The notes under the pieces: model-generated | What the model was told of the DNA's origin: nothing | Databases searched by the model: none | What the model saw: the letters and a program-made list of their open reading frames with translations, nothing else | Sequence record: NC_054928.1 | DNA length: 64,000 nt | Reading direction: 5' to 3' (one strand) | Origin: Escherichia phage vB_vPM_PD112 | Made by a program: the position numbers and the translations under genes | Part shown: positions 1-64,000 of the stretch, in pieces | Position numbering within the stretch: the first letter of the stretch is position 1 | How the letters are laid out: each line of letters starts with the position of its first letter

Positions 1-133
1 TTGCGTTATCAGAAAGAGACAAAACCCATGCTCGACGAATTTTATTTTGGTTTTGTGGATTTGAATCAGAACGCACGTGTTTTGGCTGAATATCTTTTAC
101 ATCAACAGTATAATTCACAGTAATTTTAGTCAT
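1..133 (-). CDS. hypothetical protein, N-terminal part only (gene runs off window start; rpbA position in T4 order)
   Basis: ATG at 131-133 on minus strand, ORF open to window edge ([14 protein letters not shown]...); identity not verified. Confidence 0.35.
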
Positions 134-142
134 AATACACCT

Positions 143-331
143 TTAGTCATAATAATCAGTAACAGTCCAAGCTTCATTTCTATTGGACATTATTTTTGTA
201 TATTCTGATTTAAATGCATTCCTAAGCATAGATTCAGTAACTATATGCTCTTCATTAGAAAAATTATTTCTCAGAATATATCGTTTTATTTCAGGAATAG
301 TTAATAGATGCTGTCCAGTTGAATATTCCAT
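143..331 (-). CDS. small hypothetical protein (62 aa)
   Basis: ORF track; ATG start; same strand and packing as flanking early genes. Confidence 0.5.
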   Translation of the reverse strand: MEYSTGQHLLTIPEIKRYILRNNFSNEEHIVTESMLRNAFKSEYTKIMSNRNEAWTVTDYYD

Positions 332-386
332 GTTTTTCCTCCATAGAGATTATACTCTAATAAATTAAAGCATAATCTCTTATAAA

Positions 387-2069
387 TTAAACCATTACAG
401 TAAATCGACCAACTTTCTTCATTTGAAGATGCTGACCATATTCTTGCGGGTCATGGTCTTTATGCGAAATTATAAAGACATTAGTGTTTTTCATTGAATT
501 TATAATATTAGCTACACCTTTAATACCTTCGGCATCAAATGACCCATCAAACACTTCATCAAGAATTAATGTACTAATACTAACACCAGATACGATAGAA
601 GCAATATCACGCCAAGTAAATAAAAGAGCAATATCAATTCGTGCCTTTTCGCCTTCACTAAATGAAGCATAACTAAAATCTTCACGACCACGGGATTTAA
701 TTGTCTCATTAAATTCTTCATCTAATGTAAACACATAATCCGCTTCCATTATTTTAAGATAATGGTTAATCTGCTTATTAAATAATGGAATGTACTTTTT
801 AATAATAGCACCTTTAATACCAGAATCTTTGAGCATATCAGTCAAAATTCCTCGGTGGTATTTTTCCATTACTAAATTAGTTTTTGTCTTAACAATTTTA
901 TCAAGTTCTTCTTGAAGCAGTGCTATTTCATCAGCATGGTCAATAAACTCAGAAGATGCTTTTTCTATAGCCGCTTTAACCTTTTTGGCTTTATCTACCG
1001 TCGTGATTAGAGATTGCTTTTTATTGCGAATATCATTTGCCAACGTCTGCTGGGTTTTAATATTATCTCGGTATTCATCAACAAGAACTTTTAAATTATC
1101 ACGATGCGTTGAAAGCTGTTCAAATGAATGCGTACATTCAGAAACTTTATCTTTAATTTTAGAAACAACTTTATCACCGGAACTTAATTGTGACAAACAG
1201 GTTGGACATAATCCACCTTCGTGATACATATTAATGACTTTATTATACGAATCAATTTTTGATTTAATTAAAAATGCTTCTTGACCAATTTTATTAAATG
1301 CATCAGTCGGGTCTTCATCTAAAACAATATTAACTAATCTTTCGTTAGCTTCTTCTATTTCCGATTTTAGTGTTCTAGCTTCTTTTGCCAAATCATCATA
1401 CATATTTTGCAGACGAGTAAGGTTTTCACCAGACAATTTTTTCTGGCGTTCAACATTATCGTTATATATTTTAATTTGTTGGATAATACTATCTTTTTTA
1501 ACATCAAGCACTTGGTTTTGTGAATTTAATTCACGTATTAGTGCTTTATTAAGCTTATCCATTTCAGCTAATGTTCCTACTTCGAGCAGGTCTTCGACGA
1601 GTTTTCTTCTTGCAGGAGTGGATAGGCCCATAAAAGGGGTATATCCAGCCGTGCCGAGTACGACGATCTGTTTGAAACTGGCGTATGACATTCCGATAAG
1701 CTGTTCAAATTCTGCTTGGAAATCTTTACTGCTGGCAGATTCATTAAGACGTGTACCGTTAACGGTGATTTCGAAAACATTTGGTTTTTGTCCTCTTTTG
1801 ATATAGTACTTTTTCTCATCATATTCCATCCACAGTTCAACTAAAAGTTCTTTCTTATTTGTGCTGTTTATTAATTGGCCTTTCTTTACATCACGAAATG
1901 GCTTGCCAAAAAGCCCAAATGTGATGGCTTCTAACATAGTAGACTTACCACCGCCATTTCGTCCAGTAATAAGAGTTTTTTGAACCTTATCTAGTTGAAT
2001 GTCAATCCCATTTTGACCAACTGACATTATATTTTTATATTTTACTCTATTAAGTTTAAAATTCTTCAC
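387..2069 (-). CDS. 46: recombination endonuclease subunit gp46 (Rad50/SbcC-like ATPase)
   Basis: 560 aa, same length as T4 gp46; Walker A GRNGGGKST; long coiled-coil middle; GTG start preceded by AAGGA. Confidence 0.9.
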   Translation of the reverse strand: MKNFKLNRVKYKNIMSVGQNGIDIQLDKVQKTLITGRNGGGKSTMLEAITFGLFGKPFRDVKKGQLINSTNKKELLVELWMEYDEKKYYIKRGQKPNVFEITVNGTRLNESASSKDFQAEFEQLIGMSYASFKQIVVLGTAGYTPFMGLSTPARRKLVEDLLEVGTLAEMDKLNKALIRELNSQNQVLDVKKDSIIQQIKIYNDNVERQKKLSGENLTRLQNMYDDLAKEARTLKSEIEEANERLVNIVLDEDPTDAFNKIGQEAFLIKSKIDSYNKVINMYHEGGLCPTCLSQLSSGDKVVSKIKDKVSECTHSFEQLSTHRDNLKVLVDEYRDNIKTQQTLANDIRNKKQSLITTVDKAKKVKAAIEKASSEFIDHADEIALLQEELDKIVKTKTNLVMEKYHRGILTDMLKDSGIKGAIIKKYIPLFNKQINHYLKIMEADYVFTLDEEFNETIKSRGREDFSYASFSEGEKARIDIALLFTWRDIASIVSGVSISTLILDEVFDGSFDAEGIKGVANIINSMKNTNVFIISHKDHDPQEYGQHLQMKKVGRFTVMV

Positions 2070-2329
2070 AAAAGATTCCTTTTAATGTATCTTTTAGACC
2101 ATTCTATCATATCATCATAATCTAAAAAGTATTCATCAAATTCAGCCATGCAAACAACACCTTGTGCTGCTTTTGATGTGATATAAATTATTCCAACATA
2201 TCTAGAATCTTCTTCGGTGTAATCAATATTTGCTATGAATTCATCGTTAATGTCAAATGTCGAAAACTTCACAGTATGCATCCTTAATACAAGATACAGC
2301 CATATCTCGTAATGATTTAGGTGTGTCAT
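2066..2329 (-). CDS. hypothetical protein (46.1 position)
   Basis: ORF track; overlaps next ORF, true start may be internal Met at 2281. Confidence 0.45.
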   Translation of the reverse strand: MTHLNHYEIWLYLVLRMHTVKFSTFDINDEFIANIDYTEEDSRYVGIIYITSKAAQGVVCMAEFDEYFLDYDDMIEWSKRYIKRNLL

Positions 2330-2516
2330 TATCTAAAATGTTGAAGTTAAAAGATACAGCCCAGTCAGTGCATACCGTAACCTTTTTAATACAATTATCT
2401 TCAACCTCTAGCGGTTCAAACCAATATTCAATAATTTCTTTATGCCCAATATCATCTTTTACTTCGCATTCAAAATGCTGACTCATCATAACATTTTTAA
2501 ATTCATCAAAAGTCAT
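2253..2516 (-). CDS. hypothetical protein (46.2 position)
   Basis: ORF track; ATG start overlapping gp47 stop. Confidence 0.5.
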   Translation of the reverse strand: MTFDEFKNVMMSQHFECEVKDDIGHKEIIEYWFEPLEVEDNCIKKVTVCTDWAVSFNFNILDNDTPKSLRDMAVSCIKDAYCEVFDI

Positions 2517-3532
2517 TGTGTTGCCTCTACATATAACTGATTTGCATATTGAATAAGTGCTTCGCGGTCAGAATCAGTGATGTCTGGAATTGCATTAATG
2601 TATTCTTCCATCAACGTCTGAAGAGATTGAACTTCTACTTCTTCGCTATCATCTGACTCGACAGAGTTATCAATCTTTGACACAACTCGTAATGAATGCA
2701 CAACTTTTTCTAGTTCAGATTCGAACTTCGTTAGATTTTTGTCTACTTCAGTTACTATAACACGTACTGATAGATTTGTAAAATCTTTATAGTCAATTTT
2801 TCCTTTAAATGGATAATGAATTCTACGATGCCAGGTAGTATTGTTTGGAATAAATTCCATTCGTTCTGTTTCTGTATCAAACATCCAGAACCCACGAGGG
2901 TCATTCTCGTCACCTGCAGTTAGTGTCCATGGTGTCCCAATATATCTGACGTTAGCAGCCTCAGAGATAGTATGGAAGTGACCAGACCACACTTCTTTAT
3001 AAGTCTTAAGGAAATCAGGTTCAAGACCGTGAGATTTCATTCCTTTATAAAAATAAAATCCATTCAGTTCCCAGTGACCAACACAAAAGGAAGCAGATGA
3101 AGTTTTAATATGTTCAAGAATTTCACCGGTATTTTCTTCACACATCCAAGGAATTAAATCAATCAAACACCCGTCAAAATCTACTGTAGTAGGCTTATCA
3201 TATACTTTAACATTAGGATATTTAGCCAAAAGCTCAGTAGAAGCATTTGGATGCATTACATTTTTATAGTGGAGATCGTGATTTCCTACAATAGTATGTA
3301 ATGTGATTCCAGCGTCATCAAGCATTTGAACTATTTCACGGGCAAACTCCATAGTTTTATGCGTGATCGCTTTTCGTACATCAAAAATATCACCGTATTG
3401 AATCCAGGTAGTAATTCCATTTTTCTTAGAATATTCTATTGCTTGTTTAATTCCATCAATTTGAATACCGCGAATCCATTCATCATCAGCTTTAACGCCT
3501 AAATGCCAATCACCTAAATTTAAAATTTTCAT
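2513..3532 (-). CDS. 47: recombination endonuclease subunit gp47 (Mre11/SbcD-like phosphoesterase)
   Basis: 339 aa as in T4; calcineurin-like motifs GDWHLG, GDIFD, GNHDL. Confidence 0.9.
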   Translation of the reverse strand: MKILNLGDWHLGVKADDEWIRGIQIDGIKQAIEYSKKNGITTWIQYGDIFDVRKAITHKTMEFAREIVQMLDDAGITLHTIVGNHDLHYKNVMHPNASTELLAKYPNVKVYDKPTTVDFDGCLIDLIPWMCEENTGEILEHIKTSSASFCVGHWELNGFYFYKGMKSHGLEPDFLKTYKEVWSGHFHTISEAANVRYIGTPWTLTAGDENDPRGFWMFDTETERMEFIPNNTTWHRRIHYPFKGKIDYKDFTNLSVRVIVTEVDKNLTKFESELEKVVHSLRVVSKIDNSVESDDSEEVEVQSLQTLMEEYINAIPDITDSDREALIQYANQLYVEATQ

Positions 3533-3708
3533 ATATCAAGAACCGTCATTGAAATGCAAAATAAAATTATTGAAATAAACCCATCTGGTGTGCTAAAGAA
3601 CCCAATCCAACACGCTCTGGTGAACAAATAAAACGCGAGAAAAAGTATCACATATCCAAGAAATATCATTATATCAAACTCCGTATAAAGCTAAAGGGCC
3701 GAAGCCCT

Positions 3709-4911
3709 TTATTTTGTAATAATGTCAAACTGCTCTTTAAAGCAGAAGCTTGAATCTTGGTGCTGATACAAAAATTCATAAGCTTTTTCGCGTTCACGGT
3801 CATAAAGAGCTCGGTCAGATGACAGTTCTTTAATACGTTCAAATGTTGATTCCATGTCATTTTCATCAAACCAAACGATACCGCTATCGTGCGAAATTAA
3901 TGGAGTATTATCAACACGGAATTTTAAATTTTCGCCAGTAGATTTCCAAAATACTGGAATTGTTCCACATGCACCAAGCTCGAGATGAGTATATTCTAAA
4001 GAACGCTGTAGATATTTTTTATCTAATTTACTCAGCTGATAACCAAATCCGGATTTACTCATGCGTTCAAGCATTTCGCTATTTACATAACGGTCGAGAA
4101 TTTGCGTCGGCAAATTAGGAGCAATTTTAATTTGGTCTACTTGATGAAGACGATAATACTCGTATGGAATTCCTTTTTCTTTAATAGGAATGAAAGCTGG
4201 AGAACGTTCCAGACCTTCCATAATAGTACTTAGTCCTGCAGGTTTAAGATGTTTTTCGTGAAAATCAAACATCTGATAAAAGCCTTTCCATGTAGTAGTA
4301 CGACCAATCCAACGGTTGATATTCATGTTAATTTCAGAAACATCTTTCCAGTAGGTTGATCGAACCTTCGCAATATCCATAGGAGGCTGAAAGTTATATA
4401 CGGTCGGTGCTTCTTCAATATCATCAAACAGAGAAACAGTTTCCGGATACCATTCTTTCATCAAAACTTTATTAAAGTCACCATTATCAGAATGGCTAAA
4501 AATAACATCAGCTCGACGAACAGTTTCTTCTAATCCCAAATTTCGGCGTAAAGAAAGAGAAGAATGGTCATGCTGATAAACTACAACACGAACCGAAGGT
4601 TTAATGTTATCAATAATTTTTTTATAGTTATTAATAGTGTCTTCTTCTACTGAAGTAGCAGGAACTGAATTGATAATTAGAATATCACAATCATTTACCA
4701 ACTTAAGTGTTTTATCGTATTCTTTTGCCAATAAAACCGGAATTGAAAATGACTTATAATCATGCGCGCAATTACGAGTAAATGATTTATCTTTAGCATA
4801 AACCAAAGTTACTTCATGACCATTTTTAATAAACCAATCACGCTGCTCAAGAGAAAATTTAGTTACACCGCAACCTTCAAGACCTCGAGCCATAAAAATA
4901 CATGCTTTCAT
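3709..4911 (-). CDS. agt: DNA alpha-glucosyltransferase (hmC-DNA glucosylation)
   Basis: 400 aa; near-identical to recalled T4 alpha-gt sequence over its length. Confidence 0.9.
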   Translation of the reverse strand: MKACIFMARGLEGCGVTKFSLEQRDWFIKNGHEVTLVYAKDKSFTRNCAHDYKSFSIPVLLAKEYDKTLKLVNDCDILIINSVPATSVEEDTINNYKKIIDNIKPSVRVVVYQHDHSSLSLRRNLGLEETVRRADVIFSHSDNGDFNKVLMKEWYPETVSLFDDIEEAPTVYNFQPPMDIAKVRSTYWKDVSEINMNINRWIGRTTTWKGFYQMFDFHEKHLKPAGLSTIMEGLERSPAFIPIKEKGIPYEYYRLHQVDQIKIAPNLPTQILDRYVNSEMLERMSKSGFGYQLSKLDKKYLQRSLEYTHLELGACGTIPVFWKSTGENLKFRVDNTPLISHDSGIVWFDENDMESTFERIKELSSDRALYDREREKAYEFLYQHQDSSFCFKEQFDIITK

Positions 4912-5154
4912 TTAATATCCTCATTGTTTTGGTTTATTTTACCAAAAATTTATAAAGCAATATAGGAGCCGAAGCTCCTATCCACATAATACACCATACA
5001 GAGGCTCATTAGAGCTTCTAAATTTTATACGTTTATATGTTATAGTTCCTTCTGCTTTAGCTTTATCATGAGACTCTTTAAAGCGCCTCATCATTTCTAC
5101 TTTAGAGGAACGAATTTTATTATAATCTATTTCAGAAGTCTGGGTGTTCATCTT

Positions 5155-5358
5155 TCACAGTTGCCACCATTTTTTGACTTGATAAGAATCAACCCACACT
5201 TTCATATTAGGGTCTGCTCTTACAATAGGAGGATTAACTTCTTTAATTGAACTATCATGGTATTCTTTTTCAGAAATTTTCACGCAAAGATGACCATTCA
5301 AAGATTCAGTAAATCCTGCATTAATTTTAAGACGCTTGAATTTTACGTGTGTAAGCAT
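5155..5358 (-). CDS. hypothetical protein
   Basis: ORF track (TTG-extended); first ATG is residue 2. Confidence 0.45.
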   Translation of the reverse strand: MLTHVKFKRLKINAGFTESLNGHLCVKISEKEYHDSSIKEVNPPIVRADPNMKVWVDSYQVKKWWQL

Positions 5359-5644
5359 CAATCATATCCTCAATCTGCGATCTAGTAGTCTTCCAAAGAA
5401 TACTGATGAGTTCATCGTTATATGGCTGTTTTAGAATATCCCGACTTTTCTTGATAGCATATTCGTATTGAGCAAAATTATTATTTTCAGCTGCAATCTG
5501 AGCGTGCTTATAAAGACGATTCAGTTCGCGTTTGTTTTTAGACAATAACTTATTTGCTTTTCTTTCTGCTTCAAGACGGTTCTTTTCTTCAATAGAAGAA
5601 ATAAGCTTTTCCACTTCATCATTAATTTCGGGTTTATCAGTCAT
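5327..5644 (-). CDS. hypothetical coiled-coil protein
   Basis: ORF track; ATG start; charged helical sequence. Confidence 0.5.
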   Translation of the reverse strand: MTDKPEINDEVEKLISSIEEKNRLEAERKANKLLSKNKRELNRLYKHAQIAAENNNFAQYEYAIKKSRDILKQPYNDELISILWKTTRSQIEDMIDAYTRKIQAS

Positions 5645-5645
5645 A

Positions 5646-5864
5646 TTATTTCTCTAATATAAAATAAAAATCATCATCTGTTAAATGATACCGATAGTTT
5701 AATTCTACACCATTAGATTTAAAAGCGGTATCATACGGATTTTCTGGATCAATATCAATGTCAAGAGCTAAAACTTCCCTGAGATACATTTTAAGTAAAT
5801 AGGGAATAGCTTCAACTTCAGGTATTTCTTCCAAGAATCCGGAGAGGTTAATCGTTAGCCTCAT
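5646..5864 (-). CDS. hypothetical protein
   Basis: ORF track; ATG start. Confidence 0.5.
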
Positions 5865-6405
5865 ATAAAAAATCCAAACTAGGAGAATCGTCTACAACAC
5901 TTTTCTTTTCAGCCCCCGGTGTTCTATAGGTTGATTCTTCGTAATGCGTCATTTTATCGTAGATGTCTTGAATAAAAGTTTCATCTACTAACGCAACCAT
6001 ATCGTCGTCACGACTGTCATAGACATTGTGAACGAAGTAACTATATTTCTTTGCAACTTCCTTACGTTCTTTTTTAATACGCTGGACGAATGCATTAAAA
6101 CAAGCTTGAGTTATATATGCATGTGGGTTTTTATATTTCGTTTCATCAAAATTATGAAGCCCCTTAATAGAAGCTTCTATACCATCTGCAATCATTTCTT
6201 GTTTCCAAGATTGGGTGTATCCTGAAAAGTTGAAACGTTTAGATAAGCCTTCTGCAATAAGCATAATGGCTAATCCGATAGTATCATTCTGACGAACTAC
6301 TTTATTTGGGTCTTTATTATTTGCTAATTCTGTTTTCCAATCAATAATAGCTTGTAAAAGCTCTTTATTGTTTACGTAATTATATTTAGGCTTAGTTTCT
6401 GACAT
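5848..6405 (-). CDS. 55: late-transcription sigma factor gp55
   Basis: Track ORF is 187 aa from GTG; ATG at residue 3 gives 185 aa as in T4 gp55; GAGGTG SD upstream. Confidence 0.85.
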
Positions 6406-6483
6406 TTTCACCTCTTAGCTCAATTCATAGATCTATTATATCATAATATTTTAAGATCTATCTTAAAGCATAGAGGATATCAG

Positions 6484-6753
6484 TTATCTAAGTAAACAGT
6501 ATGCTTGGAACACTTTCTCCATCATCTTTTTAAATTCATGAATATCTATGTAATGATCATTAATATCAGCACGATATAAAAAGTCTAAAAACTTTTCATG
6601 TGTGCTAACATATTCACTTTCATTTAATTCAGAAACATGGCTTTCCCAATATCCAACACCAGTCTTATTTGGGAAAAATGAAATTTTCATATATTGGTCA
6701 ACATAGAAAATTCCATAATTTTCAATAGTAATAGAAATATTAATAAATTTCAT
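6484..6753 (-). CDS. hypothetical protein
   Basis: ORF track; ATG start. Confidence 0.5.
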   Translation of the reverse strand: MKFINISITIENYGIFYVDQYMKISFFPNKTGVGYWESHVSELNESEYVSTHEKFLDFLYRADINDHYIDIHEFKKMMEKVFQAYCLLR

Positions 6754-6971
6754 GTATTCATCAACTTAGCCGCTTCAAGAGCTGCATCTAGTGAATCAAA
6801 TTGATCGACATATTCAATCAATTCGCCGTAATTAGCGTATAACCACCATTGGCTAAATTCATACTCAAGGATGAATCCATTTCCTTCAATTTGAGTTAAA
6901 CCAATGCCGTTTGTATTTACTTCATATCCGGCAAGACGCAAATCGTTAATAAGAGCTTCGTTCATATTCAT
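6750..6971 (-). CDS. hypothetical protein
   Basis: ORF track; 4-nt overlap coupling with neighbours. Confidence 0.5.
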   Translation of the reverse strand: MNMNEALINDLRLAGYEVNTNGIGLTQIEGNGFILEYEFSQWWLYANYGELIEYVDQFDSLDAALEAAKLMNT

Positions 6972-7294
6972 ACCTTAGCAATTTTCAGGTCAGCAAATTT
7001 TTTCTTGCGTTGATTTTTCATACGACGAATAGTTTTATCAGAAATTTCATGCTTTTGATAAGCTTTAGATTCTACGCCAAAAGCTTTAACATCAAATTCT
7101 GACAAGATATATTGAACCAACAATTCACGAATAGTATTTCGTCCAATTTTCTGATCATTCTGTTTCATCATCTGATGAAGCTCTTTTTCCCATTTATCCA
7201 AAATTTGAGGAGTTACAATATCGCCTTTTTCTAGCAGAGAAACTACTTTATCATATGCATAAGAATTGATGGCGTTTTTAATTTGAATAGTCAT
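6968..7294 (-). CDS. hypothetical protein
   Basis: ORF track; ATG start. Confidence 0.5.
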   Translation of the reverse strand: MTIQIKNAINSYAYDKVVSLLEKGDIVTPQILDKWEKELHQMMKQNDQKIGRNTIRELLVQYILSEFDVKAFGVESKAYQKHEISDKTIRRMKNQRKKKFADLKIAKV

Positions 7295-7330
7295 ACATTA
7301 TCCTCAATTGCGTTAAAATTTTATTATCCA

Positions 7331-7352
7331 AAAAGGGCCGAAGCCCTTAGCT
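7331..7352 (-). terminator. rho-independent terminator
   Basis: GGGCTTCGGCCC hairpin then TTTTT on minus strand. Confidence 0.55.
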
Positions 7353-7547
7353 AAACTGTTTGGCGCCCTTCCAGCCTTCGTACATCATTGCGGCTGATAT
7401 TAATATTGCCCCTGAACAGCTTGAATATTTGTGATTCCAAAACCAGTTCAGAAAAACTTCGTCATCAATACCTTGGGCTATCATATTTTCAAAGAACTGA
7501 CGACGAGCTTCGGCAATTCGTTGCGATAATTTAGATTCAGGATTCAT
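7347..7547 (-). CDS. hypothetical protein
   Basis: ORF track; ATG start; terminator hairpin overlaps its 3' end. Confidence 0.5.
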   Translation of the reverse strand: MNPESKLSQRIAEARRQFFENMIAQGIDDEVFLNWFWNHKYSSCSGAILISAAMMYEGWKGAKQFS

Positions 7548-7760
7548 TTAAATTTTCCAATTGCCGTTTTCATCAATGAATTTAATCCAGTCATTTACTG
7601 ACCACTTGGTCGTATCACCTTTTGGAGCAACATTTAAAGTGTATAATCCTTGTTTAAAAAGCATACGTTTGATATTCATATTTTCCTCAGCTGTAACGAT
7701 AGCACTCGTTTGATTTACGTTTAGCAACTCGTTGAGAAGTATTATAATCAAAATCGTCAT
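7548..7760 (-). CDS. hypothetical protein
   Basis: ORF track (TTG-extended); ATG at residue 2. Confidence 0.45.
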   Translation of the reverse strand: MTILIIILLNELLNVNQTSAIVTAEENMNIKRMLFKQGLYTLNVAPKGDTTKWSVNDWIKFIDENGNWKI

Positions 7761-7980
7761 CAATGTAAACTGATTTTTTCAACTTTCTTACTTCACTACG
7801 TAATTGACGATTTAACTCATCTTTAACTTCTGAATCAATGCCTTTCATTCTACGCCATTTATCTGAGCGAAAAATGTTTTCAACCATATCTTTATGACTT
7901 ACGCCATCAGGAGCTTTGCGCTTTCCAAAATAGTCATAATCACGTACTTTTAAATCTTTACGACGATATGTTTTACCCAT
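7687..7980 (-). CDS. hypothetical basic protein
   Basis: Track ORF starts at GTG; internal ATG (residue 16) preceded by AGGAAA. Confidence 0.5.
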   Translation of the reverse strand: MGKTYRRKDLKVRDYDYFGKRKAPDGVSHKDMVENIFRSDKWRRMKGIDSEVKDELNRQLRSEVRKLKKSVYIDDDFDYNTSQRVAKRKSNECYRYS

Positions 7981-8155
7981 GGAGTTTAATTTCCTTAGCA
8001 ACTGAACTAAATACAGCACGATCACAAATCATCTGTTTATGTAACTTAAGTATAAGATAATAAACTTCAAAACCGTTTACATAAGTAACACGAACAACAT
8101 TACCATTAATAAAATAATATTGTCCCTTTTTAATTTCTTTATCAACCACAACCAT
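7973..8155 (-). CDS. hypothetical protein
   Basis: ORF track; ATG start; early promoter just upstream. Confidence 0.45.
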   Translation of the reverse strand: MVVVDKEIKKGQYYFINGNVVRVTYVNGFEVYYLILKLHKQMICDRAVFSSVAKEIKLHG

Positions 8156-8185
8156 ATCAATTCCTCAAAGGTAATTCATATGTTA

Positions 8186-8215
8186 ATAATACCACAGTTT
8201 GAACTTGTTGTAAAC
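8186..8215 (-). promoter_or_regulatory. T4-type early promoter (GTTTAC -35, TGGTATTAT extended -10)
   Basis: Conserved -35 GTTTACA and UP-like TTTCACAAAGTTG on minus strand; approx coordinates. Confidence 0.5.
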
Positions 8216-8295
8216 AACTTTGTGAAAAATATTTTAGGGAATGATAAGAAAGGAACGATAGCTTAGAATGGTAATATACAGAATGTGAAAAAGAA

Positions 8296-8313
8296 AGGCC
8301 CAGAGGGCCCGTC
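8296..8313 (-). terminator. rho-independent terminator after nrdH
   Basis: GGGCCC-TCT-GGGCC hairpin followed by TTTCTTTTT on minus strand. Confidence 0.55.
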
Positions 8314-8637
8314 TTAATCTTCTATGATATCTCTATCATATCCAAGTGAAATGAGAGTTTCTTTGAAGTGTTTAATGTTCTTTTGTCTAGAATCATTAAT
8401 GAAAATGACTGGATAACGAATGTTAAGAGATGTGAATCCAGCGCGTTTAGCAAGAGATACAATCAGTGGACGATCATACTCAATCTTACCATTATTTGTA
8501 AGAACTTTATAGAAAGTAAAAGGAGCATTGAGCTCCTTTAGAAGTTTTGTAACTGATTGACATCCAGGACAACGACCTACTTCATCTGGAATTCCATAGA
8601 CTTCAATCTTATTCTTTGAGTTCGAGTTTTGTTCCAC
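8314..8637 (-). CDS. nrdH: glutaredoxin-like protein NrdH
   Basis: CPGC redox motif; track ORF over-extended 158 nt into upstream gene; proposed GTG start at residue 44 with AAGGA SD. Confidence 0.6.
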   Translation of the reverse strand: MEQNSNSKNKIEVYGIPDEVGRCPGCQSVTKLLKELNAPFTFYKVLTNNGKIEYDRPLIVSLAKRAGFTSLNIRYPVIFINDSRQKNIKHFKETLISLGYDRDIIED

Positions 8638-8920
8638 GAGAAATAATTCCTTGATAAGCCCAGTATGGCGGGTTAACAGAATCATCGCCAGAATTTTCTT
8701 CAGGAAAATAAACCTGGATAACAAATCCAGATGCATCAAAGGTAAAATAAACCGTAGGCAGTTCACCTAACAATTCAGCACGAGCATTAATTTCTTCGAG
8801 ATCTCGTTCACGTCCAGCCCAAAAACTAGGATTTAGACTACATTCATAGAAATAATAGTCATTACCGAACATATCAAAACCCTTCCAACTCTCTACCACA
8901 TATCGCTCAAAACTAATCAT
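8609..8920 (-). CDS. hypothetical protein
   Basis: ORF track; ATG start. Confidence 0.5.
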   Translation of the reverse strand: MISFERYVVESWKGFDMFGNDYYFYECSLNPSFWAGRERDLEEINARAELLGELPTVYFTFDASGFVIQVYFPEENSGDDSVNPPYWAYQGIISRGTKLELKE

Positions 8921-8922
8921 AA

Positions 8923-9138
8923 TTAGGCCTTTTTATCAAGAACAGCATTTAGTTTGTTAGTAATTTTATCCAGACGCTCATTGAACTCGCTAGAAGATAG
9001 TCCTTTTTCTGGAGAAATTAAGCTAATCACGAAAAATATAGCAATAAAAGGAATAAGAAAAATAGCACCAACTGCCATAAACAAAAAGAACGTTACAGTT
9101 GTAAGAAAATCAGCTAAACCTTTACGAAATTTATACAT
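8923..9138 (-). CDS. small membrane protein
   Basis: ORF track; one long hydrophobic helix. Confidence 0.5.
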   Translation of the reverse strand: MYKFRKGLADFLTTVTFFLFMAVGAIFLIPFIAIFFVISLISPEKGLSSSEFNERLDKITNKLNAVLDKKA

Positions 9139-9253
9139 ATTTTACCCTTAATTGATTAACCAAGCATTGATAAGCACTAAACTATACTGTGAATAAAATT
9201 CTGGACCAAAATGAAAAATCATATCATTTATAGTATCCATAATGTAATTCAAT

Positions 9254-9724
9254 TTAATCATGTTTCCACACCCCATCGGTATTTGACCAAAGTCGCTGAT
9301 TATCTGATCCTCGCCACAGCTTTTTGGTCGGAAGATTTTTCTCATACTTCCCATCAATAATAACATCAACATATTTAAGCATTTCTAGTTGTTTAATATC
9401 TTCAAACTTATATCCTGTCCACAACCAAATGCTTTTATTGGGATAAAGATTTTTTACTGTTTGAACAATGCAATGAACATCATCTCGGTTATCAGGATAA
9501 AGAGGGTCTCCTCCAGTTATAGTTAATCCTTCTATATAATCATTATTCAAACATTCAATTAATTGTTCTAGTGTTTCACCAGTGAATGGAACGCCATTTC
9601 TAGCATTCCATGTTGATTTATTATAACACCCTTCACATTTATGCAAACACCCCGTAACGAAAAGAACGACCCTGCATCCAGGGCCATTTACAAAGCAGCA
9701 CGGGTATATTCTGTCATAATTCAT
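9254..9724 (-). CDS. nrdG: anaerobic ribonucleotide reductase activating protein NrdG (radical SAM)
   Basis: CxxxCxxC cluster (CLHKCEGC); ATG at residue 8 gives 156 aa as in T4. Confidence 0.85.
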   Translation of the reverse strand: MNYDRIYPCCFVNGPGCRVVLFVTGCLHKCEGCYNKSTWNARNGVPFTGETLEQLIECLNNDYIEGLTITGGDPLYPDNRDDVHCIVQTVKNLYPNKSIWLWTGYKFEDIKQLEMLKYVDVIIDGKYEKNLPTKKLWRGSDNQRLWSNTDGVWKHD

Positions 9725-9963
9725 AATAATATCCAATTTTTCCAAGCTTCATCAGTAGAATTACAGCGTTTTAGTATAAGATGTCTAGAAACTTTTATGG
9801 CATTTGAGCACTTTTTAATTGAATCATATTTTAATAAAGCGGCACGAATCAATGTTCCTGACCCCATATAACCGTCATTTATGTTATCGGTGCTATGCGC
9901 ACCGATATATTCCTTTGAATTAATTATATTTGTTATTTTATAAATTATATAATACCTATGCAT
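9721..9963 (-). CDS. GIY-YIG nuclease domain-only ORF (truncated seg-like homing endonuclease remnant)
   Basis: 80 aa with YIIYKITN...EYIGAHST motif similar to segB N-terminus; no DNA-binding domain; overlaps nrdD 3' end by 8 nt. Confidence 0.55.
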   Translation of the reverse strand: MHRYYIIYKITNIINSKEYIGAHSTDNINDGYMGSGTLIRAALLKYDSIKKCSNAIKVSRHLILKRCNSTDEAWKNWILL

Positions 9964-11773
9964 GTTTTACTCGTTTTACCATTTCTTTCATTTTACCTAA
10001 ATTCCATGGAACAACGCTAGGAGTTCCAAGATATCCGCATGTTCTTCTTATGGTGTTCATCTTTTTAGGATCAGTTTCTCCACAAATAGAACAAACAAAT
10101 CCGTTCTCGGTTGGAGTCATTTCATGGGTACTTCCACACGTAAAACATTTATCTACTGGCATATTAACGCCAAAATAATCTAAATGTTGTGCAGCATAAT
10201 CCCATACAGCCTCAAGGCCTTTTAGGTTATTTTTCATATCAGGAAGTTCAACATAAGAAATGTGACCGCCTGTCGCGATGAAATGATATGGGGCTTCGCG
10301 AGAAATCTTTTCAAATGGAGTAATATTTTCTTCTACTGAAACGTGGAAACTGTTAGTGTACCAGCCTTTATCAGTAACATCTTTTACACTTCCATATTTT
10401 TCGGTATCAAGTTTACAGAAGCGATAGCACAGGTTTTCAGCAGGAGTAGAATACAAGCTAAAAGCAAATCCGGTTCTTTCAGTCCACTGCTTAAGATGAG
10501 TATTCATTTTAGTTAAAATTTCTTGTCCAATATCACGACCGACAAGAATATTCAATTCGTGAATACCAATGTATCCTAGGGACACTGAACTTCTACCATT
10601 TTTAAATAACTCAATTATATCGTCATCAGGTTTAAGACGAACCCCGAATGCACCTTCCTGGTAAAGAATAGGAGCAACAGTAGCTTTAACTCCTTTTAAG
10701 GAACTAATTCTACACATCAATGCTTCAAAACATAAATCCATTCGTTCATTGAACAATTCGGCAAATTTCTGTTCATTGAACTGTGTTCCAATATAAGAAT
10801 CTAATGCAATACGAGGAAGATTCAGTGTTACAACACCAAGATTATTACGTCCATCAAGAATTTCATTACCAGTCGAATCTTTCCATACGCCCAAGAAACT
10901 ACGGCAACCCATTGGAGAAACAGGAATAGATGAACCGGTGATAGCTTTATTGTTCTTAGCCGAAATGATGTCAGGATACATTCTTTTGCTTGCGCACTCT
11001 AAAGCAAGCTGCTTAATATCATAGTTCGGATCGTCTTTATAAAGATTAACACCTTCTTCAACGAACATAACAAGTTTAGGGAAAATAGGAGTTATCCCAT
11101 CACGACCGAGACCTTTAATACGATTTTTCAGAATTGCTTTCTGAATCATTCGTTCAGTCCAGTCAGTTCCCGTACCAAATGTAATTGTTACAAAAGGAGT
11201 TTGTCCGTTTGAACTAAAGAGAGTATTTACTTCATATTCATAAGCTTGGAACGCATCGTATACGTCTTTTTCTGTTTTAGATTGGGCATAATTCAACGCA
11301 TCAGTGATTTGCCATTTTTCCGCGTCCTCAATATGTTTCGCATAGGTGCGTTTAACATAAGGAGAAAGTACTTTATCTACATTCGCAAAAGTCGTTCCGC
11401 CATATTGATGAGAAGCAACCTGTGCAGTAATTTGTGCCATAATTGCAGTAGCAACGCCAATTGATTTAGGAGTTTCAATCTGTGCATTACCGAGCTTAAA
11501 TCCGTTCTCAAGCATTCCTTTTAAATCTACTAAACAGCAATTAGTAAAAGGCAATGATATACTGTAATCTAAATCATGAAAATGAATTAACCCGGCATTA
11601 TGAGCATTTACAATATGGCTTGGAAGAATACTGCAAGCGATATGTTTAGAAACAATACCGGCCATTAAATCTCTTTTTGTTGGAAAGACACGAGAATCTT
11701 TGTTGGCGTTTTCGGTATTTAATTCTTTATCTTTATTTGAAATAAAATTTAAAACATCTTTCTCTAAAGACAT
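9956..11773 (-). CDS. nrdD: anaerobic ribonucleoside-triphosphate reductase NrdD (glycyl radical enzyme)
   Basis: 605 aa continuous ORF; C-terminal glycyl radical motif RRTCGY and Zn-ribbon cysteines. Confidence 0.9.
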   Translation of the reverse strand: MSLEKDVLNFISNKDKELNTENANKDSRVFPTKRDLMAGIVSKHIACSILPSHIVNAHNAGLIHFHDLDYSISLPFTNCCLVDLKGMLENGFKLGNAQIETPKSIGVATAIMAQITAQVASHQYGGTTFANVDKVLSPYVKRTYAKHIEDAEKWQITDALNYAQSKTEKDVYDAFQAYEYEVNTLFSSNGQTPFVTITFGTGTDWTERMIQKAILKNRIKGLGRDGITPIFPKLVMFVEEGVNLYKDDPNYDIKQLALECASKRMYPDIISAKNNKAITGSSIPVSPMGCRSFLGVWKDSTGNEILDGRNNLGVVTLNLPRIALDSYIGTQFNEQKFAELFNERMDLCFEALMCRISSLKGVKATVAPILYQEGAFGVRLKPDDDIIELFKNGRSSVSLGYIGIHELNILVGRDIGQEILTKMNTHLKQWTERTGFAFSLYSTPAENLCYRFCKLDTEKYGSVKDVTDKGWYTNSFHVSVEENITPFEKISREAPYHFIATGGHISYVELPDMKNNLKGLEAVWDYAAQHLDYFGVNMPVDKCFTCGSTHEMTPTENGFVCSICGETDPKKMNTIRRTCGYLGTPSVVPWNLGKMKEMVKRVKHA

Positions 11774-12585
11774 AATTCTAATTTATCCTTTTGAAATTCT
11801 TCGTCTAAATATGGGTTCCAACCCATTTTAAACCTTTTGATGAAATTATCAATTCTAAATTTCGGTAAGTTTAAATCCGCAAAAATAGATGATTTACTTT
11901 TAAAATCTGGACCTAAATAATCATATAAAATTTCTGCGTATTTTAACCATAATATATAAGTACCAGATTTAATTGCTCTCGGAGTTTTCCAAGGTTTTAC
12001 ACCATACATCGGATTTCCACTTCCTTTATGCCTGATAGAAGATGAAATTCCAATTTTAATTTTAGCTTCCTCTGTATGCGAAAATCCATGATGTGGATTT
12101 TCTTTCCAGTATTTTTTAGAAGCTTCTGATATTTTCTTTCTGGCTAAATTAGTATGATGCTTTCCATAAAATCCATGATTTTTACCTTTATTACGATTTC
12201 TTTTAATCATGGTTATTGATTGCTTTTTTCTAGTTTCTTTAGAAGGAGAAACACCGTATGTTGTAAATTGACCATTAGCATATGCTAAATTAAAATACTC
12301 TTTATTCCATATATCTTTTTCTATATTCTTTTGAAATTCAGCTTCAATGCTAGTTATTTGCTCATCTCCGACTAATTGAAAATATAATATTTCAACTTTC
12401 GGCGTTTCTTTCAACAGGGCTTTTTGAAATTCGGAAGATGACGAAGACGAATAATAAAATTTACCATTTTTATCAATAATATTCGTTCCGTCAAAAGTGC
12501 AATTGGTTTTACTTCCAATATAATAATACGGCGGGGTTTTAGCATTAATTCTACTAATAAATGATAGTTTATATACTACATTCAT
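11764..12585 (-). CDS. putative GIY-YIG family homing endonuclease with NUMOD3-like repeats
   Basis: N-terminal VVYKL...YYYIGSKTN (degenerate GIY-YIG); repeated GxxHxxExKxKIS-like motifs. Confidence 0.55.
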   Translation of the reverse strand: MNVVYKLSFISRINAKTPPYYYIGSKTNCTFDGTNIIDKNGKFYYSSSSSSEFQKALLKETPKVEILYFQLVGDEQITSIEAEFQKNIEKDIWNKEYFNLAYANGQFTTYGVSPSKETRKKQSITMIKRNRNKGKNHGFYGKHHTNLARKKISEASKKYWKENPHHGFSHTEEAKIKIGISSSIRHKGSGNPMYGVKPWKTPRAIKSGTYILWLKYAEILYDYLGPDFKSKSSIFADLNLPKFRIDNFIKRFKMGWNPYLDEEFQKDKLELCL

Positions 12586-13055
12586 TTTAAACTCTTTCTA
12601 AGCTGCTTCTTAAATGAAGCTATTAATTGTGTTTTGGTGTCAGATTCATTATATTCAAATCCTCTTTGAAGCATCTCAGCCATCATTTCCTCTTTTCCTA
12701 AACGAGAAAATTCCTTTGATTTATCTCCAACGAAGTTAGGGTGAATATTATTTTGGGTGTAATCGGATTTTAAATAAGTAAGTAAATTTTCTAACCATTC
12801 AAGATAATCAACGCCTTGTCCCTTTAAGCCAGAACGATTAAATTTGTGTTTCATTTGACCTTCTGCAGCATTACACAGATTACAAAGCAATCCACGTACC
12901 TTTCCAGCTTTCGGTCCATTTAATTCATGGTCATGGTCAAGGTGATTAGCTTGAACATCAGGATTTAGTTCTCGTTGGCAAATTAAGCATTTACCGTTTT
13001 GTGCATTATAAAATTTTTGTTTTTCTTCTTTGTATAATTTGCCAGTCAATAACAT
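12582..13055 (-). CDS. 49: endonuclease VII (Holliday junction resolvase) gp49
   Basis: 157 aa as in T4; Zn-binding cysteines and HLDHDHELNG catalytic region. Confidence 0.9.
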   Translation of the reverse strand: MLLTGKLYKEEKQKFYNAQNGKCLICQRELNPDVQANHLDHDHELNGPKAGKVRGLLCNLCNAAEGQMKHKFNRSGLKGQGVDYLEWLENLLTYLKSDYTQNNIHPNFVGDKSKEFSRLGKEEMMAEMLQRGFEYNESDTKTQLIASFKKQLRKSLK

Positions 13056-13097
13056 AATAAAACCCTTACCTTGAATAGATAAGGGTATTTATTATTT

Positions 13098-13274
13098 TCA
13101 AGTATTGTAAAACATTCGATGCAATCGCTTATATTGTCGAATCATCTTTTTAGTAGGACGAGAATAAGTTCCTACACAAGTGGTCATATTAGGGTCAGTA
13201 GGACTTCCTTTAATAAAAAGTTTCCAGACTTTACCACCATTTAACTTTTCAGTATAAATCAATTCAGTTTTCAT
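13098..13274 (-). CDS. small hypothetical ORF (about 58 aa, below track cutoff)
   Basis: Hand translation; ATG overlaps upstream stop; fills gap before gene 49. Confidence 0.3.
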   Translation of the reverse strand: MKTELIYTEKLNGGKVWKLFIKGSPTDPNMTTCVGTYSRPTKKMIRQYKRLHRMFYNT

Positions 13275-13720
13275 TAAAATGCTCGGTCAGAAAAAGAAAT
13301 TTGAGTTTCAAGCCATTCAATATATTCTGCCGCAGCTTGCATCAAATTTCCTTCATAACCATCGTTATTTTCTTGTGCAGCTAATTTAGCTAATGCATAT
13401 GAAATACGTTCACCCTGAAAAGCGGCTTTAGGTTTATGAATAGCTTGATCAACTCGTTCTACGACTTCTTCAATTTCGCCATTTTCTACTGATTCAGTGT
13501 TCCACAAGCACCAATAGGCAGTTGGCTTATCGTAGATGTTAATAATCTTTCCATCAGAAAGTTCAATTTCAATAATTCCAATATCAGGTTCTATATCATC
13601 TTCACATTCTTTTACAAGTTCACGAACTTTAAAGACAGTACCTGCACTAAGTTCCGGCCAGTAATTACACAGCTCTTTATCAGCACGATTAATTCTAAAC
13701 CACTTATCTACTGCAATCAT
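13274..13720 (-). CDS. hypothetical acidic protein (pin locus position)
   Basis: Track ORF from TTG; ATG at residue 7 with GGAG SD. Confidence 0.5.
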   Translation of the reverse strand: MIAVDKWFRINRADKELCNYWPELSAGTVFKVRELVKECEDDIEPDIGIIEIELSDGKIINIYDKPTAYWCLWNTESVENGEIEEVVERVDQAIHKPKAAFQGERISYALAKLAAQENNDGYEGNLMQAAAEYIEWLETQISFSDRAF

Positions 13721-13842
13721 GTCCCATCTCCATATCAATTATGTCATTTATTGTAGGTTCATTATATACTGTTTCTTCATCAGTGTAAACCGGTTCTTCC
13801 GGCTCTGGCTCTACAGTTTCCCATCTAACCGCCCACCAAGGT

Positions 13843-14013
13843 TTAACCCCGAAGCTTATTAAGTTCTTCATAATCAATCCAGGATTCTAGTCCTGATGGC
13901 AAATCATATTCAATTTCCCAAAGAAGTTCTTCAATTTTCTGAAGACGATCTAATTCTTCAGCTGGAATAGTAACCATTGACGGAGCTCTTGCTACATTAA
14001 TATCGTAAATCAT
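13843..14013 (-). CDS. hypothetical small protein
   Basis: Track ORF from GTG; first ATG at residue 14. Confidence 0.4.
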   Translation of the reverse strand: MIYDINVARAPSMVTIPAEELDRLQKIEELLWEIEYDLPSGLESWIDYEELNKLRG

Positions 14014-14015
14014 AT

Positions 14016-14231
14016 TTACCCCAGTTTGACCATACAATCGCCGTATTTCCACTTAGAAATAGACTTTTCACCGTTAGAATAATAAACTTCGAGTTTAGCA
14101 CGGTTATTTTTAATTTGAATAATCTTTGCTGTCATCAAAGTTCCATACCCATAATAAACTGCAACTTCATCACCTACATATACCGCGCTTCCGCGGTAGT
14201 CATGGATATAATCAGTTCCTTCGAGCATCAT
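14016..14231 (-). CDS. hypothetical protein
   Basis: ORF track; ATG start overlapping nrdC stop. Confidence 0.5.
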   Translation of the reverse strand: MMLEGTDYIHDYRGSAVYVGDEVAVYYGYGTLMTAKIIQIKNNRAKLEVYYSNGEKSISKWKYGDCMVKLG

Positions 14232-14491
14232 TTAAAGTATTCCCGCAATTGGTCAAATCCACCAATATGACTTCCATCAGGAGCAAATACTTGTGGCATT
14301 GTCAAACCAATTTGAGTATCACGACCTAGTTTCGTCAGAAGCTCAGCGATTTTCTCATCATCAAAAACACCTTTTTCCGGCATAATATTGATAAATTCAA
14401 ACGGCTGTTTCTTCACAGTCAAAAGACGTTTTGCATTATCGCAATACACACATTTGTGTATGTTGCTATCATAACCATATACTTTAAACAT
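14228..14491 (-). CDS. nrdC: thioredoxin/glutaredoxin NrdC
   Basis: 87 aa; CVYC active site; matches recalled T4 glutaredoxin sequence. Confidence 0.9.
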   Translation of the reverse strand: MFKVYGYDSNIHKCVYCDNAKRLLTVKKQPFEFINIMPEKGVFDDEKIAELLTKLGRDTQIGLTMPQVFAPDGSHIGGFDQLREYFK

Positions 14492-14559
14492 ATTATTCCT
14501 TAATTCCTAATACTTGTTTAAAAGTCTCGTCGTAATCAAGACTTTGGCCCGTTTGTTCT

Positions 14560-14733
14560 TTATGTTTGTATAATATCACTTACTTCTGATAGCATATTTT
14601 TATATGAACGAGTTAAAGCTGATTTAAGCACGCTGTATCTATCAGGAAATTTACCATGTTCATTATAATAAGCTATTGCTAATTCACGGACTGCCTTTTC
14701 AGCAGTCTCCATATATTCTTTACGCTTGGTCAT
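14560..14733 (-). CDS. hypothetical small protein
   Basis: Track ORF from TTG; first ATG at residue 17. Confidence 0.4.
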
Positions 14734-15037
14734 TTTCTTCTCGGTTAAATCGGTGTTTGCAATGACGACATTTATATTCAAGCTCTGGTTTACGCCAGTT
14801 AATCAATTGGACCTGTTCAGTACCACATTTTGGGCAGTTCGGAACATTCTTAGAAGCCCTTTCGCGGCGTTCAACCATAACCATAATGGCATCCCAAGCA
14901 GGAGGTTTAAAGTCTAGATCGTCACAGCCATGAATCTTTCCACGCATTTCCAGATCGTCTTCTTCACCAGCCATAATGATTTTAATTAGACTGGAATTAC
15001 TTGAAGCTGCAATATCTTCTAATAGACGCTTTTTCAT
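14720..15037 (-). CDS. zinc-ribbon protein
   Basis: C-terminal CPKC...CRHC motif; ATG start. Confidence 0.5.
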
Positions 15038-15960
15038 TTCAATACCTCAATAGCATTACGTAAACCATTTGCTTTTGCATTAAGAGCTTTTAACAATTTG
15101 GTATGTTCGGCAATCTGGACTTCAACTTCAATCAAACGAGCATTGAGATATTCGCGTTCTTCGCTCAAGTTATCAATCTTTTCTACTTTAGGTTCTTTTA
15201 CAACTGGCTTATATGTATTAGGGTTCTTCAGTTTAATTAGAATGCGTGAACTGTATAACATTGAACCATTATCTTCGGTTTCATCATACATTTCCACTAC
15301 GTCCATCATCTCCACCATCGTGCAGAGTTTATAAGACAGCGAACGAATAGTTTTGTTATGCTTATTAATTTCTCTAGCTGTCATGGTGCCGAGATTACGT
15401 GAGTAATAATAAGGAACCTGGATATTAATTAATACTGATGAACCACCTGGCTTGTGTGTTACTTCATCAGCAATAACCCAGTCCTTAACATGAACTGTAT
15501 TTGTACGGTCATCGCCCGCGGTAAATAGTTTACGAGCATGCTTAAAAAGCATATTCACTTGGTCATTGAATTGACAAGCGAATTTATCAGCAAATTTAGT
15601 TTCAGGAATGGTAGATAACCAATCAGCTAAATGGGTCTTTTTAACATCGTTAACAATAGTAAATTCAACCAAATCGGTTATAGATGTCGCAGTTTTAATG
15701 AATCTCGGCTTCATAAAGTTTTTAATGTTATCGCGAGCTACAGTAGAAGATAACAGACGAGAACGTTTAAACCATTGAAGCAAATTGCCTAACGAATGAG
15801 AATAAGCGTTTTGAGTATCTTTACAGATATGATTTTCCTGGCCAACATATTGAAGGAAATCACGAAGAATATTATTGATTACTGCTCTGTGCCCAATCTG
15901 ATAATTACGGTGTTTAGTAATAAGACTGTCAAAATAATCAATATAATGTTTACGAGTCAT
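15034..15960 (-). CDS. hypothetical protein with C-terminal coiled-coil tail
   Basis: Track start (TTG) and second Met lie inside an early promoter; ATG at residue 18 has GAGGAG SD. Confidence 0.55.
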   Translation of the reverse strand: MTRKHYIDYFDSLITKHRNYQIGHRAVINNILRDFLQYVGQENHICKDTQNAYSHSLGNLLQWFKRSRLLSSTVARDNIKNFMKPRFIKTATSITDLVEFTIVNDVKKTHLADWLSTIPETKFADKFACQFNDQVNMLFKHARKLFTAGDDRTNTVHVKDWVIADEVTHKPGGSSVLINIQVPYYYSRNLGTMTAREINKHNKTIRSLSYKLCTMVEMMDVVEMYDETEDNGSMLYSSRILIKLKNPNTYKPVVKEPKVEKIDNLSEEREYLNARLIEVEVQIAEHTKLLKALNAKANGLRNAIEVLK

Positions 15961-15988
15961 ATTAATCTCCTCAGTAGAAAGTAAGAAC

Positions 15989-16018
15989 ATTATACCACAT
16001 CCTTGCGGCAAAGTAAAC
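15989..16018 (-). promoter_or_regulatory. T4-type early promoter (GTTTAC ... TGGTATAAT)
   Basis: 17-nt spacer; overlaps first codons of track ORF 15034-16011. Confidence 0.55.
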
Positions 16019-17031
16019 TAGTTCAGTGCATTTAGTGCATTGTTCAGTTTAGAACGTTGCTTCGTGAGATTTTTGACTTTTTCTTGAGCTTTTTCTAACA
16101 TCTTTTCAGCTTCTAACACTTCATTAGTTGCTTTAACGAGTTCATCATCTACTGCCTTAAGAGACTTCTCAATCGCGTCAGCGTGCCATTTTTCTACAGG
16201 TTTAAAATTTGAATTTTCAGTAGGAAGAAAATTCACTTTATTGAATTTCCATGCATTTTTATTACCTGAACTATACATCCAAAATTTAGGATCGTTTGAT
16301 AAGTAATTGGATAAATTTAAATTTAAGTTATCTTGCACTTCCTGCTTTTTCTCTTGCGTGACTTCGTCCTTTCTCAAAAAATCGTATTTAAATGAAACGA
16401 TCATATCAAGTTCATATGTTGTGTCTAAGAAATGCTGTGAAATCTTAGACTGAACAGCGGCAACAACATCCATATACTTAAATGCTTCTGTCAACTGCGA
16501 TTTAAGGCATTCACAAATTGAAAGAGAATTTTTTGTATTAGGTTTAAAGCTAATTCGTGCAGTTCTATTATTTTCTTTTAATGGTCTTACTTCCATCTGA
16601 AGAGTATAACCATCAAATTTCAGATTCTTTAAGTTAATATCAGAACCTTTCAATCGACTCGCAGTTGATAAAATTTGTTTTAATTGTTTACGGAATAGAG
16701 CAATAAATCTCCATTCAAGACGATAATGATTTGGATTAAAAAATCCTGTTGATAAATCGACCTTACTTTGACCAACGCCTTGAACAAATAGAGGATTTTT
16801 ATAATCAATAGTTTTACAGAAATCGGTGAGCTGCTCACGAGCCGTCATTTGCGTAATATACCCTGCTTCGCTAAAATTACGCACCCATTCACTGCTATTC
16901 GTATACTTAAAGTGATGAATAACACGATTAACTTTATCAGGGTCTAAATTATTTTCACACAAAAATGTCATAACATCACGAGTATAACTGGCATTACGAA
17001 CCATATCTTCAATTTGAGAACGAGTTTTCAT
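16018..17031 (-). CDS. hypothetical protein with C-terminal coiled-coil tail
   Basis: 337 aa; ATG start; last ~45 aa heptad-like helix. Confidence 0.55.
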   Translation of the reverse strand: MKTRSQIEDMVRNASYTRDVMTFLCENNLDPDKVNRVIHHFKYTNSSEWVRNFSEAGYITQMTAREQLTDFCKTIDYKNPLFVQGVGQSKVDLSTGFFNPNHYRLEWRFIALFRKQLKQILSTASRLKGSDINLKNLKFDGYTLQMEVRPLKENNRTARISFKPNTKNSLSICECLKSQLTEAFKYMDVVAAVQSKISQHFLDTTYELDMIVSFKYDFLRKDEVTQEKKQEVQDNLNLNLSNYLSNDPKFWMYSSGNKNAWKFNKVNFLPTENSNFKPVEKWHADAIEKSLKAVDDELVKATNEVLEAEKMLEKAQEKVKNLTKQRSKLNNALNALN

Positions 17032-17039
17032 GGTGTTCC

Positions 17040-17930
17040 TTAAGATTTAAGTAAATCAACAATTTTAATTAACTTTTCACGCTCAGATTTAGCTTTACTA
17101 CTCAATCCAGATAGTCTGAAAATTTCATCGTCATATTGTTGAATAGAAATATTCAGCTCTTCAATTTGCTTATTAAAATAATCAATTTGTTCAGAATGTT
17201 TTTCGTTACTACGAACTGGTACAGGTTTTGTAGGCAATTTAGTTGAACTGGATTCATCCGGGCGATAAATTAAAATACAACTTGAACCAATCGGACATTT
17301 AGCACCAGACACATATTCTAATGTTCCGGCTTCTTTTAAAACTTCAAAAGCTAAACAGAGATGATGACCCATATTGGCATAATCTGTAGAGTGAGCTCTG
17401 ATGTAATAATCATCTCCACGAGTACTAAATTTAAAGCATTTAAGGTCTTCTGTATTATTGGTCTTAAAAATCATTTGTTTATCTAGACCTTTAGCTAATC
17501 GAGCGCCTAATGCTAATAATCGTCGTTGATTTTCCCACAAATCCGCAATCATTTGGTCAAATGATAATTTCGGCATTAGTCGACCATAAAGGTCATATCC
17601 TTTATTATAATTACGAAGGATTTCACTCGCATTAATACGAGACAACGCTCCAATTTTATTAAGGGCTTTCATAATGCGATTAGATAAACTCATTCCAGAC
17701 CCGTTTGGTCGCTGTAAATGTTTTTCTAATCCAAATCCAATATCAACTTTAAACTTATCTAAAATTTCGGCATGAACATCTTTATCAATAACATTCAAAT
17801 CCAAAGTTGGGTTAAATCTATGAAAAAATTTATCTGGCTCTCCACGACGAAATACAGTCCATTCATTCATCATTTTTTTATTAACTAAAGATTTAATTAC
17901 TGTATTGACATTATTAATTACTACTGACAT
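17040..17930 (-). CDS. hypothetical protein with C-terminal coiled-coil tail
   Basis: Track ORF from GTG; ATG at residue 13 with GAGGAAAA SD. Confidence 0.55.
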   Translation of the reverse strand: MSVVINNVNTVIKSLVNKKMMNEWTVFRRGEPDKFFHRFNPTLDLNVIDKDVHAEILDKFKVDIGFGLEKHLQRPNGSGMSLSNRIMKALNKIGALSRINASEILRNYNKGYDLYGRLMPKLSFDQMIADLWENQRRLLALGARLAKGLDKQMIFKTNNTEDLKCFKFSTRGDDYYIRAHSTDYANMGHHLCLAFEVLKEAGTLEYVSGAKCPIGSSCILIYRPDESSSTKLPTKPVPVRSNEKHSEQIDYFNKQIEELNISIQQYDDEIFRLSGLSSKAKSEREKLIKIVDLLKS

Positions 17931-17937
17931 ATTTTCC

Positions 17938-18345
17938 TCACTCAATTTCAATTTTACTAAATACACAGAATATGATTGAACAGACTACATAAGCACCACA
18001 CACAGATTGAACTAATACCATCCCAAAGAACCAAACAATATTATCAAACAGTGTCTGTTTTACGTCGAAAGGACGTAAACTTACAGTAATATTATCACCT
18101 TTTTCTATTGAAGAATACATCTCTGGGGAAATATATTCACTAAATCTATAACCGTCTTTGAGTTCATATACAGCAATAAACGATAAACTAGACCCCTTTC
18201 CTTGTGTTCCTGTAATGGTATTAACTACAGTAACATCATAATCTTTATAATGCATATAATCATTAATTGCGTAATAACCGTATGCAACTACTACACATAA
18301 ACAACATATCAATAAATTCAATCTTTTAATTATCAACTGTTTCAT
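17938..18345 (-). CDS. membrane protein (N- and C-terminal hydrophobic helices)
   Basis: ORF track; ATG start; hydrophobic segments at both ends. Confidence 0.5.
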   Translation of the reverse strand: MKQLIIKRLNLLICCLCVVVAYGYYAINDYMHYKDYDVTVVNTITGTQGKGSSLSFIAVYELKDGYRFSEYISPEMYSSIEKGDNITVSLRPFDVKQTLFDNIVWFFGMVLVQSVCGAYVVCSIIFCVFSKIEIE

Positions 18346-18400
18346 AATAATCTCAATTAAAAGGGCTTAGAACCATTATACCATCCTTGGTATAAAGCGG

Positions 18401-18928
18401 TTATGCGAGTACCGTCTTTAACCGTTCTTCAAACTTCCGAAGAGTATTTTGGCGTTCAGCTCTTTGCTTTTTGTAAGTTTCAATACGCTCTGAAATGAGA
18501 GTGTATCGTTCATTTACTGATTCTTTCATAAAATCAGGAATTTCACGAGAAGCTTTAATCTCATCAAATTTATCAATAACAGCTTGCTCTTCAGCAATTA
18601 AGTTATCATACATTAAAATATCTTTCTTGATGAACTCAATATCTTCTTGAGTTACACGAGATAATTTAGATGCTTTATCCTTTTTGTACTGTTCGTTAGT
18701 ATCACGAGACCAGTGTAATGTACGATTTTTATTCGTATTCTTATAAATTTCTACAATACCAATCTCATCGATAATAACGATCCAATTCCAATGGGATTTG
18801 TAAATTTGTCCTCCATCAACCGTGATTTCACCTCCAATTGAGATGTCATTAAAGAACTTGCTTTGTGCTTCAGATTTAAATTTACCATCGTTATAATTTA
18901 CCAAGTTGAAAATATCTTTAGCGTTCAT
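18401..18928 (-). CDS. hypothetical protein
   Basis: ORF track; ATG start; early promoter immediately upstream. Confidence 0.5.
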   Translation of the reverse strand: MNAKDIFNLVNYNDGKFKSEAQSKFFNDISIGGEITVDGGQIYKSHWNWIVIIDEIGIVEIYKNTNKNRTLHWSRDTNEQYKKDKASKLSRVTQEDIEFIKKDILMYDNLIAEEQAVIDKFDEIKASREIPDFMKESVNERYTLISERIETYKKQRAERQNTLRKFEERLKTVLA

Positions 18929-18956
18929 TTTCTGTTCCTCCGTAGTTGATAGTTGT

Positions 18957-18986
18957 ATAGTACCACAGAGGAACAGTCTTGTAAAC
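18957..18986 (-). promoter_or_regulatory. T4-type early promoter (GTTTACA N17 TGGTACTAT)
   Basis: Member of repeated conserved element TGGTACTATACAACTATCAACTAC. Confidence 0.5.
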
Positions 18987-18988
18987 CA

Positions 18989-19303
18989 CTAAAAGAAACT
19001 TCTTTCACAATTTTTTCCACTAAACCATGCGCTCACTGCTTTCTTAGTCTCAGGAGCAGTGTTATCCATAAACCATTCAAAGGCAGCCTTTTTATGATTC
19101 TGGAGGGCTTCTCGGGCTTTAATCTGCTCACGGTCTATTAACACTAACATATGAGCCTTTCTTGTCACCATGGGCTTCTTATGATTTTTTGAATACTCCC
19201 AGTCATTTGTCCATCGCATTGTCGTTGCGAACTGAAATACAGCTTCTTTAATCTTAGTTTCGTAAATTTCACGAGCCTTTGAGTATAACATCACTACCTC
19301 CAT
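18989..19303 (-). CDS. hypothetical protein
   Basis: ORF track; ATG start. Confidence 0.5.
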   Translation of the reverse strand: MEVVMLYSKAREIYETKIKEAVFQFATTMRWTNDWEYSKNHKKPMVTRKAHMLVLIDREQIKAREALQNHKKAAFEWFMDNTAPETKKAVSAWFSGKNCERSFF

Positions 19304-19393
19304 TCACCAGTTTAATTCTAGTCATCTTTTTAATGGCAGTCCATATAATCTATTTCTGAACTGCCTTTTTGTCTTAGAAGGCCTCTTATGAAT

Positions 19394-20362
19394 TTATTTC
19401 AGAAGAGTAACCTCAGCAATTTCTTGCCAACCGTTTTTGTCGGTCATAATAAAGTCAGCAAGATAAAGTGCAGTACGCAGTGAAACATTGCGTAAACGGT
19501 TAACATTGACTTTCATCCATGATAATGCTTTATAAGTTTCTTCATCAGAAAGACCGCGCTTTTGCATCATGTCGGTTGAAAGAATAACATCTTCAACCCT
19601 GACCATAATTTCTTCATTAGTGTGAACACCCAAATCCAAATAAACTGAGCGGGATACTAATGCTTGTAAATGTGGAGCAAGTTTAGTACCACGGTCTAAT
19701 TCGCGGTCAATGTCAACGTTTGTGATAAAAACAATCGTTCCTTTAAATTCAAACTCACGCTCAATGCCTTTTTCTTCTAAGTAAGAAGATGCAGTGCTCC
19801 AGCAGACTTTACGGGTCTCTCCAGTGTCCAGAGCGGCTTTTAGAAGATTAAGAATGTCCATATCAGAGAAAACATCCACATCATCAATCAAAAGGACAGA
19901 ATTCTCTTCACGATTATTCCAAAGTTGTTCATAAAGACCGATACCGGAGATTTTACCGTTAATGCTTTTATATTCAATGTATCCATTATCATTTGCTTTA
20001 TTCAAAGCTTTATCTAAAGAATACGTTTTACCAATACCTGCTGCACCAGAGATAATTAATGAACGAATGTTTCCGTTAATAATACCATTCGTCATCATTC
20101 CCATAACATTAAATCTTTTATTAATGCGGGTTTTCATATCTTCATACGATTCTTTAACTTCTTCAACTTTTACACCATCATATGAAATGTCTGATTTGTA
20201 AACCCAAACACCGCGACGTTTACCGTCAATTTCAACAAAAACTTTACCATCTCCTTGTGCATCTACCGGAGCATTATCTGGGAACCATTCACCTAAGAGC
20301 TCAAAAGTTCCAGAGATTTCTTTACCGAAGTAGATACCCTTATTGATAGTTACAGTTTTCAT
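19394..20362 (-). CDS. P-loop ATPase (AAA-like)
   Basis: Walker A GAAGIGKT, Walker B LLIDDVD; ATG at residue 5 with GGAGAA SD; own early promoter. Confidence 0.6.
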   Translation of the reverse strand: MKTVTINKGIYFGKEISGTFELLGEWFPDNAPVDAQGDGKVFVEIDGKRRGVWVYKSDISYDGVKVEEVKESYEDMKTRINKRFNVMGMMTNGIINGNIRSLIISGAAGIGKTYSLDKALNKANDNGYIEYKSINGKISGIGLYEQLWNNREENSVLLIDDVDVFSDMDILNLLKAALDTGETRKVCWSTASSYLEEKGIEREFEFKGTIVFITNVDIDRELDRGTKLAPHLQALVSRSVYLDLGVHTNEEIMVRVEDVILSTDMMQKRGLSDEETYKALSWMKVNVNRLRNVSLRTALYLADFIMTDKNGWQEIAEVTLLK

Positions 20363-20398
20363 TTTATTCTCCAATTTTACATTTGTTTTGATAGGGTA

Positions 20399-20428
20399 AT
20401 AGTATCACACTACTACCCTGCTGTAAAC
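20399..20428 (-). promoter_or_regulatory. T4-type early promoter
   Basis: GTTTACA N17 TGATACTAT on minus strand, upstream of ATPase gene. Confidence 0.5.
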
Positions 20429-20431
20429 AAT

Positions 20432-20695
20432 TTATTTTAATGTTCGCCAAATTTTTACTGCTTCGCGACGAGATACTTCTACAGCTCCAAGTTCTACAGC
20501 TTTTTGGCGTCGCCGAGCGTGTAAGTCATAATGTTTAATGCGTTTATCTTGAAACCAAGAACGTTTCATTCCTATTGCTTCTGCCATTTCGTGAAGCTCT
20601 TCAATATCTCCATCAGTGAACATATGACAATTTTTAGTTGGATGACCGCGAAGTTTCCATCCATGATTCATTAAAACATCTACGTAAACTGTCAT
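20432..20695 (-). CDS. DUF4031-like small protein
   Basis: MTVYVDVL...HMF...ELHEMAEAIG...SWFQ pattern recalled from DUF4031 family. Confidence 0.5.
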   Translation of the reverse strand: MTVYVDVLMNHGWKLRGHPTKNCHMFTDGDIEELHEMAEAIGMKRSWFQDKRIKHYDLHARRRQKAVELGAVEVSRREAVKIWRTLK

Positions 20696-20841
20696 TGATT
20701 CTTCTCCAAATAAGTTTCGATAATTTTCTGAGCGAGATAAACTGCATTATCTTCAGTTGCATCTTCTAAGAAACTTTCAAAACACTCTGAAATTTCTTCT
20801 GTGTCAATCAACTTTTTTACTTCAATTGGTGTAATTTTCAT
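20692..20841 (-). CDS. small hypothetical ORF (49 aa, below track cutoff)
   Basis: Hand translation MKITPIEVKK...; stop overlaps downstream ATG (ATGA); sits just downstream of an early promoter. Confidence 0.4.
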   Translation of the reverse strand: MKITPIEVKKLIDTEEISECFESFLEDATEDNAVYLAQKIIETYLEKNQ

Positions 20842-20878
20842 TTTGTTTTTCCGTTTAAGTGTTTGTTTTGATAGTTGT

Positions 20879-20908
20879 ATAGTACCATAAAGCTTTATGC
20901 TTGTAAAC
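20879..20908 (-). promoter_or_regulatory. T4-type early promoter
   Basis: GTTTACA N17 TGGTACTAT; follows terminator hairpin. Confidence 0.5.
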
Positions 20909-20937
20909 CGTTTTGTGAAAAATTTTTGAAATAAAAA

Positions 20938-20958
20938 AGGGAGCCCGAAGGCTCCCTA
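20938..20958 (-). terminator. rho-independent terminator after nucleotidyltransferase gene
   Basis: GGGAGCC-TTCG-GGCTCCC hairpin followed by T-run on minus strand. Confidence 0.65.
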
Positions 20959-21972
20959 TCATTTATAATAACTTCGGTGGTTTTCAAGATAGACCTTCTC
21001 AAGGAAGTCATCCCAGAAACTCATGTCTACTGTTTTAGGCATACCGTTCTTAGAAGCTTCAGTAGATGCTGCTTCTACTTGATCGACCACATCTTCCAAA
21101 AACTCTTGAACCGTTTTAAATGGATGTTTACCCAACTTCACGTCAAGAATAAATGGAGCGTCTTGAAGTGGATAAACCAAGTCACCAGTTTTGTAAATTT
21201 CCAATAGTTGAAGTCCACCACGACAAGCATGGCTCAGAGCTTTCCAGTCAATACCTTCGTTGGCTTTGGCCTTACGGGCACGTTCACCATATTCAGCATC
21301 TAATTTGTTCAGTGACTGCTTAAGCTCAATAAGAGAAAGCGTTGTCTGATATTTACGACCCAACACAGTGTAGAACATTTGCGGGCCTGTTTTCTCATAA
21401 TTATGGAACACCCATTCACAGAACTCGTTTTCTGGAAGACGATGCTTAATATCTTCAACTTTAGTGCGACGAAGTCTATCAGGGATTCCTTCTTGATAGT
21501 CGACCCACTGGTCAGGGATTTGATTAACTACTTTCAATACATCACGTAATGCGGCCAAACGAGAACCCTTGACACCGTATTTAGAAGCTTGCTTACGGAC
21601 ATATCCTAAATAGGATTTCATGTTAGTCGTATAAAAACGAGAACGGTTGTCTTGAATAAACTTCCACACATCAGGCAAATCAGATTTAACCACTAGCTCA
21701 GGTGGAGTGTGAAGCATATCTAATGCTACAGTTTCACCATCTGCTGCTAATTTAAAGAAATACTTAAGACTGTATAGTTCATGGTCAATATCATCTTTAG
21801 TGTTTTTAGATGATGTGTTGTTAGTGTTTTTACTCATGTGCTCTTTAACGTTTCCAATAAGAATATCACGAGCAGGAGGAACAAAGATTTCTTTAAAATC
21901 TACATCAGATTCTGGAGTAGAAGTTCCATAAAGATGACTACCAAAATAACTTTTCATTACTGTTTTCATCAT
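20959..21972 (-). CDS. Pol-beta superfamily nucleotidyltransferase-fold protein
   Basis: N-terminal GSHLYGTSTPESDVDF (GS...DxD NTase signature); 337 aa with helical C-terminal half; terminator hairpin directly downstream. Confidence 0.55.
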   Translation of the reverse strand: MMKTVMKSYFGSHLYGTSTPESDVDFKEIFVPPARDILIGNVKEHMSKNTNNTSSKNTKDDIDHELYSLKYFFKLAADGETVALDMLHTPPELVVKSDLPDVWKFIQDNRSRFYTTNMKSYLGYVRKQASKYGVKGSRLAALRDVLKVVNQIPDQWVDYQEGIPDRLRRTKVEDIKHRLPENEFCEWVFHNYEKTGPQMFYTVLGRKYQTTLSLIELKQSLNKLDAEYGERARKAKANEGIDWKALSHACRGGLQLLEIYKTGDLVYPLQDAPFILDVKLGKHPFKTVQEFLEDVVDQVEAASTEASKNGMPKTVDMSFWDDFLEKVYLENHRSYYK

Positions 21973-21978
21973 TCAGCC

Positions 21979-22431
21979 TTATATTCCAATAACAGGACAC
22001 ACTTTAGCTTTACGAGCTTTTAAAAATTCAACGATAATCGATTTCTTGGGTTGAATAGGAGGTAAACCTTTATACGCCCTATCAATGTTTTCTACGTGTA
22101 AAGCATAATCCTTTTTCCATTTATAATCTTTATATTTTTCACGCAAATGTGCAGGAATAACAAATGAACCGATAATAAGTAAAACAACAAAAAGCGCAAG
22201 TATAAATGCCGATGGAAGAAGAATCCATAAACTACCGAAAATAAGCCAACGTTGTAGGCTTTCTGCACAAATAATTGTTAGCCCTACGAGTATAGCACAT
22301 CCAAAAATAGAAACGAAAAATGTAGGAATGGCAATAGACCAAAAATATGCGCATAGTGTCTTAGGTCGTTGCCATTCATCGTTAAACAATTTGAATAATT
22401 TATAGTGCCAAGAGTTTTCATTAATAATCAT
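21979..22431 (-). CDS. integral membrane protein (2-3 TM helices)
   Basis: Long hydrophobic stretches; ATG start. Confidence 0.55.
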   Translation of the reverse strand: MIINENSWHYKLFKLFNDEWQRPKTLCAYFWSIAIPTFFVSIFGCAILVGLTIICAESLQRWLIFGSLWILLPSAFILALFVVLLIIGSFVIPAHLREKYKDYKWKKDYALHVENIDRAYKGLPPIQPKKSIIVEFLKARKAKVCPVIGI

Positions 22432-22433
22432 AA

Positions 22434-22955
22434 TTATCCTTTCATTGAAGGTGTAACAGTTGTTAAATACTTAATCATAGCCTCAGCTTCTGATTTTGAT
22501 AATGAAATTTCTCCATTGTTTTGACGAATAGAAATAAAATCCGGATGACGGTCACCACCAGCTTTTAAAACACACATATAAGTATCAGTTTCATCTTCAA
22601 TATTTGAAATGATTGAAGCAGTTCCACATGAATGCGGTTTTTGATAAATCAATACAGCTTTTCTTCCGCCATTTGACTGTTCATAAACTTTTAATACATC
22701 AAACAAATCACTTCTTTTATCAATAGCTAAAATGTTATTTTCATCTTCAATGTTAAATCCTTCGGATACTTCATAAAGTGTCACCCATAAATCGCCAATA
22801 TCAATAACAGCGTTCACTTTTCCATGACTTTCAAGAGCATGACAAATTTTCTTGATTTCGTCATAACTCATTTTAATAATATCATCTCCTTGACTAAGAA
22901 AGATGTCATTTTTAAATTCAACACGAATTAAACCGCTTCCACTTGAAATAAACAT
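22434..22955 (-). CDS. hypothetical protein, paralog A of tandem pair
   Basis: C-terminal ...EGFNIEDENN...SKSEAEAMIKYLTTVTPSM resembles next gene. Confidence 0.5.
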   Translation of the reverse strand: MFISSGSGLIRVEFKNDIFLSQGDDIIKMSYDEIKKICHALESHGKVNAVIDIGDLWVTLYEVSEGFNIEDENNILAIDKRSDLFDVLKVYEQSNGGRKAVLIYQKPHSCGTASIISNIEDETDTYMCVLKAGGDRHPDFISIRQNNGEISLSKSEAEAMIKYLTTVTPSMKG

Positions 22956-22961
22956 ATTTCC

Positions 22962-23504
22962 TCACTTTGAAATCATAGTTGGAATAACAGAATCAAGATA
23001 AGTCTTTAGCGCAATAGCTTCGTCTTTGGTAAATGTGACAATATGTGCTCGAGAATCATCAATTTGACGAATAGTTAAGACATCTCCTTCTTCATAGCAT
23101 TTTGATACATTTAAAACAGTTTCATCATTCTGATCGCACTGATCGCAAGCGTTAGTAATAATAGCATTGCAATTTTTAAGCCATTTTAAACTATGTTTTC
23201 TTTCATTAGAATAATAAAAATATTTAATGTAAGTTATAAAATTATCCCAATTATTAATTGATAAGCATATTGACTCGCTTTCAATGTTAAATCCTGGGCA
23301 TAAAGAATAGAAATGAATTTTATGCTCATCATTAATGCTTACAATTTTATCAGTATAAGGATATTCAATTTGGGTTAAATGAATGATTTCACTAGGCGTA
23401 AAATATAGCATATCGTCTTCTTGCGTCAAACGATACATGTTATTTACTTTTTCTATAGCCAATTCACCAAAAAGCGGACTAACTTCTAGTACTAATCGTT
23501 TCAT
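22962..23504 (-). CDS. hypothetical protein, paralog B of tandem pair
   Basis: Track ORF from GTG; ATG at residue 8; shares ...PGFNIESES...TKDEAIALKTYLDSVIPTM with paralog A. Confidence 0.5.
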   Translation of the reverse strand: MKRLVLEVSPLFGELAIEKVNNMYRLTQEDDMLYFTPSEIIHLTQIEYPYTDKIVSINDEHKIHFYSLCPGFNIESESICLSINNWDNFITYIKYFYYSNERKHSLKWLKNCNAIITNACDQCDQNDETVLNVSKCYEEGDVLTIRQIDDSRAHIVTFTKDEAIALKTYLDSVIPTMISK

Positions 23505-23505
23505 A

Positions 23506-23772
23506 TTAATCCTTTTTATTGGCACGAATTTGTTCTAAAATTTTAGAATATTCCTTTGTATCAGATTTACGTACAATTGATACACTATAAGGCATACTAT
23601 CGGTGTCTTTTATAAAGCGTTCCAAATGACACTCTAACAAAATTTCTGGATTATAAATCGTGTACATCAAATTACCTGTTGCTCCACGATATTGGCAGAT
23701 TTCTACTGATTGAACACCATTCCATAATTTTGTTAAAACTAAATCACCTACTTCTAATTTAGGAAAGCCCAT
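23506..23772 (-). CDS. hypothetical protein
   Basis: Track ORF from TTG; ATG at residue 5. Confidence 0.45.
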   Translation of the reverse strand: MGFPKLEVGDLVLTKLWNGVQSVEICQYRGATGNLMYTIYNPEILLECHLERFIKDTDSMPYSVSIVRKSDTKEYSKILEQIRANKKD

Positions 23773-23773
23773 G

Positions 23774-23959
23774 TTATTCACCAATTAAAGTTTCAATATA
23801 AGAATCAAGATTTACTTTAGCTTCTTCCATAAGAGTTTTGTATTTAATCTTGTTAGCATGTCCGGAGAAAGCTGATTCATCAATAATTGTTGATGTATGA
23901 ACAGCTTTACTATACGTCTCAATTAATTCTCTTAATTTAAAAGCCTGCTCACTTGTCAT
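23774..23959 (-). CDS. hypothetical protein
   Basis: ORF track; ATG start. Confidence 0.45.
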   Translation of the reverse strand: MTSEQAFKLRELIETYSKAVHTSTIIDESAFSGHANKIKYKTLMEEAKVNLDSYIETLIGE

Positions 23960-24091
23960 TACATACTCCTTTGAATAATATCAATAATGTTATTCACCAG
24001 ATTATAAGTAAACATTGGGTAATTATATTGAATCATCACATACACAACAAACAAAACTTTCATTCTCTTCTCCTTGGCAGTTGACAAGATT

Positions 24092-24121
24092 ACTATACCA
24101 TAACCTTGCCAACTTGTAAAC
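24092..24121 (-). promoter_or_regulatory. T4-type early promoter
   Basis: GTTTACA ... TGGTATAGT on minus strand. Confidence 0.45.
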
Positions 24122-24123
24122 CA

Positions 24124-24297
24124 TTAAATGACGTTTTCAATAAAATTCTGAAGCTTTGTATGAGCATCAACCATGATTTTCATTTCTTCTTTGGCGAAAG
24201 CTGTACCTCTTTCCCGAGCAGAACACTCATAGTCAGAAACTGCATTAGCATATTCTTCAATTAGTTTCATTAAAAACATCTGCTTTTCAGTTTTCAT
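24124..24297 (-). CDS. small hypothetical ORF (about 57 aa, below track cutoff)
   Basis: Hand translation MKTEKQMFLMKLIEEY...; fills gap 23960-24286. Confidence 0.3.
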   Translation of the reverse strand: MKTEKQMFLMKLIEEYANAVSDYECSARERGTAFAKEEMKIMVDAHTKLQNFIENVI

Positions 24298-24481
24298 TAT
24301 TCCACCTAATCATTTCAAGATATTGAACTAACTTAGCTTTGGATTTATCCAAATCCTTTTTAGCTGCTTCTATACCGTCGTATGAATATCCTTCACAATG
24401 CTCAACTGCCAATTGATATGAATCTATTTCAATATCACGTGCTAATTTAATGATTTTTTCAAACTGTTCGCGTGTTAGCAT
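24287..24481 (-). CDS. hypothetical protein
   Basis: ORF track; ATG start. Confidence 0.45.
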   Translation of the reverse strand: MLTREQFEKIIKLARDIEIDSYQLAVEHCEGYSYDGIEAAKKDLDKSKAKLVQYLEMIRWNNEN

Positions 24482-24483
24482 AA

Positions 24484-24702
24484 TTAAACTCTCGTATTAT
24501 GATCGATAATTTCATCAAGAAACATATCTAACGCTTCTACAGCATTATCAACTTTAGCTTCAAGTTCTTCAATACCTGATAAGGCAAAGTTAATGCGTTC
24601 CTCATCTGCTTTACGAATTGAAGCCACTAATTCCTTGATTTTATCCGCTTGTTCGATACTAATCATTATTCCACCACATATGAAAGAGAGAATATTGCAC
24701 AC
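24484..24702 (-). CDS. hypothetical protein
   Basis: ORF track; GTG start. Confidence 0.4.
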
Positions 24703-24854
24703 GCCATGTGAGTTGCAACTTCATCACACATATTATAACGTTTCTTAAGAAGTTCTACAAGTTCTTCACTAGTAACTTCATCCATGTCGACGAAAAAATC
24801 ACCATTAATGATGACGTAGATATTTCCTTCTTGATTGAGTGCTTCAATTTTCAT
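24666..24854 (-). CDS. hypothetical protein
   Basis: Track start (TTG) overlaps an early promoter; ATG at residue 16 with GAGGAG SD. Confidence 0.45.
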
Positions 24855-24882
24855 GATGTTCTCCTCTTTATCCGATGGTTGT

Positions 24883-24912
24883 ATAGTATCACAGCTCAAA
24901 TGGAAAGTAAAC
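24883..24912 (-). promoter_or_regulatory. T4-type early promoter
   Basis: GTTTAC ... TGATACTAT; follows terminator. Confidence 0.45.
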
Positions 24913-24919
24913 CGGTAAA

Positions 24920-24948
24920 ATGAAAAAAGTCTCCCGAAGGAGACTAAT
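24920..24948 (-). terminator. rho-independent terminator
   Basis: GTCTCC-TTCG-GGAGAC hairpin then TTTTTT on minus strand, just downstream of ORF 24950-25336. Confidence 0.6.
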
Positions 24949-24949
24949 G

Positions 24950-25336
24950 TTATTCGAGGGAAAGAAGATACTTACTCTGGTAAAACATTCCAGTAATATC
25001 ATCTATCGTGCTTTGAATGGCTGGAGGCATTTCTTTATAAATGCTGTTAGATTGGTCTAGTATACGATCAATCATTTTAATTGTGTCGGTAGGAAGTTTA
25101 CTGGCATCCGGAATTGACGGCGTGTATTTTCTACCAGAATACCCCAAATATTGCTCACCAAATTTATCAATCAAATCTGGCAACTCGGAGAAAATAAAAT
25201 CGTATGCTTTGTGTCTAGCATAATTTTTAGTTTCAAAATGCGCAGAATGAAAATAAGCTTGTGCAGCCATTAATAAACCTAAGTATTCATCTGCCTTTGA
25301 AGGTTTTCCACTTTGTGAAAAGTCGCTGAATTTCAT
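24950..25336 (-). CDS. hypothetical protein (rI.-1 position)
   Basis: ORF track; ATG start; terminator hairpin directly downstream. Confidence 0.5.
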
Positions 25337-25626
25337 TCAGTCTCCAATTTAATGTTCATAATTCTAGCGTATGATTGTGCCATCTCCGCGCCTCGCTCTA
25401 TACATTCAAAATCGGAAGAGCACGGGTCATTTTTATAAGTCGTTCGCATAAAACTATAGAACTGTTCAGATGATTCTACGCTTTTGTTTTCAAAAAGCAT
25501 ATAAACGTGTCTAATACCAGATTCCATAAATTTATCAAAATGAGGATCGACATTCGCTTCAATCGGTGGAGATAAAGCAAACGCTAATCCTAGCATGGCA
25601 AATAGTGCCGTTGCTTTTAAGGCCAT
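25333..25626 (-). CDS. rI: lysis inhibition regulator RI (membrane-anchored periplasmic antiholin)
   Basis: 97 aa; N-terminal signal-anchor; matches recalled T4 RI. Confidence 0.85.
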   Translation of the reverse strand: MALKATALFAMLGLAFALSPPIEANVDPHFDKFMESGIRHVYMLFENKSVESSEQFYSFMRTTYKNDPCSSDFECIERGAEMAQSYARIMNIKLETE

Positions 25627-25638
25627 AAAGGCCTCCTA

Positions 25639-25851
25639 TCATTTTTGTCCTGTATTTACTTTATGCCGATGCACGGCCTTAACTTTATCAAGGTATTTTT
25701 CAAAATTTCGCAATCTAGTATAGTCTGCCGGAGATTGGTTGAGTGATACTTCTCGACGCAAAGCTGAAATGATATTTCCAACTTCCCTACGAATTTCATC
25801 TAATTGAAGAACAGTAAGATTGCGAAGTTGCTTTTCAGTTAATTGTAGCAT
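25639..25851 (-). CDS. hypothetical protein (rI.1 position)
   Basis: ORF track; ATG start. Confidence 0.5.
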
Positions 25852-25893
25852 ATATACCCCTTTAGTTAGATAAACCTATTTATAACTTTTGCA

Positions 25894-26475
25894 CTAACCG
25901 AGCTTTTTAGTTAATTCATTCCAATGTTTTCTACACAAAGAAACATAAATTTCATCACCAATACAGATTTGATTACCTTCTTTAACGGGTGTTCCATCTT
26001 CCATTAATCGAGCTGTCATAATAGCTTTTTTACCACAATGACAAACTGCCTTTAGTTCAATAAGTTTATCTGCAATCGCCAAAAGTTCTTTAGAACCTTC
26101 AAATAATTTTCCGGCGAAATCAGTCCTTAGACCATAGGCCATAACAGGAACATTATATGTATCAACAATTCGGCTCAATTGATGCACCTGTTCAGTTTTT
26201 AAAAACTGGGCTTCATCTACAAATACGCAATGAATATCTTTTTGTGCTTCAGCCCATTTATAGAACTCGAAAATATCCATATCATCTGTAATAATATTTG
26301 CTTCCTGCTTAATTCCAATGCGAGAAACGACTTCACAGACAGAATCGCGAGTATCAATAGCAGGCTTAAGAACTAATACACTCATTCCGCGCTCTTTATA
26401 ATTATGCGCAGCAGTCAAAAGAGAAGCAGATTTTCCAGCATTCATTGCTGCATAAGTAAAAATTAAACTCGCCAT
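25894..26475 (-). CDS. tk: thymidine kinase
   Basis: 193 aa; P-loop AMNAGKS; C-terminal Zn cysteines; length as T4 tk. Confidence 0.9.
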   Translation of the reverse strand: MASLIFTYAAMNAGKSASLLTAAHNYKERGMSVLVLKPAIDTRDSVCEVVSRIGIKQEANIITDDMDIFEFYKWAEAQKDIHCVFVDEAQFLKTEQVHQLSRIVDTYNVPVMAYGLRTDFAGKLFEGSKELLAIADKLIELKAVCHCGKKAIMTARLMEDGTPVKEGNQICIGDEIYVSLCRKHWNELTKKLG

Positions 26476-26484
26476 ATCACCTTC

Positions 26485-26670
26485 TTAAAGCGTATTCACA
26501 TAAGCTATTAATTCGTTTTCTTTCTTATCAAACCGATCAGCAAATTCTTCCTGCTGTTCGGGAGATAGCGGGCCGTATTCATCATAAAAGGTGTTTGCTT
26601 CTGTATGCTCATCTAGAAGTTCATGGATAAGCTCAAACAATTTATCTTTTTGTTCTTTACTCAGACTCAT
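26485..26670 (-). CDS. hypothetical acidic protein
   Basis: ORF track; ATG start. Confidence 0.45.
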   Translation of the reverse strand: MSLSKEQKDKLFELIHELLDEHTEANTFYDEYGPLSPEQQEEFADRFDKKENELIAYVNTL

Positions 26671-26840
26671 ATATTAATTTCCAGGAGTTTTAAAATAATT
26701 CGCTTTTGCTTAAATATTTCCATAGTTAAATGACCAGTATCTTTTTGACCGATTCCAATGGCAAAACCTTTATTGACAGCGAGTTCAATTAAATTATCAA
26801 GCTCACGTAACACTTCATACTGTAACTCAGAACTATTCAT
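26667..26840 (-). CDS. small hypothetical ORF (57 aa, below track cutoff)
   Basis: Hand translation MNSSELQYEVLREL...; stop overlaps next ATG (ATGA). Confidence 0.35.
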   Translation of the reverse strand: MNSSELQYEVLRELDNLIELAVNKGFAIGIGQKDTGHLTMEIFKQKRIILKLLEINI

Positions 26841-27049
26841 TTCGGTTTACCTTCTTTAACGAAATCTGGATAAGGATAAAATCCCGAATAAAATCCTTCA
26901 CCTTTATGATTGATGCATCCTTTATTAGAACAATAGCACCAATAATCGAAATCACAAGCCATTTCATCGTTGCATAAAGCAAAAACAACTGGCCATTTAC
27001 ACTTTTCACAATGGGCATTTTTAAGAATACTAGTTTGGCTCATAACCAT
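26837..27049 (-). CDS. cysteine-rich small protein (putative Zn-binding)
   Basis: Ten Cys in 70 aa; preferred over overlapping 26833-27018 frame. Confidence 0.45.
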   Translation of the reverse strand: MVMSQTSILKNAHCEKCKWPVVFALCNDEMACDFDYWCYCSNKGCINHKGEGFYSGFYPYPDFVKEGKPK

Positions 27050-27267
27050 GTAACCTTTAAGCAGTATTCTTCTACATGCTGTTTACGACCTTTCTTATCA
27101 ATAAAGGTATATTCAACGAATGTTCCAATGTAGTCTTTATCTACGTCATGTGGACTATTAATTGGGCATTTAGTACGGCAAATGCGTTCCCATTGACGAA
27201 TAATTACTGCCTTATTCTTTGGGTCATATGGATGTGGATAATGTATATTCATAATAATGGTTCCCAA
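27040..27267 (-). CDS. hypothetical protein
   Basis: ORF track. Confidence 0.45.
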   Translation of the reverse strand: MGTIIMNIHYPHPYDPKNKAVIIRQWERICRTKCPINSPHDVDKDYIGTFVEYTFIDKKGRKQHVEEYCLKVTWL

Positions 27268-27716
27268 TCAACAATCACAATTTCTAATTTAGAGGAATAT
27301 GTATCTAAAATCCCCTCAATAATATCCCAGTTCCCTTTACCTATGCCTGCACCAATCCTAGGCATATAGATTGTAGGTTTAATCAGTTTATTTTCACCAA
27401 ACTCATTTAATTCTAACATACAATTCATTAAAGCGGAATACTCAAAATTTGGCCCTGGTTGAAATTGAGTATAAAGGTTGAAGCAATACGCTTTATGAGT
27501 CCTAAAGTATTTTTCATAGACTGAGTAAGAACCAAGTTTAGTTACATCACCCCATTCAGTCTGTAATTTATCAGCTTCCAAAATTTTAGGGAAAGCTTTG
27601 GTTAATTGACCCGCTACGCCTGAACCCATAGTATGAAAACAATTGCATCCATGCGCAATATTTTTACCTTCAGCGAAAAGGGCGACAATATCGCCCTTGA
27701 TATATTTTACAATCAT
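27249..27716 (-). CDS. macrodomain protein (ADP-ribose binding/processing fold)
   Basis: N-terminal IKGDIVALFAEGKNIAHGCNCFHTMGSGVAGQL fits macro consensus (KGDIT...NAAN...GGGV). Confidence 0.55.
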   Translation of the reverse strand: MIVKYIKGDIVALFAEGKNIAHGCNCFHTMGSGVAGQLTKAFPKILEADKLQTEWGDVTKLGSYSVYEKYFRTHKAYCFNLYTQFQPGPNFEYSALMNCMLELNEFGENKLIKPTIYMPRIGAGIGKGNWDIIEGILDTYSSKLEIVIVDWEPLL

Positions 27717-28060
27717 CTAGTACTCAATCCTCGATTATAAGAATCTACCAAACGGTCAACCATTGAATGACAAGCGGCTTTATCTTTCTCCTCCGCAACT
27801 GAACATTCTAAGGTATTCCACTTTTTAGCATATCGTTTTAATAATGTATCGTTTTTGTATCTGCTTGATTTATCTCTTTCTCCGTCTTTATATGCATATA
27901 TTAATTTCTGCGCAAATTCAGCTTGGCATGCTTTATTTTTCCCACAATAATCTGCCGCAGTGCGATTTACATACTCTCTAATTTCAGTATATGATGTATT
28001 TGCTAACGCAGAAGCAGAAAATGAAATTAATCCTATACATAAAACCAAAATTTTAGTCAT
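27713..28060 (-). CDS. secreted/periplasmic small protein
   Basis: Cleavable signal peptide MTKILVLCIGLISFSASALA; four Cys. Confidence 0.5.
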   Translation of the reverse strand: MTKILVLCIGLISFSASALANTSYTEIREYVNRTAADYCGKNKACQAEFAQKLIYAYKDGERDKSSRYKNDTLLKRYAKKWNTLECSVAEEKDKAACHSMVDRLVDSYNRGLSTR

Positions 28061-28598
28061 TTACTATTTCCAAAAGTTTATTATTTTTAAGGTAATTAGC
28101 CTTTTCTAGGACTTCAGAAGCATATTTAGAACCTGCTTTAACATTCCATCCCGAATTATAAGAGGATATTGCCTTTCTTATATCGCCCTTATGTATATTT
28201 AACCAATAAGAAAGTTCAATGTACGCCCAGGAAGCTGAATTGGACCGTTTATTCAACATTCTTTTTATTTCAGCATCGGTCATATTATAACCAAGTTCCT
28301 TAACTCTCGCTCGCATAGTAGGCAAATAATTTTGGAACATTCCATAAGCGTGATGCTTTGGTTTAGATTTTAAATTAACTCCGGCAGAGCTTTCTTGCCA
28401 TAAAATAGCAGCCATTATATGACCTAATCCACCCTTGTGGATATTTTTATGTGTTTTATATTTTCCATCCTTAGAAAATTGTTCCCCGAATTGATACGCG
28501 TAACGCATGTTATCGAGTTGGACATTACTGAAAGTATGCTCGGAGCTATGTGCCATCATTGAAATGGCCAATAGACCAGCGAGTAGTGCTTTTCTCAT
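28053..28598 (-). CDS. secreted lytic transglycosylase-like protein
   Basis: Signal peptide; AILWQESSAG and YGMFQ resemble SLT-domain catalytic Glu and GLMQ motifs. Confidence 0.5.
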   Translation of the reverse strand: MRKALLAGLLAISMMAHSSEHTFSNVQLDNMRYAYQFGEQFSKDGKYKTHKNIHKGGLGHIMAAILWQESSAGVNLKSKPKHHAYGMFQNYLPTMRARVKELGYNMTDAEIKRMLNKRSNSASWAYIELSYWLNIHKGDIRKAISSYNSGWNVKAGSKYASEVLEKANYLKNNKLLEIVND

Positions 28599-28605
28599 GC
28601 TTACC

Positions 28606-29067
28606 TCATTGAGTTTTAATTACTGCTTTAGAAGCCTTTCCTGGTAAACGACGACTGTTGATAATTGCCATCCTACATTGAAGTGACGGGTCTTTGAACT
28701 TCGCGTTAGGTTTACAAACTGTAAATCCAAGCCAAAGATTTCCATCTGTGATTTCTAAACGTCCAGGACGATATTCAACCCCATCAATAAAATCCTCGTC
28801 AATGTCAGGACGCGGAGGCATACTCAGGAATTCATTAACTTCTAAAACATGGTCTTTTATTTTGTGGAATAATTCAAAAACATATGTCTCATCAATCTCC
28901 CGTTGAATTGCACGGTCAAGAAGATGCTGAGAATATTTTAGATGAAACGATGAGACCCCTGCTGCTTTTGATGCCTCACGAATCTCATTGTTAATTTGAC
29001 GAAACTCCGACTCAAAGTGACGACGGAGCTTATTTCGACGGATAAAAACTTCTGTATTGATAGTCAT
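28606..29067 (-). CDS. regB: site-specific RNA endonuclease RegB
   Basis: 153 aa as in T4; early promoter with TGGTATAAT upstream. Confidence 0.8.
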   Translation of the reverse strand: MTINTEVFIRRNKLRRHFESEFRQINNEIREASKAAGVSSFHLKYSQHLLDRAIQREIDETYVFELFHKIKDHVLEVNEFLSMPPRPDIDEDFIDGVEYRPGRLEITDGNLWLGFTVCKPNAKFKDPSLQCRMAIINSRRLPGKASKAVIKTQ

Positions 29068-29094
29068 GTTATTCTCCTCTTAACTGATAGAAAA

Positions 29095-29124
29095 ATTATA
29101 CCACAGTCAAGAGGAAAAGTAAAC
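29095..29124 (-). promoter_or_regulatory. T4-type early promoter upstream of regB
   Basis: GTTTAC N17 TGGTATAAT. Confidence 0.55.
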
Positions 29125-29126
29125 AG

Positions 29127-29447
29127 TTATTCTTTAAATCTAATCAATTTATTCATAGACTTTGAAACTTCTGCACGAACCTCATGTAGATTTTTGAGCT
29201 GTTCAAGACGCTGCTCATAGTAAGCAATTTCATCTTCTTCGAGACAGTCCTGTGAATCTTCTTTAAGATAACGTGCATAGTCCTGGAAAGCGTTACGGAC
29301 TACTTCCTGGAAGTCATCAAGACTTTGAATTTTCTTAGGAGCAACAGATACACGACGAGGGGCAGTATAATACTCATAACCAAACCCTGCACTTAATTGA
29401 GCCATTAATATTTTTCCTCTGGTTGGAACACAGCACGACAAGCCCAC
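29127..29447 (-). CDS. hypothetical protein
   Basis: ORF track. Confidence 0.45.
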
Positions 29448-29671
29448 ATACTGGCTTCTTTGAGTTTCGTTTTAGCAATAGTTAACTGATCAAGACTTTC
29501 AGCATAATTCTTCGCGAATTCACAGTCTTCACAATTATCTAACGCTTCCCAAAATTCATCATATAAAGCATCAAAGATAAGTCCTAAACGAACTTCAGCG
29601 TCTTTGATAGCATTCGCTTTACTGATTTTATCGTCAGTATGTGGCTTATAACCTTTAATGTCTTCAATCAT
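29405..29671 (-). CDS. hypothetical small acidic protein (vs.4-like position)
   Basis: ORF track; position only, no sequence-level identification. Confidence 0.45.
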
Positions 29672-29885
29672 ATTTTACTTCCTCACCTGTTCCCAAATCA
29701 TATTCAACTAAACGAATAGGTTCATGAATTCCATATCCTTGAACAGAAATTTCTGTCGTAGGATAAATTCCATCAATATCGCCCATATTCCACGCTTCAT
29801 TAAATTGCTGTTCGCCTGAATTACTAAACCACTCGGCGAAAGCATTTAGCACATCTTCAGAACCTTCAATAATTATCTTTGCCAT
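29664..29885 (-). CDS. hypothetical protein
   Basis: ORF track. Confidence 0.45.
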   Translation of the reverse strand: MAKIIIEGSEDVLNAFAEWFSNSGEQQFNEAWNMGDIDGIYPTTEISVQGYGIHEPIRLVEYDLGTGEEVKYD

Positions 29886-30247
29886 TACAAACTCTCAGTA
29901 AAGGTACGAGCAATAACGTCGCGTTGCTGTTCCGGAGTCAGAGAGTTAAAGCGAACTGCGTATCCGGATACACGGATGGTCAGCTGCGGATATTTTTCCG
30001 GATGCTTAACTGCATCTTCCAGAGTTTCACGACGCAGAACGTTTACGTTCAGGTGTTGACCACCCTCAATTTTAACTGTAGGCTGTGTTTCAATTTCAAT
30101 TTCACGGGCATGCAAACCATAGAAAATTTCTGGGTCTACAAAAGAGTCCTCTTTAAAGGTTTTAGAGACAATAATTCGTGCTTGAATACCATCTTCAAAA
30201 TAAATAGTACCTTTATGTGTGCCTTCAAGAATTTGATATGCTTTCAT
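29885..30247 (-). CDS. grcA: autonomous glycyl radical cofactor (GrcA/YfiD-like; T4 Y06I family)
   Basis: C-terminal 60 aa with RVSGYAV glycyl radical motif match recalled E. coli GrcA; 3' coding segment visibly GC-richer than surroundings. Confidence 0.85.
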
Positions 30248-30254
30248 ATAAACC

Positions 30255-30635
30255 TCAATTAGAAAATAAATTTATCCAAGATTGTTCTTTAATTAAAAAT
30301 GGCTCAGAATCATATGCCATTAAACTCTGTGTGATTAGTCCTTTAAAAGGCCCATCAATAAATTCCATGGTAAAGTATGGAATTTTATTCATTAATCTCG
30401 CATTAGGAGCAGTACATAAAACTCTGCATCCTTTGAATACGCCTTTTTGCAATTTGTATTGCTTAGGATAAAATTCGCTTAAAATGTTATTTTTTGCCAA
30501 AATTTCAAAATGATTCACCAATTTATTTTTAATAGTTTTTGGTGAAAAATAAAGATATTCGAAAAGCTGAGTGTCTGTCATCATTGCATTCCGATTACGA
30601 AAAACTGTGGACGAGTAATACCACCAATGCAGCAT
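30255..30635 (-). CDS. hypothetical protein
   Basis: ORF track. Confidence 0.45.
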
Positions 30636-31171
30636 TTACTATTGCAGCAGTGTTGCACAGTTTCAATATGAATATCGTAAATTTTATCCATATCAGGAGA
30701 TTTAACAGGCTCATCGATTATATACAAAATTCGAGAAAGCGATAAACCTCTGAACTTGCTACCTCTATTACCAACAAAACTACGGACAGAATCAGTAAAT
30801 AAACGGAATCGAATATCATCGCTAGAATAACGAGAAAATTCTTTTTTAATGCGGCCCGCAGAAATTTTAGCGTAAGCTGAAGTATTAGAAAGAACAATAA
30901 CTGTTCCACCATCATACAACCAATTAGCGGCAAAATTAGTTACTGCAGTTGATTTACCAGATTGTCTGCCACCATCTAAACGAAGTGTACAATATTCTTT
31001 AAATAAATGCGACGAATCAGGTACATAAAATCCACTATTACAAATTTCTTCTACTCTAGCATCAGAATGGTGTGTAAAAGCATTCATCAGGGATAGATAA
31101 GGACCAGTTAAAAATGTTCTCATTTTATTCTCTCTAAATTTGGGCCATTCCATGGCGCATGAATTGTCCAT
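30581..31171 (-). CDS. P-loop NTPase-like protein
   Basis: Walker A GGRQSGKST, Walker B-like ILYIIDEP; start may be internal Met (residue 17, near 31123). Confidence 0.5.
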   Translation of the reverse strand: MDNSCAMEWPKFRENKMRTFLTGPYLSLMNAFTHHSDARVEEICNSGFYVPDSSHLFKEYCTLRLDGGRQSGKSTAVTNFAANWLYDGGTVIVLSNTSAYAKISAGRIKKEFSRYSSDDIRFRLFTDSVRSFVGNRGSKFRGLSLSRILYIIDEPVKSPDMDKIYDIHIETVQHCCNSKCCIGGITRPQFFVIGMQ

Positions 31172-31264
31172 TTCTGTATTTACCCATTACCGCACTTGGG
31201 CTCGACCTTATTACAGGTTGGCGGGAATCCCTCACAGAATCATGAGGTCCAGGTTGTTCCCATG

Positions 31265-31738
31265 TTATTTGAACGATTTAACGTACTGAATAGAACCTTT
31301 ACTATTCACGAAAGCGATTTTACCATTTTTATTATACATGGTAGCAGTACGCTGATAACCATAAGTTTGTTTACCAGATTGATAACCAACTAATGCGAAA
31401 TTATCTTCACCCATTTTATTCTGTTTAGCGCGAATACGTTCATGTCCATGCGCCATAAGAACCTTAGCATCACCAGTTGCAATGGATCGACGAGTTTTTT
31501 CATCTTCAACTGTATTAACAAAATCATCAAATGAATCAAATTTAGCATGAGATTTATTATACAGTTTTCCATCTACTGCATAATTATATCCCTGTACATC
31601 CATCTCAACTTCTGTGCCATCATCTAATACAGCAGTAATTTTCTGTCCTTTTTTAAATTTCAAAAGATCAGTAAAAGATTCAGCAATAATTTGAGAATTA
31701 ATAGCTGCTTCAGTAATAAATTCTTGATATGTTTTCAT
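31265..31738 (-). CDS. internal (capsid-packaged) protein with capsid targeting sequence
   Basis: N-terminus MKTYQEFITEA matches T4 internal-protein CTS (MKTYQEFIAEA) with xxE cleavage context; lies next to e as ipIII does in T4. Confidence 0.65.
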   Translation of the reverse strand: MKTYQEFITEAAINSQIIAESFTDLLKFKKGQKITAVLDDGTEVEMDVQGYNYAVDGKLYNKSHAKFDSFDDFVNTVEDEKTRRSIATGDAKVLMAHGHERIRAKQNKMGEDNFALVGYQSGKQTYGYQRTATMYNKNGKIAFVNSKGSIQYVKSFK

Positions 31739-31781
31739 ATGTTTCCTTTAAATGTAAATATTTTAATTAGTAACTGTGAAT

Positions 31782-31811
31782 ATACTATCACAGTTCTAGG
31801 AGAAAGTAAAC
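31782..31811 (-). promoter_or_regulatory. T4-type early promoter upstream of internal protein gene
   Basis: GTTTAC ... TGATAGTAT. Confidence 0.45.
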
Positions 31812-31815
31812 AACT

Positions 31816-32346
<531 letters not shown>

Positions 32347-32802
32347 TTAAAAGAGGTTGTTCATTATTCGGTAAAGTGAAGGACCCATCACATATTGCCA
32401 CTGAGTACGAGGAATAAGAGCAAAAGCGTCCATCTCTGGAATCATAACGCCATCTTTATTTTCAAAATAAGACTCGCAATGGCAATTTCTAAACATCTCA
32501 TGCTCTACTGGAATCGTATAATAAAATAACTGTAAGTCTTTATTACTAGAATATTTAAATACACCTAGGTCTTCTAGAAGGTCTGGATTATAATTGCTAA
32601 AACCAGTCTCTTCTAAACATTCTCTTCGTGCTGCATCTAGTACGCTTAAATCAGAATTTTCTACGCGGCCCTTTGGGATATCCCAGCGATGTGCCATCAT
32701 TCCAGGCTTACGAGAACCAGTAACCCGTCCCATGAATAAATCTTTATCTTCGGTCATAAAGATAATACCAGCTGATAGTGTTTTCATTTTAATTTCCTGC
32801 AT
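32347..32802 (-). CDS. nudE: Nudix hydrolase NudE
   Basis: 151 aa; Nudix box GRVENSDLSVLDAARRECLEETGF. Confidence 0.85.
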   Translation of the reverse strand: MQEIKMKTLSAGIIFMTEDKDLFMGRVTGSRKPGMMAHRWDIPKGRVENSDLSVLDAARRECLEETGFSNYNPDLLEDLGVFKYSSNKDLQLFYYTIPVEHEMFRNCHCESYFENKDGVMIPEMDAFALIPRTQWQYVMGPSLYRIMNNLF

Positions 32803-33272
32803 TCAGTGATAAAGTTATTTAAATTTTGAGTATATTTCTTTTCATCAAAAATCTTTTGTTGTCTGCGTAGCCGCCATGGCATTTCAATGAACGTGTACCA
32901 TATCCCAGATAATATTGCTGCTGTAAAAATATTAACAAGTATGGTTAAAAGAATCCAATCTCCTATTCTGTCCATTGGATTTTTTATAAAAAAGTAAAAT
33001 ACGAATGATGTCACAGGAAGACTAATAATATACCACAGAATCATAATCTTATCTGTGAACCAATCAGCGTTCGTTAATTTAGCGCGACCATTATGAATAC
33101 ACACGAATTTATCATCTGTTGCAGTAGATGGCTTAACTGGTTGATATCCCATTCTAAACTCCCTAATCAGCAAATTTTTCATATCTTCGGAACAGCCATT
33201 CCAGTCAACTCTATCAACTGGAATGCCATCATCCCCATCATCTAAATCATACCAGCGAGTTTTTAAAATCAT
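32784..33272 (-). CDS. membrane protein (2 TM)
   Basis: Hydrophobic helices after soluble N-terminal domain. Confidence 0.5.
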   Translation of the reverse strand: MILKTRWYDLDDGDDGIPVDRVDWNGCSEDMKNLLIREFRMGYQPVKPSTATDDKFVCIHNGRAKLTNADWFTDKIMILWYIISLPVTSFVFYFFIKNPMDRIGDWILLTILVNIFTAAILSGIWYTFIEMPWRLRRQQKIFDEKKYTQNLNNFITECRKLK

Positions 33273-33631
33273 CTGATTTTCCTACAATCACTTACAAACT
33301 CTTTCATTGATTCATTTTCAATATAAGACATGTAGTTATTATATTCTTTTAATTGTATTTTGTAATCCTTTTTTCTTTGCCAATTTATTTTAAAATTATC
33401 ATAATGAAAATATAACATGGTACCAAAGAATGAAAATAATGAAATCGCTATAGTAAAACGAAGTTCACTCCAAACCTCTGTTATAATTGCTGAACCATCG
33501 ATGTTTAAAATAATACAGTCAATCATTAATCCAATAAGACTACCCGCAAGAGCTGTAAATACTGATACAGCAAGAATTAATAGTGCCTCAGGAAACGAAT
33601 ATTTGACTTTATTTAGTTTTGGCTTTTGCAT
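33269..33631 (-). CDS. membrane protein (2 TM)
   Basis: Two hydrophobic helices; ATG start overlapping upstream stop. Confidence 0.5.
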   Translation of the reverse strand: MQKPKLNKVKYSFPEALLILAVSVFTALAGSLIGLMIDCIILNIDGSAIITEVWSELRFTIAISLFSFFGTMLYFHYDNFKINWQRKKDYKIQLKEYNNYMSYIENESMKEFVSDCRKIR

Positions 33632-34005
33632 CGTGATTCCTTAACAAATTTCATAATTTCATCAAATTCATACGCAGCAAGTTTAAGCTGATGTTCTTTT
33701 TTAATCTTTTTGCACTGGGCTTTCCACTCACGTACGCGTTTACGATAATGTCTTCCTTGATACCAGTATCCTACCCAATTTACAGGTACTAATAAAAGCG
33801 GAATTATTAATGGAAGAATTAGTGTTGCTCCAAATATTGCACCAGATTCAATATCAGTCATAACGTCTATAACCATTCCAGCAATCAGCAGAATCACAAA
33901 TGATACAGCTACCACAGGACCTATTAATACATCAGTAGGAATTAGCTGACGCTTTAGTTCATACTTCACAGGTTTACTTGGAAGGTATAGTGATGGCTTT
34001 GACAT
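33613..34005 (-). CDS. membrane protein (2 TM)
   Basis: Track ORF from TTG; ATG at residue 8; two hydrophobic helices. Confidence 0.5.
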   Translation of the reverse strand: MSKPSLYLPSKPVKYELKRQLIPTDVLIGPVVAVSFVILLIAGMVIDVMTDIESGAIFGATLILPLIIPLLLVPVNWVGYWYQGRHYRKRVREWKAQCKKIKKEHQLKLAAYEFDEIMKFVKESRCKSQN

Positions 34006-34582
34006 ATTCTCTACATTCCTTAACAAATTTTTCTAGTAATAAATCGCTTTCAAAATTAGGATTTTCCACGAATTTATCAAAAAGATCATCAACAATAGTC
34101 AAGATATTCTTTTTACTAAGAATACGCTTATTTTCATATTTTGTTTCAGAATCAACTATAAGAGTAAAGAAATATTTCTTTCCCTGAAATTTTACCGTAG
34201 TATCAATATAGAACAAATTTGACTTTTGTAAATTACGTTTAAACCATGCGTCACTTAAACTATAAACGCCAAGATAATCATAATCGTCGTTTAAATAACA
34301 AACTGTCCATTCAGGAGAAATGAAATCAGTAAATTCAACATCAAAATCACACGTCAATGAATGAATTGATTCAATACTTTTAATGAGTATTCCAGGGCGT
34401 ATTAAAGACTTTTTACCTCTATAAAATCTTCCAGAAAGACTTTCATCAGTTTCATACGAAGAGCCCCAATAGTAATTACGTCCTTCTGCCATACGTTTAA
34501 GAGCATTTAGTAATTGGTCTGGAACATCAACTTGTCTTTGGAACTCTTCAAACATTGAATTGAAATCATTTTGCATTCTCAT
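33974..34582 (-). CDS. hypothetical protein
   Basis: ORF track; ATG start. Confidence 0.5.
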   Translation of the reverse strand: MRMQNDFNSMFEEFQRQVDVPDQLLNALKRMAEGRNYYWGSSYETDESLSGRFYRGKKSLIRPGILIKSIESIHSLTCDFDVEFTDFISPEWTVCYLNDDYDYLGVYSLSDAWFKRNLQKSNLFYIDTTVKFQGKKYFFTLIVDSETKYENKRILSKKNILTIVDDLFDKFVENPNFESDLLLEKFVKECREYVKAITIPSK

Positions 34583-34623
34583 TCCTATTTACTCCAAGTA
34601 ATAGGGGCCGAAGCCCCTTATCA

Positions 34624-35217
34624 TTATTTCAGAGAATTAATATATTCCTGGACATCGGCAGAGGTGGTTTCAACCCCAGAAATATTACCATTAAAGGTTT
34701 CAACTCGAGCAAGAGTATCTTCAATATCAACCTTGGTCAGTGCTGCAATTTCAACTACATCATCAGCAGTACTAATTCCAAGGGCATTTGCCGCACGAGT
34801 TTCACGGATATATTCCAATTTAACTGCAAGTTCTTGGCGAGCATCATCTAACTCAACTACTTTCTTGGCGATTTCAATTCGCATTTCAGCATAACCATCA
34901 GCTTTAGTAGTCAACTGCTCAGCTGTTCGACGATATAGTAAACCGAGCTTAGCATGCATTGTTACATCTTGACCTTCGGAAAGAAGTTTGCGAATTTCAC
35001 GCTCTTTTGATTCGGCTTGTCGATTCTTTTCGATAACAAGTTCACGAATACGTTTTTCTTCATTAATAGATTTAACAGAAGCAGTTTTTAGGTCTTTAAT
35101 TTTATCAAGAAGTTTTGCTGCTGCAGCAGTATACTGTTCTTCGACAGATAGATTTTTAGCCATAGCAGAACCAAGTTTAGTGCGAATAAACTCAACAATT
35201 TTCTTCAGTGTGTTCAT
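34624..35217 (-). CDS. coiled-coil protein (PspA/IM30-like pattern, unverified)
   Basis: Long charged helical sequence; family assignment is only an impression. Confidence 0.45.
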
Positions 35218-35260
35218 AGTATTTCCTTAGGTTAATTGAGATTTAAAATCTGCGGAAGAA

Positions 35261-35791
35261 TTATATCCCATTATTTGAGAGATGTAAACTATTTTTAATT
35301 TTACAAATTCGTTCAGCTTCATCGATAGCAGCATTAATAATGCTTTTAGCTATAGGAGTACTAATACTAGTAGCTTTTACACTTAACACGATTTCTTTAT
35401 CTTTACCAGGCCAACCCCACGATTTTTCACCGTGAGTGCCTTTAATTACAGCAGACACCTCAAGTGAGCATCCATTATCACATGTTTTTACATTAACAAC
35501 CCAAGGGTCACTTTTCTCAATCGGTTTCTCAATCGGTTTATCCCAGTAAATATTAAGAATACGTGGAACATCAAATTTGGCAGGACAAATCTTAACCGTA
35601 AGACCTTCGCTTTCTAGCCAATTAATAAGAGGGCGTTCATACAGGCGACGATGTGGGCTTGGGATTCGACAAGCCTTATGTCCGTTGCTTGCGGCTTCAC
35701 TAAGCTGTTCTAATACCTGCTTTTGCATTATTGATAAAATACCATCAAAAGATTTTTCGGAAGTTTCATTCAGTTCAGTATAAAGAGACAT
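35261..35791 (-). CDS. hypothetical protein
   Basis: ORF track. Confidence 0.5.
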   Translation of the reverse strand: MSLYTELNETSEKSFDGILSIMQKQVLEQLSEAASNGHKACRIPSPHRRLYERPLINWLESEGLTVKICPAKFDVPRILNIYWDKPIEKPIEKSDPWVVNVKTCDNGCSLEVSAVIKGTHGEKSWGWPGKDKEIVLSVKATSISTPIAKSIINAAIDEAERICKIKNSLHLSNNGI

Positions 35792-35846
35792 AACAGTTTC
35801 CTCAAGTTATAGGCTCATAATATCTCAATCATGAGCCTGTGTAAAC

Positions 35847-36110
35847 TTATTTCATATTATTGAAATATTCTTCTGCGATTTCGTCGTTATCGTGGTAAAC
35901 TTTAGAAGACAGTTTAACATAACCTTCTGCTGTGAACATGTTAATCACAACCTTTACAGTATACCACTGACCATCTTCATTACCCATTACTGCGTAAGTT
36001 TCAAACATCGGATGGTCAGGACCGATAACTTTAATATCATTCACTGTACGACCGAAATCTTCTGAAACGCATTTCATAAAGAAGTTGAACAGCTCACCGT
36101 AATTATCCAT
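35847..36110 (-). CDS. hypothetical protein
   Basis: Track start (TTG) lies inside an early promoter; only ATG is residue 22 with GGAGA SD. Confidence 0.5.
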   Translation of the reverse strand: MDNYGELFNFFMKCVSEDFGRTVNDIKVIGPDHPMFETYAVMGNEDGQWYTVKVVINMFTAEGYVKLSSKVYHDNDEIAEEYFNNMK

Positions 36111-36153
36111 TTCATTCTCCAAGTTGTTTTCTGTATCAGTAGTTGATAGTTGT

Positions 36154-36183
36154 ATAGTACCATGGAAGAACAAGGATGTAAAC
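36154..36183 (-). promoter_or_regulatory. T4-type early promoter
   Basis: GTTTACA N17 TGGTACTAT; overlaps track ORF start. Confidence 0.5.
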
Positions 36184-36316
36184 AGTTTTGTGAAAAAATT
36201 TTTAAAAAGTTTTAGGGAATTCTAGGGCGGGGAGGGGCAATTAAAAGATAGGATAATATATTATAAAGGGTATAAACTAAATGATGCCTAGAGAGGTCCA
36301 GAAAGGCCTAGATACC

Positions 36317-36343
36317 AAAAGCCCCAACCTTTCGGCTGGGGCT
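36317..36343 (-). terminator. rho-independent terminator after internal protein gene
   Basis: Near-duplicate of the 36873-36900 hairpin then UUUU. Confidence 0.65.
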
Positions 36344-36350
36344 AAGAATG

Positions 36351-36824
36351 TTATTTGATTTGTTTAGCAGACCAAATGCGGTCTTTGATAATTTTTTGGA
36401 TGTCTTCAACATATTCAAGAGAGTGAACATGTGGGTTATCTTTGAAACTATAAGCACGAGCTAACTTTTGGCCTTCAGTTTTGATTACTAAAAGCTCTTT
36501 AAGGATAGCTTCATATCTGGAGATAATTCCTTTAACGATATTTTTCTCTTGTGTGACTTTAGGATCTGCTTTAGGAGCAGGTTTACCCGAAGCCTTTGCA
36601 AAAGCAGCGCCAGTAGCAACTAAACTTTTCCAGGCCATACTAACTGCATTTCCCGTAAATCCTTCTGCTTTCATGTCGCGAGCAAACTGGAATCGTGATT
36701 CGTCAGAAGCATCTTTATAGGAATATTTACCCGCTGCAATGGCTGCTTTTGCGACAGCTTGAATTTCGGTGCTAGATGCTTCATTTAACACCGCTTCATT
36801 TAAAAATTGAGCATATGATTTCAT
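36351..36824 (-). CDS. internal (capsid-packaged) protein with capsid targeting sequence
   Basis: N-terminus MKSYAQFLNEA is CTS-like; own late promoter TATAAATA upstream; terminator hairpins on both sides. Confidence 0.6.
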   Translation of the reverse strand: MKSYAQFLNEAVLNEASSTEIQAVAKAAIAAGKYSYKDASDESRFQFARDMKAEGFTGNAVSMAWKSLVATGAAFAKASGKPAPKADPKVTQEKNIVKGIISRYEAILKELLVIKTEGQKLARAYSFKDNPHVHSLEYVEDIQKIIKDRIWSAKQIK

Positions 36825-36861
36825 CTTATTTCCTGTTCTAATTCGTGGATTTAATATATTA

Positions 36862-36869
36862 TATTTATA
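36862..36869 (-). promoter_or_regulatory. late promoter TATAAATA (gp55-dependent)
   Basis: Exact TATAAATA on minus strand about 40 nt upstream of internal protein gene start (36824). Confidence 0.6.
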
Positions 36870-36872
36870 CTA

Positions 36873-36900
36873 AAAAGCCCCAACCTTTCGGTCGGGGCTA
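36873..36900 (-). terminator. rho-independent terminator ending tRNA/stable-RNA transcript
   Basis: Minus-strand GCCCCGACC-GAAA-GGUUGGGGC (9-bp stem, GNRA loop) then UUUUU. Confidence 0.7.
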
Positions 36901-37215
36901 AGCCTTGCGGCAACCTTGTAGGGGTTCCACCTGCTAAGGCAAGTGTTTGTACGAAACGCCGGGATTCGAACCCGGTTATTAAGTAGTTGACGCTACTCAA
37001 TATTTTTAAAAGGCCATATCTCGACCATATCCGAACGTTCCGTCAAAAACGCTACTCGGCTTACGGCAAAGATATTTCCTCGAATCGATAATTTGGTGCG
37101 CCGTTTCTGCTGTGATGTAAGAGGGCATCAACAAATCATAAAGATTTATTAACACAATTCCTTACCCAGGGAACATCAGTCCGACGACTTACCGGTAGCG
37201 ACCCGGTTTCTTGTT
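36901..37215 (-). ncRNA. putative stable small RNA region (T4 species 1/2 RNA-like), includes a tRNA-like T-arm
   Basis: No ORF; lies between tRNA-Arg and a strong terminator; CCGGGTTCGAATCCCGG T-arm-like element plus 7-bp acceptor-like pairing near 36945-37045; boundaries not resolved. Confidence 0.35.
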
Positions 37216-37292
37216 TGGTCGAGGCAGAAGGATTCTAACCTTCAACCAACGGATTAGAAATCCGTTGCTCTATACAATTGAGCTATGCCCCG
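37216..37292 (-). tRNA. tRNA-Arg (anticodon UCU)
   Basis: Hand-folded cloverleaf; 7-bp acceptor stem with one G-U; anticodon loop TTTCTAA; encoded CCA. Confidence 0.7.
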
Positions 37293-37295
37293 TAA

Positions 37296-37961
37296 TTAAA
37301 ATTTCATTTTTCGACCTTTAAACCATCCTTCTGGAATTGGGTCAGTTTTCTTAATACGTTTAGAAACTTTTTCATCTAATGAATGAATCCACATCATGCC
37401 AAATTGGGAATTCTTTTCACCTTGTTGGTGTTTATTTCTGGCGTGAGATTCTTTCATTTTATTAATAGTTTCAGGAGTATGATGCTTATTTAAAAATCTG
37501 CTATTATTTAAAAATTTTTCCCTGTATTCAGGAGTTGACCACAAGCGTTTAAATACATTTGAACCATTTTTACGATATTTTTCTTGAAGTAAAATATCAT
37601 TTTTAAAACGTGACTTAAACGATTTAGCTCCTTTTAAACTAGCGTCTTTCTTCTGATTTAGCATCTCAGGAATATTTATATGATCCCATCCACCTTCACC
37701 GCCAAGTTTTAAATTATACACATCAGGTCTATTTAAAAACTCTTCTGTGACAATATTTTTCTCGGCTTCAAGCATAGATTCTTTATCGTCAAAATATTCT
37801 AATATTTCTTTAGAAAAATTTTCTATACCATACCTGTCTTGGGCTCTTTTTAATAATTTACCAGAACCCATATATCCATCATCTAAATTTTCGGTAGAAT
37901 GCACACCAATATAAATTTTATTATTAATTTTATTTGTTATTTTATAAGCGTAATGGAACAT
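37296..37961 (-). CDS. segB: GIY-YIG homing endonuclease SegB
   Basis: 221 aa; YAYKITNKINNKIYIGVHST GIY-YIG motif; inside tRNA cluster as in T4. Confidence 0.85.
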   Translation of the reverse strand: MFHYAYKITNKINNKIYIGVHSTENLDDGYMGSGKLLKRAQDRYGIENFSKEILEYFDDKESMLEAEKNIVTEEFLNRPDVYNLKLGGEGGWDHINIPEMLNQKKDASLKGAKSFKSRFKNDILLQEKYRKNGSNVFKRLWSTPEYREKFLNNSRFLNKHHTPETINKMKESHARNKHQQGEKNSQFGMMWIHSLDEKVSKRIKKTDPIPEGWFKGRKMKF

Positions 37962-38002
37962 AAATATCTCCTATTTCTAAGAGTATTTATGTTCCCAAAA
38001 TA

Positions 38003-38076
38003 TGACCCAGACCAGATTCGAACTGATAACCTTTCCCTTATGAGGGGACTGCTGCTAACCATTGAGCTACAGGGCC
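38003..38076 (-). tRNA. tRNA-Ile (anticodon CAU; may score as Met)
   Basis: Hand-folded; T-arm ATCAG/TTCGAAT/CTGGT; anticodon loop CTCATAA; one acceptor mismatch. Confidence 0.65.
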
Positions 38077-38082
38077 TTGATA

Positions 38083-38155
38083 TGCTGATTGACGGAATCG
38101 AACCGCCGACCTTCTCATTACAAGTGAGTTGCTCTACCTACTGAGCTAAATCAGC
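38083..38155 (-). tRNA. tRNA-Thr (anticodon UGU)
   Basis: Acceptor GCTGATT/AATCAGC; anticodon loop CTTGTAA; T-loop TTCGATT. Confidence 0.8.
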
Positions 38156-38162
38156 GAAATTA

Positions 38163-38249
38163 CGGAGGCGATAGGATTTGAACCTATGAGTCGCCGGAGC
38201 GACTGCCGGTTTTCAAGACCGGTGCATTAAACCACTCTGCCACGCCTCC
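38163..38249 (-). tRNA. tRNA-Ser (anticodon UGA), long variable arm
   Basis: Acceptor GGAGGCG/CGCCTCC; anticodon loop CTTGAAA; long extra arm; T-loop TTCAAAT. Confidence 0.8.
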
Positions 38250-38251
38250 AG

Positions 38252-38325
38252 TCTCCGTGGCAGGATTTGAACCTACGACATTCTGCTCCCAAAGCAGACG
38301 CTCTACCAAACTGAGCTACACGGAG
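38252..38325 (-). tRNA. tRNA-Pro (anticodon UGG)
   Basis: Acceptor CTCCGTG/CACGGAG; anticodon loop TTTGGGA. Confidence 0.8.
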
Positions 38326-38337
38326 TAAATTAAATTT

Positions 38338-38409
<72 letters not shown>

Positions 38410-38415
38410 AAACTT

Positions 38416-38502
38416 TGGTACGAGAAGTGGGACTCGAACCCACAAGGAAATCATTCCGCAGCATTTTAAGTGCTGTGCCTTTACCAATTTGACCATTCTC
38501 GC
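38416..38502 (-). tRNA. tRNA-Leu (anticodon UAA), long variable arm
   Basis: Acceptor GCGAGAA/TTCTCGT; anticodon loop CTTAAAA; encoded CCA. Confidence 0.8.
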
Positions 38503-38508
38503 TCTATA

Positions 38509-39141
38509 TTATTTATTACGTGAAAAAGATTGTTCTATCAATTCTGGACACTTTCGTTCTATCCATTTTCTAGCTTTTTGTGGGCTTATACCTATTATTT
38601 TAGCAGCTTTACTAACCCATCCAAATTTAGAATAATCGATTTTAACTAATTCTTCGTAAATTTCATCAGTTAAAATCTTTTCATTAATATTTACCAGTAA
38701 ATGATATAATTTATTATCATTAGCAATTTTAATGAATCTTTTATAGTTTCCGCCTTTACTTAAACCTAATGAAGTAATTGCAGATGATATAGTAGCCGAA
38801 TTTAATAGTGCGTTTAAAATTTCTTCATCACTAACATTATAACGCTTTTTATTATTTTTAATATTTTTACCAGCAAAAGTATCAGTTTGCGAATGGCAAT
38901 TTGGACATAATAATCTTAAATTTGATTTAAGATGATTTTTGTTATTTCCATCAATATGGTCTAATTGCAGAACAATATGCTTATTTTGCCATTTTGAAAT
39001 TTTACAAATTGCGCACTCATATGGAAAAATATTTTCTTTTATTATTTTATCTTTCAGCTTTCCTGTACTAAAATTTGGATGTTTTCCTTCAAAAATTTCA
39101 GCTAATTTAGTATCCATAATATGATTCCCAATTATTAACAA
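38509..39141 (-). CDS. HNH homing endonuclease (mob-like)
   Basis: HNH motif LDHIDGNNKNHLKSNLRLLCPNCH; 210 aa; stop 6 nt from tRNA-Leu 5' end. Confidence 0.75.
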   Translation of the reverse strand: MLIIGNHIMDTKLAEIFEGKHPNFSTGKLKDKIIKENIFPYECAICKISKWQNKHIVLQLDHIDGNNKNHLKSNLRLLCPNCHSQTDTFAGKNIKNNKKRYNVSDEEILNALLNSATISSAITSLGLSKGGNYKRFIKIANDNKLYHLLVNINEKILTDEIYEELVKIDYSKFGWVSKAAKIIGISPQKARKWIERKCPELIEQSFSRNK

Positions 39142-39227
39142 AGGCTCTCAAGCAAGAACCCTTGATGATAGAGGGTATTAATCAGTGCGATATGAGTTAA
39201 TAATAACAAATAATTCTTAAAGCATAT

Positions 39228-39515
39228 TTACCATTTATAATAATACATATTTACGATGCATTCAAGACCCAAAGGATTCTTGAAAATATCATATTCAAGA
39301 GGACCTTTTTCCGTTTCAATAAAGAAATCAAAATTTACTGTATTAAATTTACGGTCTTCCTTCACTAATTTAACTTGAGAAGATGAACGATCAATGTAAA
39401 CCTTTTCAACTTCAAAACATGTTAAAATGCCATAATCATCAATCAAGACTTTAGCTGCTTCTTGATCATATTTATATCCATTTTCAATGGATGATACTTT
39501 CGCATAAAGAATCAT
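39228..39515 (-). CDS. hypothetical protein
   Basis: ORF track. Confidence 0.45.
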   Translation of the reverse strand: MILYAKVSSIENGYKYDQEAAKVLIDDYGILTCFEVEKVYIDRSSSQVKLVKEDRKFNTVNFDFFIETEKGPLEYDIFKNPLGLECIVNMYYYKW

Positions 39516-39517
39516 TA

Positions 39518-39901
39518 TCAGCCTTCATCAACAATAGTGTGAGTATGGGCATTTACGATTTGCCACCAGTCAAAACTATCGCCAAATCGTTTTGATTTAT
39601 TGTCTTCAATAATTTGGCGTAATTCATCTTCTGTTTCAGCATACGCAATCAAATCATCATATCCACCACGAGGATAATAATTATCACCTGCAAAAAGTAA
39701 AAAGTTTGGTTTAATGTTATTGAACTCTTCAAGAGTAATAACTTTTCCTGACGGTTGAACAATCTCTACATATTTATATCCCAATTTTTGAGCAGCATCT
39801 ACTGCTTCAAGCAGGGTATCATGAGCCCATCCAATTTGGCAATCTGGCTTTTCAGATGGATTAGCCTGATAATCCGCGTACACTTTATACATTCTATTCA
39901 C
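39518..39901 (-). CDS. hypothetical protein
   Basis: ORF track. Confidence 0.45.
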   Translation of the reverse strand: MNRMYKVYADYQANPSEKPDCQIGWAHDTLLEAVDAAQKLGYKYVEIVQPSGKVITLEEFNNIKPNFLLFAGDNYYPRGGYDDLIAYAETEDELRQIIEDNKSKRFGDSFDWWQIVNAHTHTIVDEG

Positions 39902-40079
39902 CTTTAGAAATTTTATCCATAACGATAGCGATTAAACCAATTAAAAATGCTACTACAAGTGAAAAAACATTTTCTGCTGTAGTCAATAATCCGCATATAA
40001 ATCCAACAAACATTGAAAAACTAAAAGCGGAAACAGAAATTGCAATAGCAACATTTCGAATTAATTCACAACGTTTCAT
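39894..40079 (-). CDS. small membrane protein
   Basis: Hydrophobic 61-aa ORF; early promoter upstream. Confidence 0.45.
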   Translation of the reverse strand: MKRCELIRNVAIAISVSAFSFSMFVGFICGLLTTAENVFSLVVAFLIGLIAIVMDKISKGE

Positions 40080-40107
40080 TTTATTCTCCTCAGTAGTTGA
40101 TAGGGTA

Positions 40108-40137
40108 ATAGTATCACAACTAAAACCCTATGTAAAC
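40108..40137 (-). promoter_or_regulatory. T4-type early promoter
   Basis: GTTTACA ... TGATACTAT with upstream TTTCACAAAGTTG. Confidence 0.5.
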
Positions 40138-40149
40138 AACTTTGTGAAA

Positions 40150-40407
40150 TTATTTTAAATCTTCTAATCGTTTCTTCATCTTAGAACCGTTCTTAGCGAT
40201 TTCGCCTGCATCAGAGCATAATGCTAAAAGCGCTTTAACTTTAGTTTGGTCTCCTTTAAAAGATGAAGGATCGACTGCAGCAGCAAGTTCTTTAATACGA
40301 GAGAAAAGACGCTCAGCTTCAGCTAAAGCCATTCCAAGCTTTACTTCCATACCATGAGAAGATTCAGTAATAGTAGTTTTTGTAGCAAACTCTTTGAAAG
40401 TTTTCAT
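40150..40407 (-). CDS. internal-protein-like small protein with CTS-like N-terminus (ipI locus)
   Basis: N-terminus MKTFKEFATKTTITE resembles capsid targeting sequence; immediately upstream of 57B. Confidence 0.55.
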   Translation of the reverse strand: MKTFKEFATKTTITESSHGMEVKLGMALAEAERLFSRIKELAAAVDPSSFKGDQTKVKALLALCSDAGEIAKNGSKMKKRLEDLK

Positions 40408-40437
40408 TTTATTTTCCTAATTAATTTTGATGAGATA

Positions 40438-40467
40438 ATAGTATCACTACCTCATCAACGTGTAAAC
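40438..40467 (-). promoter_or_regulatory. T4-type early promoter upstream of ipI-locus gene
   Basis: Near-duplicate of the 40108-40137 element. Confidence 0.5.
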
Positions 40468-40479
40468 AACTTTGTGAAA

Positions 40480-41176
<697 letters not shown>

Positions 41177-41177
<1 letters not shown>

Positions 41178-41890
41178 TATAGTACCTTTAGTGTATTTTT
41201 AATTTTAGAAAAAAGTTCTTCAAGAGAACCATCGTTTGTAATTACTAAATCGCCATCACGAATTGGCAATCCAGCTTCTGTAATATGAGTATCATTGGAT
41301 TTTTGACCAGGACGAACTACATGAATTACTGTAGCACCCATCGCCCTAGCCGCATCCATTTCATGATCTTGACGAGTATCAGGAACGATATAATAATCAT
41401 AACCTGAGTTAAATTTATCAAGATAATCTAAAGCAAATAATTTTACCCAATACATGCGGTCGAAGTTATTAACAATCAAATCCGTACCTAGGGCTTGCAT
41501 CAGACGACGGACTGACCATTGATCTTCAATATTATTTATAACGTCAGCAATCTTGTTAAATGCTACGAAATTAACTGCGTCATCAAAAACAAACACACCT
41601 TTAATTGGGCTTTTACTATTAAGATAGCAAAATGCTTGTTCCATAATCGTAATTACTTCTAATTTAGTCAGATTTAAATTAGTCTCACGATCATAGTCAA
41701 TTCCTTCAAACTCTTTACGAGTTAAACAAGGATAGTCAGTGTTTGCTGCAAATACACCCCATGCATAAGCCAATGCATCCTTAATAGGACCAGCAAGTTG
41801 ATATTTAACTGCAGAATAATTATTCATAATAAAATCTGCAGTAGTATCTTTTCCACTACGCTTTACACCACTTAAAAAGATTAGTTTCAT
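41177..41890 (-). CDS. 1: deoxynucleoside monophosphate kinase gp1
   Basis: P-loop GVKRSGKDT; near-identical to recalled T4 gp1. Confidence 0.9.
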
Positions 41891-41939
41891 ATGTTTCTCC
41901 TCAAATTTAGTTAAGATTATAACACATGAAACTGAAGCA

Positions 41940-42470
41940 TTAAACTTCTGCTATAATTTTGCCATCTTTTTCTACTTGAAAATACGTATAAGGAATCGTT
42001 GCTGTACATACTAAAGCCGGGTCTGAATCTTCAGTGTAGCTAAATTCTACTTCAGACAGGTCAGAAACCCAAGGCTTATAAAAATTTATTGACATCACGA
42101 TTTCAGTTTTACTATTATCTAAAATGTAAAGCGTAATGTATTCAGGACCTGTTTTTTGGGCAGTATTTTCGCCTGTAAGATAGTTACTAGTTCCTAGCAT
42201 CCATTCATACATTCCTATCCACGACTTAAGTTCTTCATCAACTATAAATCTCACAATGAGTGGGTCGTACTCAAATGTAACACCTGGACGTTGTGCTCGG
42301 CCTAGTCCAAACGGCCCAGTCACGGTATCAGTAACAGGTATTCTAATTCCTGGAATAGGAACTGATTGAGCATTTAAAGTAAAAGCAGATGTAGTATTAC
42401 TATGTGGTATTGATACTACAAAGTTAGTTGTATTTGCTTGGTTAAAAATTTGTTGTAGTGCTTGTGACAT
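41940..42470 (-). CDS. 3: tail completion/sheath stabilizer protein gp3
   Basis: Track ORF 203 aa from TTG; ATG at residue 28 gives 176 aa as in T4; GAGGA SD. Confidence 0.75.
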   Translation of the reverse strand: MSQALQQIFNQANTTNFVVSIPHSNTTSAFTLNAQSVPIPGIRIPVTDTVTGPFGLGRAQRPGVTFEYDPLIVRFIVDEELKSWIGMYEWMLGTSNYLTGENTAQKTGPEYITLYILDNSKTEIVMSINFYKPWVSDLSEVEFSYTEDSDPALVCTATIPYTYFQVEKDGKIIAEV

Positions 42471-42576
42471 ATATTCCTCATAATGCTTTATAAATGTTGG
42501 TGGTATAATGGGTCTAAGTCCCTTCCATTCAATTCCAATTAGAACAAACAATAGAAAAGAATGGAAGATAATAGAA

Positions 42577-43401
42577 TTAGATATTTGACCAGACTTTGTT
42601 TGCAGAGAAACGTTTTCCTTTTGAAACGAACTGCTGAAGTGGCATCAACACAACGTTCGCCCAGTCTTTCGGGGCGATTTCAACAAGGCTACCCATAATA
42701 TTACCAGGTATATATGCCTTAATCATTTGGTCTGCACCCCTAAATCCTTTCACTTGACTCCAATCAATTTTTAATTTTGTTTTATTAGTAATAGTAGGTG
42801 TATTTGAATATTGCTTTAAAAGCTCTTCTAGGAATTGCTGACGAGCTTTAGGTGGAATATAGTGCAAGTTTAATCCATACATTAAATTGTGTTTACCTAA
42901 ACCGAGGTAAATTATCAAAGGAAATTTATCCCAGTAAGGAAGAGTTTCCTTGTGTTTAGCATCATAAGCAAAAGCATATATTCGTCCCGGCTGCGGGCGA
43001 ACAACTTTATGTCCTTTTACCTGCTTAATAGTTTCAGCAAACCACTTTCTGGTTTTATTATTAATTGCTGCGCCTTCATTACGAATTTTATCACGCAATG
43101 TTTGTCTGAATGAATTTATCATAAGCAGTTGTCTTTCTTGCTTATTGAGTTTATTCATTGGTTTTGATTCAAGCTTTTGAATCTTTTCGGCTGTTTTAAT
43201 TCCTGAAGCATATTTTGACATTGCCGAAGTAAACGTAGAGTATTTGATTCCTCTTTCTTCAGCAAATTGCTTTCCTGTCATTCCTTTTGCTTTGGCCTTT
43301 TTGTATTCAAGACCTATCTGAATCCATTTCTTTTCGTTTAATGATTGCTTAACCTTTGGAACTTGGGGAGTGCTTTCATTAATTATTTGAAAAATAGCCA
43401 T
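42577..43401 (-). CDS. 2: DNA end protector protein gp2
   Basis: 274 aa as in T4; ATG start. Confidence 0.85.
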
Positions 43402-43853
43402 TATGCCCCCTTAAAGCCAAGAGCTCGTAATCCATCTTCTGTTAAAATTCTAAATTTTATTCCACGCTTTTCAGCTAAAGCTTGCGCTGCTTTCCATTTG
43501 TCAGTATTAACAGAATATGTATAAATTTCATTCATAAATCTTTTCTTCGCTGCAGTTGTTAGATGTGCCGGTTTAACTGGTGGTTGTGTTTCTTTTTTAG
43601 GTTTTATTTCAATAAAAAATTCTTGTCCAGAAGAATCTTTCATCCAAATATCCATGAAGTATCTACGTTTTTTCCCTTCTGCATTACAAAAATAAGGAAT
43701 TACTGCTGTTTCACTACCCCATGCAATAATTTCTGGATTTTTATCTAACCATTCAAAAAAGAATTTTTCCCAATTTGATCTATACGTAATTTTTTTAGGG
43801 TCACCTCTATATTTTGATATATTTTTAGGAACCCATTTTCCAGAATATGCCAT
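43401..43853 (-). CDS. 4: head completion protein gp4
   Basis: 150 aa as in T4; late promoter upstream. Confidence 0.85.
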
Positions 43854-43864
43854 TGGATTCTCCT

Positions 43865-43872
43865 TATAAATA
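43865..43872 (+). promoter_or_regulatory. late promoter TATAAATA for gene 53
   Basis: Exact TATAAATA about 30 nt upstream of gp53 ATG. Confidence 0.65.
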
Positions 43873-43879
43873 GATAATA

Positions 43880-43887
43880 TATTTATA
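43880..43887 (-). promoter_or_regulatory. late promoter TATAAATA for gene 4
   Basis: Exact TATAAATA on minus strand about 28 nt upstream of gp4 ATG; interleaved with plus-strand promoter. Confidence 0.6.
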
Positions 43888-43900
43888 AACAGGAGGGCCC

Positions 43901-44491
43901 ATGCTCTTTACATTTTTTGATCCGATTGAATATGCGGCCAAAACGGTGAATAAAAACGCGCCGACTATTCCTATGACAGATATTTTTAGAAACTATAAAG
44001 ACTATTTTAAACGCGCTCTTGCGGGATATCGCTTACGTACTTATTATATCAAAGGTTCACCACGCCCGGAAGAATTAGCAAATACTATATATGGAAATCC
44101 GCAGTTGTATTGGGTTTTATTGATGTGTAATGATAATTATGATCCGTATTATGGATGGATTACTTCGCAAGAAGCTGCTTATCAAGCATCTATACAAAAA
44201 TACAAAAACGTAGGTGGAGACCAAATAGTATATCATGTGAATGAGAATGGTGAAAAATTTTATAATTTAATATCATACGATGATAATCCATATGTTTGGT
44301 ATGACAAAGGCGATAAAGCTAGAAAATATCCTCAATATGAAGGAGCACTTGCTGCGGTCGATACGTATGAAGCTGCTGTTCTTGAAAATGAAAAACTTCG
44401 TCAAATAAAAATAATAGCAAAATCAGACATCAATTCATTTATGAACGACCTTATACGTATAATGGAGAAATCTTATGGAAATGATAAGTAA
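43901..44491 (+). CDS. 53: baseplate wedge subunit gp53
   Basis: 196 aa as in T4; GGAGGG SD; late promoter upstream. Confidence 0.85.
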   Translation: MLFTFFDPIEYAAKTVNKNAPTIPMTDIFRNYKDYFKRALAGYRLRTYYIKGSPRPEELANTIYGNPQLYWVLLMCNDNYDPYYGWITSQEAAYQASIQKYKNVGGDQIVYHVNENGEKFYNLISYDDNPYVWYDKGDKARKYPQYEGALAAVDTYEAAVLENEKLRQIKIIAKSDINSFMNDLIRIMEKSYGNDK

Positions 44492-46247
44492 TAACCTTAA
44501 TTGGTTTGTTGGTGTTGTTGAAGATAGAATGGACCCATTAAAATTAGGTCGTGTTCGTGTTCGTGTGGTTGGTCTGCATCCACCTCAAAGAGCGCAAGGC
44601 GATGTAATGGGTATTCCAACCGATAAATTACCATGGATGTCAGTTATTCAACCTATAACTTCTGCAGCAATGTCTGGAATTGGAGGTTCTGTTACAGGAC
44701 CAGTAGAAGGAACTAGAGTTTATGGTCATTTTTTAGACAAATGGAAAACTAACGGAATTGTCCTTGGCACGTATGGTGGGATAGTTCGCGAAAAACCTAA
44801 TAGACTTGAAGGATTTTCTGACCCAACTGGGCAGTATCCTAGACGTCTAGGAAATGATACTAACGTATTAAACCAAGGCGGAGAAGTAGGATATGATTCG
44901 TCTTCTAATATTATCCAAGATAGCAATCTAGACACTGCGATAAATCCTGATGATAGACCATTATCAGAAATTCCAACTGATGATAATCCAAATATGTCAA
45001 TGGCTGAAATGCTTCGCCGTGATGAAGGATTAAGACTAAAAGTTTATTGGGATACAGAAGGATATCCGACAATTGGTATTGGTCATCTTATCATGAAGCA
45101 GCCAGTTCGTGATATGGCCCAAATTAATAAAGTTTTATCAAAACAAGTTGGTCGTGAAATTACCGGAAATCCAGGTTCTATTACAATGGAAGAAGCGGTA
45201 ACTTTATTTGAACGTGATTTAGCTGATATGCAACGTGACATTAAATCACATTCTAAAGTTGGCCCAGTTTGGAAAGCAGTTAATCGTTCTCGTCAAATGG
45301 CATTAGAAAATATGGCATTTCAGATGGGTGTTGGCGGTGTAGCTAAATTTAACACAATGTTAACTGCTATGTTAGCCGGAGATTGGGAAAAAGCATATAA
45401 AGCCGGTCGTGATTCATTGTGGTATCAACAAACAAAAGGCCGTGCATCCCGTGTTACCATGATTATTCTTACAGGCAATTTGGAATCATACGGTATTGAA
45501 GTGAAAACGCCAGCTAGGTCTTTGTCTGCAATGGCTGCTACTGTAGCAAAGTCTTCTGACCCGGCTGACCCTCCTATTCCGAATGATTCGAGAATTTTAT
45601 TCAAAGAACCTGTTTCTTCATATAAAGGTGAGTATCCGTATGTTCACACAATGGAAACTGAAAGCGGTCATATTCAGGAATTTGACGATACCCCGGGACA
45701 AGAACGATACAGATTAGTTCATCCGACTGGAACATATGAGGAAGTATCACCGTCAGGAAGAAGAACAAGAAAAACTGTTGATAATTTGTATGATATAACA
45801 AATGCTGATGGTAATTTTTTGGTAGCCGGTGATAAAAAGACTAACGTCGGTGGATCAGAAATTTATTACAACATGGATAATCGTCTCCACCAAATAGATG
45901 GAAGCAATACAATATTTGTGCGTGGCGACGAAACGAAAACTGTTGAAGGTAATGGAACTATCCTAGTTAAAGGTAATGTTAAAGTAGTTATTCAAGGAAC
46001 AGCAGATATAACTGTTGAACAGGAAGCATACATAACTGTTGAAAAAGACACGACTGTTAATGTTAACCAAAACGCAGACATAAGTGTTAAAAATAAAGCA
46101 ACTGTTAATGCTGAAAATATGGATGTCAACGTTGAGCAAGATTTAAATTTTTCAGCGACAAATATTAATTTAAGTGCATCTAATACTGTTCATATGGATG
46201 GCGGGGTTCTTTCTAAAGTATCAGGTGGAAACGTACAGGTTGGTTAA
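44475..46247 (+). CDS. 5: baseplate hub subunit and tail lysozyme gp5 (cell-puncturing device), variant C-terminal beta-helix
   Basis: N-terminal 470 aa match recalled T4 gp5 incl. lysozyme domain; C-terminal about 110 aa diverge but keep 8-residue periodicity; 590 vs 575 aa. Confidence 0.9.
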   Translation: MEMISNNLNWFVGVVEDRMDPLKLGRVRVRVVGLHPPQRAQGDVMGIPTDKLPWMSVIQPITSAAMSGIGGSVTGPVEGTRVYGHFLDKWKTNGIVLGTYGGIVREKPNRLEGFSDPTGQYPRRLGNDTNVLNQGGEVGYDSSSNIIQDSNLDTAINPDDRPLSEIPTDDNPNMSMAEMLRRDEGLRLKVYWDTEGYPTIGIGHLIMKQPVRDMAQINKVLSKQVGREITGNPGSITMEEAVTLFERDLADMQRDIKSHSKVGPVWKAVNRSRQMALENMAFQMGVGGVAKFNTMLTAMLAGDWEKAYKAGRDSLWYQQTKGRASRVTMIILTGNLESYGIEVKTPARSLSAMAATVAKSSDPADPPIPNDSRILFKEPVSSYKGEYPYVHTMETESGHIQEFDDTPGQERYRLVHPTGTYEEVSPSGRRTRKTVDNLYDITNADGNFLVAGDKKTNVGGSEIYYNMDNRLHQIDGSNTIFVRGDETKTVEGNGTILVKGNVKVVIQGTADITVEQEAYITVEKDTTVNVNQNADISVKNKATVNAENMDVNVEQDLNFSATNINLSASNTVHMDGGVLSKVSGGNVQVG

Positions 46248-46248
46248 T

Positions 46249-48285
46249 ATGAATTATAACGAAATTGTTGATGAATTAGTTGATACCATACAATCAGCTT
46301 GTTCAATTATTCCCGAAGGTTATTATAGACGAGTTAAATGGGAATTATACAATCCCAATAAAGAAATGATTCAACCCGATAATGGGGTTGAATGGGACAC
46401 TGAAATTATTAAATTAGATACCCATCTTTACACCGAAAATCCATTTGGTCATTCTTCTGATACATTTACTGAATCATCTGATGGAGAAACCCAAACTGGT
46501 GTTTTTTGTCATAAAATCGGCGTGTATTTTCCAACTCAAACTGCGTTAGAAGATTACGTTGAACAAATTGGTGCAACTTTACTTCCAGGTAATACTTGGT
46601 ATGGTGCTGATTTATCGAAACGTGAATTTTTTAAAACTGAAATTGAATATGATATGTATCGCATTGAAAATCGCGGAGGTACATGGCATCATACGGGTCC
46701 TAGAATAGATGCTAGGACAATGATCGGTGTTAACAATGACTATACAATGTATGTTAACTTTAACGGTTTAGGAGATTATAGAAGAGCATATTTAAAATAT
46801 TATGAAGATAAACCATGCACATATGTCGGTTTAACACTAAATTTAAATATAGATACATCAATTCCCGGTATTCCTTATTCACCTCCATCAATTATTGGAG
46901 AGCTTCCACTTAATGCAATTTCATGCGTTAATTTTACTGCCCAATTTCCATACAATGGCTTAACATCTGCAATTATTGAGGCTTGGAACACCTCAAGAGA
47001 TTCATTTAAACTATATTGGGATATGTTGCCTGGTATGCCGGCAATTAGCGGAAGTGATTTTGAAAAATATTTTAATTCGGCATATACACATTTATCTGTA
47101 GCAATGGAAGAGCTTGGAAATTCGGCAATTGCCATGTGTCAATATGTTCAGCAACAAGCCTTTATGGTTTTTAAAAATTCTGTTTCACAAGTTCTAAATA
47201 TTGTCGGTGGCGGATGGGATTTATTAAAAAGTTTTTTACCTAAAATAACAATAATGGGCATATCTATTGATATTGAAGATTTATGTACATCAACAGATGG
47301 TGTTCAAAAATTGAAGGAAACCTTTGAAAATTTTAATCTGGAAGATACTATTAGTTCAATTTATTCTGCAATGGGTTCTGCATATGACTATTCTATAGAA
47401 CGCGTTAAAATGTATTCGCGGGATTTAGTTGATGCAATAACAGATTTATATGATTGGGCCTGGTCAAAATTAATGATGGCCGGTGTCGCTTTATCAAAAT
47501 TATGTGTTGATTTAGCACAAATCTGGAGCATGCCACCAATTATTCCAAATCCAGTGTGGTCTGTTATCACTTTAGTGAAGGAAATGATGAAACAAATTCC
47601 TCCATTAGATATGATTATGTCAGGTAATTTTCCTGGATTTACTGCTTCTGATGTATATCAGATGGTTATGTCTATCGTATCTGAAAAAATTAAACAAGTT
47701 TATACTAAAATAGAATCATTAAAAACCCAAGCATTGGATGTATGGAATGAAATTAAACTAAAAACACAGGAATATAAAAAGCAAACGATTGAATTTAAAC
47801 AATATTTATCAGGAATGGCTGAAAAGGTTGAAGATGAAATAACTATAGCAAAAAAGAAAGCGTTACAAGAAGCTGAATCCGCTTTAAATGTTTTAAAGGA
47901 TAAATATAACAGTATTAAAGACTTGATAAAAAATAAACAGATTTCTGTGTCTGATGTATTAGATTTAGCTTTGACTGAATTTCGAAAAATTCCATTAATT
48001 TCACAAATGGAATCATTATTATCTTTAGCTGGAGCATCTATCGATGATATAATGAAAGTATATGAAAATAGCGTTACTAAAGCAAAATCATTATATCACG
48101 AATTCACCGATGGCGCTCGGTCAATGAAAGATCTATGCAAATCATTATACAATCAAATTTCGACTTTATGTTTGAGTAAGGTTGTGCAATGGATTAATAA
48201 AATGCTTGGAATATTTGGATTAAGTATTACATTTCCAACAGTATCAATATGCATTCCATGCTTAAAAACTCCTATGAGGAATTAA
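46249..48285 (+). CDS. unassigned large protein (678 aa) between gp5 and gp6; acidic N-terminal region, hydrophobic central segments, C-terminal coiled coil
   Basis: Single long ORF; ATG (residue 26 of track ORF) overlaps gp5 stop as TAATATG; stop 1 nt before gp6 ATG; no recognisable motif. Confidence 0.6.
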   Translation: MNYNEIVDELVDTIQSACSIIPEGYYRRVKWELYNPNKEMIQPDNGVEWDTEIIKLDTHLYTENPFGHSSDTFTESSDGETQTGVFCHKIGVYFPTQTALEDYVEQIGATLLPGNTWYGADLSKREFFKTEIEYDMYRIENRGGTWHHTGPRIDARTMIGVNNDYTMYVNFNGLGDYRRAYLKYYEDKPCTYVGLTLNLNIDTSIPGIPYSPPSIIGELPLNAISCVNFTAQFPYNGLTSAIIEAWNTSRDSFKLYWDMLPGMPAISGSDFEKYFNSAYTHLSVAMEELGNSAIAMCQYVQQQAFMVFKNSVSQVLNIVGGGWDLLKSFLPKITIMGISIDIEDLCTSTDGVQKLKETFENFNLEDTISSIYSAMGSAYDYSIERVKMYSRDLVDAITDLYDWAWSKLMMAGVALSKLCVDLAQIWSMPPIIPNPVWSVITLVKEMMKQIPPLDMIMSGNFPGFTASDVYQMVMSIVSEKIKQVYTKIESLKTQALDVWNEIKLKTQEYKKQTIEFKQYLSGMAEKVEDEITIAKKKALQEAESALNVLKDKYNSIKDLIKNKQISVSDVLDLALTEFRKIPLISQMESLLSLAGASIDDIMKVYENSVTKAKSLYHEFTDGARSMKDLCKSLYNQISTLCLSKVVQWINKMLGIFGLSITFPTVSICIPCLKTPMRN

Positions 48286-48286
48286 A

Positions 48287-50266
48287 ATGACAACTCCTGT
48301 AAATTATCAATTAACAAGAACAGCAAATGCTATTCCCGAGATATTCGTCGGGGGTACATTTGCTGAAATAAAACAAAACCTCATTGAATGGCTTAATGGC
48401 CAAAATGAATTTTTGGATTATGATTTTGAAGGCTCAAGATTAAACGTTCTGTGTGACCTTTTAGCTTATAATACATTATACATTCAGCAGTTTGGTAATG
48501 CTGCCGTATATGAAAGCTTTATGCGTACTGCTAATTTGCGTAGTTCAGTAGTTCAAGCTGCACAAGATAATGGATATTTACCTACTTCAAAATCAGCTGC
48601 TCAAACTGAAATTATGCTAACTTGCACAGACGCATTGAATAGAAATTACATTACTATTCCTCGCGGTACTCGCTTTTTAGCATATGCAAAAGATACTTCC
48701 GTTAATCCTTATAACTTTGTATCTACCGAAGATGTTATTGCTATTCGCGATAAAAATAACCAATATTTTCCGCGTTTAAAATTAGCCCAGGGACGTATAG
48801 TAAGAACTGAAATCATTTATGATAAATTAACACCTATTATCATTTATGACAAAAATATAGATAGAAACCAAGTTAAGCTGTATGTTGATGGAGCAGAATG
48901 GATTAACTGGACAAGAAAGTCAATGGTTCATGCTGGTTCTACATCAACAATTTACTACATGCGTGAAACTATTGATGGAAATACTGAATTTTATTTTGGT
49001 GAAGGTGAGATTTCCGTTAATGCGGCAGAAGGAGCATTGACCGCTAATTATATTGGAGGTCTTAAGCCTACCCAGAACTCTACGATTGTTATTGAGTACA
49101 TCAGTACTAACGGCGCGGATGCGAATGGCGCAGTCGGATTTTCATACGCAGATACATTAACAAATATAACTGTCATCAATATTAATGAAAATCCAAACGA
49201 TGACCCAGATTTTGTTGGGGCAGATGGCGGCGGTGATCCAGAAGATATTGAGCGTATTCGCGAATTGGGTACTATTAAACGTGAAACCCAGCAACGATGC
49301 GTAACTGCGACTGACTATGATACATTCGTTTCAGAGAGATTTGGTTCTATTATTCAAGCAGTTCAGACTTTCACTGATTCTACTAAACCTGGTTATGCAT
49401 TTATTGCTGCTAAACCTAAATCAGGTCTGTATTTAACTACTGTACAGCGTGAAGATATTAAAAATTATCTCAAAGACTATAATTTAGCTCCTATTACACC
49501 ATCAATTATTTCTCCTAATTACCTTTTTATTAAGACTAATTTAAAAGTCACATATGCTTTAAATAAGCTGCAAGAATCCGAACAGTGGCTCGAAGGTCAA
49601 ATAATTGATAAAATTGATCGTTATTATACCGAAGATGTAGAAATTTTTAATTCATCTTTCGCTAAATCTAAGATGTTGACATATGTAGATGATGCAGATC
49701 ATTCTATCATTGGCTCATCCGCGACAATTCAAATGGTACGTGAAGTACAAAACTTCTATAAAACGCCTGAAGCGGGTATTAAATACAATAATCAAATAAA
49801 AGATCGTTCTATGGAATCTAATACGTTTTCATTTAATTCCGGACGAAAGGTTGTAAATCCTGATACTGGCTTAGAAGAAGATGTATTATATGACGTTCGT
49901 ATAGTATCAACAGACCGAGATTCTAAAGGAATTGGTAAAGTTATTATTGGTCCATTTGCTTCTGGCGATGTTACAGAAAATGAAAACATTCAGCCGTATA
50001 CAGGCAACGATTTTAACAAATTAGCAAATTCTGATGGACGCGACAAATACTATGTTATCGGTGAAATAAATTATCCAGCTGATGTTATTTACTGGAATAT
50101 CGCTAAAATTAATTTAACATCTGAAAAATTTGAAGTTCAGACTATTGAATTATATTCTGACCCAACCGATGATGTTATCTTTACTCGCGATGGTTCACTG
50201 ATTGTATTTGAAAATGACTTACGTCCACAATACTTAACTATCGATTTGGAGCCTATATCACAATGA
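48287..50266 (+). CDS. 6: baseplate wedge subunit gp6
   Basis: 659 aa (T4 660); position and coupling. Confidence 0.85.
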   Translation: MTTPVNYQLTRTANAIPEIFVGGTFAEIKQNLIEWLNGQNEFLDYDFEGSRLNVLCDLLAYNTLYIQQFGNAAVYESFMRTANLRSSVVQAAQDNGYLPTSKSAAQTEIMLTCTDALNRNYITIPRGTRFLAYAKDTSVNPYNFVSTEDVIAIRDKNNQYFPRLKLAQGRIVRTEIIYDKLTPIIIYDKNIDRNQVKLYVDGAEWINWTRKSMVHAGSTSTIYYMRETIDGNTEFYFGEGEISVNAAEGALTANYIGGLKPTQNSTIVIEYISTNGADANGAVGFSYADTLTNITVININENPNDDPDFVGADGGGDPEDIERIRELGTIKRETQQRCVTATDYDTFVSERFGSIIQAVQTFTDSTKPGYAFIAAKPKSGLYLTTVQREDIKNYLKDYNLAPITPSIISPNYLFIKTNLKVTYALNKLQESEQWLEGQIIDKIDRYYTEDVEIFNSSFAKSKMLTYVDDADHSIIGSSATIQMVREVQNFYKTPEAGIKYNNQIKDRSMESNTFSFNSGRKVVNPDTGLEEDVLYDVRIVSTDRDSKGIGKVIIGPFASGDVTENENIQPYTGNDFNKLANSDGRDKYYVIGEINYPADVIYWNIAKINLTSEKFEVQTIELYSDPTDDVIFTRDGSLIVFENDLRPQYLTIDLEPISQ

Positions 50267-53200
50267 CAGTAAAAGCACCTTCAGTCACTAGTCTCAGAAT
50301 TTCCAAGTTATCCGCAAATCAGGTGCAAGTACGCTGGGATGACGTTGGTGCTAATTTCTACTATTTTGTAGAAATCGCTGAGACAAAAACAAACTCGGGG
50401 GAAAATCTCCCGAGTAATCAATACAGATGGATTAACTTAGGATATACTGCAAATAACAGCTTCTTTTTTGATAATGCTAATCCATTGACATCGTACATTA
50501 TTAGAGTAGCTACAGCTGCGCAGGATTTTGAGCAGTCTGATTGGATTTATACCGAAGAGTTTGAAACTTTTGCTACAAACGCTTATACATTTCAAAACAT
50601 GATTGAAATGCAATTAGCTAATAAATTCATTCAGGAAAAATTTACTCTTAATAATTCTGATTATGTCAATTTTAATAATGACACTATAATGGCTGCATTG
50701 ATGAATGAATCATTTCAATTCAGCCCGTCATATGTTGACGTTTCATCAATAAGTAATTTTATTATTGGTGAAAATGAGTATCATGAAATACAAGGTTCTA
50801 TTCAACAAGTATGTAAGGATATTAACCGAGTTTATTTGATGGAATCAGAAGGGATTCTATATCTTTTTGAGCGTTATCAACCTGTAGTTAAAGTATCTAA
50901 CGATAAAGGACAAACCTGGAAAGCTGTAAAGCTCTTCAATGACCGCGTAGGATATCCTTTATCTAAGACTGTATATTACCAATCTGCAAACACAACATAC
51001 GTTCTAGGATACGACAAGATTTTCTATGGCCGCAAATCTACTGATGTTAGATGGTCAGCTGATGATGTCAGATTTAGTTCGCAGGATATAACATTTGCTA
51101 AACTTGGCGACCAATTACATCTAGGATTTGATGTAGAAATTTTTGCCACTTACGCGACTTTGCCAGCTAATGTATACCGCATTGCAGAAGCTATTACTTG
51201 CACCGATGATTACATTTACGTTGTCGCCAGAGACAAAGTTAGATACATAAAAACGAGTAATGCACCTATAGATTCTGATCCATTATCTCCGACATATTCG
51301 GAAAGACTTTTTGAACCTGATACAATGACTATAACTGGAAATCCTAAAGCAGTATGTTATAAAATGGATTCTATCGGTGATAAAGTTTTCGCTCTTATTA
51401 TCGGAGAAGTTGAAACATTAAATGCTAATCCTAGAACATCAAAAATAATTGATTCTGCCGATAAAGGAATATATGTTTTAAATCATGCCACGAAAACATG
51501 GAAAAGAGTTTTTGGCAACACTGAAGAAGAAAGAAGACGTATTCAACCTGGATATGCGAATATGTCAACTGATGGTAAATTAGTTTCTCTGTCTTCGAGT
51601 AATTTTAAATTTTTAAGTGATAACATTGTTAATGACCCTGAAACTGCAGCGAAATATCAGTTAATCGGTGCTGTTAAATATGAATTTCCTCGTGAATGGC
51701 TAGCTGATAAGCATTATCATATGATGGCATTTATAGCAGATGAAAAATCTGATTGGGAAACTTTTACACCTCAGCCGATGAAATACTACGCTGAACCATT
51801 CTTTAACTGGTCTAAAAAATCTAACACACGCTGTTGGATAAACAACTCTGACAGAGCTGTAGTAGTTTATGCTGATTTAAAATACACCAAAGTTATAGAA
51901 AATATTCCGGAAACATCACCGGATAGATTAGTTCATGAATACTGGGATGATGGTGATTGTACGATAGTAATGCCAAATGTTAAATTCACGGGATTTAAAA
52001 AATACGCGTCTGGGATGCTTTTTTATAAGTCTTCTGGTGAAATAATTTCTTACTATGATTTTAACTATCGAGTGAGAGACACTGTCGAAATTATTTGGAA
52101 GCCAACTGAAGTGTTTTTAAAAGCATTTTTACAAAACCAAGAGCATGAGACTCCTTGGTCACCAGAAGAAGAGCGTGGACTAGCTGACCCCGATTTAAGA
52201 CCATTAATTGGCACAATGATGCCTGATTCTTATTTGCTACAGGATTCGAATTTTGAAGCATTTTGCGAAGCATATATTCAGTATCTTTCTGATGGATATG
52301 GAACTCAGTATAACAATTTACGAAATTTAATTCGTAACAAATATCCACGAGAAGAGCATGCATGGGAATATTTGTGGTCAGAGATATATAAAAGAAACAT
52401 TTATTTAAATGCTGACAAACGTGATGCTGTTGCAAGATTTTTCGAATCACGCAGCTATGATTTTTATTCTACTAAAGGAATTGAAGCATCATACAAATTT
52501 CTTTTTAAAGTTCTTTATAATGAAGAAGTTGAAATTGAAATTGAATCTGGGGCTGGTACTGAATATGATATAATCATTCAATCTGATTCTTTGACTGAAG
52601 ACTTAGTAGGACAAACGATTTATACAGCTACAGGAAGATGTAATGTTACTTATATAGAAAGAAGTTATTCTAACGGTAAATTGCAATGGACCGTAACTAT
52701 TCATAATCTTTTGGGAAGATTAATTGCCGGTCAAGAAGTTAAAGCAGAAAGACTCCCTAGTTTCGAAGGCGAAATTATTCGCGGGGTTAAAGGAAAGGAT
52801 TTGCTTCAAAATAATATAGACTATATTAATAGAAGTCGATCATATTATGTAATGAAAATTAAATCCAATTTACCTTCTTCCCGCTGGAAATCTGACGTTA
52901 TTCGTTTTGTTCATCCAGTAGGATTTGGATTTATAGCAATTACTCTTTTAACAATGTTTATTAATGTCGGTTTAACTCTTAAACATACAGAGACTATAAT
53001 TAATAAATACAAAAACTATAAATGGGATTCTGGATTGCCTACTGAATATGCTGATAGAGTAGCTAAATTAACTCCAACCGGTGAAATTGAGCATGATTCA
53101 GTAACAGGCGAAGCAATTTATGAACCTGGCCCAATGGCTGGTGTAGAATATCCTCTTCCTGATGACTATAATGCTGAAAATAATAATTCAATATTTCAAG

Positions 53201-53361
53201 GTCAATTGCCATCTGAACGACGTAAATTAATGAGTCCTCTATTTGATGCATCTGGAACAACATTTGCACAATTTAGGGATTTAGTTAATAAACGTCTAAA
53301 AGATAATATAGGAAATCCAAGAGACCCTGAAAATCCAACACAGGTTAAAATAGATGAATGA
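50263..53361 (+). CDS. 7: baseplate wedge initiator gp7
   Basis: 1032 aa as in T4. Confidence 0.85.
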   Translation: MTVKAPSVTSLRISKLSANQVQVRWDDVGANFYYFVEIAETKTNSGENLPSNQYRWINLGYTANNSFFFDNANPLTSYIIRVATAAQDFEQSDWIYTEEFETFATNAYTFQNMIEMQLANKFIQEKFTLNNSDYVNFNNDTIMAALMNESFQFSPSYVDVSSISNFIIGENEYHEIQGSIQQVCKDINRVYLMESEGILYLFERYQPVVKVSNDKGQTWKAVKLFNDRVGYPLSKTVYYQSANTTYVLGYDKIFYGRKSTDVRWSADDVRFSSQDITFAKLGDQLHLGFDVEIFATYATLPANVYRIAEAITCTDDYIYVVARDKVRYIKTSNAPIDSDPLSPTYSERLFEPDTMTITGNPKAVCYKMDSIGDKVFALIIGEVETLNANPRTSKIIDSADKGIYVLNHATKTWKRVFGNTEEERRRIQPGYANMSTDGKLVSLSSSNFKFLSDNIVNDPETAAKYQLIGAVKYEFPREWLADKHYHMMAFIADEKSDWETFTPQPMKYYAEPFFNWSKKSNTRCWINNSDRAVVVYADLKYTKVIENIPETSPDRLVHEYWDDGDCTIVMPNVKFTGFKKYASGMLFYKSSGEIISYYDFNYRVRDTVEIIWKPTEVFLKAFLQNQEHETPWSPEEERGLADPDLRPLIGTMMPDSYLLQDSNFEAFCEAYIQYLSDGYGTQYNNLRNLIRNKYPREEHAWEYLWSEIYKRNIYLNADKRDAVARFFESRSYDFYSTKGIEASYKFLFKVLYNEEVEIEIESGAGTEYDIIIQSDSLTEDLVGQTIYTATGRCNVTYIERSYSNGKLQWTVTIHNLLGRLIAGQEVKAERLPSFEGEIIRGVKGKDLLQNNIDYINRSRSYYVMKIKSNLPSSRWKSDVIRFVHPVGFGFIAITLLTMFINVGLTLKHTETIINKYKNYKWDSGLPTEYADRVAKLTPTGEIEHDSVTGEAIYEPGPMAGVEYPLPDDYNAENNNSIFQGQLPSERRKLMSPLFDASGTTFAQFRDLVNKRLKDNIGNPRDPENPTQVKIDE

Positions 53362-54358
53362 TTCAAGTGTTATCTATCGTGCGATAGTTACTTCAAAATT
53401 TAGAACAGAAAAAATGTTGAATTTTTATAATTCAATTGGAAGTGGTCCGGATAAAAACACTATCTTTATCACATTTGGAAGATCAGAACCGTGGTCATCA
53501 AATGAAAATGAGGTGGGCTTTGCTCCACCTTATCCCACCGATTCTGTATTAGGTGTAACTGACATGTGGACTCATATGATGGGAACCGTGAAGGTTCTTC
53601 CATCTATGCTTGATGCAGTTATTCCTCGTCGAGATTGGGGAGATACTAGATATCCGGATCCATACACATTTAGAATTAACGATATTGTAGTGTGTAACTC
53701 AGCTCCTTACAACGCTACCGAATCAGGCGCAGGCTGGTTAGTATATCGTTGTTTAGATGTTCCTGATACCGGAATGTGCTCAATTGAGTCTTTAACTAAT
53801 AAGGATGAATGCCTTAAGTTAGGTGGAAAATGGACTCCTTCTGTTAGGTCAATGACTCCTCCTGAAGGTCGAGGAGACGCGGAAGGAACAATCGAACCTG
53901 GAGACGGGTATGTATGGGAATATCTTTTTGAGATTCCGCCTGATGTATCTATAAACAGATGCACGAATGAATATATCGTGGTTCCTTGGCCTGAGGAATT
54001 AAAAGAAGATCCGACTAGATGGGGGTATGAAGATAACCTCACTTGGCAGCAAGATGATTTTGGATTAATTTACCGGGTTAAGGCAAATACTATTCGTTTT
54101 AAAGCATACTTAGATTCAGTTTATTTTCCTGAAGCTGCATTGCCAGGAAATAAAGGATTTAGACAAATATCGATAATCACGAATCCTCTTGAAGCTAAAG
54201 TTCATCCAAATGACCCAAACGTTAAAGCTGAAAAGGATTACTATGATCCGGAAGATTTAATGAGGCATTCGGGCGAAATGATTTATATGGAAAATAGGCC
54301 ACCTATTATTATGGCAATGGATCAAACAGAAGAAATCAATATTCTGTTTACATTTTAA
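53354..54358 (+). CDS. 8: baseplate wedge subunit gp8
   Basis: 334 aa as in T4; N-terminus MNDSSVIYRAIVTSKF. Confidence 0.9.
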   Translation: MNDSSVIYRAIVTSKFRTEKMLNFYNSIGSGPDKNTIFITFGRSEPWSSNENEVGFAPPYPTDSVLGVTDMWTHMMGTVKVLPSMLDAVIPRRDWGDTRYPDPYTFRINDIVVCNSAPYNATESGAGWLVYRCLDVPDTGMCSIESLTNKDECLKLGGKWTPSVRSMTPPEGRGDAEGTIEPGDGYVWEYLFEIPPDVSINRCTNEYIVVPWPEELKEDPTRWGYEDNLTWQQDDFGLIYRVKANTIRFKAYLDSVYFPEAALPGNKGFRQISIITNPLEAKVHPNDPNVKAEKDYYDPEDLMRHSGEMIYMENRPPIIMAMDQTEEINILFTF

Positions 54359-54363
54359 ATTAA

Positions 54364-54388
54364 GGGAGCCCATGGGCTCCCTTTTTTC
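54364..54388 (+). terminator. rho-independent terminator after gene 8
   Basis: GGGAGCCCATGGGCTCCC perfect hairpin followed by TTTTTT. Confidence 0.7.
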
Positions 54389-54390
54389 TT

Positions 54391-54398
54391 TATAAATA
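54391..54398 (+). promoter_or_regulatory. late promoter TATAAATA for gene 9
   Basis: Exact TATAAATA directly after terminator, about 25 nt upstream of gp9 ATG. Confidence 0.65.
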
Positions 54399-54422
54399 CT
54401 ATAAACTCATAAGGAAACCGCT

Positions 54423-55289
54423 ATGTTCATTCAAGAACCAAAGAAATTGATTGATACCGGCGAAATTGGTAACGCTTCTACTGGTGATATCTTATTCGAC
54501 GGTGGTAATAAAATTAATAGTGATTTTAATGCAATTTATAACGCGTTTGGCGATCAGCGTAAAATGGCAGTAGCAAATGGAACTGGAGCAGATGGCCAAA
54601 TTATCCATGCTACTGGATATTATCAAAAACACTCTATTGCAGAGTACGCAACTCCAGTAAAAGTTGGCACTAGGCATGATATTGATACCTCTACTGTAGG
54701 TGTTAAAGTTATCATTGAAAGAGGCGAACTCGGCGATTGTGTTGAATTCATTAACTCTAATGGATCAATATCAGTTACTAATCCTTTGACAATTCAAGCT
54801 ATTGATTCAATTAAAGGTGTTTCAGGTAATTTGGTAGTAACTAGCCCATATAGTAAAGTTACTTTACGTTGTATTTCATCTGATAATTCTACGTCAGTTT
54901 GGAATTATTCTATTGAAAGTATGTTTGGCCAAAAGGAATCACCGGCCGAAGGTACATGGAATATTTCTACATCTGGGTCAGTTGACATTCCATTATTTCA
55001 TCGTACTGAATATAACATGGCTAAATTGTTAGTTACATGCCAATCAGTAGATGGAAGAAAAATTAAAACGGCAGAAATAAATATTCTTGTAGATACTGTT
55101 AATTCAGCGGTCATTTCTTCTGAATATGCTGTCATGCGAGTTGGGAATGAAACCGAAGAAGACGAAATCGCTAATATTGCATTTAGTATTAAAGAAAATT
55201 ATGTAACGGCGACTATAAGTTCTTCAACTGTCGGTATGAGAGCAGCAGTTAAAGTTATCGCTACGCAGAAAATCGGGGTGGCTCAATAA
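54423..55289 (+). CDS. 9: baseplate wedge protein gp9 (long tail fiber socket)
   Basis: 288 aa as in T4; own late promoter. Confidence 0.9.
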   Translation: MFIQEPKKLIDTGEIGNASTGDILFDGGNKINSDFNAIYNAFGDQRKMAVANGTGADGQIIHATGYYQKHSIAEYATPVKVGTRHDIDTSTVGVKVIIERGELGDCVEFINSNGSISVTNPLTIQAIDSIKGVSGNLVVTSPYSKVTLRCISSDNSTSVWNYSIESMFGQKESPAEGTWNISTSGSVDIPLFHRTEYNMAKLLVTCQSVDGRKIKTAEINILVDTVNSAVISSEYAVMRVGNETEEDEIANIAFSIKENYVTATISSSTVGMRAAVKVIATQKIGVAQ

Positions 55290-57094
55290 TGAAACAAAAT
55301 ATTAATATCGGTAATGTTGTTGATGATGGTACCGGTGACTACCTGCGTAAAGGTGGTATAAAAATAAATGAAAACTTTGATGAACTTTATTATGAACTTG
55401 GTGATGGAGATGTTCCATATTCAGCCGGTGCCTGGAAAACTTATGATGCTTCATCTGGACAAACACTAACGGCAGAATGGGGAAAATCATATGCCATTAA
55501 TACTTCGTCTGGAAGAGTAACTCTACAACTTCCTAAAGGAACTGTTAATGATTACAACAAGGTAATTAGAGCTAGAGACGTATTCGCTACATGGAACATC
55601 AATCCAGTTACTTTAGTAGCTGCTTCCGGAGATACAATTAAAGGGTCGTCATCGTCAGTTGAAATTAATATTCAATTTAGTGATTTAGAGCTCGTTTATT
55701 GCGCTCCAGGACGTTGGGAATATGTCAAAAACAAACAAATTGACAAAATTGTTAGTTCAGATATTAGTAATGTAGCTCGCAAAGAATTTTTAGTTGAAGT
55801 TCAAGGACAAACTGACTTTTTAGATGTTTTCAATGGAACTAGTTATAATGTCAATAACATCAGAGTAAAACATCGTGGTAACGAATTGTATTACGGTGAT
55901 GTATTTAGCGAAAATAGTGACTTTGGCTCTCCGGGCGAAAATGAAGGCGAATTAGTTCCTCTTGATGGATTTAATATTCGATTAAGACAGCCTTGTAATA
56001 TTGGTGACACCGTTCAAATTGAAACATTTATGGATGGTGTATCACAATGGAGAAGTTCATATACAAGACGCCAAATAAAAGTACTAGATTCAAAACTAAC
56101 ATCAAAGACTTCTTTAGAAGGAAGCATTTATGTTACTGATTTATCGGCGATGAAATCAATTCCATTTTCTGCATTTGGATTAATTCCTGGTGAACCCATT
56201 AATCCTAATTCTCTTGAGGTTCGTTTTAATGGAATTTTACAGCAGCAGGCTGGAACCGCTGGATATCCTCTGTTTTTGTGTGAAGGCGCTAGTTCAGATA
56301 CGCGAGAAGGTTGTATATCTCTTGGTGGTGAATGGAAAGAATCAAACACAGATTATTCTATAGAATATGAAGATGGAAAACCTACCAGTCTTTTATTTGA
56401 TAGAAAATTTGAATCAGGTGATATAATCGTTATAACGTGGTTCAATAATGATTTAGGAACTCTTTTAGAAAAAGATGACATTATTGAATTAACGGATGAC
56501 CGTTATGTTAGCAAAGGATCATCTACCGAAGTTACTGGTGATGTAGCCTTAACAGATTTTGATAAAATCGGTTGGCCAAATGTTGAAAAAGTTGATTCTT
56601 ATACTAGAATGTATAATTCAATATCATCTATTTTCGACAGCATTTATCCTGTTGGTTCAATTTATGAAAATGCTATAAATCCAAATAATCCGGTGACTTA
56701 TATGGGATTTGGTTCATGGAAATTATTTGGTAAAGGACAAGTTTTAGTAGGATGGAATGATGATGTTACGGATCCAAACTTTGCTTTAAACAATAATGAT
56801 TTAGATTCTAGCGGAAATCCTTCACATACTGCCGGTGGAACAGTTGGAACAACATCGGTGACACTTGAGAACGCAAATCTTCCTGCGACTAAAACTGATG
56901 AAAAAGTTTTAATTGAAGATGAAAACGGATCAGTTATTATTGGAGGTTGTCAATATGACCCAGACGAAACTGGTCCTATATATACAAAATATCGTGAAGA
57001 CTACGCAACAACAAACTCTTCACATACTCCTCCTACTAATATTAGTAATATTCAACCGTCTATTACTGTATACCGTTGGATAAGGATTGCATAA
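55289..57094 (+). CDS. 10: baseplate wedge subunit/tail pin gp10
   Basis: 601 aa (T4 602). Confidence 0.85.
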
Positions 57095-57753
57095 TGAGTT
57101 TACTTAATAATAAAGCGGGAGTTATTTCCCGCTTAGCAGATTTTCTTGGTTTTAGAACTAAGAAAAATGATATTTCGGTTATGAATAATCAGCCAGTAGG
57201 CGCTGTAACAATTTCACAAATAGCAAAGGGTTTTTATGACCCAAATGTAGAATCTGCTATCAATGATGTTAGAAATATGGCAGAGCAACAAGTTGGAGCT
57301 GTATTAGTTAATATAAGCGGCGTATCTCCTACTGGCGTGCAGCAAACAGACTATTGGTCATTTGAAGGAACTGTTACTGATACTTCAGCTAAACCCGGAG
57401 ACCCAGTTATTGTTAACATGTTTGGCATTCCTGTTAAAGCTACCAACGGAATGACTTCAATCGAATTTACCAGTGCCGTTAGAACAGCTCTACAGGAAAT
57501 GGTTGCAAAATTTATTGCAATTGATTCATTTGAAGACCATCCTACCATAGGAAATAAAATACAAGTTAAGTATTTAGATAACCAAGAACATATCTTAGAA
57601 CAATACTCTGATAAAGGAATTACTTTCAAACAGGAAATAATTTCTCCTTCTAAACCTGGATACGGAACTTGGCAATTATTAGGTGCGCAAACTGTCACGC
57701 TAGATAGTCACACACAACCTACGGTATTTTATTATTTTGAGAGAATAGCATGA
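57094..57753 (+). CDS. 11: baseplate wedge subunit/tail pin gp11
   Basis: ATG at residue 7 of track ORF gives 219 aa as in T4; AAGGA SD. Confidence 0.85.
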
Positions 57754-59306
57754 GTAACAATACATATCAGCACGTATCAAATGAATCAAAATATGTTAAA
57801 TTCGATCCTACTGGATCGAATTTTCCTGACACTGTCACGACAGTGCAGTCTGCATTATCAAAAATAAGTAATATCGGTGTAAATGGTATTCCTGATGCAA
57901 CTATGGAAGTTAAAGGAATAGCAATGATTGCGTCAGAGCAAGAGGTTTTAGATGGAACTAATAATTCTAAAATCGTTACACCAGCTACATTAGCAACAAG
58001 ATTATTGTATCCAAATGCTACTGAAACTAAGTATGGTTTAACGCGCTATTCAACAAATGAAGAAACATTAGAAGGCTCAGATAATAATTCATCAATAACG
58101 CCGCAAAAACTGAAATACCATACTGACGATGTGTTCCAAAATAGATATTCGTCTGAGTCATCAAACGGGGTTATTAAAATATCATCTACACCTGCAGCTT
58201 TAGCTGGAGTTGATGATACTACAGCAATGACTCCATTAAAAACGCAAAAACTTGCAATAAAATTAATTTCACAAATAGCTCCTTCCGAAGATACTGCATC
58301 AGAATCTGTGAGAGGTGTAGTTCAATTATCTACTGTTGCGCAAACTCGTCAAGGAACTCTCCGCGAAGGATATGCAATTTCTCCGTATACCTTTATGAAT
58401 TCTGTTGCAACACAAGAATATAAGGGTGTTATACGTTTAGGAACACAATCAGAAATTAACAGTAATTTGGGAGATGTTGCAGTAACAGGTGAAACACTAA
58501 ATGGTCGAGGAGCTACTGGTTCTATGCGTGGAGTAGTTAAATTAACGACGCAAGCCGGTATTGCCCCTGAAGGTGATAGCTCTGGTGCATTAGCATGGAA
58601 CGCAGATGTAATTAATACTCGTGGTGGACAAACTATTAATGGTTCTTTAAATTTAGACCATCTTACAGCAAACGGAATTTGGTCGCGTGGCGGAATGTGG
58701 AAAAATGGCGATCAACCTGTTGCCACTGAAAGATATGCGTCCGAAAGGGTTCCAGTTGGAACTATTATGATGTTTGCGGGTGATTCAGCACCTCCGGGTT
58801 GGGTTATGTGCCACGGCGGAACCGTGTCAGGAGATCAATATCCTGATTATAGAAACACAGTTGGAACAAGATTTGGTGGTGATTGGAATAACCCTGGCAT
58901 TCCTGATATGCGAGGTCTTTTCGTCAGAGGAGCTGGCACAGGAGGTCATATTTTAAATCAACGAGGACAAGATGGTTACGGGAAGGATAGACTTGGTGTA
59001 GGATGTGACGGAATGCATGTTGGTGGTGTTCAGGCACAACAAATGTCATACCATAAACATGTTGGTGCCTGGGGGGAAAATGGAAATAACAGAGGTTATG
59101 CACCGTTTGGCGCATCTAATGGCAGTGGATATTTAGGCAATGGTAGAAGCGCCGACTGGGACAACCATTTGTTCTTTACTAACGACGGATTTGAAATGGG
59201 TGGTGCTCGTGACTCGTTTGGCACGTTAAACCGTGAAGGATTAATTGGTTATGAAACTAGACCATGGAATATATCATTAAACTATATTATTAAAATTCAT
59301 TACTAA
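57750..59306 (+). CDS. 12: short tail fiber protein gp12
   Basis: 518 aa (T4 527); repetitive N-terminal shaft, His-rich C-terminal head. Confidence 0.9.
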
Positions 59307-59315
59307 GGATTACAA

Positions 59316-60773
59316 ATGATTGAATTAAAAGAGTTACCTTTTGTTGATAGCGTTCCTGGCGAAGGCCAGGAACGTATTTCATGGATTAAAAACGGTGAAG
59401 AAATACTAGGAGCTAGTACTAAGTATGGAAGCGATGGGTCAATGAATAGACCAACTGTTTCCGTGTTTAAAAATGTCGAGGTTCTCGATGAAAATGTAGG
59501 AATTCTTAAAACTGCCATTGAAACATCTCAGGAAGATATTAAAACCATTCAAGGCATTTTAGATGTATCAGGAGATATAGAAGCGCTATCACAGATCAGT
59601 GTTAATAAAAATGATATATCAAATTTAAAGACACTCACGAATGAACATACTGATATATTAAATGGCACAAATACTACGGTTGATAATATTCTTTCTGATA
59701 TTGGTCCATTTAATTCGCAAGCAAATTCAGTTTATAGAACGATTAGAAATGATTTATTATGGATTAAAAGGGAATTAGGACAATATGCTGGGCAAGACAT
59801 TAATGGTCTTCCTGTTGTAGGAAATAGCAGCACGGGTATGAAGCACCGCATCATTAATAATACAGATGCTATAACTTCCCAAGGAATACGTCTAAGTGAT
59901 TTGGAAGAAAAATTTATTGAATCTGATGTAGGTTCACTGACAATTGAAGTCGGAAATCTTAGACAAGAACTTGGACAAAGACCATCTTCATTCAGTGAAA
60001 GCATATATTCACGTGTGCATAATTTAGATCAATCTCAGATTAATCTTAGTTCCGAAATTAAATCTATCAAAACTTCTATTGGATATCCAGGAAATACTTC
60101 AATAATCACAGATGTTAACACTAATACACGAGAAGTTTCAGCTTTAAATGATGAACTAAATAAAAGCGGAGGTATTAAACAACGATTGACTGTCATTGAA
60201 ACGTCAATTGGCTCAGATGATATTCCTTCTAGTATTAAAGGTAGAATTAAAGATAATACCACATCAATTGAGTTTTTAAATGGAATTGTTGGTGAAAACA
60301 CTTCATCTGGACTACGAGCAAATGTTTCATGGCTAAACCAAATCGTTGGAACTGATTCTAGTGGAGGTCAGCCTTCTCCTCCTGGGTCTCTTTTAAATAG
60401 GGTTTCAACTATTGAAACCTCTGTTAATAGATTGAACAATGATGTTCAAAACTTACAAGTTGAAATTGGTAATAACAATTCCGGAATTAAAGGCCAAGTT
60501 GTTGCACTAAATAAACTAGTAAGCGGCACAAATCCAAATGGTTCAACGGTAGAAGAGCGCGGATTAACTAATTCAATAAAAGCTAATGAAACTAACATTT
60601 CTTCTATTAATCAAGAAATGCGTAGTATTAAAAGTAATGTATCTTCATTACAGGGGGATGTTCAGACTTTACAGGAAGCAGGTTATATCCCTGAAGCTCC
60701 AAAAGATGGCCAAGCTTACGTTCGTAAAGACGGCGAATGGGTACTACTTTCTACCTTTTTATCACCAGCATAA
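59316..60773 (+). CDS. wac: fibritin (whisker) Wac
   Basis: 485 aa coiled coil; C-terminal foldon [27 protein letters not shown]. Confidence 0.9.
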
Positions 60774-60805
60774 CATGGGGCCGCAAGGCCCCAAAGGATT
60801 TTTAA

Positions 60806-62507
<1,702 letters not shown>

Positions 62508-62548
62508 TAAATATTATAAACTAATTAAAGCCCAGATTAGGAGAAATC

Positions 62549-64000
<1,452 letters not shown>

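Follow-up and report, generated by a model that had tools for sequence, protein, structure and literature searches.

A repeated terminator-like hairpin borders a variable gene cassette between rnaC and e.8 of T4-like phages

Introduction

Composite elements that join a promoter to a stem-loop, termed PeSL and PmSL, are described as linkers for the modular shuffling of phage genes, and mini-circles have been demonstrated in RB49/phi1 (Arbiol 2010, PMC2839356; Comeau 2014, PMC4122927). The elements combine an intergenic terminator stem-loop, with a stem of GGGG...CCCC flavor, and a promoter that is sigma-70-like early in PeSL and MotA middle in PmSL. Copies of them surround small non-essential genes in plastic regions and occupy the boundaries of indels and replacements between close relatives, where they are proposed to act as linkers for homologous exchange. 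A recombination model in which short homologies suffice has been published for PeSLs (PMC2839356, PMC4122927), and Arbiol 2010, citing Singer 1982, gives small (<50 bp) patches of homology as the requirement of T4 recombination (PMC2839356). Cassette shuffling by promoter/stem-loop elements is, as a principle, already in the literature (PMC2839356, PMC4122927; Repoila 1994 as cited there). The main texts of Arbiol 2010 and Comeau 2014 make no mention of late promoters.

The internal protein (IP) loci of T-even phages offer a second precedent. As Repoila 1994 is cited in PMC2839356, PMC4122927 and PMC3012670, near-identical phages differ at these loci in how many small genes they carry and in which ones, the genes having nothing in common but a conserved N-terminal capsid targeting sequence (CTS). 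Within the CTS, residues 4 and 7 serve targeting and residues 8 and 10 processing (PMC9026906), and IP genes characteristically keep a conserved leader above a divergent body (PMC3012670). Internal proteins enter the host together with the phage DNA, and at least one of them, T4 IPI*, disarms a restriction system of the host (PMC3012670). The classical IP loci, as described in these citing papers, adjoin ipI (trna.4 to 57B) and ipII/ipIII (downstream of e). Their elements have early promoters and weak AT-rich stem-loops (Arbiol 2010, PMC2839356); we could see such stem-loops upstream of T4 ipII and ipIII.

Three further systems are comparable. Lambdoid morons, in the account of Hendrix 2000 given in PMC2839356, are single accessory genes with their own promoter and terminator that leave their neighbors undisturbed, and are thought to be inserted by illegitimate recombination without conserved flanking linkers. 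Integron cassettes are single-gene units, variable in number and order, parted by a repeated imperfect palindrome, an analogy that Arbiol 2010 also drew. Finally, homing by the SegB endonuclease at the T4 tRNA cluster carries flanking sequences along (Brok-Volchanskaya 2008, PMC2330249).

Here we compare with these systems a single-gene unit between rnaC and e.8 of a T4-like phage. The original prediction, made from the DNA alone, was of an internal-protein gene with its own late promoter, held between two near-identical terminators as a self-contained cassette that homologous recombination could exchange.

Results

The window, by which we mean the whole 64,000-nucleotide stretch of DNA analyzed, is a Tequatrovirus (T4-like) genome. 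Across the locus region its identity is 99.9% with Escherichia phage vB_EcoM_CE1 and ~97% with RB32 and RB33. Every gene at the locus lies on the minus strand, in the order tRNA cluster and segB, tRNA-Arg, rnaD, rnaC, upstream hairpin (hp1), gene A, downstream hairpin (hp2), early-promoter-like site and e.8 (Table 1). The position of rnaD was transferred from the RB33 and T4 annotations, and an anchor on the rnaC side, GGTTCGAATCCCGGCGTTTCGTACA, ends at 36948. The open reading frame of gene A and all other predicted coordinates hold in the window. No integrase-like open reading frame was found in the locus, the neighbors being segB (GIY-YIG), tRNA genes and e.8. An Rfam scan of 35500-39000 (E<=1) returned tRNAs and weak chance matches alone, and placed the hairpins, rnaC and rnaD in no family.

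Table 1. Features of the rnaC-e.8 locus in window coordinates
Feature	Position	Strand	Remarks
segB (GIY-YIG)	37296-37961	-	~400 nt upstream of the locus
tRNA-Arg	37292-37216	-	
rnaC (species 1 RNA)	36950..37088	-	final gene of the tRNA-Arg/rnaD/rnaC unit; coordinates transferred from RB33 and T4 rnaC annotation
hp1, upstream repeat copy CTTAGCCCCGACCGAAAGGTTGGGGCTTTT	36873..36902	-	terminator-like hairpin ~50 nt after the rnaC 3' end; left linker of the cassette
Late-promoter consensus motif TATAAATA (T4)	36862..36869	-	2 nt past the hp1 T run, 37 nt before the ATG; conserved place in related loci
Cassette gene A	36351..36824	-	157 aa (MKSYAQFLNEA...); first 10 codons, 36795-36824, encode MKSYAQFLNE
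hp2, downstream repeat copy CTTAGCCCCAGCCGAAAGGTTGGGGCTTTT	36317..36346	-	terminator-like hairpin behind gene A; right linker
556-nt unit	36317..36872	-	late-promoter motif, gene A and one hairpin copy; missing from T4, T2, T6 (junctions read) and PST (annotation)
Right flank	35847..36182	-	early-promoter-like site and e.8
Early-promoter-like site TTTACA-17-TACTAT	36182-36154	-	138 nt past hp2
Gene e.8	36110-35847	-	annotated in T4, RB33, T6

A repeat search bore out the pair of near-identical hairpins (predicted as a repeat of ~28 bp) that brackets gene A: the two copies span 30 nt, agree at 28 of these (93%) and are spaced 556 nt apart. When one 1-nt indel is allowed in the T run, the repeat extends through GGTAT/AGTAT to ~36 nt. 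A terminator scan of the minus strand recovered hp1 as AGCCCCGACCGAAAGGTTGGGGCT followed by TTTTTAG (36899-36876) and hp2 as AGCCCCAGCCGAAAGGTTGGGGCT followed by TTTTGG (36343-36320). Each has a stem of 10 pairs, 7 of them G-C, with a GAAA loop and then a T run. Both accordingly have the GC-rich stem-loop and U run of an intrinsic terminator, the runs being UUUUU and UUUU. Folded as RNA, the two copies reached -20.3 and -20.6 kcal/mol (z -4.0 and -4.9), and 0 of 200 shuffles folded as well. The two bases that differ between them (GA versus AG) still pair with the TT of the 3' arm, as G-U or A-U. Collectively, these analyses show both repeat copies to be strong hairpins of terminator-like form. 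The records of e11/2 and KAW1E185 label hp1 'terminator'. Across Tequatrovirus loci hp1 is near-invariant, while hp2 is more variable between phages, with the variants GACCA, TAGCCA and GACAG.

Two unrelated terminators could in principle have come to resemble each other by convergence on GC-rich stems with GNRA loops. Both hairpins do score as intrinsic terminators, and GAAA is a common stable loop. We nonetheless regard convergence as very improbable. The identity extends beyond the stem to the loop, the T run and the unpaired CTTAG on the 5' side. Nearby terminator-like sites have unrelated sequences. Searched with up to 3 mismatches (<=3), the 22-nt hairpin occurs at only 2 places in the 64-kb window, with 0 matches in 100 shuffles, so that a third copy is neither present nor expected by chance. 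Moreover, the single-copy junctions of T4, T2 and T6 described below match what shared ancestry predicts. The reading of hp1 and hp2 as independent terminators is already contradicted by these comparative data.

To follow the unit through related phages, we read twenty-odd loci in INPHARED records and IMG/VR contigs; the survey rests on the INPHARED records, an IMG/VR scan with e.8 having given 10 loci only. The gap from rnaC to e.8 measures 837 nt in the window versus 282 nt in T4, T2 and T6. In these three phages the rnaC side leads into a single hairpin and T run, and then directly into GGTATCTAGGCC..., as after hp2 of the window. The T4 junction reads rnaC flank, TTAGCCCCGACCGAAAGGTTGGGGC, TTTTT, GGTATCTAAGCC..., which corresponds to the left flank of window hp1, one hairpin and the right flank of window hp2. 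What T4, T2 and T6 lack is exactly the TATAAATA motif, the gene and one hairpin. Presence or absence of the cassette with repeat-precise boundaries in T-even genomes was the check proposed along with the original prediction, and its outcome is positive: the three sites are empty and the junction falls inside the repeat. PST has no gene annotated at the site (annotation only). The junction of the Mosigvirus phi25-307, which was read, is also empty and carries that lineage's own hairpin variant, GCCCCTTCC.

Other phages hold different modules at this site (Table 2). Module A encodes 153-157 aa. Module B (187 aa) bears a CTS, with the start MKTYAEFLTEA. Module E (205-208 aa) has a CTS-like start and shares its PHROG with A and B; inspection by eye shows a likeness to B in one internal stretch. 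Module D (184 aa) is a membrane protein with no CTS. A 143-aa open reading frame of ESh32 that had been considered as a new module is B lacking its 5' part. Likewise, the hairpin was scored at 'three places' in KAW1E185, and a third cassette was considered there; only hp1 and hp2 lie within the locus. With its inverted loop, hp2 of KAW1E185 is a perfect palindrome and so probably matches on both strands.

Table 2. Modules present between rnaC and e.8 in the loci read
Modules	Phages or loci	Remarks
none	T4, T2, T6, PST, phi25-307	
A	window, RB33, e11/2, SG1, L006, L007, KAW1E185	
B	Killian	
A, B	OES_C-2, L008, L009, L015, Kelasse	
A, B, decayed	ESh32, Pu-Krd-SF4	ESh32: B without its 5' part; Pu-Krd-SF4: A split in two ORFs
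A, D	GRNsp7, L012, L014	
D, E	L013	

In every locus read, a module joins at the 3' edge of a terminator hairpin, and the sequence past the T run marks which module follows: (A/G)GTATAAATA leads to A, AGTTTGAATC to B and GGTATCTAGGCC to e.8. The Killian junction consists of rnaC flank, hairpin and B leader. This is the product that would be expected from exchange between hp1 and hp2 in an A+B genome with identical copies, and the two hairpins are 100% identical in OES_C-2, L008, L015 and ESh32. The upstream copy of OES_C-2, Kelasse and KAW1E185 continues with TTTTTGGTAT before AAATA, and the e.8-proximal junction with TTTTTGGTAT before CTAGG, so that identity between the two reaches ~38 nt. Records holding the hairpin number 861, with 1352 places in all and 1 or 2 places in most records sampled. 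In many records, within a sample of end points spread across 772 matching records, BLAST alignments to the window stop at query 534-547 (directly past hp1) or 1084-1094 (directly past hp2). Viewed across genomes, these junctions show the putative terminators to be module borders, with the hp1/hp2 repeat marking precise deletions or insertions. We infer from them that the repeats may themselves be the sites of crossover. A gene A without flanking repeats, the finding named in the original prediction as speaking against it, occurs in part. In GRNsp7, L012 and L014, gene A is followed by a different terminator (AAAGCCC(C/T)GTC(T/C)(-/A)GGGGCTTT) and the repeated hairpin appears only behind the second gene, D.

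Several alleles carry further traces of exchange. Relative to the window, L007 has its hairpin variants swapped, with AGCC in hp1 and GACC in hp2. L006 is 95-100% identical to the window up to hp1 and 48-82% identical directly after it, and the identity returns where ~95 nt remain up to the end of hp2; over the 5' two-thirds of its cassette, L006 matches the allele found in a JS98-like phage at 95-100%. Cassette alleles thus pass from one lineage to another, here with a breakpoint at the linker and a second one within the gene, in its conserved 3' end. The downstream hairpin of KAW1E185 has its loop inverted, from GAAA to TTTC, a change that reads as a palindrome flip and as such shows DNA-level activity at the hairpin. 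A homologue of gene A occupies the syntenic place in a Klebsiella Jiaodavirus, after tRNAs and before e.x genes. Gene A is thereby found at the same site in Tequatrovirus, Mosigvirus, JS98-like phages and Klebsiella Jiaodavirus, and the empty sites of T4, T2 and T6 are, from this distribution, more likely deletions than the ancestral state.

These patterns might also be a passive footprint, in which the duplicated hairpin is left over from a single ancient insertion, or from the terminator having been duplicated in tandem, and ordinary homologous recombination in the long flanks, possibly helped by gene conversion that SegB initiates from the neighboring tRNA cluster, spreads the presence/absence pattern. 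Long flanks on the rnaC and e.8 sides are present in all these phages at 95-99% identity, with Tequatrovirus loci agreeing at 90-99% across hundreds of bases, and an ordinary double crossover within them could move cassettes from one co-infecting phage to another without any use of the repeats; SegB homing, from a gene close upstream (Table 1) and known to carry flanking sequences (PMC2330249), could add co-conversion. The drift of hp2 between phages, like that of an unconstrained copy, and the breakpoint inside the gene in L006 fit such a history as well. However, the B-only site of Killian and the empty sites need deletions or insertions that end exactly in hairpin copies. The empty state also exists in two lineage-specific hairpin variants, GACC in Tequatrovirus and TTCC in Mosigvirus. 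In addition, the equality of hp1 and hp2 in several phages and their swap in L007 point to continuing exchange, and the homology breaks of many genomes cluster directly after the hairpins. On balance we judge the passive footprint unlikely. A transposon or homing element was rejected as an explanation, the unit having neither an enzyme gene nor a target duplication besides the hairpin.

The reading we favor, and hold to be probable, is that the rnaC-e.8 interval is a small cassette array in which the repeated hairpin is the linker for cassette loss and gain. One border counts against a model built on the repeat: the right border of the B indel is another hairpin, CCCTATC-N5-GATAGGG, which shares ~9 nt (GGGCTTTTT) with hp2. 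Three further observations also run counter to that model, namely that the repeat is only 30-38 nt long, that A+D genomes give gene A a different terminator, and that the right breakpoint of the L006 allele replacement falls inside the gene, ~95 nt before the end of hp2.

The late-promoter motif TATAAATA is present in exact form at its predicted position on the minus strand. Its count in the window, 11 against 11.2 expected, equals chance, and enrichment was rejected as promoter evidence; its significance therefore rests on position and conservation. In almost every related locus the motif follows the T run at 2-3 nt; it is exact in most of them and has one mismatch in L009, L010 and Pu-Krd-SF4. 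JS98-like loci have two composites of hairpin and TATAAATA, one ahead of D and one ahead of E. No -35/-10 pair was found between hp1 and the ATG of gene A. We treat the motif as a candidate promoter.

Gene A was also predicted to encode an internal protein. Its start, MKSYAQFLNE/A, compares with MKTYQEFIAE/A of T4 IPII and IPIII, with Y4, F7, L/I8 and E10 conserved, in B and E as well. This N-terminal pattern occurs in only 2 open reading frames of the window, the other of which belongs to a PHROG named 'internal virion protein'. The CTS-like N-terminus speaks for the label, but the label depends on that feature, and gene A is a 'hypothetical protein' in every record listed. Database totals, counted per query without cross-tabulation of locus states, were 510 phage records for gene A (one copy per record), 165 for B and 595 for e.8. 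A search of protein databases with A gave 14 clusters, all unnamed or 'hypothetical', and A, B and E all fall in phrog_2280, 'unknown function'. Pairwise BLASTP of A and B aligns only an 11-residue leader, and despite the shared PHROG we do not claim them as paralogues. With protein A, Pfam returned no family above noise. An AlphaFold model from an 8-sequence alignment (pLDDT 75.7, pTM 0.46) is all-helical with two helical modules; searches with it found no relative in the PDB (best E 1.2) and only uncharacterized homologues of A itself in BFVD. By sequence and by fold, then, no similarity to a named IP family emerged from PHROG, Pfam, PDB or BFVD. The literature searched contains no virion proteomics for protein A.

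Two readings of the product follow. The cassette may be real and A an ordinary late or accessory product whose start merely resembles a targeting sequence, an option to which the missing homology to named IP families, the unassigned function of phrog_2280 and the 'hypothetical' records lend weight. The confinement of the similarity between A and B to the first 11 residues, and the position of the locus away from both IP loci that the literature names, tend the same way. We consider this option somewhat unlikely. All four functionally mapped CTS positions are kept in A, B and E, a leader conserved by itself over a divergent body is what typifies IP genes in the published account (PMC3012670), only 2 open reading frames of the window show the pattern, and a late-promoter motif suits a head component. 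Protein A is likely an internal protein.

Discussion

The rnaC-e.8 locus shares with PeSL and PmSL the intergenic composite of terminator stem-loop and promoter motif, its repetition beside small non-essential genes of a plastic region, the proposed role as a linker for homologous exchange and the flavor of the stem. The stem-loop hp1 is followed 2 nt past its T run by TATAAATA as candidate promoter, then by a ribosome-binding site and the ATG, and the locus is a boundary of insertion, deletion and replacement between close relatives. The type of promoter differs, the motif here being late where theirs are early or middle; the early-promoter-like site of e.8 stands too far past hp2 to form a composite with it. 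PeSLs are also present as many dispersed copies, whereas here there are 2 per genome at one locus (64-kb window, <=3 mismatches). Furthermore, the linker at this locus is the terminator of the tRNA operon itself.

The likeness to the T-even IP loci, as far as the citing papers describe those, lies in the variable number and identity of small genes and, in A, B and E, in the conserved N-terminal leader. Gene A is not encoded in a classical IP locus: it lies between rnaC and e.8, a site that is empty in T4 and PST, and the classical loci of the window hold other CTS-type genes (40150-40407 and 31265-31738). The stem at the rnaC-e.8 site is GC-rich (-20 kcal/mol), in contrast to the weak AT-rich stems of the IP loci. 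Like a moron, the cassette is a single accessory gene with its own candidate promoter and terminator among undisturbed neighbors; unlike morons as summarized in PMC2839356, it has direct-repeat flanks and is co-oriented with its neighbors. It shares with integron cassettes the single-gene unit, the variable number and order, and the repeated imperfect palindrome, but the locus has neither integrase nor attC/attI, the cassettes carry their own promoter, and exchange would use general recombination. SegB homing acts in the same neighborhood with co-carriage of flanking DNA and could spread whichever allele adjoins segB. It leaves the repeat-precise junctions unexplained, and the cassette has no endonuclease gene.

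We propose the following mechanism for the cassette array. In the window, the cassette would consist of the TATAAATA motif, a ribosome-binding site, gene A and an intrinsic-terminator hairpin, set behind the terminator of the tRNA/rnaD/rnaC unit. Of the two terminators with which the original prediction enclosed a self-contained cassette, hp2 would thus end gene A, but hp1 belongs to the tRNA/rnaD/rnaC unit. The cassette's own terminator would be a copy of that unit's terminator, and because hp2 copies hp1, the cassette comes to be bracketed by a direct repeat of 30-36 nt. Cassettes would be lost and gained at this hairpin as their linker (in some phages ~38 nt are identical, from the hairpin through the T run to GGTAT). 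The recombination and replication machinery of the phage may cross over or switch template by copy-choice between the two copies in one genome and so delete the cassette, possibly as a circle; alternatively, loss and gain may come about by unequal exchange between co-infecting genomes or concatemers. Gain or loss would leave the expression of rnaC and e.8 untouched, since each cassette brings its own promoter and terminator. Protein A would most likely be made late and taken into the prohead by its N-terminal 10 residues, where the prohead protease would cut it after Glu10, and it would then be injected with the DNA.

A bolder extension, which we offer as doubtful, would make the rnaC-e.8 site a third, unrecognized T-even IP locus. 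Organized like an integron, it would be an array with a late-promoter stem-loop (tRNA-operon terminator plus TATAAATA) as linker, at which cassettes excised as circles would re-integrate; the phrog_2280 proteins A, B and E, 'hypothetical' in >500 genomes, would then be injected anti-defense proteins that set host range. As for the more modest suggestion that such a cassette may explain variable IP content among T-even phages, the site does vary (empty, A, B, A+B, A+D and D+E), but the identity of the genes as IP genes depends on a CTS-like N-terminus.

No description of the rnaC-e.8 cassette locus was found in the literature searched, Repoila 1994 and Comeau 2007 being outside its reach. Exchange of the cassette by homologous recombination is supported by the repeat-precise junctions, crossover at the repeats themselves being the step we infer, and the idea has been published before. 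What appears new is the late motif, the strong GC-rich terminator as linker, the restriction to two copies per genome and the site outside the classical IP loci. The gain is therefore a well-defined example and a testable locus, and not a new principle.

The locus provides a clean natural series (empty, one cassette, the other, both) with base-precise junctions on which the cassette-shuffling model can be tested, with the comparison of T4 and RB32/RB33 as a classical, genetically tractable alternative to RB49/phi1. In T4, the lone hairpin that separates rnaC from e.8 marks a neutral, transcriptionally insulated site into which late-expressed, CTS-tagged cargo might go. A protein family of ~500 sequenced phages is flagged as a candidate packaged effector. 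Because internal proteins are injected and IPI* counters restriction, the IP set of a phage is part of its host range, and cassette variation at rnaC-e.8 may in this way matter for choosing and engineering therapeutic T4-like phages.

Possible rearrangement at the repeats flanking gene A

Hairpin copies flanking gene A, the CTS-type gene between rnaC and e.8, differ among relatives. In an IMG/VR contig (L007; 550-600 and 1105-1155), the GACC and AGCC hairpin variants are swapped between copies relative to window 36873-36902 and 36317-36346, an arrangement consistent with exchange or conversion between both repeats. A separate variant was observed in vB_EcoM_KAW1E185 (L025), where the downstream hairpin (3060-3085, matching window 36320-36343) reads GCCCCAACC-TTTC-GGTTGGGGC. 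Its stem is perfectly palindromic and its loop is inverted from GAAA to TTTC, so the linker has undergone a minor palindrome flip here. The flip probably explains the count of "3 places" returned by BLAST for the KAW1E185 record. Immediately downstream of the second repeat copy (hp2) lies a short palindrome, AGGCC-N6-GGCCT, which is the point where the e.8 leader varies most among relatives; e11/2, SG1 and L006 have it in full, and the window has it in a degenerate form (GACCT).

Features in and around the rnaC to e.8 interval and at other internal-protein loci
Feature	Location	Strand	Description
Palindrome AGGCC-N6-GGCCT	window 36290-36312	-	immediately downstream of hp2
Internal-protein locus gene	window 40150-40407	-	85 aa, CTS-type, phrog_3499 ("internal head protein")
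Internal-protein locus gene	window 31265-31738	-	157 aa, CTS-type, phrog_3155 / DUF7412 ("internal virion protein")
rnaD region	window ~37094-37214		directly upstream of cassette locus
Module D	L023 (GRNsp7) 2952-3506; L013 2636-3190		184 aa, membrane protein, phrog_2143
Decayed gene B	L016 (ESh32) 3696-4127		5' part missing, including targeting sequence
Decayed gene A	L022 (Pu-Krd-SF4) 2068-2349		broken into two ORFs
351-nt ORF ("similar to RB69ORF150c")	L020 (T2) 1152-1502; L003 (SG1) 1701-2051; also L024, L025		

Modules and gene content in relatives

Module D, one of the genes occupying this site in relatives, was found in 573 phage records spanning many genera and including non-T4-like phages, and is labelled holin in some of them. 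At a JS98-like locus it is preceded by a composite of the hairpin and TATAAATA. Gene B of ESh32 and gene A of Pu-Krd-SF4 are cassettes in decay. P0014, a 94-aa protein from a 2.9-kb Logan contig, is chimeric, with a trna.3-like N-terminal part (window ORF 39518-39901) joined to the final ~30 residues of protein A; it may reflect either natural loss of the entire tRNA region or an assembly artefact.

Upstream, relatives differ in tRNA set (Tyr, Asn, His, Ile/Met) and in having segB. Many relatives carry the 351-nt ORF between tRNA-Arg and rnaD; it is missing from the window (~37215) and from T4. tRNA-Gln is absent from the window: homology to RB33 ends 7 nt into this gene, and a 210-aa ORF is found there instead (window 38509-39141, minus strand, and 39124). 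This ORF had no Pfam match at E<=0.001, and its position is annotated as an HNH endonuclease in phage Killian. A study published in 2025, in which the T4-like phage BW-1 was evolved in the laboratory, found one convergent SNP in rnaD (PMC12685909). Module B is present in BW-1.

Both classical internal-protein loci of the window phage hold one CTS-type gene apiece. Counting gene A, the phage would carry three CTS-type genes at three loci.

Follow-up and report, generated by a model that had tools for sequence, protein, structure and literature searches.

Apparent replacement of tRNA-Gln by a HegA-like HNH endonuclease gene at the head of a T4-type tRNA operon

The DNA analysed here (the window) is a 64,000-nt stretch from Escherichia phage vB_vPM_PD112 (NC_054928.1), a Tequatrovirus, or T4-like, genome; a 3.7-kb query centred on the HNH gene discussed below matches 953 phage records, the best of them at 92-96% identity. 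Read along the minus strand, the region contains gene 1 (dNMP kinase), 57A, 57B, an internal-protein gene, homologs of trna.4, trna.3 and trna.2 (the last at 39228-39515), an ORF with an HNH motif, and then the genes for tRNA-Leu, Gly, Pro, Ser, Thr and Ile(CAU), segB and tRNA-Arg. ARAGORN calls seven tRNAs in the window (Arg, Ile/Met-CAU, Thr, Ser, Pro, Gly and Leu) and finds no tRNA-Gln there. The left edge of T4 homology is formed by tRNA-Leu(UAA) (38416-38502, minus strand; ARAGORN and Rfam), which is 98.9% identical to its T4 counterpart, and the rest of subcluster I consists of tRNA-Gly, Pro, Ser, Thr and Ile(CAU) (38003-38409, minus strand; ARAGORN and Rfam). Beyond these lies segB (37296-37961, minus strand), a GIY-YIG homing endonuclease gene with a Pfam score of 25.3 bits against a gathering score of 22.6 and 96.5% DNA identity to T4 segB. 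The tRNA region accordingly holds genes of two unrelated endonuclease families, segB and the HNH gene, as a first-pass annotation of this DNA had claimed.

The cluster ends with a tRNA-Arg(UCU) gene (37216-37292, minus strand; ARAGORN). An alignment with T4, Killian and JoYop identifies it as a T2-type allele, for which only about 57% of positions match the T4 allele, and which is of the type found in JoYop (a T2-like cluster) and Killian. The presence of a T4-like segB beside a T2-type tRNA-Arg implies a mosaic junction at the end of segB.

The first-pass annotation described the HNH gene as a 210-aa ORF, and such an ORF, running from a TTG at 39141 to 38509 on the minus strand and containing the HNH motif LDHIDGNNKNHLKSNLRLLCPNCH, is indeed present in the ORF list. 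Its start, however, needs correction. The likely start codon is the ATG at 39117, which gives a CDS of 202 aa from ATG to TAA (38509-39117, minus strand) and agrees with the 609-nt 'HNH endonuclease' CDS of RefSeq relatives; a 202-aa protein cluster (P0001) is 100% identical to the window protein. The TTG belongs to a stretch that corresponds by homology to the T4 tRNA leader, and is placed at the base of the conserved hairpin of that leader. At the other end, 6 nt separate the stop codon (38511-38509) from the start of tRNA-Leu(UAA), the spacing originally noted. About 60 sequenced phages already have the gene under the annotation 'HNH endonuclease', and the literature searched for it yielded no paper in which it is described.

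The HNH (beta-beta-alpha-metal) core spans residues 35-75 (38893-39015, minus strand), with C35-x2-C38, D53-H54, N66 and C71-P-N-C74-H75. In a 39-sequence family alignment, residues C35, C38, H54, N66, C71, P72, N73, C74 and H75 are invariant, a set that comprises two CxxC zinc pairs (C35-x2-C38 and C71-x2-C74) and the H-N-H residues. Pfam PF01844 matches the protein at 17.3 bits (E 0.005), below its gathering score of 21.4. PHROG HNH families match at 5e-124 (its own family, PHROG 14736), 2.5e-29 and 1.3e-11, ranging down to 4e-4, and the PADLOC 'homing endonuclease' model matches at 2.8e-19. At E <= 1e-5, 5,510 relatives came out of a large protein search, and precomputed PF01844 matches are attached to many of them. 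The earlier identification of an HNH protein is thus borne out by PHROG, PADLOC and the invariant residues, with PF01844 remaining sub-threshold.

Toward the C-terminus, at residues of about 165-195 (GWVSKAAKIIGISPQKARKWI; 38533-38625, minus strand), there is a helix-turn-helix-like module. It is suggested by weak matches to Pfam HTH_29, P22_Cro and HTH_17 at residues 172-200, by a GWV...I.PQK..W block conserved in the 39-sequence family alignment, and by a structural model. The AlphaFold model, made with the 39-sequence alignment as input, has a mean pLDDT of 90.6 and consists of a strand-strand-helix core with about ten helices after it, those at 167-175 and 179-189 falling in the C-terminal module; a Foldseek search of the model against the PDB gave nothing significant. 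As modelled, the protein is an N-terminal HNH nuclease followed by C-terminal helical DNA-binding modules, which is the usual modular plan of phage homing endonucleases.

Several other family assignments were considered and rejected. Matches to PDB chains by sequence or profile were at chance level only (ComM, cytochrome c552 and TraI), and I-HmuI was not found among them. NCBIfam matches to IscB and ZorE were far below the cut-offs and confined to the shared HNH core. A terminase-associated HNH protein is discounted by the location of the gene, and to our knowledge T4-type packaging uses no such protein; a defence-system effector is discounted by the lack of partner genes.

The closest named relative is HegA of phage T5, which is also annotated as H-N-H endonuclease F-TflIV in some records (BLASTP 35% identity over 170 residues, E 9e-22, query residues 16-184; hmmsearch with the family profile, E 1.1e-35). 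Like the window protein, HegA has a CxxC...DH...N...CPNCH core followed by a C-terminal HTH-like block within the alignment, and like the window gene its gene is free-standing, on the tRNA strand and inside a phage tRNA cluster. It differs in having 227 aa, with about 55 extra N-terminal residues and without the middle helical module. Its position differs as well: hegA comes after tRNA-Ile2 in the T5 tRNA region, 23 nt downstream, with no replacement of tRNA-Gln, in the genome of a siphovirus of a different family. PMC2330249 and PMC10644984 (citing Akulenko et al. 2004) describe the T5 F-Tfl enzymes as endonucleases of the site-specific or homing kind that are encoded within the tRNA cluster.

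The comparators initially suggested, namely the T4 Mob proteins and I-HmuI, proved not to be relatives in this sense. In an 8-sequence database, T4 MobA-E, I-TevIII and gp49 gave no significant match to the HNH protein (E at least 0.07); the best Mob score, for MobE (E 0.071, 20.8 bits), falls outside the HNH core, and profile scores are 1.9 bits or less. A tblastn search with the HNH protein reaches 236 phage records at E <= 1e-5, and Mob-bearing T4-like phages number many hundreds. The Mob genes share with the window gene a free-standing, intergenic location in T4-like genomes, and MobA-E and I-TevIII belong to the same superfamily, although their insertion sites are different; F-TflIV and MobA-E are both placed in the broad group 1 of the His-Me finger classification (PMC5714182). 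The I-HmuI-type nickases are assigned to another His-Me group than F-TflIV (PMC5714182). I-HmuI and I-BasI have the same general plan as the window protein, an N-terminal HNH core with helical DNA-binding modules toward the C-terminus, the last of them an HTH, but they are intron-encoded, whereas the window ORF, flanked by a leader and a tRNA gene, is not in an intron. The window protein has no match to PF13392 or PF05551 (I-HmuI group) at E <= 0.1, and no other ORF of the 64-kb window matches the HNH family profile.

T4 SegB is a parallel in lifestyle and genomic neighbourhood, being likewise encoded by a free-standing endonuclease gene among tRNA genes, with an ORF that runs up to the start of the following tRNA. 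Its fold and motif (GIY-YIG) are unrelated to HNH, and SegB is experimentally proven, whereas the window gene is known by sequence. The cuts made by SegB fall within tRNA genes, and they lead to conversion of a competitor's tRNA region (PMC2330249). Taken as a whole, the comparisons support assignment of the ORF as a putative free-standing, homing-type HNH (His-Me finger) endonuclease gene of a T5 HegA-like clade, and not as a Mob gene, the word homing being used because of family membership and of the presence/absence polymorphism described below.

In T4, tRNA-Gln is located at 72458-72530, between tRNA-Leu and trna.2. The blastn breakpoints equate window position 38502 with T4 72456 (the first base of tRNA-Leu) and position 39124 with T4 72524, and by this and by interval comparison a 621-bp segment absent from T4 (38503-39123) stands in place of T4 72457-72523. 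It follows that 621 bp replace 67 bp of T4, that is, nt 8-73 of tRNA-Gln and a 1-nt spacer. On the trna.2 side, comparison with T4 reveals a 7-nt stub, TGGGAAT (39124-39130, minus strand), equal to the first 7 nt of T4 tRNA-Gln; inside the insert, Rfam at permissive thresholds detected no tRNA-Gln remnant or pseudo-tRNA. The anchor-to-anchor interval is exactly 621 bp in all eight carriers compared, with the same junctions, and 67 bp in all six non-carriers (T4, T6, T2, G2540-3, P8 and RB27). The identical junctions point to one insertion event as the common source. The first-pass annotation had placed the gene at the T4 tRNA-Gln position and raised the possibility that tRNA-Gln was displaced or deleted, and the alignment of the flanks with T4 agrees on both points; T4 has no ortholog at the site, but tRNA-Gln itself. 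The data therefore support the conclusion that the HNH gene has apparently replaced tRNA-Gln at the head of a T4-type tRNA operon.

The replacement leaves the gene downstream of the signals of the operon. The nearest upstream promoter-like site, found by pattern search, is a match to the MotA-dependent middle-promoter consensus, an established element of T4 biology (TGCTTTA, 12 nt, TATTAT; 39200-39224, minus strand). The pattern has 14 matches in the window compared to 2.4 expected, and in phage Lutter a 'promoter' is annotated at the position of this one. A generic sigma-70 scan was uninformative (11 sites versus 8.5 expected), and a terminator scan returned none. RNA folds of the window and T4 have in common an 11-bp leader hairpin (39139-39164, minus strand), which in T4 belongs to the tRNA-Gln leader and in which most SNPs between phages are in or beside the loop, and which might be a processing signal, an attenuator or a terminator for upstream transcripts; overall, the fold of the leader through the start codon is no better than that of shuffled sequences (z -0.4), and the start region is not sequestered. 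The promoter-like site and leader hairpin upstream put the HNH gene in the first slot of the tRNA operon, and it is probably co-transcribed with the tRNAs. The stub is situated 6 nt upstream of the ATG, and its GGGA, which is the only Shine-Dalgarno-like element and a weak one, may serve as the ribosome-binding site. Free-standing endonuclease genes of T4 use middle or late promoters (PMC2988022), and for segB and the T5 enzymes it has been proposed that tRNA processing limits expression (PMC2330249).

The HNH gene is carried, with an intact ORF, by 62 public phage records, all Tequatrovirus, with hosts in Escherichia, Shigella, Salmonella and Yersinia. The intact tRNA-Gln allele is found in 446 records, so that carriers make up about 12% of records, both counts being inflated by RefSeq/GenBank duplicates. 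Close relatives are polymorphic for the presence or absence of the gene, with the flanks conserved. The HNH gene occurs together with segB in the window, Killian and Lv5cm, in a T2-type Asn/Tyr arrangement without segB in Lutter, JoYop and slur03, and an extra 516-bp ORF may be present or absent upstream of it; this variety of cluster backgrounds indicates that it assorts independently of segB.

Among carriers the insert is 98.4-99.5% identical, compared to 92-97% for the other tRNAs and 80-91% for trna.3, a pattern that fits recent horizontal spread of the insert but does not prove it. Gene 1 is 97-99.7% identical among the same phages, and the 99% of the insert is not far above this. As a proxy for co-conversion, a carrier-specific SNP haplotype was sought in the 180 nt to the left and the 104 nt to the right of the insert, and none was found; the SNPs present are common to carriers and non-carriers. 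For the tRNA-Leu gene and the leader, conservation is much the same whether carriers are compared with one another or with non-carriers, and a carrier haplotype is lacking because the flanks are nearly invariant in all of the phages. With no co-conversion signature in the flanks, the data do not tell spread by homing apart from ordinary recombination, and a segment-wise identity profile around the insert is likewise suggestive without discriminating between modes of spread.

The family also has a deeper history at this place. Homologs with 68%, 58% and 58% identity (P0002-P0004) occupy the corresponding syntenic place in three T4-like contigs from metagenomes, in the order gp2-gp3-gp1-57A-57B-...-HNH-tRNAs. 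Diverged homologs at one syntenic position imply that the HNH lineage has long been tied to the head of the tRNA array, with a protein under constraint. In one of the contigs, the 68% homolog (L004 3911-4700) starts 15 nt after an intact tRNA-Gln(UUG), and 3 nt past its stop codon is the sequence GCGAGA..., the first six bases of T4 tRNA-Leu; neither ARAGORN nor Rfam calls a tRNA there, and Rfam at permissive thresholds detected no tRNA-Gln remnant or pseudo-tRNA downstream of the homolog.

The old association raises the alternative that the HNH allele is the older one in the Tevenvirinae and that tRNA-Gln replaced it in most Tequatrovirus, for example by SegB-driven co-conversion or by selection for the tRNA, leaving the HNH gene as a minority relic. 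Besides the syntenic homologs, it may be said for this scenario that SegB is known to drive replacement of segments of the tRNA region (PMC2330249). The 7-nt stub, however, is identical to the start of tRNA-Gln, which is expected if a tRNA-Gln was truncated and not if none had been there, and the combination of identical junctions and inserts of about 99% identity with neighbours that differ by up to 20% argues for one recent event. The coexistence of the 68% homolog with an intact tRNA-Gln further indicates that the two are not simple alternatives. We consider the scenario improbable, and retain the reading in which the HNH gene displaced tRNA-Gln.

How the displacement might have come about can be outlined as follows. 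The middle-type promoter and leader of the operon would drive the HNH gene together with the tRNAs, and RNase P, by cutting where tRNA-Leu begins, would leave the message with an end 6 nt past the HNH stop codon, i.e., a 3' tail of 6 nt. In a co-infection with a phage having tRNA-Gln, the enzyme would nick or cut the other genome in or beside tRNA-Gln, and recombinational repair from the carrier genome would copy in the HNH gene and delete tRNA-Gln, the carrier itself being immune because its target is gone. It appears quite probable, from the conservation of the gene and its distribution, that it is an active homing-type endonuclease gene. The location of its target is a more delicate matter. 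Because the flanks have no carrier-specific SNP, an enzyme that acts nearby while sparing its own genome would have to discriminate by the body of tRNA-Gln or its junctions. On the other hand, free-standing T4 endonucleases often cut some way from the insertion site, SegG being an example (PMC2988022), and given such cutting at a distance the HNH target need not be tRNA-Gln. We regard the chances that the target overlaps tRNA-Gln as evenly balanced.

The link to tRNA genes extends through the family. The family alignment was used to find 80 IMG/VR loci (L010-L089), a few of which are near-duplicate contigs. A tRNA is present within 3 kb of the HNH homolog in 76 of the 80, at less than 100 nt from the ORF in 54, and at less than 300 nt on both sides in 28; of the 599 tRNAs in these loci, 549 are on the strand of the homolog ORF. 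In 23 of the 80 loci the stop codon has a same-strand tRNA starting at a distance of -15 to +10 nt. tRNA-Leu accounts for ten of these abutting tRNAs, and the eight with anticodon UAA, as in the window, make tRNA-Leu(UAA) the commonest immediate downstream neighbour (8/23). Homologs of 42-45% identity are likewise found inside tRNA arrays, where their last 10 nt overlap the next gene, for tRNA-Lys (L007 4594-4603, L009 4549-4558).

In several relatives (L007, L009, L030, L038, L059 and L074) the ORF runs on through the 5' acceptor strand of the next tRNA (7 nt) and stops immediately after it, within the tRNA. In such cases the stop codon would be taken off the message by RNase P, whereas the stop codon in the window is 6 nt outside tRNA-Leu.

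That the family is almost always in tRNA arrays of unrelated phages could also mean that it recognises a generic tRNA-gene motif, and hence that the nuclease is active but has a main role other than self-propagation, such as broader exclusion of competing phages by cutting several tRNA genes or nicking of the phage's own DNA, or that it has been retained because expression of the tRNA operon has come to depend on it. There is a precedent in SegB, which recognises the T-psi-C motif (PMC2330249) and at high dose cuts several tRNA genes, and PADLOC gives weaker matches to ZorE-type HNH defence effectors. Against this, the ZorE and IscB matches are limited to the HNH core and partner genes are missing, and the carrier keeps six tRNA genes that are identical or nearly so to those of non-carriers, so that broad tRNA cutting would strike the carrier as well. 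In addition, marker exclusion and homing are two views of one mechanism and not alternatives. A principal role of this kind seems unlikely to us.

The ORF is not a chance one, which is ruled out by its intactness in the 62 records and by purifying selection on the gene. Relative to the 58-68% identical homologs, the HNH gene in the replaced slot has a dN/dS of 0.12-0.26, and across eight near-identical copies, all of full length, the variable codons include 10 that are synonymous-only and 3 with a real replacement. Defective homing endonuclease genes are frequent in phages, with T4 mobA and I-TevIII annotated as such, and the weak ribosome-binding site and sub-threshold Pfam score might suggest a similar inactive or decaying remnant hitch-hiking in the tRNA region, but selection of this kind, together with conservation of all catalytic and zinc ligands and the confident fold of the HNH model, makes this a very remote prospect.

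It is tempting to extend the picture of an active, homing-type enzyme from the window to the clade. HNH genes associated with viral tRNA clusters, in mycobacteriophages and others, were remarked upon earlier and were proposed to spread or reshuffle tRNA genes (PMC6409571); that study is a gene-content survey and does not include the HegA-like clade, the tight abutment to tRNA 5' ends or the exchange of a tRNA for an endonuclease gene. In the literature searched, we found no description of a HegA-like clade combined with tight abutment to tRNA 5' ends. Tentatively, then, there may be a large undescribed HNH clade specialised for phage tRNA arrays, whose members would recognise tRNA-gene DNA, swap themselves for whole tRNA 'slots' (here tRNA-Gln from nucleotide 8 onward) and borrow the promoter of the array, with their ORFs ending at or within the 5' acceptor stem of the following tRNA and RNase P trimming or removing the end of the message and limiting expression; on present evidence this is a possibility that we rate below its negation. 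If it were true, the clade would be a general driver of turnover in phage tRNA repertoires, beyond the cases of T4 SegB and T5 F-Tfl.

For T4 biology, the HNH gene would represent a third class of mobile nuclease gene for the tRNA region, beside SegB and unrelated to Mob, and the replacement accounts for the absence of tRNA-Gln in roughly one-eighth of sequenced Tequatrovirus records. The 621-bp and 67-bp alleles with identical flanks form a clean natural pair for testing target and homing. The insertion as such is a well-defined instance of a known phenomenon, and leaves current concepts unchanged. The part most worth following is the family-level link to tRNA arrays. The place of the relatives in such arrays, often directly against the next tRNA, suggests that these nucleases shape the tRNA content of phages, a point of some weight now that phage tRNAs are seen as counter-measures to host anticodon nucleases.

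Finally, we note other variation in the neighbourhood. The trna.3 homolog (39518-39901) is 80-91% identical among close relatives, compared to 94-99% for trna.2 and trna.4, and aligns only partially in T4, Killian and PYps5T. Downstream of the rnaC/rnaD region is a 157-aa ORF (36351-36824) that has no counterpart there in T4, Killian or Lv5cm and is 90-97% identical in Lutter, JoYop, slur03, PYps5T and phiD1. The extra 516-bp ORF mentioned above lies between the leader and trna.2 in some carriers and some non-carriers and is absent from the window and T4, and is thus another presence/absence polymorphism beside the HNH site (L091 4715-5230, L095 3410-3925; L100, L103 and L104 1719-2234). Among non-carriers (L099-L104), two tRNA-Gln(UUG) alleles exist in Tequatrovirus, with multiple differences that are all in the anticodon arm: one is found in T4, T6 and RB27, with T2 as a 1-nt variant, and the other in G2540-3, HP3 and P8.

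Follow-up and report, generated by a model that had tools for sequence, protein, structure and literature searches.

The analysed stretch of 64,000 nucleotides from Escherichia phage vB_vPM_PD112 (NC_054928.1), referred to below as the window, encodes on its minus strand an 85-residue internal head protein, Ip5 (Table 1). The translation opens with MKTFKEFATKTTITESSHGMEV and closes with RLEDLK, and in full it reads MKTFKEFATKTTITE (the capsid targeting sequence, CTS) followed by SSHGMEVKLGMALAEAERLFSRIKELAAAVDPSSFKGDQTKVKALLALCSDAGEIAKNGSKMKKRLEDLK (the mature part). The minus-strand gene order is gene 1, 57A, 57B, ip5, trna.4-like, trna.3-like, trna.2-like, an HNH endonuclease and the tRNA cluster, which matches the order 1-57A-57B-ipI-trna.4-trna.3-trna.2-tRNAs of T4 and is also syntenic with ime09. 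The initial annotation had placed the 85-residue open reading frame (ORF) directly upstream of 57B; the ORF is real and does adjoin 57B at lower coordinates, but with respect to transcription it lies downstream of that gene. The assignment to the ipI locus was correct, as both the gene order and the flanking DNA are near-identical to T4 57B-ipI-trna.4. This interval (57B-trna.4) is one of two polymorphic internal protein (IP) loci, the other being denV-e. Over the 1 kb around ip5, the window is 98–98.7% identical to many Tequatrovirus phages, including CrRp10 and ime09, and at the 20-kb scale it is a mosaic with a top match of about 96%.

Several features of the surroundings were recorded alongside. 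The upstream neighbour 57B/Acb1 is still named 'RNA ligase' in RefSeq phage records and in PHROGs. The HNH endonuclease ORF (38509..39141, minus strand; phrog_14736, 6e-124) occupies the position of tRNA-Gln in T4, next to tRNA-Leu on one side and the trna.2-like gene on the other; no tRNA-Gln was detected by ARAGORN in 36500..39500, and phage Lutter has the same HNH endonuclease arrangement. A SegB-like GIY-YIG homing endonuclease (37296..37961, minus strand) is flanked in the tRNA cluster by tRNA-Arg and tRNA-Met(CAT), an arrangement shared with T4. A plus-strand ORF of 44 residues (40354..40488), which overlaps the ip5 start and promoter, was judged to be spurious, because it has no family support and runs antisense to conserved signals.

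Table 1. Features of the ip5 locus, in window coordinates, with the evidence for each
Feature	Position	Strand	Evidence
57B = Acb1, anti-CBASS phosphodiesterase; upstream neighbour and left locus border	40480..40935	-	Pfam PF23474, 2.6e-60; phrog_755
Upstream copy of the 69-nt direct repeat, holding the 3' end of 57B/acb1 (final codons and stop) and the ip5 promoter	40427..40495	-	Repeat search
Predicted T4-type early (sigma-70) promoter of ip5: G-TTTACA, 17-nt spacer, TG-n-TACTAT	40438..40467	-	Consensus and pattern scans
14-bp hairpin across the ip5 -10 element; with the promoter, a PeSL-type cassette junction	40427..40458	-	RNA fold
Shine-Dalgarno (SD) AGGA, 7 nt 5' of the ip5 ATG	40415..40418	-	Read from sequence; kept in T4 and ime09
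ip5 coding sequence, 85 codons and stop; product, internal head protein Ip5	40150..40407	-	ORF list, ATG start
Codons 1-15 (MKTFKEFATKTTITE), CTS (propeptide) with predicted gp21 site ITE/S	40363..40407	-	Aligned with T4 IPI propeptide MKTFKEFTSTTTPVSTITE
Codons 16-85 and stop, predicted mature Ip5*, three-helix unit	40150..40362	-	AlphaFold model
Downstream copy of the 69-nt direct repeat, holding the 3' end of ip5 (final codons and stop, EDLK*) and the early promoter ahead of the trna.4-like gene	40097..40165	-	Repeat search
trna.4-like gene, 61-aa predicted membrane protein; downstream neighbour and right locus border	39894..40079	-	phrog_1692, 5.8e-35; DNA near-identical to T4 trna.4

Promoter, repeats and cassette structure

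The early promoter proposed for this gene in the initial annotation was recovered, as was its near-duplicate at 40108..40137 (minus strand), which carries an identical hexamer pair and precedes the trna.4-like gene. Both sites are annotated as promoters in the phage Lutter record. In DNA alignments the ip5 promoter is near-identical to the promoter ahead of T4 ipI, and by this comparison it is the same early promoter. The two promoters are embedded in a direct repeat of 69 nt, whose copies are 81% identical and 330 nt apart and share an exact 31-nt core (40131..40161 and 40461..40491). The possibility that the duplicate promoter is a chance sigma-70 match was rejected in view of the exact core, the 69-nt repeat and the conservation in T4 and ime09. 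The 19-mer TTTCACAAAGTTGTTTACA occurs 5 times in the window with up to 3 mismatches, against 0.08 occurrences expected. A third exact copy of it (8209..8227, minus strand) lies elsewhere, in the early promoter (GTTTACA-n-TGGTATTAT) that precedes an ORF of 60 residues (7973..8155), and the upstream extension of the -35 element is common to distant early promoters in the window.

Each repeat copy contains a hairpin spanning the -10 element. Folding of the RNA of 40408..40485 (minus strand) gave -18.3 kcal/mol (z = -4.3), and the hairpin of the downstream copy has z = -3.0. The stems are copy-specific, GATGAG...CTCATC in one and ATAGGGT...ACCCTAT in the other. No late promoter TATAAATA was found directly upstream of ip5, the nearest on the same strand being at 41533..41540, inside gene 1; late Ip5 would therefore presumably be supplied by read-through of the hairpin. 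For head proteins of the T4-type IP class an early promoter is nothing unusual: T4 IPI, IPII and IPIII are synthesised abundantly within the first minutes and at late times (PMC6071114).

When the window was aligned with T4 and ime09, hardly any differences were seen from the 57B end through promoter, leader and SD to about coding base 45, nor in the whole of the DNA from the following promoter into trna.4; replacement is limited to the segment that encodes the mature part, which is the cassette arrangement already on record for this locus. To place this in a wider set, 36 IMG/VR loci encoding a 57B relative were surveyed together with the window (37 loci), and both flanks were available in 33. 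Between 57B and the trna.4-like gene these 33 loci hold 0 (2 loci), 1 (15), 2 (9), 3 (6) or 4 (1) ORFs with a CTS. Over all 37 loci, 59 such ORFs fall into 17 families whose mature parts are unrelated, and 3 of the 59 are Ip5. The locus is thus hypervariable, as the initial annotation had stated. In IME537 (L005, 559..1126) and in one further locus (L006, 3029..3599), ip5 is followed by a second ip cassette, each of the two having its own promoter copy; the second cassette encodes MKTFKEFINE/AADVKVEFIYTGKK. At the other extreme, L010 and L011 are empty sites with zero ip genes.

The boundaries of the cassette can be placed from the repeats. In both 57B/acb1 and ip5, the exact 31-nt repeat takes in the stop and the three codons before it (DLK*), and the Mosigvirus homologs of Ip5 diverge right after RLE and continue into an unrelated tail. 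Taken together, these two observations suggest that the ip5 cassette has its 3' recombination joint within the coding sequence. In the published PeSL model, genes are inserted, deleted or stacked when copies recombine (PMC2839356, PMC4122927), and the promoter and hairpin repeats that flank ip5, judged by their sequence, fit this model of cassette shuffling. The repeats would serve both as portable regulatory units and as homology patches for swapping, stacking or losing ip cassettes.

Targeting sequence, mature domain and spread of Ip5

The CTS-like N-terminus noted in the initial annotation (MKTFKEF...TITE) is of the same kind as that of T4 IPI. T4 IPI opens with MKTFKEFTSTTTPVSTITE, followed by the cleavage point and then ATLTSEV; the MKTFKEF of Ip5 equals its first 7 residues, and I13-T14-E15 of Ip5 belongs to the same TITE as residues 16–19 of T4 IPI. 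IP propeptides comprise 10–19 residues and are removed by gp21 (PMC9026906, PMC9958956). Experiments with T4 IPIII have established that the first 10 residues are enough for capsid targeting, that positions 4 and 7 count for targeting, and that positions 8 and 10 (I-x-E) count for processing (PMC9026906, PMC9958956). The aromatic residues F4 and F7 of Ip5 and its I-x-E site are consistent with the experimental CTS rules (PMC9026906). A further indication of where the CTS ends comes from a relative of the VR26 type (P0004), in which SSHGMEV is again the mature start but is preceded by another CTS, of 10 residues (MQTYQTFITE); since the CTS is swapped and SSHGMEV is kept, the boundary between the CTS and mature modules is placed at E/S. 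Cleavage by gp21 after Glu15 (ITE/SSHG) is inferred from these comparisons, and Ip5 is probably targeted to the prohead, processed at this site and injected. For virion presence or cleavage of Ip5 itself, no direct evidence was found here or in the searchable literature, and a literature search for virion proteomics of Ip5-carrying phages returned nothing usable.

The start motif MK[TS][FY][KQ][ED]F is confined to 2 ORFs in the 64-kb window, both in classical internal-protein loci. The second of these (31265..31738, minus strand) encodes 157 residues beginning MKTYQEFITE/AAINS, matches phrog_3155 'internal virion protein' (6e-102) and lies directly downstream of the lysozyme gene e (31816..32310). 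The second IP locus of this phage thus holds one Ip gene, compared with ipIII and ipII in T4.

The predicted mature protein, Ip5*, has 70 residues, a mass of 7.5 kDa and a pI of 9.2; 13 of the 70 residues are Lys or Arg, and the net charge is +3. An AlphaFold model (7 sequences; mean pLDDT 83.6) is all-helical with zero strands, and its helices comprise residues 15–44, 54–63 and 67–84. The pLDDT is >90 across residues 21–80, residues 1–20 are poorly defined, and the propeptide has a pLDDT of 53–57. A sequence search of the PDB with Ip5 gave chance matches only (E >= 0.76), a Foldseek search of the PDB with the model gave nothing below E = 7, and a Foldseek search of BFVD matched its own family alone.

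Ip5 of the window is an exact match to UniProt Q38630 (Ip5 of phage T6). The initial annotation had not named the allele, which by this identity is one already called Ip5. The corresponding protein-collection entry, Q38630_BPT6, is described as 'Ip5, n=43, Tequatrovirus', and the exact sequence is present on 205 contigs. The profile phrog_3499 'internal head protein' was matched with E = 1.2e-49 by residues 1–85, over a profile of 85 positions. The T2 protein is 99% identical to Ip5 of the window, and that of RB70 (Q38378) is 92% identical. When the mature part was used in tblastn searches, it was 100% identical in T6, RB3 and RB68 and 98.6% identical in T2, at least 90% identical in 267 phage records, and 100% identical in some 230 records. 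For T4 IPI, 280 records carry a mature part with at least 90% identity; on these counts Ip5 and IPI are alleles of about equal frequency. Records annotated 'Ip5' include those of ime09, wV7 and fHoEco02. Repoila et al. (1994, EMBO J 13:4181; cited in PMC12373910 and PMC3012670) reportedly gave the first description of the polymorphic ipI locus and named Ip5.

Beyond these close relatives, a HMMER scan of 1.84 billion cluster representatives matched 3 clusters, all of them T-even internal proteins: Ip5 itself and two 94-aa proteins of about 40% identity, which together with RB69ORF127c represent the Mosigvirus-type version. By this search the family is confined to T-even phages, and no cellular or distant phage relative lends it a function. 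In Pfam the sole match was DUF7890, below threshold (0.076), and in NCBIfam there was no match for either Ip5 or T4 IPI. Across the Ip5 family, 22 positions are invariant. The window gene is the ip5 allele of the polymorphic ipI locus in Tequatrovirus and as such is already known; the gene and its name, like the CTS, the hypervariable locus and the promoter repeats, can all be found in the literature and in current annotations.

Proposed role of Ip5 and its alternatives

Among the internal proteins, targets are known only for Ip1, Ip2 and Ip3, each of which inhibits a single GmrSD-type Type IV restriction enzyme and gives no cross-protection (PMC12373910). The anti-restriction role implied for the window gene in the initial annotation was not borne out in published tests: when ip4-10 were expressed against the other active GmrSD groups in a 2025 study, none of the variants tested was reproducibly inhibited (PMC12373910, Supplementary Fig. 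9). The 'ip5' of that study is equated here with Ip5 of the window by name, the numbering following the 1994 paper. In addition, T2 and T6 are restricted by the GmrSD of CT596, ECOR21 and ECOR17 (PMC12373910). Since both phages carry Ip5 and are restricted nevertheless, Ip5 probably fails to neutralise these three GmrSD, at least at its natural dose. A literature text search for 'Ip5' in a phage context gave nothing usable.

Our overall account, to which we assign a probability of about 80%, is that the window carries the T6-identical ip5 allele of the ipI locus, and that its product, by analogy with other internal proteins, is packaged, cleaved, injected and active against a host defence. We propose that Ip5 would be made early from its own promoter and late through read-through from upstream late promoters. 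The CTS would take it into the scaffolding core of the prohead, where the gp21 protease would make its cut, and a few hundred copies of the 7.5-kDa mature protein would remain with the DNA and be injected along with it. Once in the host, Ip5 would most likely bind and neutralise one specific defence protein other than the GmrSD variants examined to date. That Ip5 is injected and inhibits a particular defence is our best guess at its function, based on the precedent of all three T4 IPs, the neighbouring acb1, and the replacement of alleles at this locus rather than point variation within them.

Three other explanations were weighed against this account. Ip5 could be mainly a generic basic filler, which neutralises DNA charge and aids packing or ejection with no specific host target. 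The basic character of the mature protein is in keeping with this idea, as is the behaviour of the T4 IPs, which are present at ~360 copies each, bind DNA at low salt and touch DNA phosphates through lysines (PMC9026906, PMC3012670); the lack of a GmrSD target for ip4-10 points the same way (PMC12373910). We nevertheless consider it unlikely, since the net charge of Ip5 is small, specific targets are known for all three T4 IPs (PMC12373910), and a filler leaves unexplained the 17 unrelated mature families, the 0–4 cassettes per locus with their empty sites, and a mature sequence that is 100% identical over some 230 records. Still less probable, in our estimate, is that Ip5 is chiefly an early factor for host take-over, acting for example on translation or transcription, whose packaging is secondary or vestigial. 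A strong early promoter does stand directly upstream, and the T4 IPs are abundant in the first minutes, with a proposed role in host shut-off (PMC6071114), but the gene is dispensable at the level of the locus, other phages being without ip5, and the CTS and cleavage site are conserved even through exchange for another CTS type. Such conservation indicates that packaging is under selection, which argues against the take-over role.

There is, finally, hardly any chance that the ORF is non-functional, either a chance ORF or a decaying remnant. Apart from its short length and the absence of a Pfam or NCBIfam family, nothing speaks for this. The ORF is intact and near-invariant in hundreds of genomes, it has its own SD and promoter, its fold is predicted with confidence, and its Mosigvirus-type homologs, at 40–46% identity, keep the 22 invariant positions; this conservation effectively refutes the idea. 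Of the remaining explanations, the roles in DNA charge and in early take-over appear to account for the population pattern less well than does a specific inhibitor.

A more precise version of the inhibitor proposal can be put forward only tentatively, and we hold it to be possible rather than probable: that Ip5 inhibits a host defence outside the tested GmrSD groups, possibly a non-Type IV system, through a three-helix fold unrelated to that of IPI*. A distinct and non-redundant target would fit with the retention of a near-invariant Ip5 by approximately half of the sequenced T-even phages, and with the presence in Mosigvirus of a homolog beside IPI. Ip5 is among the commonest alleles at the ipI locus and is present in the classic phages T2 and T6. 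Its target, if found, would add a pair of defence and counter-defence and make the host range of therapeutic T4-like phages easier to predict.

Comparison with known systems

The closest known systems are the Ip5 proteins of T6, T2 and RB70, which represent the same gene in the same locus, with the same promoter and flanks and no substantive difference. T4 IPI shares with Ip5 the locus, the early promoter, the leader, the SD and the CTS type (MKTFKEF...TITE). The two are also similar in the size and charge of the mature part (70 aa and pI 9.2 for Ip5, 76 aa and pI 9.0 for T4 IPI), while the propeptide is shorter in Ip5, with 15 residues compared with 19. Similarity at the DNA level stops after the TITE codons. 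In the proteins, the BLASTP alignment is limited to residues 1–22 of Ip5 and residues 1–26 of IPI (14 identities in 26 columns), in agreement with the initial annotation, in which the rest of the ORF was said not to resemble T4 IPI; the mature parts are unrelated. IPI* consists of two beta sheets flanked by N- and C-terminal helices (PMC3012670), whereas Ip5 is modelled as all-helical, which suggests that the lack of relationship between the mature proteins extends from sequence to fold. In function, T4 IPI/IPI* inhibits the Type IV restriction enzyme GmrSD of E. coli CT596 (PMC12373910). This enzyme restricts T2 and T6, which carry Ip5 and are without IPI, unless Ip1 is supplied (PMC12373910).

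A homologous mature domain is found in RB69ORF127c (46% identity to Ip5, E = 2e-23), which belongs to the family with 22 invariant positions. Related to it are the Mosigvirus 'internal head proteins' P0006 and P0007, and the CTS-like N-terminus of the whole group ends in x-N-E/A. The RB69ORF127c type differs from Ip5 in having another CTS variant, MKTYMNFYQNLSLNE/A, and a longer C-terminal tail. It also lies in the other IP locus, between e and denV (L004, 2438..2719), whereas ip5 lies in 57B-trna.4, which means that the Ip5 mature domain has been transferred between the two IP loci. An IPI gene is present in RB69 as well (PMC6024577), and the coexistence of an Ip5 homolog with IPI in this phage argues for different jobs for the two.

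With regard to the flanks, the closest parallel is provided by the promoter-early stem-loop (PeSL) cassettes described in T4-like phages by Arbiol et al. (2010) and Comeau et al. (2014). A PeSL is defined as an AT-rich stretch with an upstream stop codon, a strong early promoter, a stem-loop over or near the -10 box, and an SD with an ATG (PMC2839356). The ip5 flanks contain this full composite, with a stop in an AT-rich stretch, a sigma-70-like promoter, a stem-loop over the -10 element and an SD with an ATG on both sides, so that the unit is repeated around the variable gene. The difference lies in the stems, which are A/T-rich and copy-specific in the ip5 flanks, compared with the G-tract/C-tract stems of the PeSL of RB49 and phi1.

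Follow-up and report, generated by a model that had tools for sequence, protein, structure and literature searches.

Gene 5 of Escherichia phage vB_vPM_PD112 begins like the central spike gene of phage T4 and ends differently, which raises the question of where its variant needle end comes from and which protein caps it. In a contractile tail, the spike tip touches the cell envelope before any other part does. The T4 gp5-gp5.4 central spike complex was reportedly described by Kanamaru in 2002 and by Shneider in 2013. Gp5.4 of T4 matters for fitness and for the ability to infect LPS mutants of the deep-rough type (Mattenberger, Leiman, Belin et al., bioRxiv 2025, PMC12407873), and the complex of the gp5 beta-helix with gp5.4 is cited in the same paper as PDB 4KU0. 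RB43, RB16 and Lw1 are without gene 5.4; orf205w, encoding about 690 residues (1-220 mixed alpha/beta, the remainder helical), fills the 5.1-5.4 locus (PMC12407873). Over its last 60 residues RB43 gp5 shares just 15% identity with T4, and its helix is longer by one strand; a 17.7 A cryo-EM map of the RB43 spike tip contains a larger object, and orf205w was proposed as an alternative tip (PMC12407873). Co-expression of orf205w with the gp5 beta-helix failed, and the authors call their AlphaFold model low-confidence (PMC12407873). For the RB43 group, knowledge of the non-PAAR tip comes just from the low-resolution map and from models. The replacement of 5.1 and 5.4 by a large gene in some Straboviridae is also described in the Klebsiella phage Helios paper (Viruses 2026, PMC13611949), in which an AF3 model of gp202(3)-gp203 places a triple coiled-coil core (287-327, 398-440, 631-670) on the last gp5 strand. 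According to the same paper, phage P1 carries UpfC (PAAR) and UpfB, an alpha-helical tripod, as a helical extension on a gp5-like spike (PMC13611949).

In this study, we analysed 64,000 nucleotides of the PD112 sequence (record NC_054928.1), hereafter called the window. The features of the gene 5 region are the following.

43865..43872, + strand: T4-type late promoter motif TATAAATA, upstream of gene 53 (from the motif)
43901..44491, + strand: gene 53, baseplate wedge, T4-type, overlapping the start of gene 5 (from the ORF and its relatives)
44475..46247, + strand: gene 5, chimeric central spike / tail lysozyme, an uninterrupted ORF of 590 aa
44475..45981, + strand: T4-type part of gene 5, aa 1-502, with OB domain, lysozyme and first beta-helix turns (from alignment with T4)
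45982..46247, + strand: RB43/Dhakavirus-type beta-helix tail of gene 5, aa 503-590, ending ...LSKVSGGNVQVG (from alignments and the terminal motif)
45982..48276, + strand: exchanged cassette, 2,295 bp, without DNA homology to T4 (from DNA comparison with T4)
46249..48285, + strand: gene for a 678-aa putative spike-tip protein of the RB43 orf205w / PHROG 5296 family, in place of T4 5.1, segC, 5.3 and 5.4
48287..50266, + strand: gene 6, baseplate wedge, T4-type, 99.5% aa identity, with the right crossover at its start

The gp5 and the 678-aa protein correspond exactly to the PD112 entries AYD85416 and AYD85417. For the 678-aa protein, the ATG at 46249 was preferred to the GTG start at 46174 of a 703-aa ORF, as all annotated relatives begin at this ATG.

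Gene 5 is a natural chimera, of which the first 502 codons are T4-type and the last 88 codons RB43/Dhakavirus-type. When aligned with the gp5 of T4 (NC_000866, 575 aa), residues 1-502 show five substitutions (D50E, I146V, V242T, K267Q and I341V), and the T4-like stretch stops exactly after ...EGNGTILVKGNV. The preliminary description of this DNA had put the T4-like part at about 470 residues, an estimate that proves slightly conservative. Pfam profiles for Gp5_OB (PF06714, E 2.3e-65, residues 33-173, full profile), Phage_lysozyme (PF00959, 3.2e-12) and Gp5_C (PF06715, 2.7e-7) are matched, as is PHROG 430, 'baseplate hub subunit and tail lysozyme', with E 4e-244. The lysozyme catalytic residues E184/D193/T199 are intact in the alignment with T4 and the SLS|AMA maturation site is retained. 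OB domain, lysozyme, first beta-helix turns, catalytic triad and maturation site are thus shared with the T4 spike (PDB 1K28), and so are the place between genes 53 and 6 and, presumably, the logic of a trimeric needle with a single-copy tip protein. Matches of gp5 in the PDB, 1K28 and 1PDL, extend over residues 1-538, so that the variant tail is without a solved counterpart.

Residues 503-590 are 25% identical to residues 503-575 of T4 and 38% identical to RB43. To Dhakavirus Bp7 the tail is 89.8% identical in protein and 82.8% in DNA, whereas the remaining gp5 is just 62.5% identical to Bp7. The 8-residue beta-helix repeat goes on through the variant tail: the lag-8 hydrophobic autocorrelation is 0.44 for residues 503-590 as compared to 0.32 for the T4 tail, and V or I closes the octets up to about residue 547. 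From this sequence a triple beta-helix trimer is predicted, with about two extra strands from the 15 residues by which gp5 exceeds that of T4. Both the divergent C-terminus with its 8-residue period and the length of 590 rather than 575 aa had been recognised in the preliminary description and are borne out by the comparison with NC_000866.

The variant tail begins at a sharp breakpoint. Identity of the DNA to T4 is 96.3% across the block 43001-45981 and drops from about 96% to none within a few bases; the last homologous position is 45981, and homology is back at 48277, nine bases short of the end of the 678-aa gene. The left crossover falls within a beta-helix block that is conserved between both gp5 types, ...ETKTVEGNGTILVKGNV. 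The cassette consists of the variant gp5 tail and the single 678-aa gene, where T4 has its own tail, 5.1, segC, 5.3 and 5.4 (1,605 bp) and phage ime09 has gp5 tail, 5.1 and 5.4. The ATG of the 678-aa gene lies one base past the gp5 stop (TAAtATG), and its own stop lies one base ahead of gene 6. An order 53-5-[~680 aa]-6 is common to SG1, BYEP01, G8, Bp7, RB43, SdyM_006 and KM16; T4 and ime09 show instead the order 5-5.1-(segC-5.3)-5.4-6. As the late promoter motif at 43865 has its next + strand copy not before 54391, genes 53, 5, the 678-aa gene and gene 6 probably form one late transcript, and the 678-aa gene is probably expressed together with the late baseplate genes. A scan of the region for sigma-70 promoters and terminators gave results no better than shuffled sequence.

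Gp5.4 is absent from the window. Tblastn with T4 gp5.4, gp5.1 and gp5.3 found no match in the window and none at E<=10 in the complete genome of vB_EcoM_G8, another cassette carrier, while the positive controls T4 and ime09 were recovered by these queries. The annotation of vB_EcoM_G8 contains no PAAR protein. In the window, the T4-type arrangement, a PAAR gene of about 97 aa between genes 5 and 6 behind a gp5 ending ...GQYTIDGSRIDIG, is replaced by the RB43-type arrangement, an orf205w homologue of about 680-700 aa between these genes behind a longer gp5 ending ...GGxVQVG.

The preliminary description had called the downstream ORF novel, which it is not. The 678-aa protein matches PHROG 5296 (E = 0) and RB43 orf205w (41.9% identity over 99% of the length), and tblastn found it in 214 phage records. 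Identity is at least 99% in eight Tequatrovirus records and falls to about 72% for Dhakavirus, to about 55% for phages of Proteus and Providencia and to about 41% for RB43, Lw1, Miller, KP15-like Klebsiella phages and phages of Cronobacter and Enterobacter. Members of this family have already been proposed as spike tips (PMC12407873, PMC13611949). In a collection of 15 billion proteins the family comprises about 65 clusters at 90% identity, with lengths of 664-764 aa save two fragments (399 and 580 aa), and those of its clusters that lie on long contigs are on contigs of 160-180 kb. A profile search of 1.84 billion representatives returned 8 full-length clusters of the family, fragments and coiled-coil noise. 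The orf205w family is narrow and confined to T4-like phages, without distant relatives. Pfam gave sub-threshold noise alone for the 678-aa protein, the family profile matched no PDB sequence significantly (top match Hbl B, E 0.013), and a BFVD search returned same-family members alone. Neither a PAAR repeat nor a conical beta-structure is seen in the protein, and a PAAR fold was rejected. The assignment as a tape measure was likewise rejected: the matches to PHROG tape measures are weak (1e-5 to 1e-4), cover the coiled-coil part only and are probably due to coiled-coil composition. In phage G8 a separate gene, for gp29 ('baseplate hub subunit and tail length'), lies elsewhere.

The single-chain AF2 model of the 678-aa protein, built from a 59-sequence alignment (pLDDT 87, pTM 0.78), has an alpha/beta N-terminal part and is otherwise all-helical, with long helices at 285-319, 389-426, 466-520, 529-566 and 622-655 and a hydrophobic C-terminal strand at 664-673. 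Helices 285-319, 389-426 and 622-655 of the model correspond to the triple coiled coil of Helios gp203. Conservation in the orf205w family is highest in helices 391-480 and 631-660 and lowest in the hairpin 466-566.

The relation between gp5 tail and tip gene was followed in 56 loci, made up of 12 IMG/VR loci with the large gene, 38 with gp5.4 and the loci already in the set; in each, the gp5 core was located and its reading frame followed to the stop. In each of the 16 large-gene loci, gp5 ends ...L[ST]K[IV][ST]G[GA]xVQVG directly before the tip gene, its stop being no more than about 10 nt from the start of the large gene, with a one-base overlap in some. A gp5 ending ...SGQYT[IV]DGSR[IV]D[IVL]G is present in 39 of the 40 loci with gp5.4, the lone exception being a frameshifted gp5. 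Not a single locus (0/56) mixes tail type and tip-gene type. Both terminal motifs are kept at gp5-core identities to the query as low as 43-50%, and the most divergent large protein, at 29% identity, follows a beta-helix tail ending ...TGGTVSVG. This strict co-occurrence defines two matched pairs, namely one tail type with a PAAR protein and the other with the large protein.

The known systems place this locus as follows. With RB43 orf204/orf205w it shares the gene order, the gp5 end ...L[ST]K[IV][ST]GGxVQVG and the architecture of the tip protein (42% identity over 99%). RB43, a Pseudotevenvirus, differs in that its gp5 is about 47% identical to T4 throughout, whereas here the tail alone is RB43-type; past the KGNV block this tail has 88 residues as compared to 81 in RB43. 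The closest outside relatives of the cassette are found in Dhakavirus (Bp7, SP18 and WG01; YP_007004296, YP_007004295), which have identical one-base gene spacings, but their backbone has only about 60-70% DNA identity to the window. Helios gp202/gp203 belong to the same family, and the last gp5 strand, G583-G589 there, is GGNVQVG 584-590 here; Helios differs in genus and host, and its complex was modelled with AF3, whereas a single chain was modelled with AF2 here. P1 differs in that it retains a PAAR protein and has three copies of a separate helical protein, and no sequence relationship to P1 UpfB/UpfC was seen in the profile search of 1.84 billion representatives.

The best explanation overall, which we hold with good confidence, is that a gp5 chimera and a spike-tip cassette arose by recombination that swapped in the variant tail and the 678-aa gene for the T4 tail and 5.1/segC/5.3/5.4. 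The 2.3-kb cassette would most likely have entered by homologous recombination, with one crossover in the conserved beta-helix block and the other at the start of gene 6. Three gp5 chains would still form a triple beta-helix needle, about two strands longer, whose final strands (...L[ST]K[IV][ST]G[GA]xVQVG) would make a platform, and one copy of the large alpha-helical protein would cap this platform in place of the PAAR protein gp5.4. In the AF2 model the three-helix core of the cap (285-319, 389-426, 622-655) could stand on the spike axis, and the variable helical hairpin (about 466-566) might point at the host envelope. The gp5 tail 503-590 is presumed to be the docking platform of the large tip protein. 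The preliminary description had suggested that a swapped tip was exchanged as a module together with the downstream ORF. Breakpoints and tail/tip pairing support this, and in the model of a large helical cap the capping would be altered accordingly. Tip and needle end are swapped together, as one unit.

That the 678-aa protein is the physical spike tip is probable in our view. It would then be present in the virion and may alter penetration of the envelope. We regard it as unlikely that the exchange is real but the 678-aa protein serves as an assembly factor, as an injected or internal protein or as a tape-measure-like helical protein, with the needle uncapped or otherwise capped. The gene always lies directly after gp5, with stop and start one base apart here, and within a probable late structural operon. 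Its coupling to the conserved gp5 terminal motif is strict even at 29% identity, RB43 has extra tip density where T4 has gp5.4 (PMC12407873), and the G8 genome offers no PAAR alternative.

A recombinational origin of the gp5 tail can be set against local C-terminal divergence by mutation or relaxed constraint, with the downstream gene as an unrelated, separate insertion. Beta-helix repeats tolerate substitutions and changes in repeat number, and the interval between genes 5 and 6 varies, containing in T4 the homing endonuclease gene segC. Nevertheless, this account is very improbable, because identity to T4 is lost within a few bases, the tail is 90% identical to Bp7 while the remaining gp5 is far less so, and tail type and tip gene occur together in every tested locus.

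Megablast with gene 5 matched 515 phage records, nearly all of them Tequatrovirus-like. The T4-type matches listed (n=32) are all aligned over nt 1-1507 only. Gene 5 is matched over its full length in eight of the 515 records (about 1.6% of Tequatrovirus-like records), which represent BYEP01, sutha, SG1, JEP6, F26 and G8, two phages being present twice (GenBank and RefSeq). With the 266-nt tail as query, the same eight Tequatrovirus records came back at 99.6-100%; the tails of Dhakavirus (Bp7, SP18, WG01 and others) reached 82.8%, and those of Moonvirus KM16 and of Bragavirus/Proteus phages about 70%. The cassette-type form is the normal one in the examined members of Dhakavirus, Moonvirus, Bragavirus and Pseudotevenvirus, and the cassette-type tip is also found in many KP15-like Klebsiella phages. 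The implication of the preliminary description that this form is uncommon among T-even phages therefore stands for Tequatrovirus and fails for the examined members of the other four genera. There is a negligible chance that the chimera is a sequencing or assembly artefact, e.g. from a lysate in which a Tequatrovirus was mixed with a Dhakavirus-like phage. Co-isolation is frequent among T4-like phages, and some assemblies are mosaic, but the same junctions in six phages that were sequenced independently and differ in country and host (Germany and China recorded), and in many metagenome/Logan contigs (the SG1 variant alone on 56), speak against an assembly artefact, and identities of just 83% (tail DNA) and 72% (tip protein) to known Dhakaviruses against contaminant read-through.

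Since an alternative tip has already been described in RB43 and its relatives, the locus in the window is a rare mosaic and not a new kind of spike. What is new in detail is the RB43-type module joined, through a crossover at residue 502, to a spike that is otherwise identical to that of T4, the strict tail/tip pairing across the family and the cassette as a mosaic element of low divergence. The two papers on such tips (PMC12407873, PMC13611949) make no mention of Tequatrovirus carriers, a chimeric gp5 or module recombination, and literature searches for the individual names of the cassette phages returned nothing on the gene 5-6 locus. A Science 2024 paper that came up as a literature match was set aside, as it concerns T7 gp5.7. 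With an orf205w-type tip on a spike that otherwise equals that of T4, the docking determinant is confined to 88 residues, and the cassette phages offer a tractable system to compare PAAR and non-PAAR tips in a T4 background. For annotation, the 'hypothetical protein' or 'tape measure' after gene 5 in such phages is better named putative spike-tip protein.

Among the compared Tequatroviruses (BYEP01, SG1 and G8) the cassette is 99.3-99.9% identical, as compared to 95.2-98.1% for the flanks. Between the window and G8 there are 15 mismatches in the 2,295 bp of the cassette (99.35%), and 111 and 143 in the 3-kb flanks (96.3% and 95.2%). The corresponding values are 99.78% for the cassette and 97.1% and 96.2% for the flanks in SG1, and 99.91% and 98.1% in BYEP01. 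With all sites counted together, the cassette appears to be younger than its backbones or to have moved between them, and its far lower divergence, 5-7-fold below that of the flanks, points to recombination moving it between Tequatrovirus backbones. Only in its tail part is the cassette clearly closer to Bp7 than its flanks, which argues against Dhakavirus as the direct donor. No donor is evident among sequenced phages, the nearest outside relative being Dhakavirus with 83% in tail DNA and 72% aa in the tip protein.

We tentatively suggest, at slightly less than an even chance, that the last 88 gp5 residues and the orf205w-like gene form a self-contained, portable tip cassette which is now spreading among Tequatrovirus backbones, its carriers being natural near-isogenic partners of T4. 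If so, the tip-docking determinant would lie wholly within gp5 residues 503-590. The role of the spike tip, including LPS-dependent penetration and periplasmic contacts such as PpiD, could then be tested directly with a non-PAAR cap whose N-terminal domain is without a relative among solved structures.

Two points bear on the apparent movement of the cassette between backbones. Stronger purifying selection could account for part of the low divergence of the cassette. In the gp5 head, T4-type phages such as SYGD1 (98.7% over nt 1-1507) are nearer to the window than most other cassette carriers are.

Within the family of the putative spike-tip protein (678 aa, 46249-48285, plus strand), conservation is lowest in one segment of the window's protein:

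47644-47946, long helical hairpin, residues ~466-566

Mean identity to the window sequence across the family is 0.28-0.42 in this hairpin and about 0.6 in the core helices. Such low conservation would be compatible with a distal, host-facing element. The mechanical ORF list also holds a 703-aa version of the tip gene with a GTG start at 46174-48285, which overlaps the end of gene 5; this extension is probably not real, since the ATG at 46249 is the start used in all annotated relatives. Some GenBank records (H65, H66, H72 and H68) label members of the family as 'tail length tape measure protein' or 'baseplate hub structural protein', names that were probably transferred from coiled-coil similarity.

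Gene 5 itself, which encodes the chimeric spike and tail lysozyme gp5, contains two small antisense ORFs, at positions matching those of T4 repEB and repEA:

44497-44634, minus strand, small antisense ORF inside gene 5
45083-45241, minus strand, small antisense ORF inside gene 5

The T4 replication origin oriE lies at nucleotide ~1397 of gene 5. Its equivalent in the window would fall at about 45871; T4 homology inside gene 5 ends at the left crossover (45981), about 110 bp downstream of that point. In one of the IMG/VR loci that carry the PAAR tip gene gp5.4 (L037, IMGVR_UViG_2974573174_000001), the gp5 frame stops early past the core and leaves a tail of 15 aa, probably owing to a frameshift or a sequencing error of that record.

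Searching the window by tblastn with T4 SegC as the query revealed two GIY-YIG homing-endonuclease-like sequences:

9826-9960, minus strand, 51% identity to T4 SegC
37686-37958, minus strand, 55% identity to T4 SegC

Whereas T4 carries a seg gene in the interval between genes 5 and 6, the same search found none there in the window. The sequence at 37686-37958 has tRNA-Arg on one side and tRNA-Met on the other, the place that segB occupies in T4. The tRNA cluster of the window is as follows:

37216-38502, minus strand, seven tRNA genes (Arg, Met, Thr, Ser, Pro, Gly, Leu)

The cluster lacks tRNA-Gln, the next gene after tRNA-Leu in T4 and in the cassette-bearing Tequatrovirus relative vB_EcoM_G8. 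Homology between the window and vB_EcoM_G8 stops at 38505 and restarts at 39124, and the intervening ~618 bp (38506-39123) are unlike DNA, located where T4 and vB_EcoM_G8 have tRNA-Gln.

Follow-up and report, generated by a model that had tools for sequence, protein, structure and literature searches.

A putative non-PAAR spike tip protein encoded between genes 5 and 6 of a T4-like phage, on a replacement cassette that includes the end of gp5

The stretch of Escherichia phage vB_vPM_PD112 DNA that we analyzed (64,000 nucleotides of sequence record NC_054928.1; hereafter, the window) carries between genes 5 and 6 a 678-aa ORF (46249..48285, + strand) that is a member of the phrog_5296/RB43 orf205w family and whose product is probably the spike tip of this phage, its location at the tip being deduced from a low-resolution map of phage RB43 together with genetics. 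A first-pass annotation, made from the sequence alone, had suggested a replacement spike tip among several possible roles, and this is the most plausible reading, in agreement with the proposal made for RB43 orf205w (PMC12407873) and with the co-occurrence and co-transfer described below. The family is not new, since its RB43 member was proposed as a spike tip in a 2025 preprint (PMC12407873), and the protein is of a recently described and still unproven kind. What the window adds is a natural swap of the gp5 tip and the ORF into a T4 backbone.

The ORF, its late transcription unit, and its family

The 678-aa ORF is a real gene. It fills the interval between gp5 and gp6 from the ATG at 46249 to the TAA at 48283-48285, as first annotated, and a single base separates its stop from the gp6 ATG at 48287. 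An overlap between its ATG and the gp5 stop had also been proposed; the TAATATG string is present, but the gp5 stop TAA occupies 46245-46247 and one T lies between it and the ATG, so the two do not overlap. A GTG at 46174 is in frame upstream of the ORF, but the shared MNY N-terminus from which 58 homologues align rules it out as the start. In total, there are 65 homologues with 29 to 100% identity, almost all of them full length. In the comparison with the Dhakavirus copy, dN amounts to 0.22, and saturation of dS precludes a dN/dS ratio.

The positions of promoter motifs and of a terminator support the earlier assignment of the ORF to a baseplate-hub operon. On the + strand of this region, the T4-type late promoter motif TATAAATA is found only upstream of gene 53 (43865..43872) and at 54391, and a strong terminator-like hairpin (54362..54383, + strand) follows gene 8. 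Based on these positions, we conclude that the ORF lies inside a 53-5-ORF-6-7-8 late unit that ends at the hairpin. Gene 6, which encodes the baseplate wedge protein gp6 (48287..50266, + strand), is 99.5% identical to T4 gp6, and its ribosome-binding site, GAGGA, falls within the final codons of the ORF.

The ORF matches phrog_5296 over residues 1 to 673 (profile positions 1 to 684 of 685; E = 0) and RB43 ORF205w over the same residues with 41.9% identity (tblastn, E 1e-157). A tblastn search with the ORF finds homologues in 214 phage records from several Straboviridae genera, with at least 80% query coverage in 212 of them. The homologue lies between gp5 and gp6 in all of the loci that we opened, and the order gp5-homologue-gp6 is seen in Tequatrovirus SG1 and G8, Dhakavirus E33, Pseudotevenvirus RB43, and Slopekvirus phT4A/KP15; in 12 IMG/VR loci, the gap between gp5 and the homologue is -1 to 10 nt. 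The most distant homologue (~30% identity) lies between a gp5 fragment and the series gp25, gp6, gp7, and gp8. The copy in phT4A might have been taken for an N-terminally truncated natural variant, but the apparent truncation is an assembly gap of 100 N, and we rejected that interpretation. The first-pass annotation had raised the question of whether the ORF belongs to a clear, well-annotated T-even family, and the answer is divided: the family is conserved in several Straboviridae genera, but its label almost everywhere is "hypothetical protein." An exhaustive profile search of 1.84 billion representative proteins recovers only ~8 full-length clusters plus fragments, none of them bacterial or from type VI secretion or eCIS.

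A replacement cassette in a T4-like backbone

The window is from a Tequatrovirus and is 99.3 to 99.9% identical to phages BYEP01, SG1, sutha, JEP6, F26, and G8. Compared with T4 DNA, identity is 95.6% up to position 45981 and again from position 48277, and between these T4-like flanks is a 2.3-kb replacement cassette of foreign DNA (45982..48276, + strand). The cassette contains gp5 residues 503 to 590, which form a different β-helix end, and the 678-aa ORF; what it displaces in T4 is 1.6 kb that encodes gp5 residues 503 to 575 plus 5.1, segC, 5.3, and 5.4. Its GC content is 32.3%, whereas gene 5 has 39% in its T4-like portion. Gene 5 itself (44475..46247, + strand), which encodes the 590-aa baseplate hub and tail lysozyme spike protein gp5, is T4-like in residues 1 to 502. 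Its product is 94% identical to T4 gp5 over residues 1 to 543, with ~97% identity in windows ahead of residue 503. The swapped β-helix end (45982..46247, + strand), which terminates in ...SKVSGGNVQVG, is ~90% identical to the gp5 end of Dhakavirus E33 and is RB43-like rather than T4-like.

This comparison upholds the earlier view that the ORF stands in place of T4 5.1 to 5.4. The account of the T4 interval on which that view was based (5.1/repEB, 5.3, and 5.4) is correct for 5.1, 5.3, and 5.4, but the interval also contains segC, the four genes together spanning ~1.35 kb, and repEB, like repEA, is antisense within gene 5 and thus outside the gp5-gp6 interval. An oriE-region function had also been suggested for the ORF. 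This is not supported, because the stretch of gene 5 that contains oriE, repEA, and repEB in T4 is unaltered here. The earlier interpretation is therefore sustained in part: replacement of the T4 genes, a link to gp5, and a spike tip role stand, and the oriE role does not.

The closest nonidentical copies of the ORF are those of Dhakavirus (72% identity in amino acids and 71% in nucleotides) and not that of RB43. A search for a recent donor of the cassette also gives Dhakavirus as the best nonidentical DNA match, at 71%, and we therefore conclude that the donor lineage has not yet been sequenced.

Pairing with the gp5 end and features of the protein

The first-pass annotation recognized no T4 protein in the ORF, and in agreement with this, T4 5.1, 5.3, and 5.4 are not detectable in the window (tblastn, nothing better than E 0.5). 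A gp5.4 HMM, which scores T4 at 7e-57 as a positive control, finds nothing better than E 1.8 among six-frame ORFs of the window and of the whole genome of the sister phage G8, which by this measure has no PAAR gene. The possibility that the ORF is an unsplit or fused version of 5.1, 5.3, and 5.4 gains some appeal from its position, which is the same, and from the total length of the T4 genes (with segC), which is comparable. However, in addition to the negative tblastn result, hhalign of the ORF family profile yields a probability of 0.1% with a PAAR/gp5.4 alignment and of 0.5% with gp5.1, and the ORF has no Pfam match to PF05488. At the sensitivity of profile-profile comparison, the fused-gene explanation is refuted, and we give it practically no chance; as judged from sequence, the ORF protein is unrelated to T4 5.1 or to 5.4/PAAR.

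The presence of the ORF is closely paired with the type of gp5 end. In the ORF family, the cognate gp5 end has diverged from that of T4 and follows the pattern ...GG(T/N)V(Q/S)VG, a feature that is present here. None of 16 ORF-carrying loci has a PAAR match. Among 58 IMG/VR gp5 loci, all 8 in which gp5 ends in ...GG(T/N)VQVG have the ORF and all 50 with other gp5 ends have a PAAR gene, although these statistics are inflated by shared ancestry and the truly independent pairing events are few (the Tequatrovirus swap and a deep split between lineages). G8 is one of the 8 loci, and the ORF was established there separately from the pairing scan. Scans anchored on the ORF and on the gp5 end arrive at the same 12 contigs. 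Co-occurrence and co-transfer thus bear out the suggestion that the ORF is tied to the adjoining, divergent end of the gp5 needle.

The ORF protein has a mass of 77 kDa, and the features first described for it (an acidic N-terminus, hydrophobic segments, a long C-terminal coiled coil, and no catalytic motif) are roughly as found. Residues 1 to 100 include 17 acidic and 6 basic residues, residues 407 to 426 and 651 to 674 are moderately hydrophobic, residues 285 to 655 are nearly all helical (with long helices at 466 to 520, 529 to 566, and 622 to 655), and there is no Pfam or NCBIfam match. An AF2 single-chain model based on a 59-sequence alignment has a pLDDT of 87 and a pTM of 0.78. In this model, residues 1 to 284 (46249..47100, + strand) form an α/β domain with a pLDDT of 96 to 98 over about residues 20 to 200 and with no structural neighbor in the PDB. 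It is followed by a helical core, residues 285 to 470 (47101..47658, + strand), which is the best-conserved part of the protein, includes the moderately hydrophobic helix 407 to 426, and has 91% identity to the closest nonidentical homologue over residues 381 to 470. The least conserved part is the long helical region of residues 471 to 600 (47659..48048, + strand), which contains helices 466 to 520 and 529 to 566. The last segment before the stop (48049..48285, + strand) consists of the conserved helix 622 to 655 and a hydrophobic β-strand, residues 664 to 673, which in the model appears to complete the sheet of the N-terminal domain.

Sequence searches of Pfam, of NCBIfam, and, with both the single protein and a profile, of the PDB identify no known domain, and the PDB searches return only coiled-coil noise (e.g., Hbl B at E 0.013 and influenza HA2). 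Foldseek with the full-length model against the PDB gives nothing at E <= 0.001; its best matches are ABC-transporter helices, which we treat as a generic helix resemblance and not as homology. The ORF protein does not have the small conical β fold of PAAR proteins, and no pseudo-threefold feature is detected in it. The family has no conserved His triad, and four Cys are conserved in it instead: C18 and C190 of the N-terminal domain are invariant, and C226 of the same domain and C668 of the C-terminal strand are near-invariant. Judging from this conservation, the four Cys could form a different metal site.

The long helices raise the possibility that the protein is a tape-measure-like, tail-internal or ejected protein that is packed in the lumen of the hub or tube and, once released, aids formation of a channel across the envelope instead of capping the spike. 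About 370 residues are in long helices, which are amphipathic like those of tape measure proteins (PF10145 and related PHROGs) and give rise to weak HMM matches: four tape-measure PHROGs match the ORF at E 1e-5 to 1.5e-4, the distant HMM matches P0073, P0075, and P0077 carry PF10145 and are genuine tape measure proteins, and some homologues in GenBank are titled "tail length tape measure protein." However, the likeness is limited to amphipathic, apolipoprotein-like helical repeats, to which only residues 471 to 600 are weakly similar. It does not reach the PhageMin_Tail domain, and the ORF has neither a tape-measure core domain (e.g., PF10145) nor a strong match to a tape-measure family. The gene neighborhood is also the wrong one, and the tape-measure role is already filled, because the T4-type tape measure gp29 is intact elsewhere in the sister genome G8. 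Moreover, the ORF moves together with the gp5 end and is mutually exclusive with PAAR, neither of which makes sense for a protein of the lumen, while the extra density in RB43 is outside, at the tip (PMC12407873). We therefore regard a tape-measure-like role as quite improbable, and several GenBank homologue records as wrongly labeled tape measure proteins.

The proposed spike tip assignment

RB43, RB16, and Lw1 lack gene 5.4, and in the RB43 baseplate, as mapped by cryo-EM at 17.7 Å, the spike tip bears a larger body (PMC12407873). On this basis, orf205w was proposed as the unique spike tip of RB43 (Mattenberger, Leiman, Belin et al., bioRxiv 2025; PMC12407873), with C6 symmetry imposed on the map and with the assignment termed "possible" by its authors. 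RB43 orf205w (YP_239181.1) and the ORF share full-length homology (41.9%), the slot between gp5 and gp6, a genome without 5.4, the same type of gp5 end (...TKITGGTVQVG in RB43 and ...SKVSGGNVQVG here), and the predicted layout of an α/β N-terminal part and an all-helical remainder. They differ in that the ORF is found here in a genuine Tequatrovirus backbone, on a recombinant cassette with sharp breakpoints, and in that our model is more confident than that of orf205w in the preprint, for which confidence is low (PMC12407873). The natural chimera thus provides genetic support for the tip assignment that is independent of the low-resolution RB43 map. In the literature searched, we found no virion mass-spectrometry identification of any member of the family. 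In the virion proteome of Morganella phage MP1, no entry falls between the DNA end protector and gp6, but gp5 was missed there too. The papers on KP15/KP27 and vB_EcRAM-01 report no mass spectrometry, and a Jiaodavirus virion study concerns phages classified in a different genus.

Alternatively, the ORF product could help to assemble the hub or baseplate, or could be an accessory to the gp5 end (e.g., a chaperone of the divergent β-helix), acting during assembly without being retained in the virion. This would fit with its place in a late morphogenetic operon, with its link to the gp5 end, with the unproven incorporation of the protein into virions, and with the failure of the preprint authors to produce an orf205w-gp5 complex (PMC12407873). 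Such a factor would leave the spike uncapped, yet the body at the RB43 tip is larger (PMC12407873). A 77-kDa chaperone for an 88-residue segment is also unlikely. The T4 gp5 β-helix reportedly folds unaided (Buth et al. 2015), and T4 gp5 would then need no such factor. We consider there to be little chance that the protein acts only in assembly.

If the protein is the spike tip, as we favor, the ORF and its docking platform (the last 88 residues of gp5) would have been gained together by recombination, with the left crossover within gene 5 and the right crossover at the gene 6 ribosome-binding site. The 77-kDa protein would be made late from the 53-5-ORF-6-7-8 transcript, be incorporated with the hub, and cap the blunt C-terminal end of the trimeric gp5 β-helix at the site taken by gp5.4 in T4. 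Upon sheath contraction, it would be driven into the outer membrane ahead of every other virion component and would be carried with the spike into the periplasm. We infer its copy number, its gp5-docking surface, and any role beyond capping.

One such role, which we think possible but rather unlikely, is that the tip is a delivered device. Amphipathic helices of the variable region (residues 471 to 600) and moderately hydrophobic helices of the conserved core (~389 to 447) would open on meeting lipid, in the manner of apolipophorin-type bundles, α-pore-forming toxins, or type III translocators. Once open, they would make a breach in the outer or inner membrane or remodel it so that DNA can pass, or they would bind a host factor of the periplasm or inner membrane unlike that of T4; a four-Cys metal site would hold the body together by tying the C-terminal strand to the N-terminal domain. 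If true, this would make the protein the phage equivalent of the effector-loaded spikes of type VI secretion, with a fold not seen before.

In contractile-tail phages, first contact with the host envelope is made by the spike tip. In T4, the tip is gp5.4, a PAAR-repeat protein (PF05488; PDB 4KU0 according to PMC12407873). The preprint reports that T4 depends on gp5.4 both to be fit in competition and to inject its DNA into deep-rough LPS mutants (PMC12407873). The ORF protein shares with gp5.4 its genomic slot and its presumed job, which is to cap the blunt end of the gp5 β-helix and lead membrane penetration, and the two are mutually exclusive across genomes. In contrast, there is no sequence or profile similarity between them, the small β cone of gp5.4 differs from the α/β domain and helical bundle predicted for the ORF protein, and the His3Cys metal site of gp5.4 (three His and one Cys) is not conserved in the ORF. 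gp5.4 has 97 residues, compared with 678 for the ORF. That the ORF protein is ~8 times larger than a PAAR cap counts against the tip reading, as does the lack of a detected pseudo-threefold feature.

As a spike tip, the ORF family most likely shows a second, unrelated, and much larger solution in T4-like phages. The window indicates that this alternative tip is transferable into a T4 backbone, provided that the last 88 residues of gp5 accompany it, and the natural chimera defines the minimal cognate module. T4 and G8/SG1/BYEP01 form an almost isogenic pair in which the effects of the tip on host range, penetration, and resistance can be compared.

The fused apex of the P2 gpV/phi92 gp138 type is likewise an alternative, non-PAAR sharpening of a contractile-tail spike. 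However, it consists of short iron-binding HxH domains within the spike chain, whereas the ORF protein is a separate 77-kDa polypeptide, and no HxH motif is present near the gp5 C-terminus here. A further comparison is with the extended PAAR and "evolved" VgrG proteins of type VI secretion, whose tips carry effector domains. The ORF protein differs from these in that it has no PAAR adaptor and no recognizable toxin or enzyme domain and belongs to a phage virion, but both systems have a large extra body on the tip of a gp5/VgrG-like spike, and in both the tip and the spike end that matches it are exchanged together as one module.

Coordinates and transcriptional setting of the gene

The gene that lies between gene 5 (hub spike) and gene 6 (baseplate wedge) is read on the + strand from an ATG at 46249 to a TAA at 48283 to 48285 (678 codons), exactly as the first-pass annotation had placed it. 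The overlap that it proposed between this ATG and the gp5 stop codon is not present: a single T separates the stop (46245 to 46247) from the ATG, and the genes abut. At the other end, one base lies between the ORF stop and the gp6 ATG at 48287. In alignment, 58 homologues share the MNY N terminus, which fixes the start at 46249 and rules out an alternative in-frame GTG at 46174 (which would give a protein of 703 aa). Judged by sequence comparison, the ORF is a real gene: its homologues (n = 65; 29 to 100% identity) are nearly all 664 to 764 aa long, and comparison with the Dhakavirus copy gives a dN of 0.22, with dS saturated.

The late-promoter motif TATAAATA occurs nearby on the + strand at just two positions, 43865 (before gene 53) and 54391, and a strong terminator-like hairpin is found at 54362 to 54383, downstream of gene 8. 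The ORF is therefore internal to a 53-5-ORF-6-7-8 late unit, which agrees with the earlier proposal that it is expressed within the baseplate-hub operon. The motif at 43865 (+) stands back to back with a divergent copy at 43880 (-), the two spanning 43865 to 43887. Both lie in the 47 nt that separate gene 4 from gene 53 and form a compact control region for divergent late transcription.

Distribution of the protein family

The ORF protein has no sequence match in Pfam, NCBIfam, or the PDB, and it matches phrog_5296 ("unknown function") from end to end. Homologues were detected by tblastn in 214 phage records. In each of the loci that we opened, from Tequatrovirus, Dhakavirus, Pseudotevenvirus, and Slopekvirus (phT4A, with KP15 included via DNA similarity), the gene is flanked by gp5 and gp6; the Pseudotevenvirus RB43 protein, ORF205w, is 41.9% identical to the ORF protein. 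Further tblastn matches include phages that infect Proteus, Providencia, Morganella, Cronobacter, Citrobacter, and Enterobacter. Searched exhaustively with the family profile, a set of 1.84 billion representative proteins yielded only ~8 full-length family clusters, and by this sequence criterion the family appears to be confined to T4-like phages. Its most distant member, from a metagenome (~30% identity), lies downstream of a gp5 fragment and upstream of gp25, gp6, gp7, and gp8. The phT4A homologue (NC_055712.1) is annotated as 485 aa, is covered by tblastn at residues 190 to 673 only, and looks N-terminally truncated. We rejected this as a natural variant, since a 100-N assembly gap (excerpt positions 3901 to 4000) replaces ~544 bp found in KP15.

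GenBank records for some homologues (for example, those of Klebsiella phages Roth22, Roth88, and KP1 and Raoultella phage M26a) carry the label "tail length tape measure protein" or "baseplate hub structural protein." Such labels, together with weak PHROG tape-measure matches, favor a tape-measure-like ejected protein. However, the matches trace to amphipathic, apolipoprotein-like helices and not to a tape-measure domain, and gp29 is present; we consider this role improbable. The weak matches are most likely the source of the tape-measure label, which is probably wrong.

The first-pass annotation had also raised the case in which the ORF is an unsplit or fused version of T4 5.1, 5.3, and 5.4. 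Tested directly, this reading was rejected, and we give it practically no weight: a tblastn comparison of the three T4 proteins with the window gave no match, and in profile-profile comparison the ORF family had a probability of 0.1% against PAAR/gp5.4 (the T4 spike tip) and 0.5% against gp5.1. Neither the idea of a PAAR-like cone nor the suggested oriE-region function is supported.

A foreign cassette and its pairing with the gp5 end

The window gp6 is 99.5% identical to T4 gp6, and the window gp5 is 94% identical to T4 gp5 over residues 1 to 543. DNA identity to T4, which is 95.6% across 43901 to 45981, resumes at 48277 to 50266, leaving a foreign stretch of 2,295 bases (45982 to 48276) with its left junction at gp5 codon 503 and its right junction at the gene 6 ribosome-binding site. 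This cassette displaces ~1.6 kb of T4 DNA with gp5 residues 503 to 575, 5.1, segC, 5.3, and 5.4. The imported gp5 end (residues 503 to 590) shares ~90% identity with the Dhakavirus E33 end and is clearly related to that of RB43, and it is unrelated to the T4 gp5 end. For the whole cassette, the nearest sequenced relatives are Dhakaviruses, at 71% nucleotide identity. The window ORF DNA is 99.3 to 99.9% identical to that of six Tequatrovirus isolates (BYEP01, SG1, sutha, JEP6, F26, and G8). Since a gp5.4 with 90% or more identity to the T4 protein is found in ~700 phage records and the cassette in only 8 (6 phages), the cassette is a rare variant among close relatives of T4.

The displaced T4 segment includes segC, a GIY-YIG homing endonuclease gene (T4 excerpt 5197 to 5619), and a late-promoter motif inside 5.1 (T4 excerpt 4787), both absent from the window cassette. 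A homing endonuclease in exactly the 5-to-6 interval may help to explain this locus as a recombination hot spot. Partial-length homologues of T4 SegC occur elsewhere in the window at 37686 to 37958 (-) (55%) and 9826 to 9960 (-) (51%), the former corresponding by coordinate mapping to a homing endonuclease that, in the annotation of the sister phage G8, is placed among tRNA genes. Also in G8, at 18628 to 19216 (outside the window), two separate CDSs are annotated for the "baseplate hub distal subunit" (T4 gp28 position). The gene may be split, or the cause may lie in the annotation or the sequencing.

Four lines of evidence link the ORF with the gp5 end. No gp5.4/PAAR gene was detected in the complete G8 genome (best HMM match, E = 1.8; T4 control, 7e-57) or in 16 other ORF-carrying loci. 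Among 58 gp5 loci drawn from IMG/VR by gp5 query, the 8 in which gp5 ends in ...GG(T/N)VQVG all have the ORF (in G8, one of these, it was overlooked by the pairing filter and established separately), and the 50 with other endings all have a PAAR gene. Scans anchored on the ORF and on the gp5 end recovered the identical 12 contigs, and in the ~30%-identity outlier the upstream gp5 fragment ends in ...TGGTVSVG. From the gp5 end the downstream gene can be predicted, and the pairing holds both ways; the locus-pairing and two-scan counts are inflated by shared ancestry. The chimera in the window, in which the gp5 end and the ORF moved together into a T4 backbone, is an independent event.

Proposed role at the spike tip and predicted structure

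Mattenberger, Leiman, Belin, and colleagues (bioRxiv 2025, revised 2026; PMC12407873) describe T4 gp5.4 as a PAAR-type spike tip and report that gene 5.4 is missing from RB43, RB16, and Lw1, that orf205w occupies its locus in RB43, and that the spike tip carries a larger body in a 17.7-Å RB43 baseplate map. Their AlphaFold model was of low confidence, and an attempt to produce the complex failed. We found no virion mass spectrometry in the literature for any member of the ORF family. A non-PAAR kind of spike tip is thus described but unproven, and the window carries a new member. Of the roles put forward in the first-pass annotation, a replacement spike tip is the best supported, by PAAR absence, gp5-end pairing, cotransfer, and the RB43 map. 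If the protein were an assembly factor absent from the finished virion, both PAAR exclusion and the extra RB43 density would be left unexplained, and we consider this improbable. We think it likely, as the leading account, that the ORF protein would be produced late and incorporated along with the hub, dock at the flat gp5 trimer end where PAAR would otherwise sit, cross the outer membrane at the head of the spike, and pass with it into the periplasm. Spike-tip replacement is already in the literature; what is new is a sharply bounded natural swap that defines gp5 503 to 590 plus the ORF as a cognate module, strict reciprocal pairing across genera, and a confident structural model. For experiments on spike tips, the finding is a good lead.

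The AlphaFold2 model (59-sequence alignment; mean pLDDT, 87; pTM, 0.78) predicts an alpha/beta domain (residues 1 to ~284), a nearly all-helical body (285 to 655) with long helices at 285 to 319, 389 to 426, 466 to 520, 529 to 566, and 622 to 655, and a hydrophobic C-terminal strand (664 to 673). Fold searches with the full-length model gave generic helical-hairpin matches only, and the N-terminal domain, as modeled, is without a known fold, which is also new. Strand 224 to 232 is present only in the full-length model, and the pLDDT of residues 211 to 250 drops once the C-terminal part is removed, which suggests that the C-terminal strand completes the sheet of the N-terminal domain. Cysteines C18 and C190 (59/59 sequences each) and C226 and C668 (56/59 each), with codons at 46300, 46816, 46924, and 48250, respectively, are conserved; three are in the N-terminal domain and one is in the C-terminal strand, and together they might coordinate a metal that bridges the two ends of the protein. 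Conservation peaks at residues 381 to 470 and 621 to 660 and is lowest in helices 471 to 600. A host-facing surface would most plausibly be formed by these fast-evolving helices, and one that faces gp5 by the conserved core and/or the C-terminal strand.
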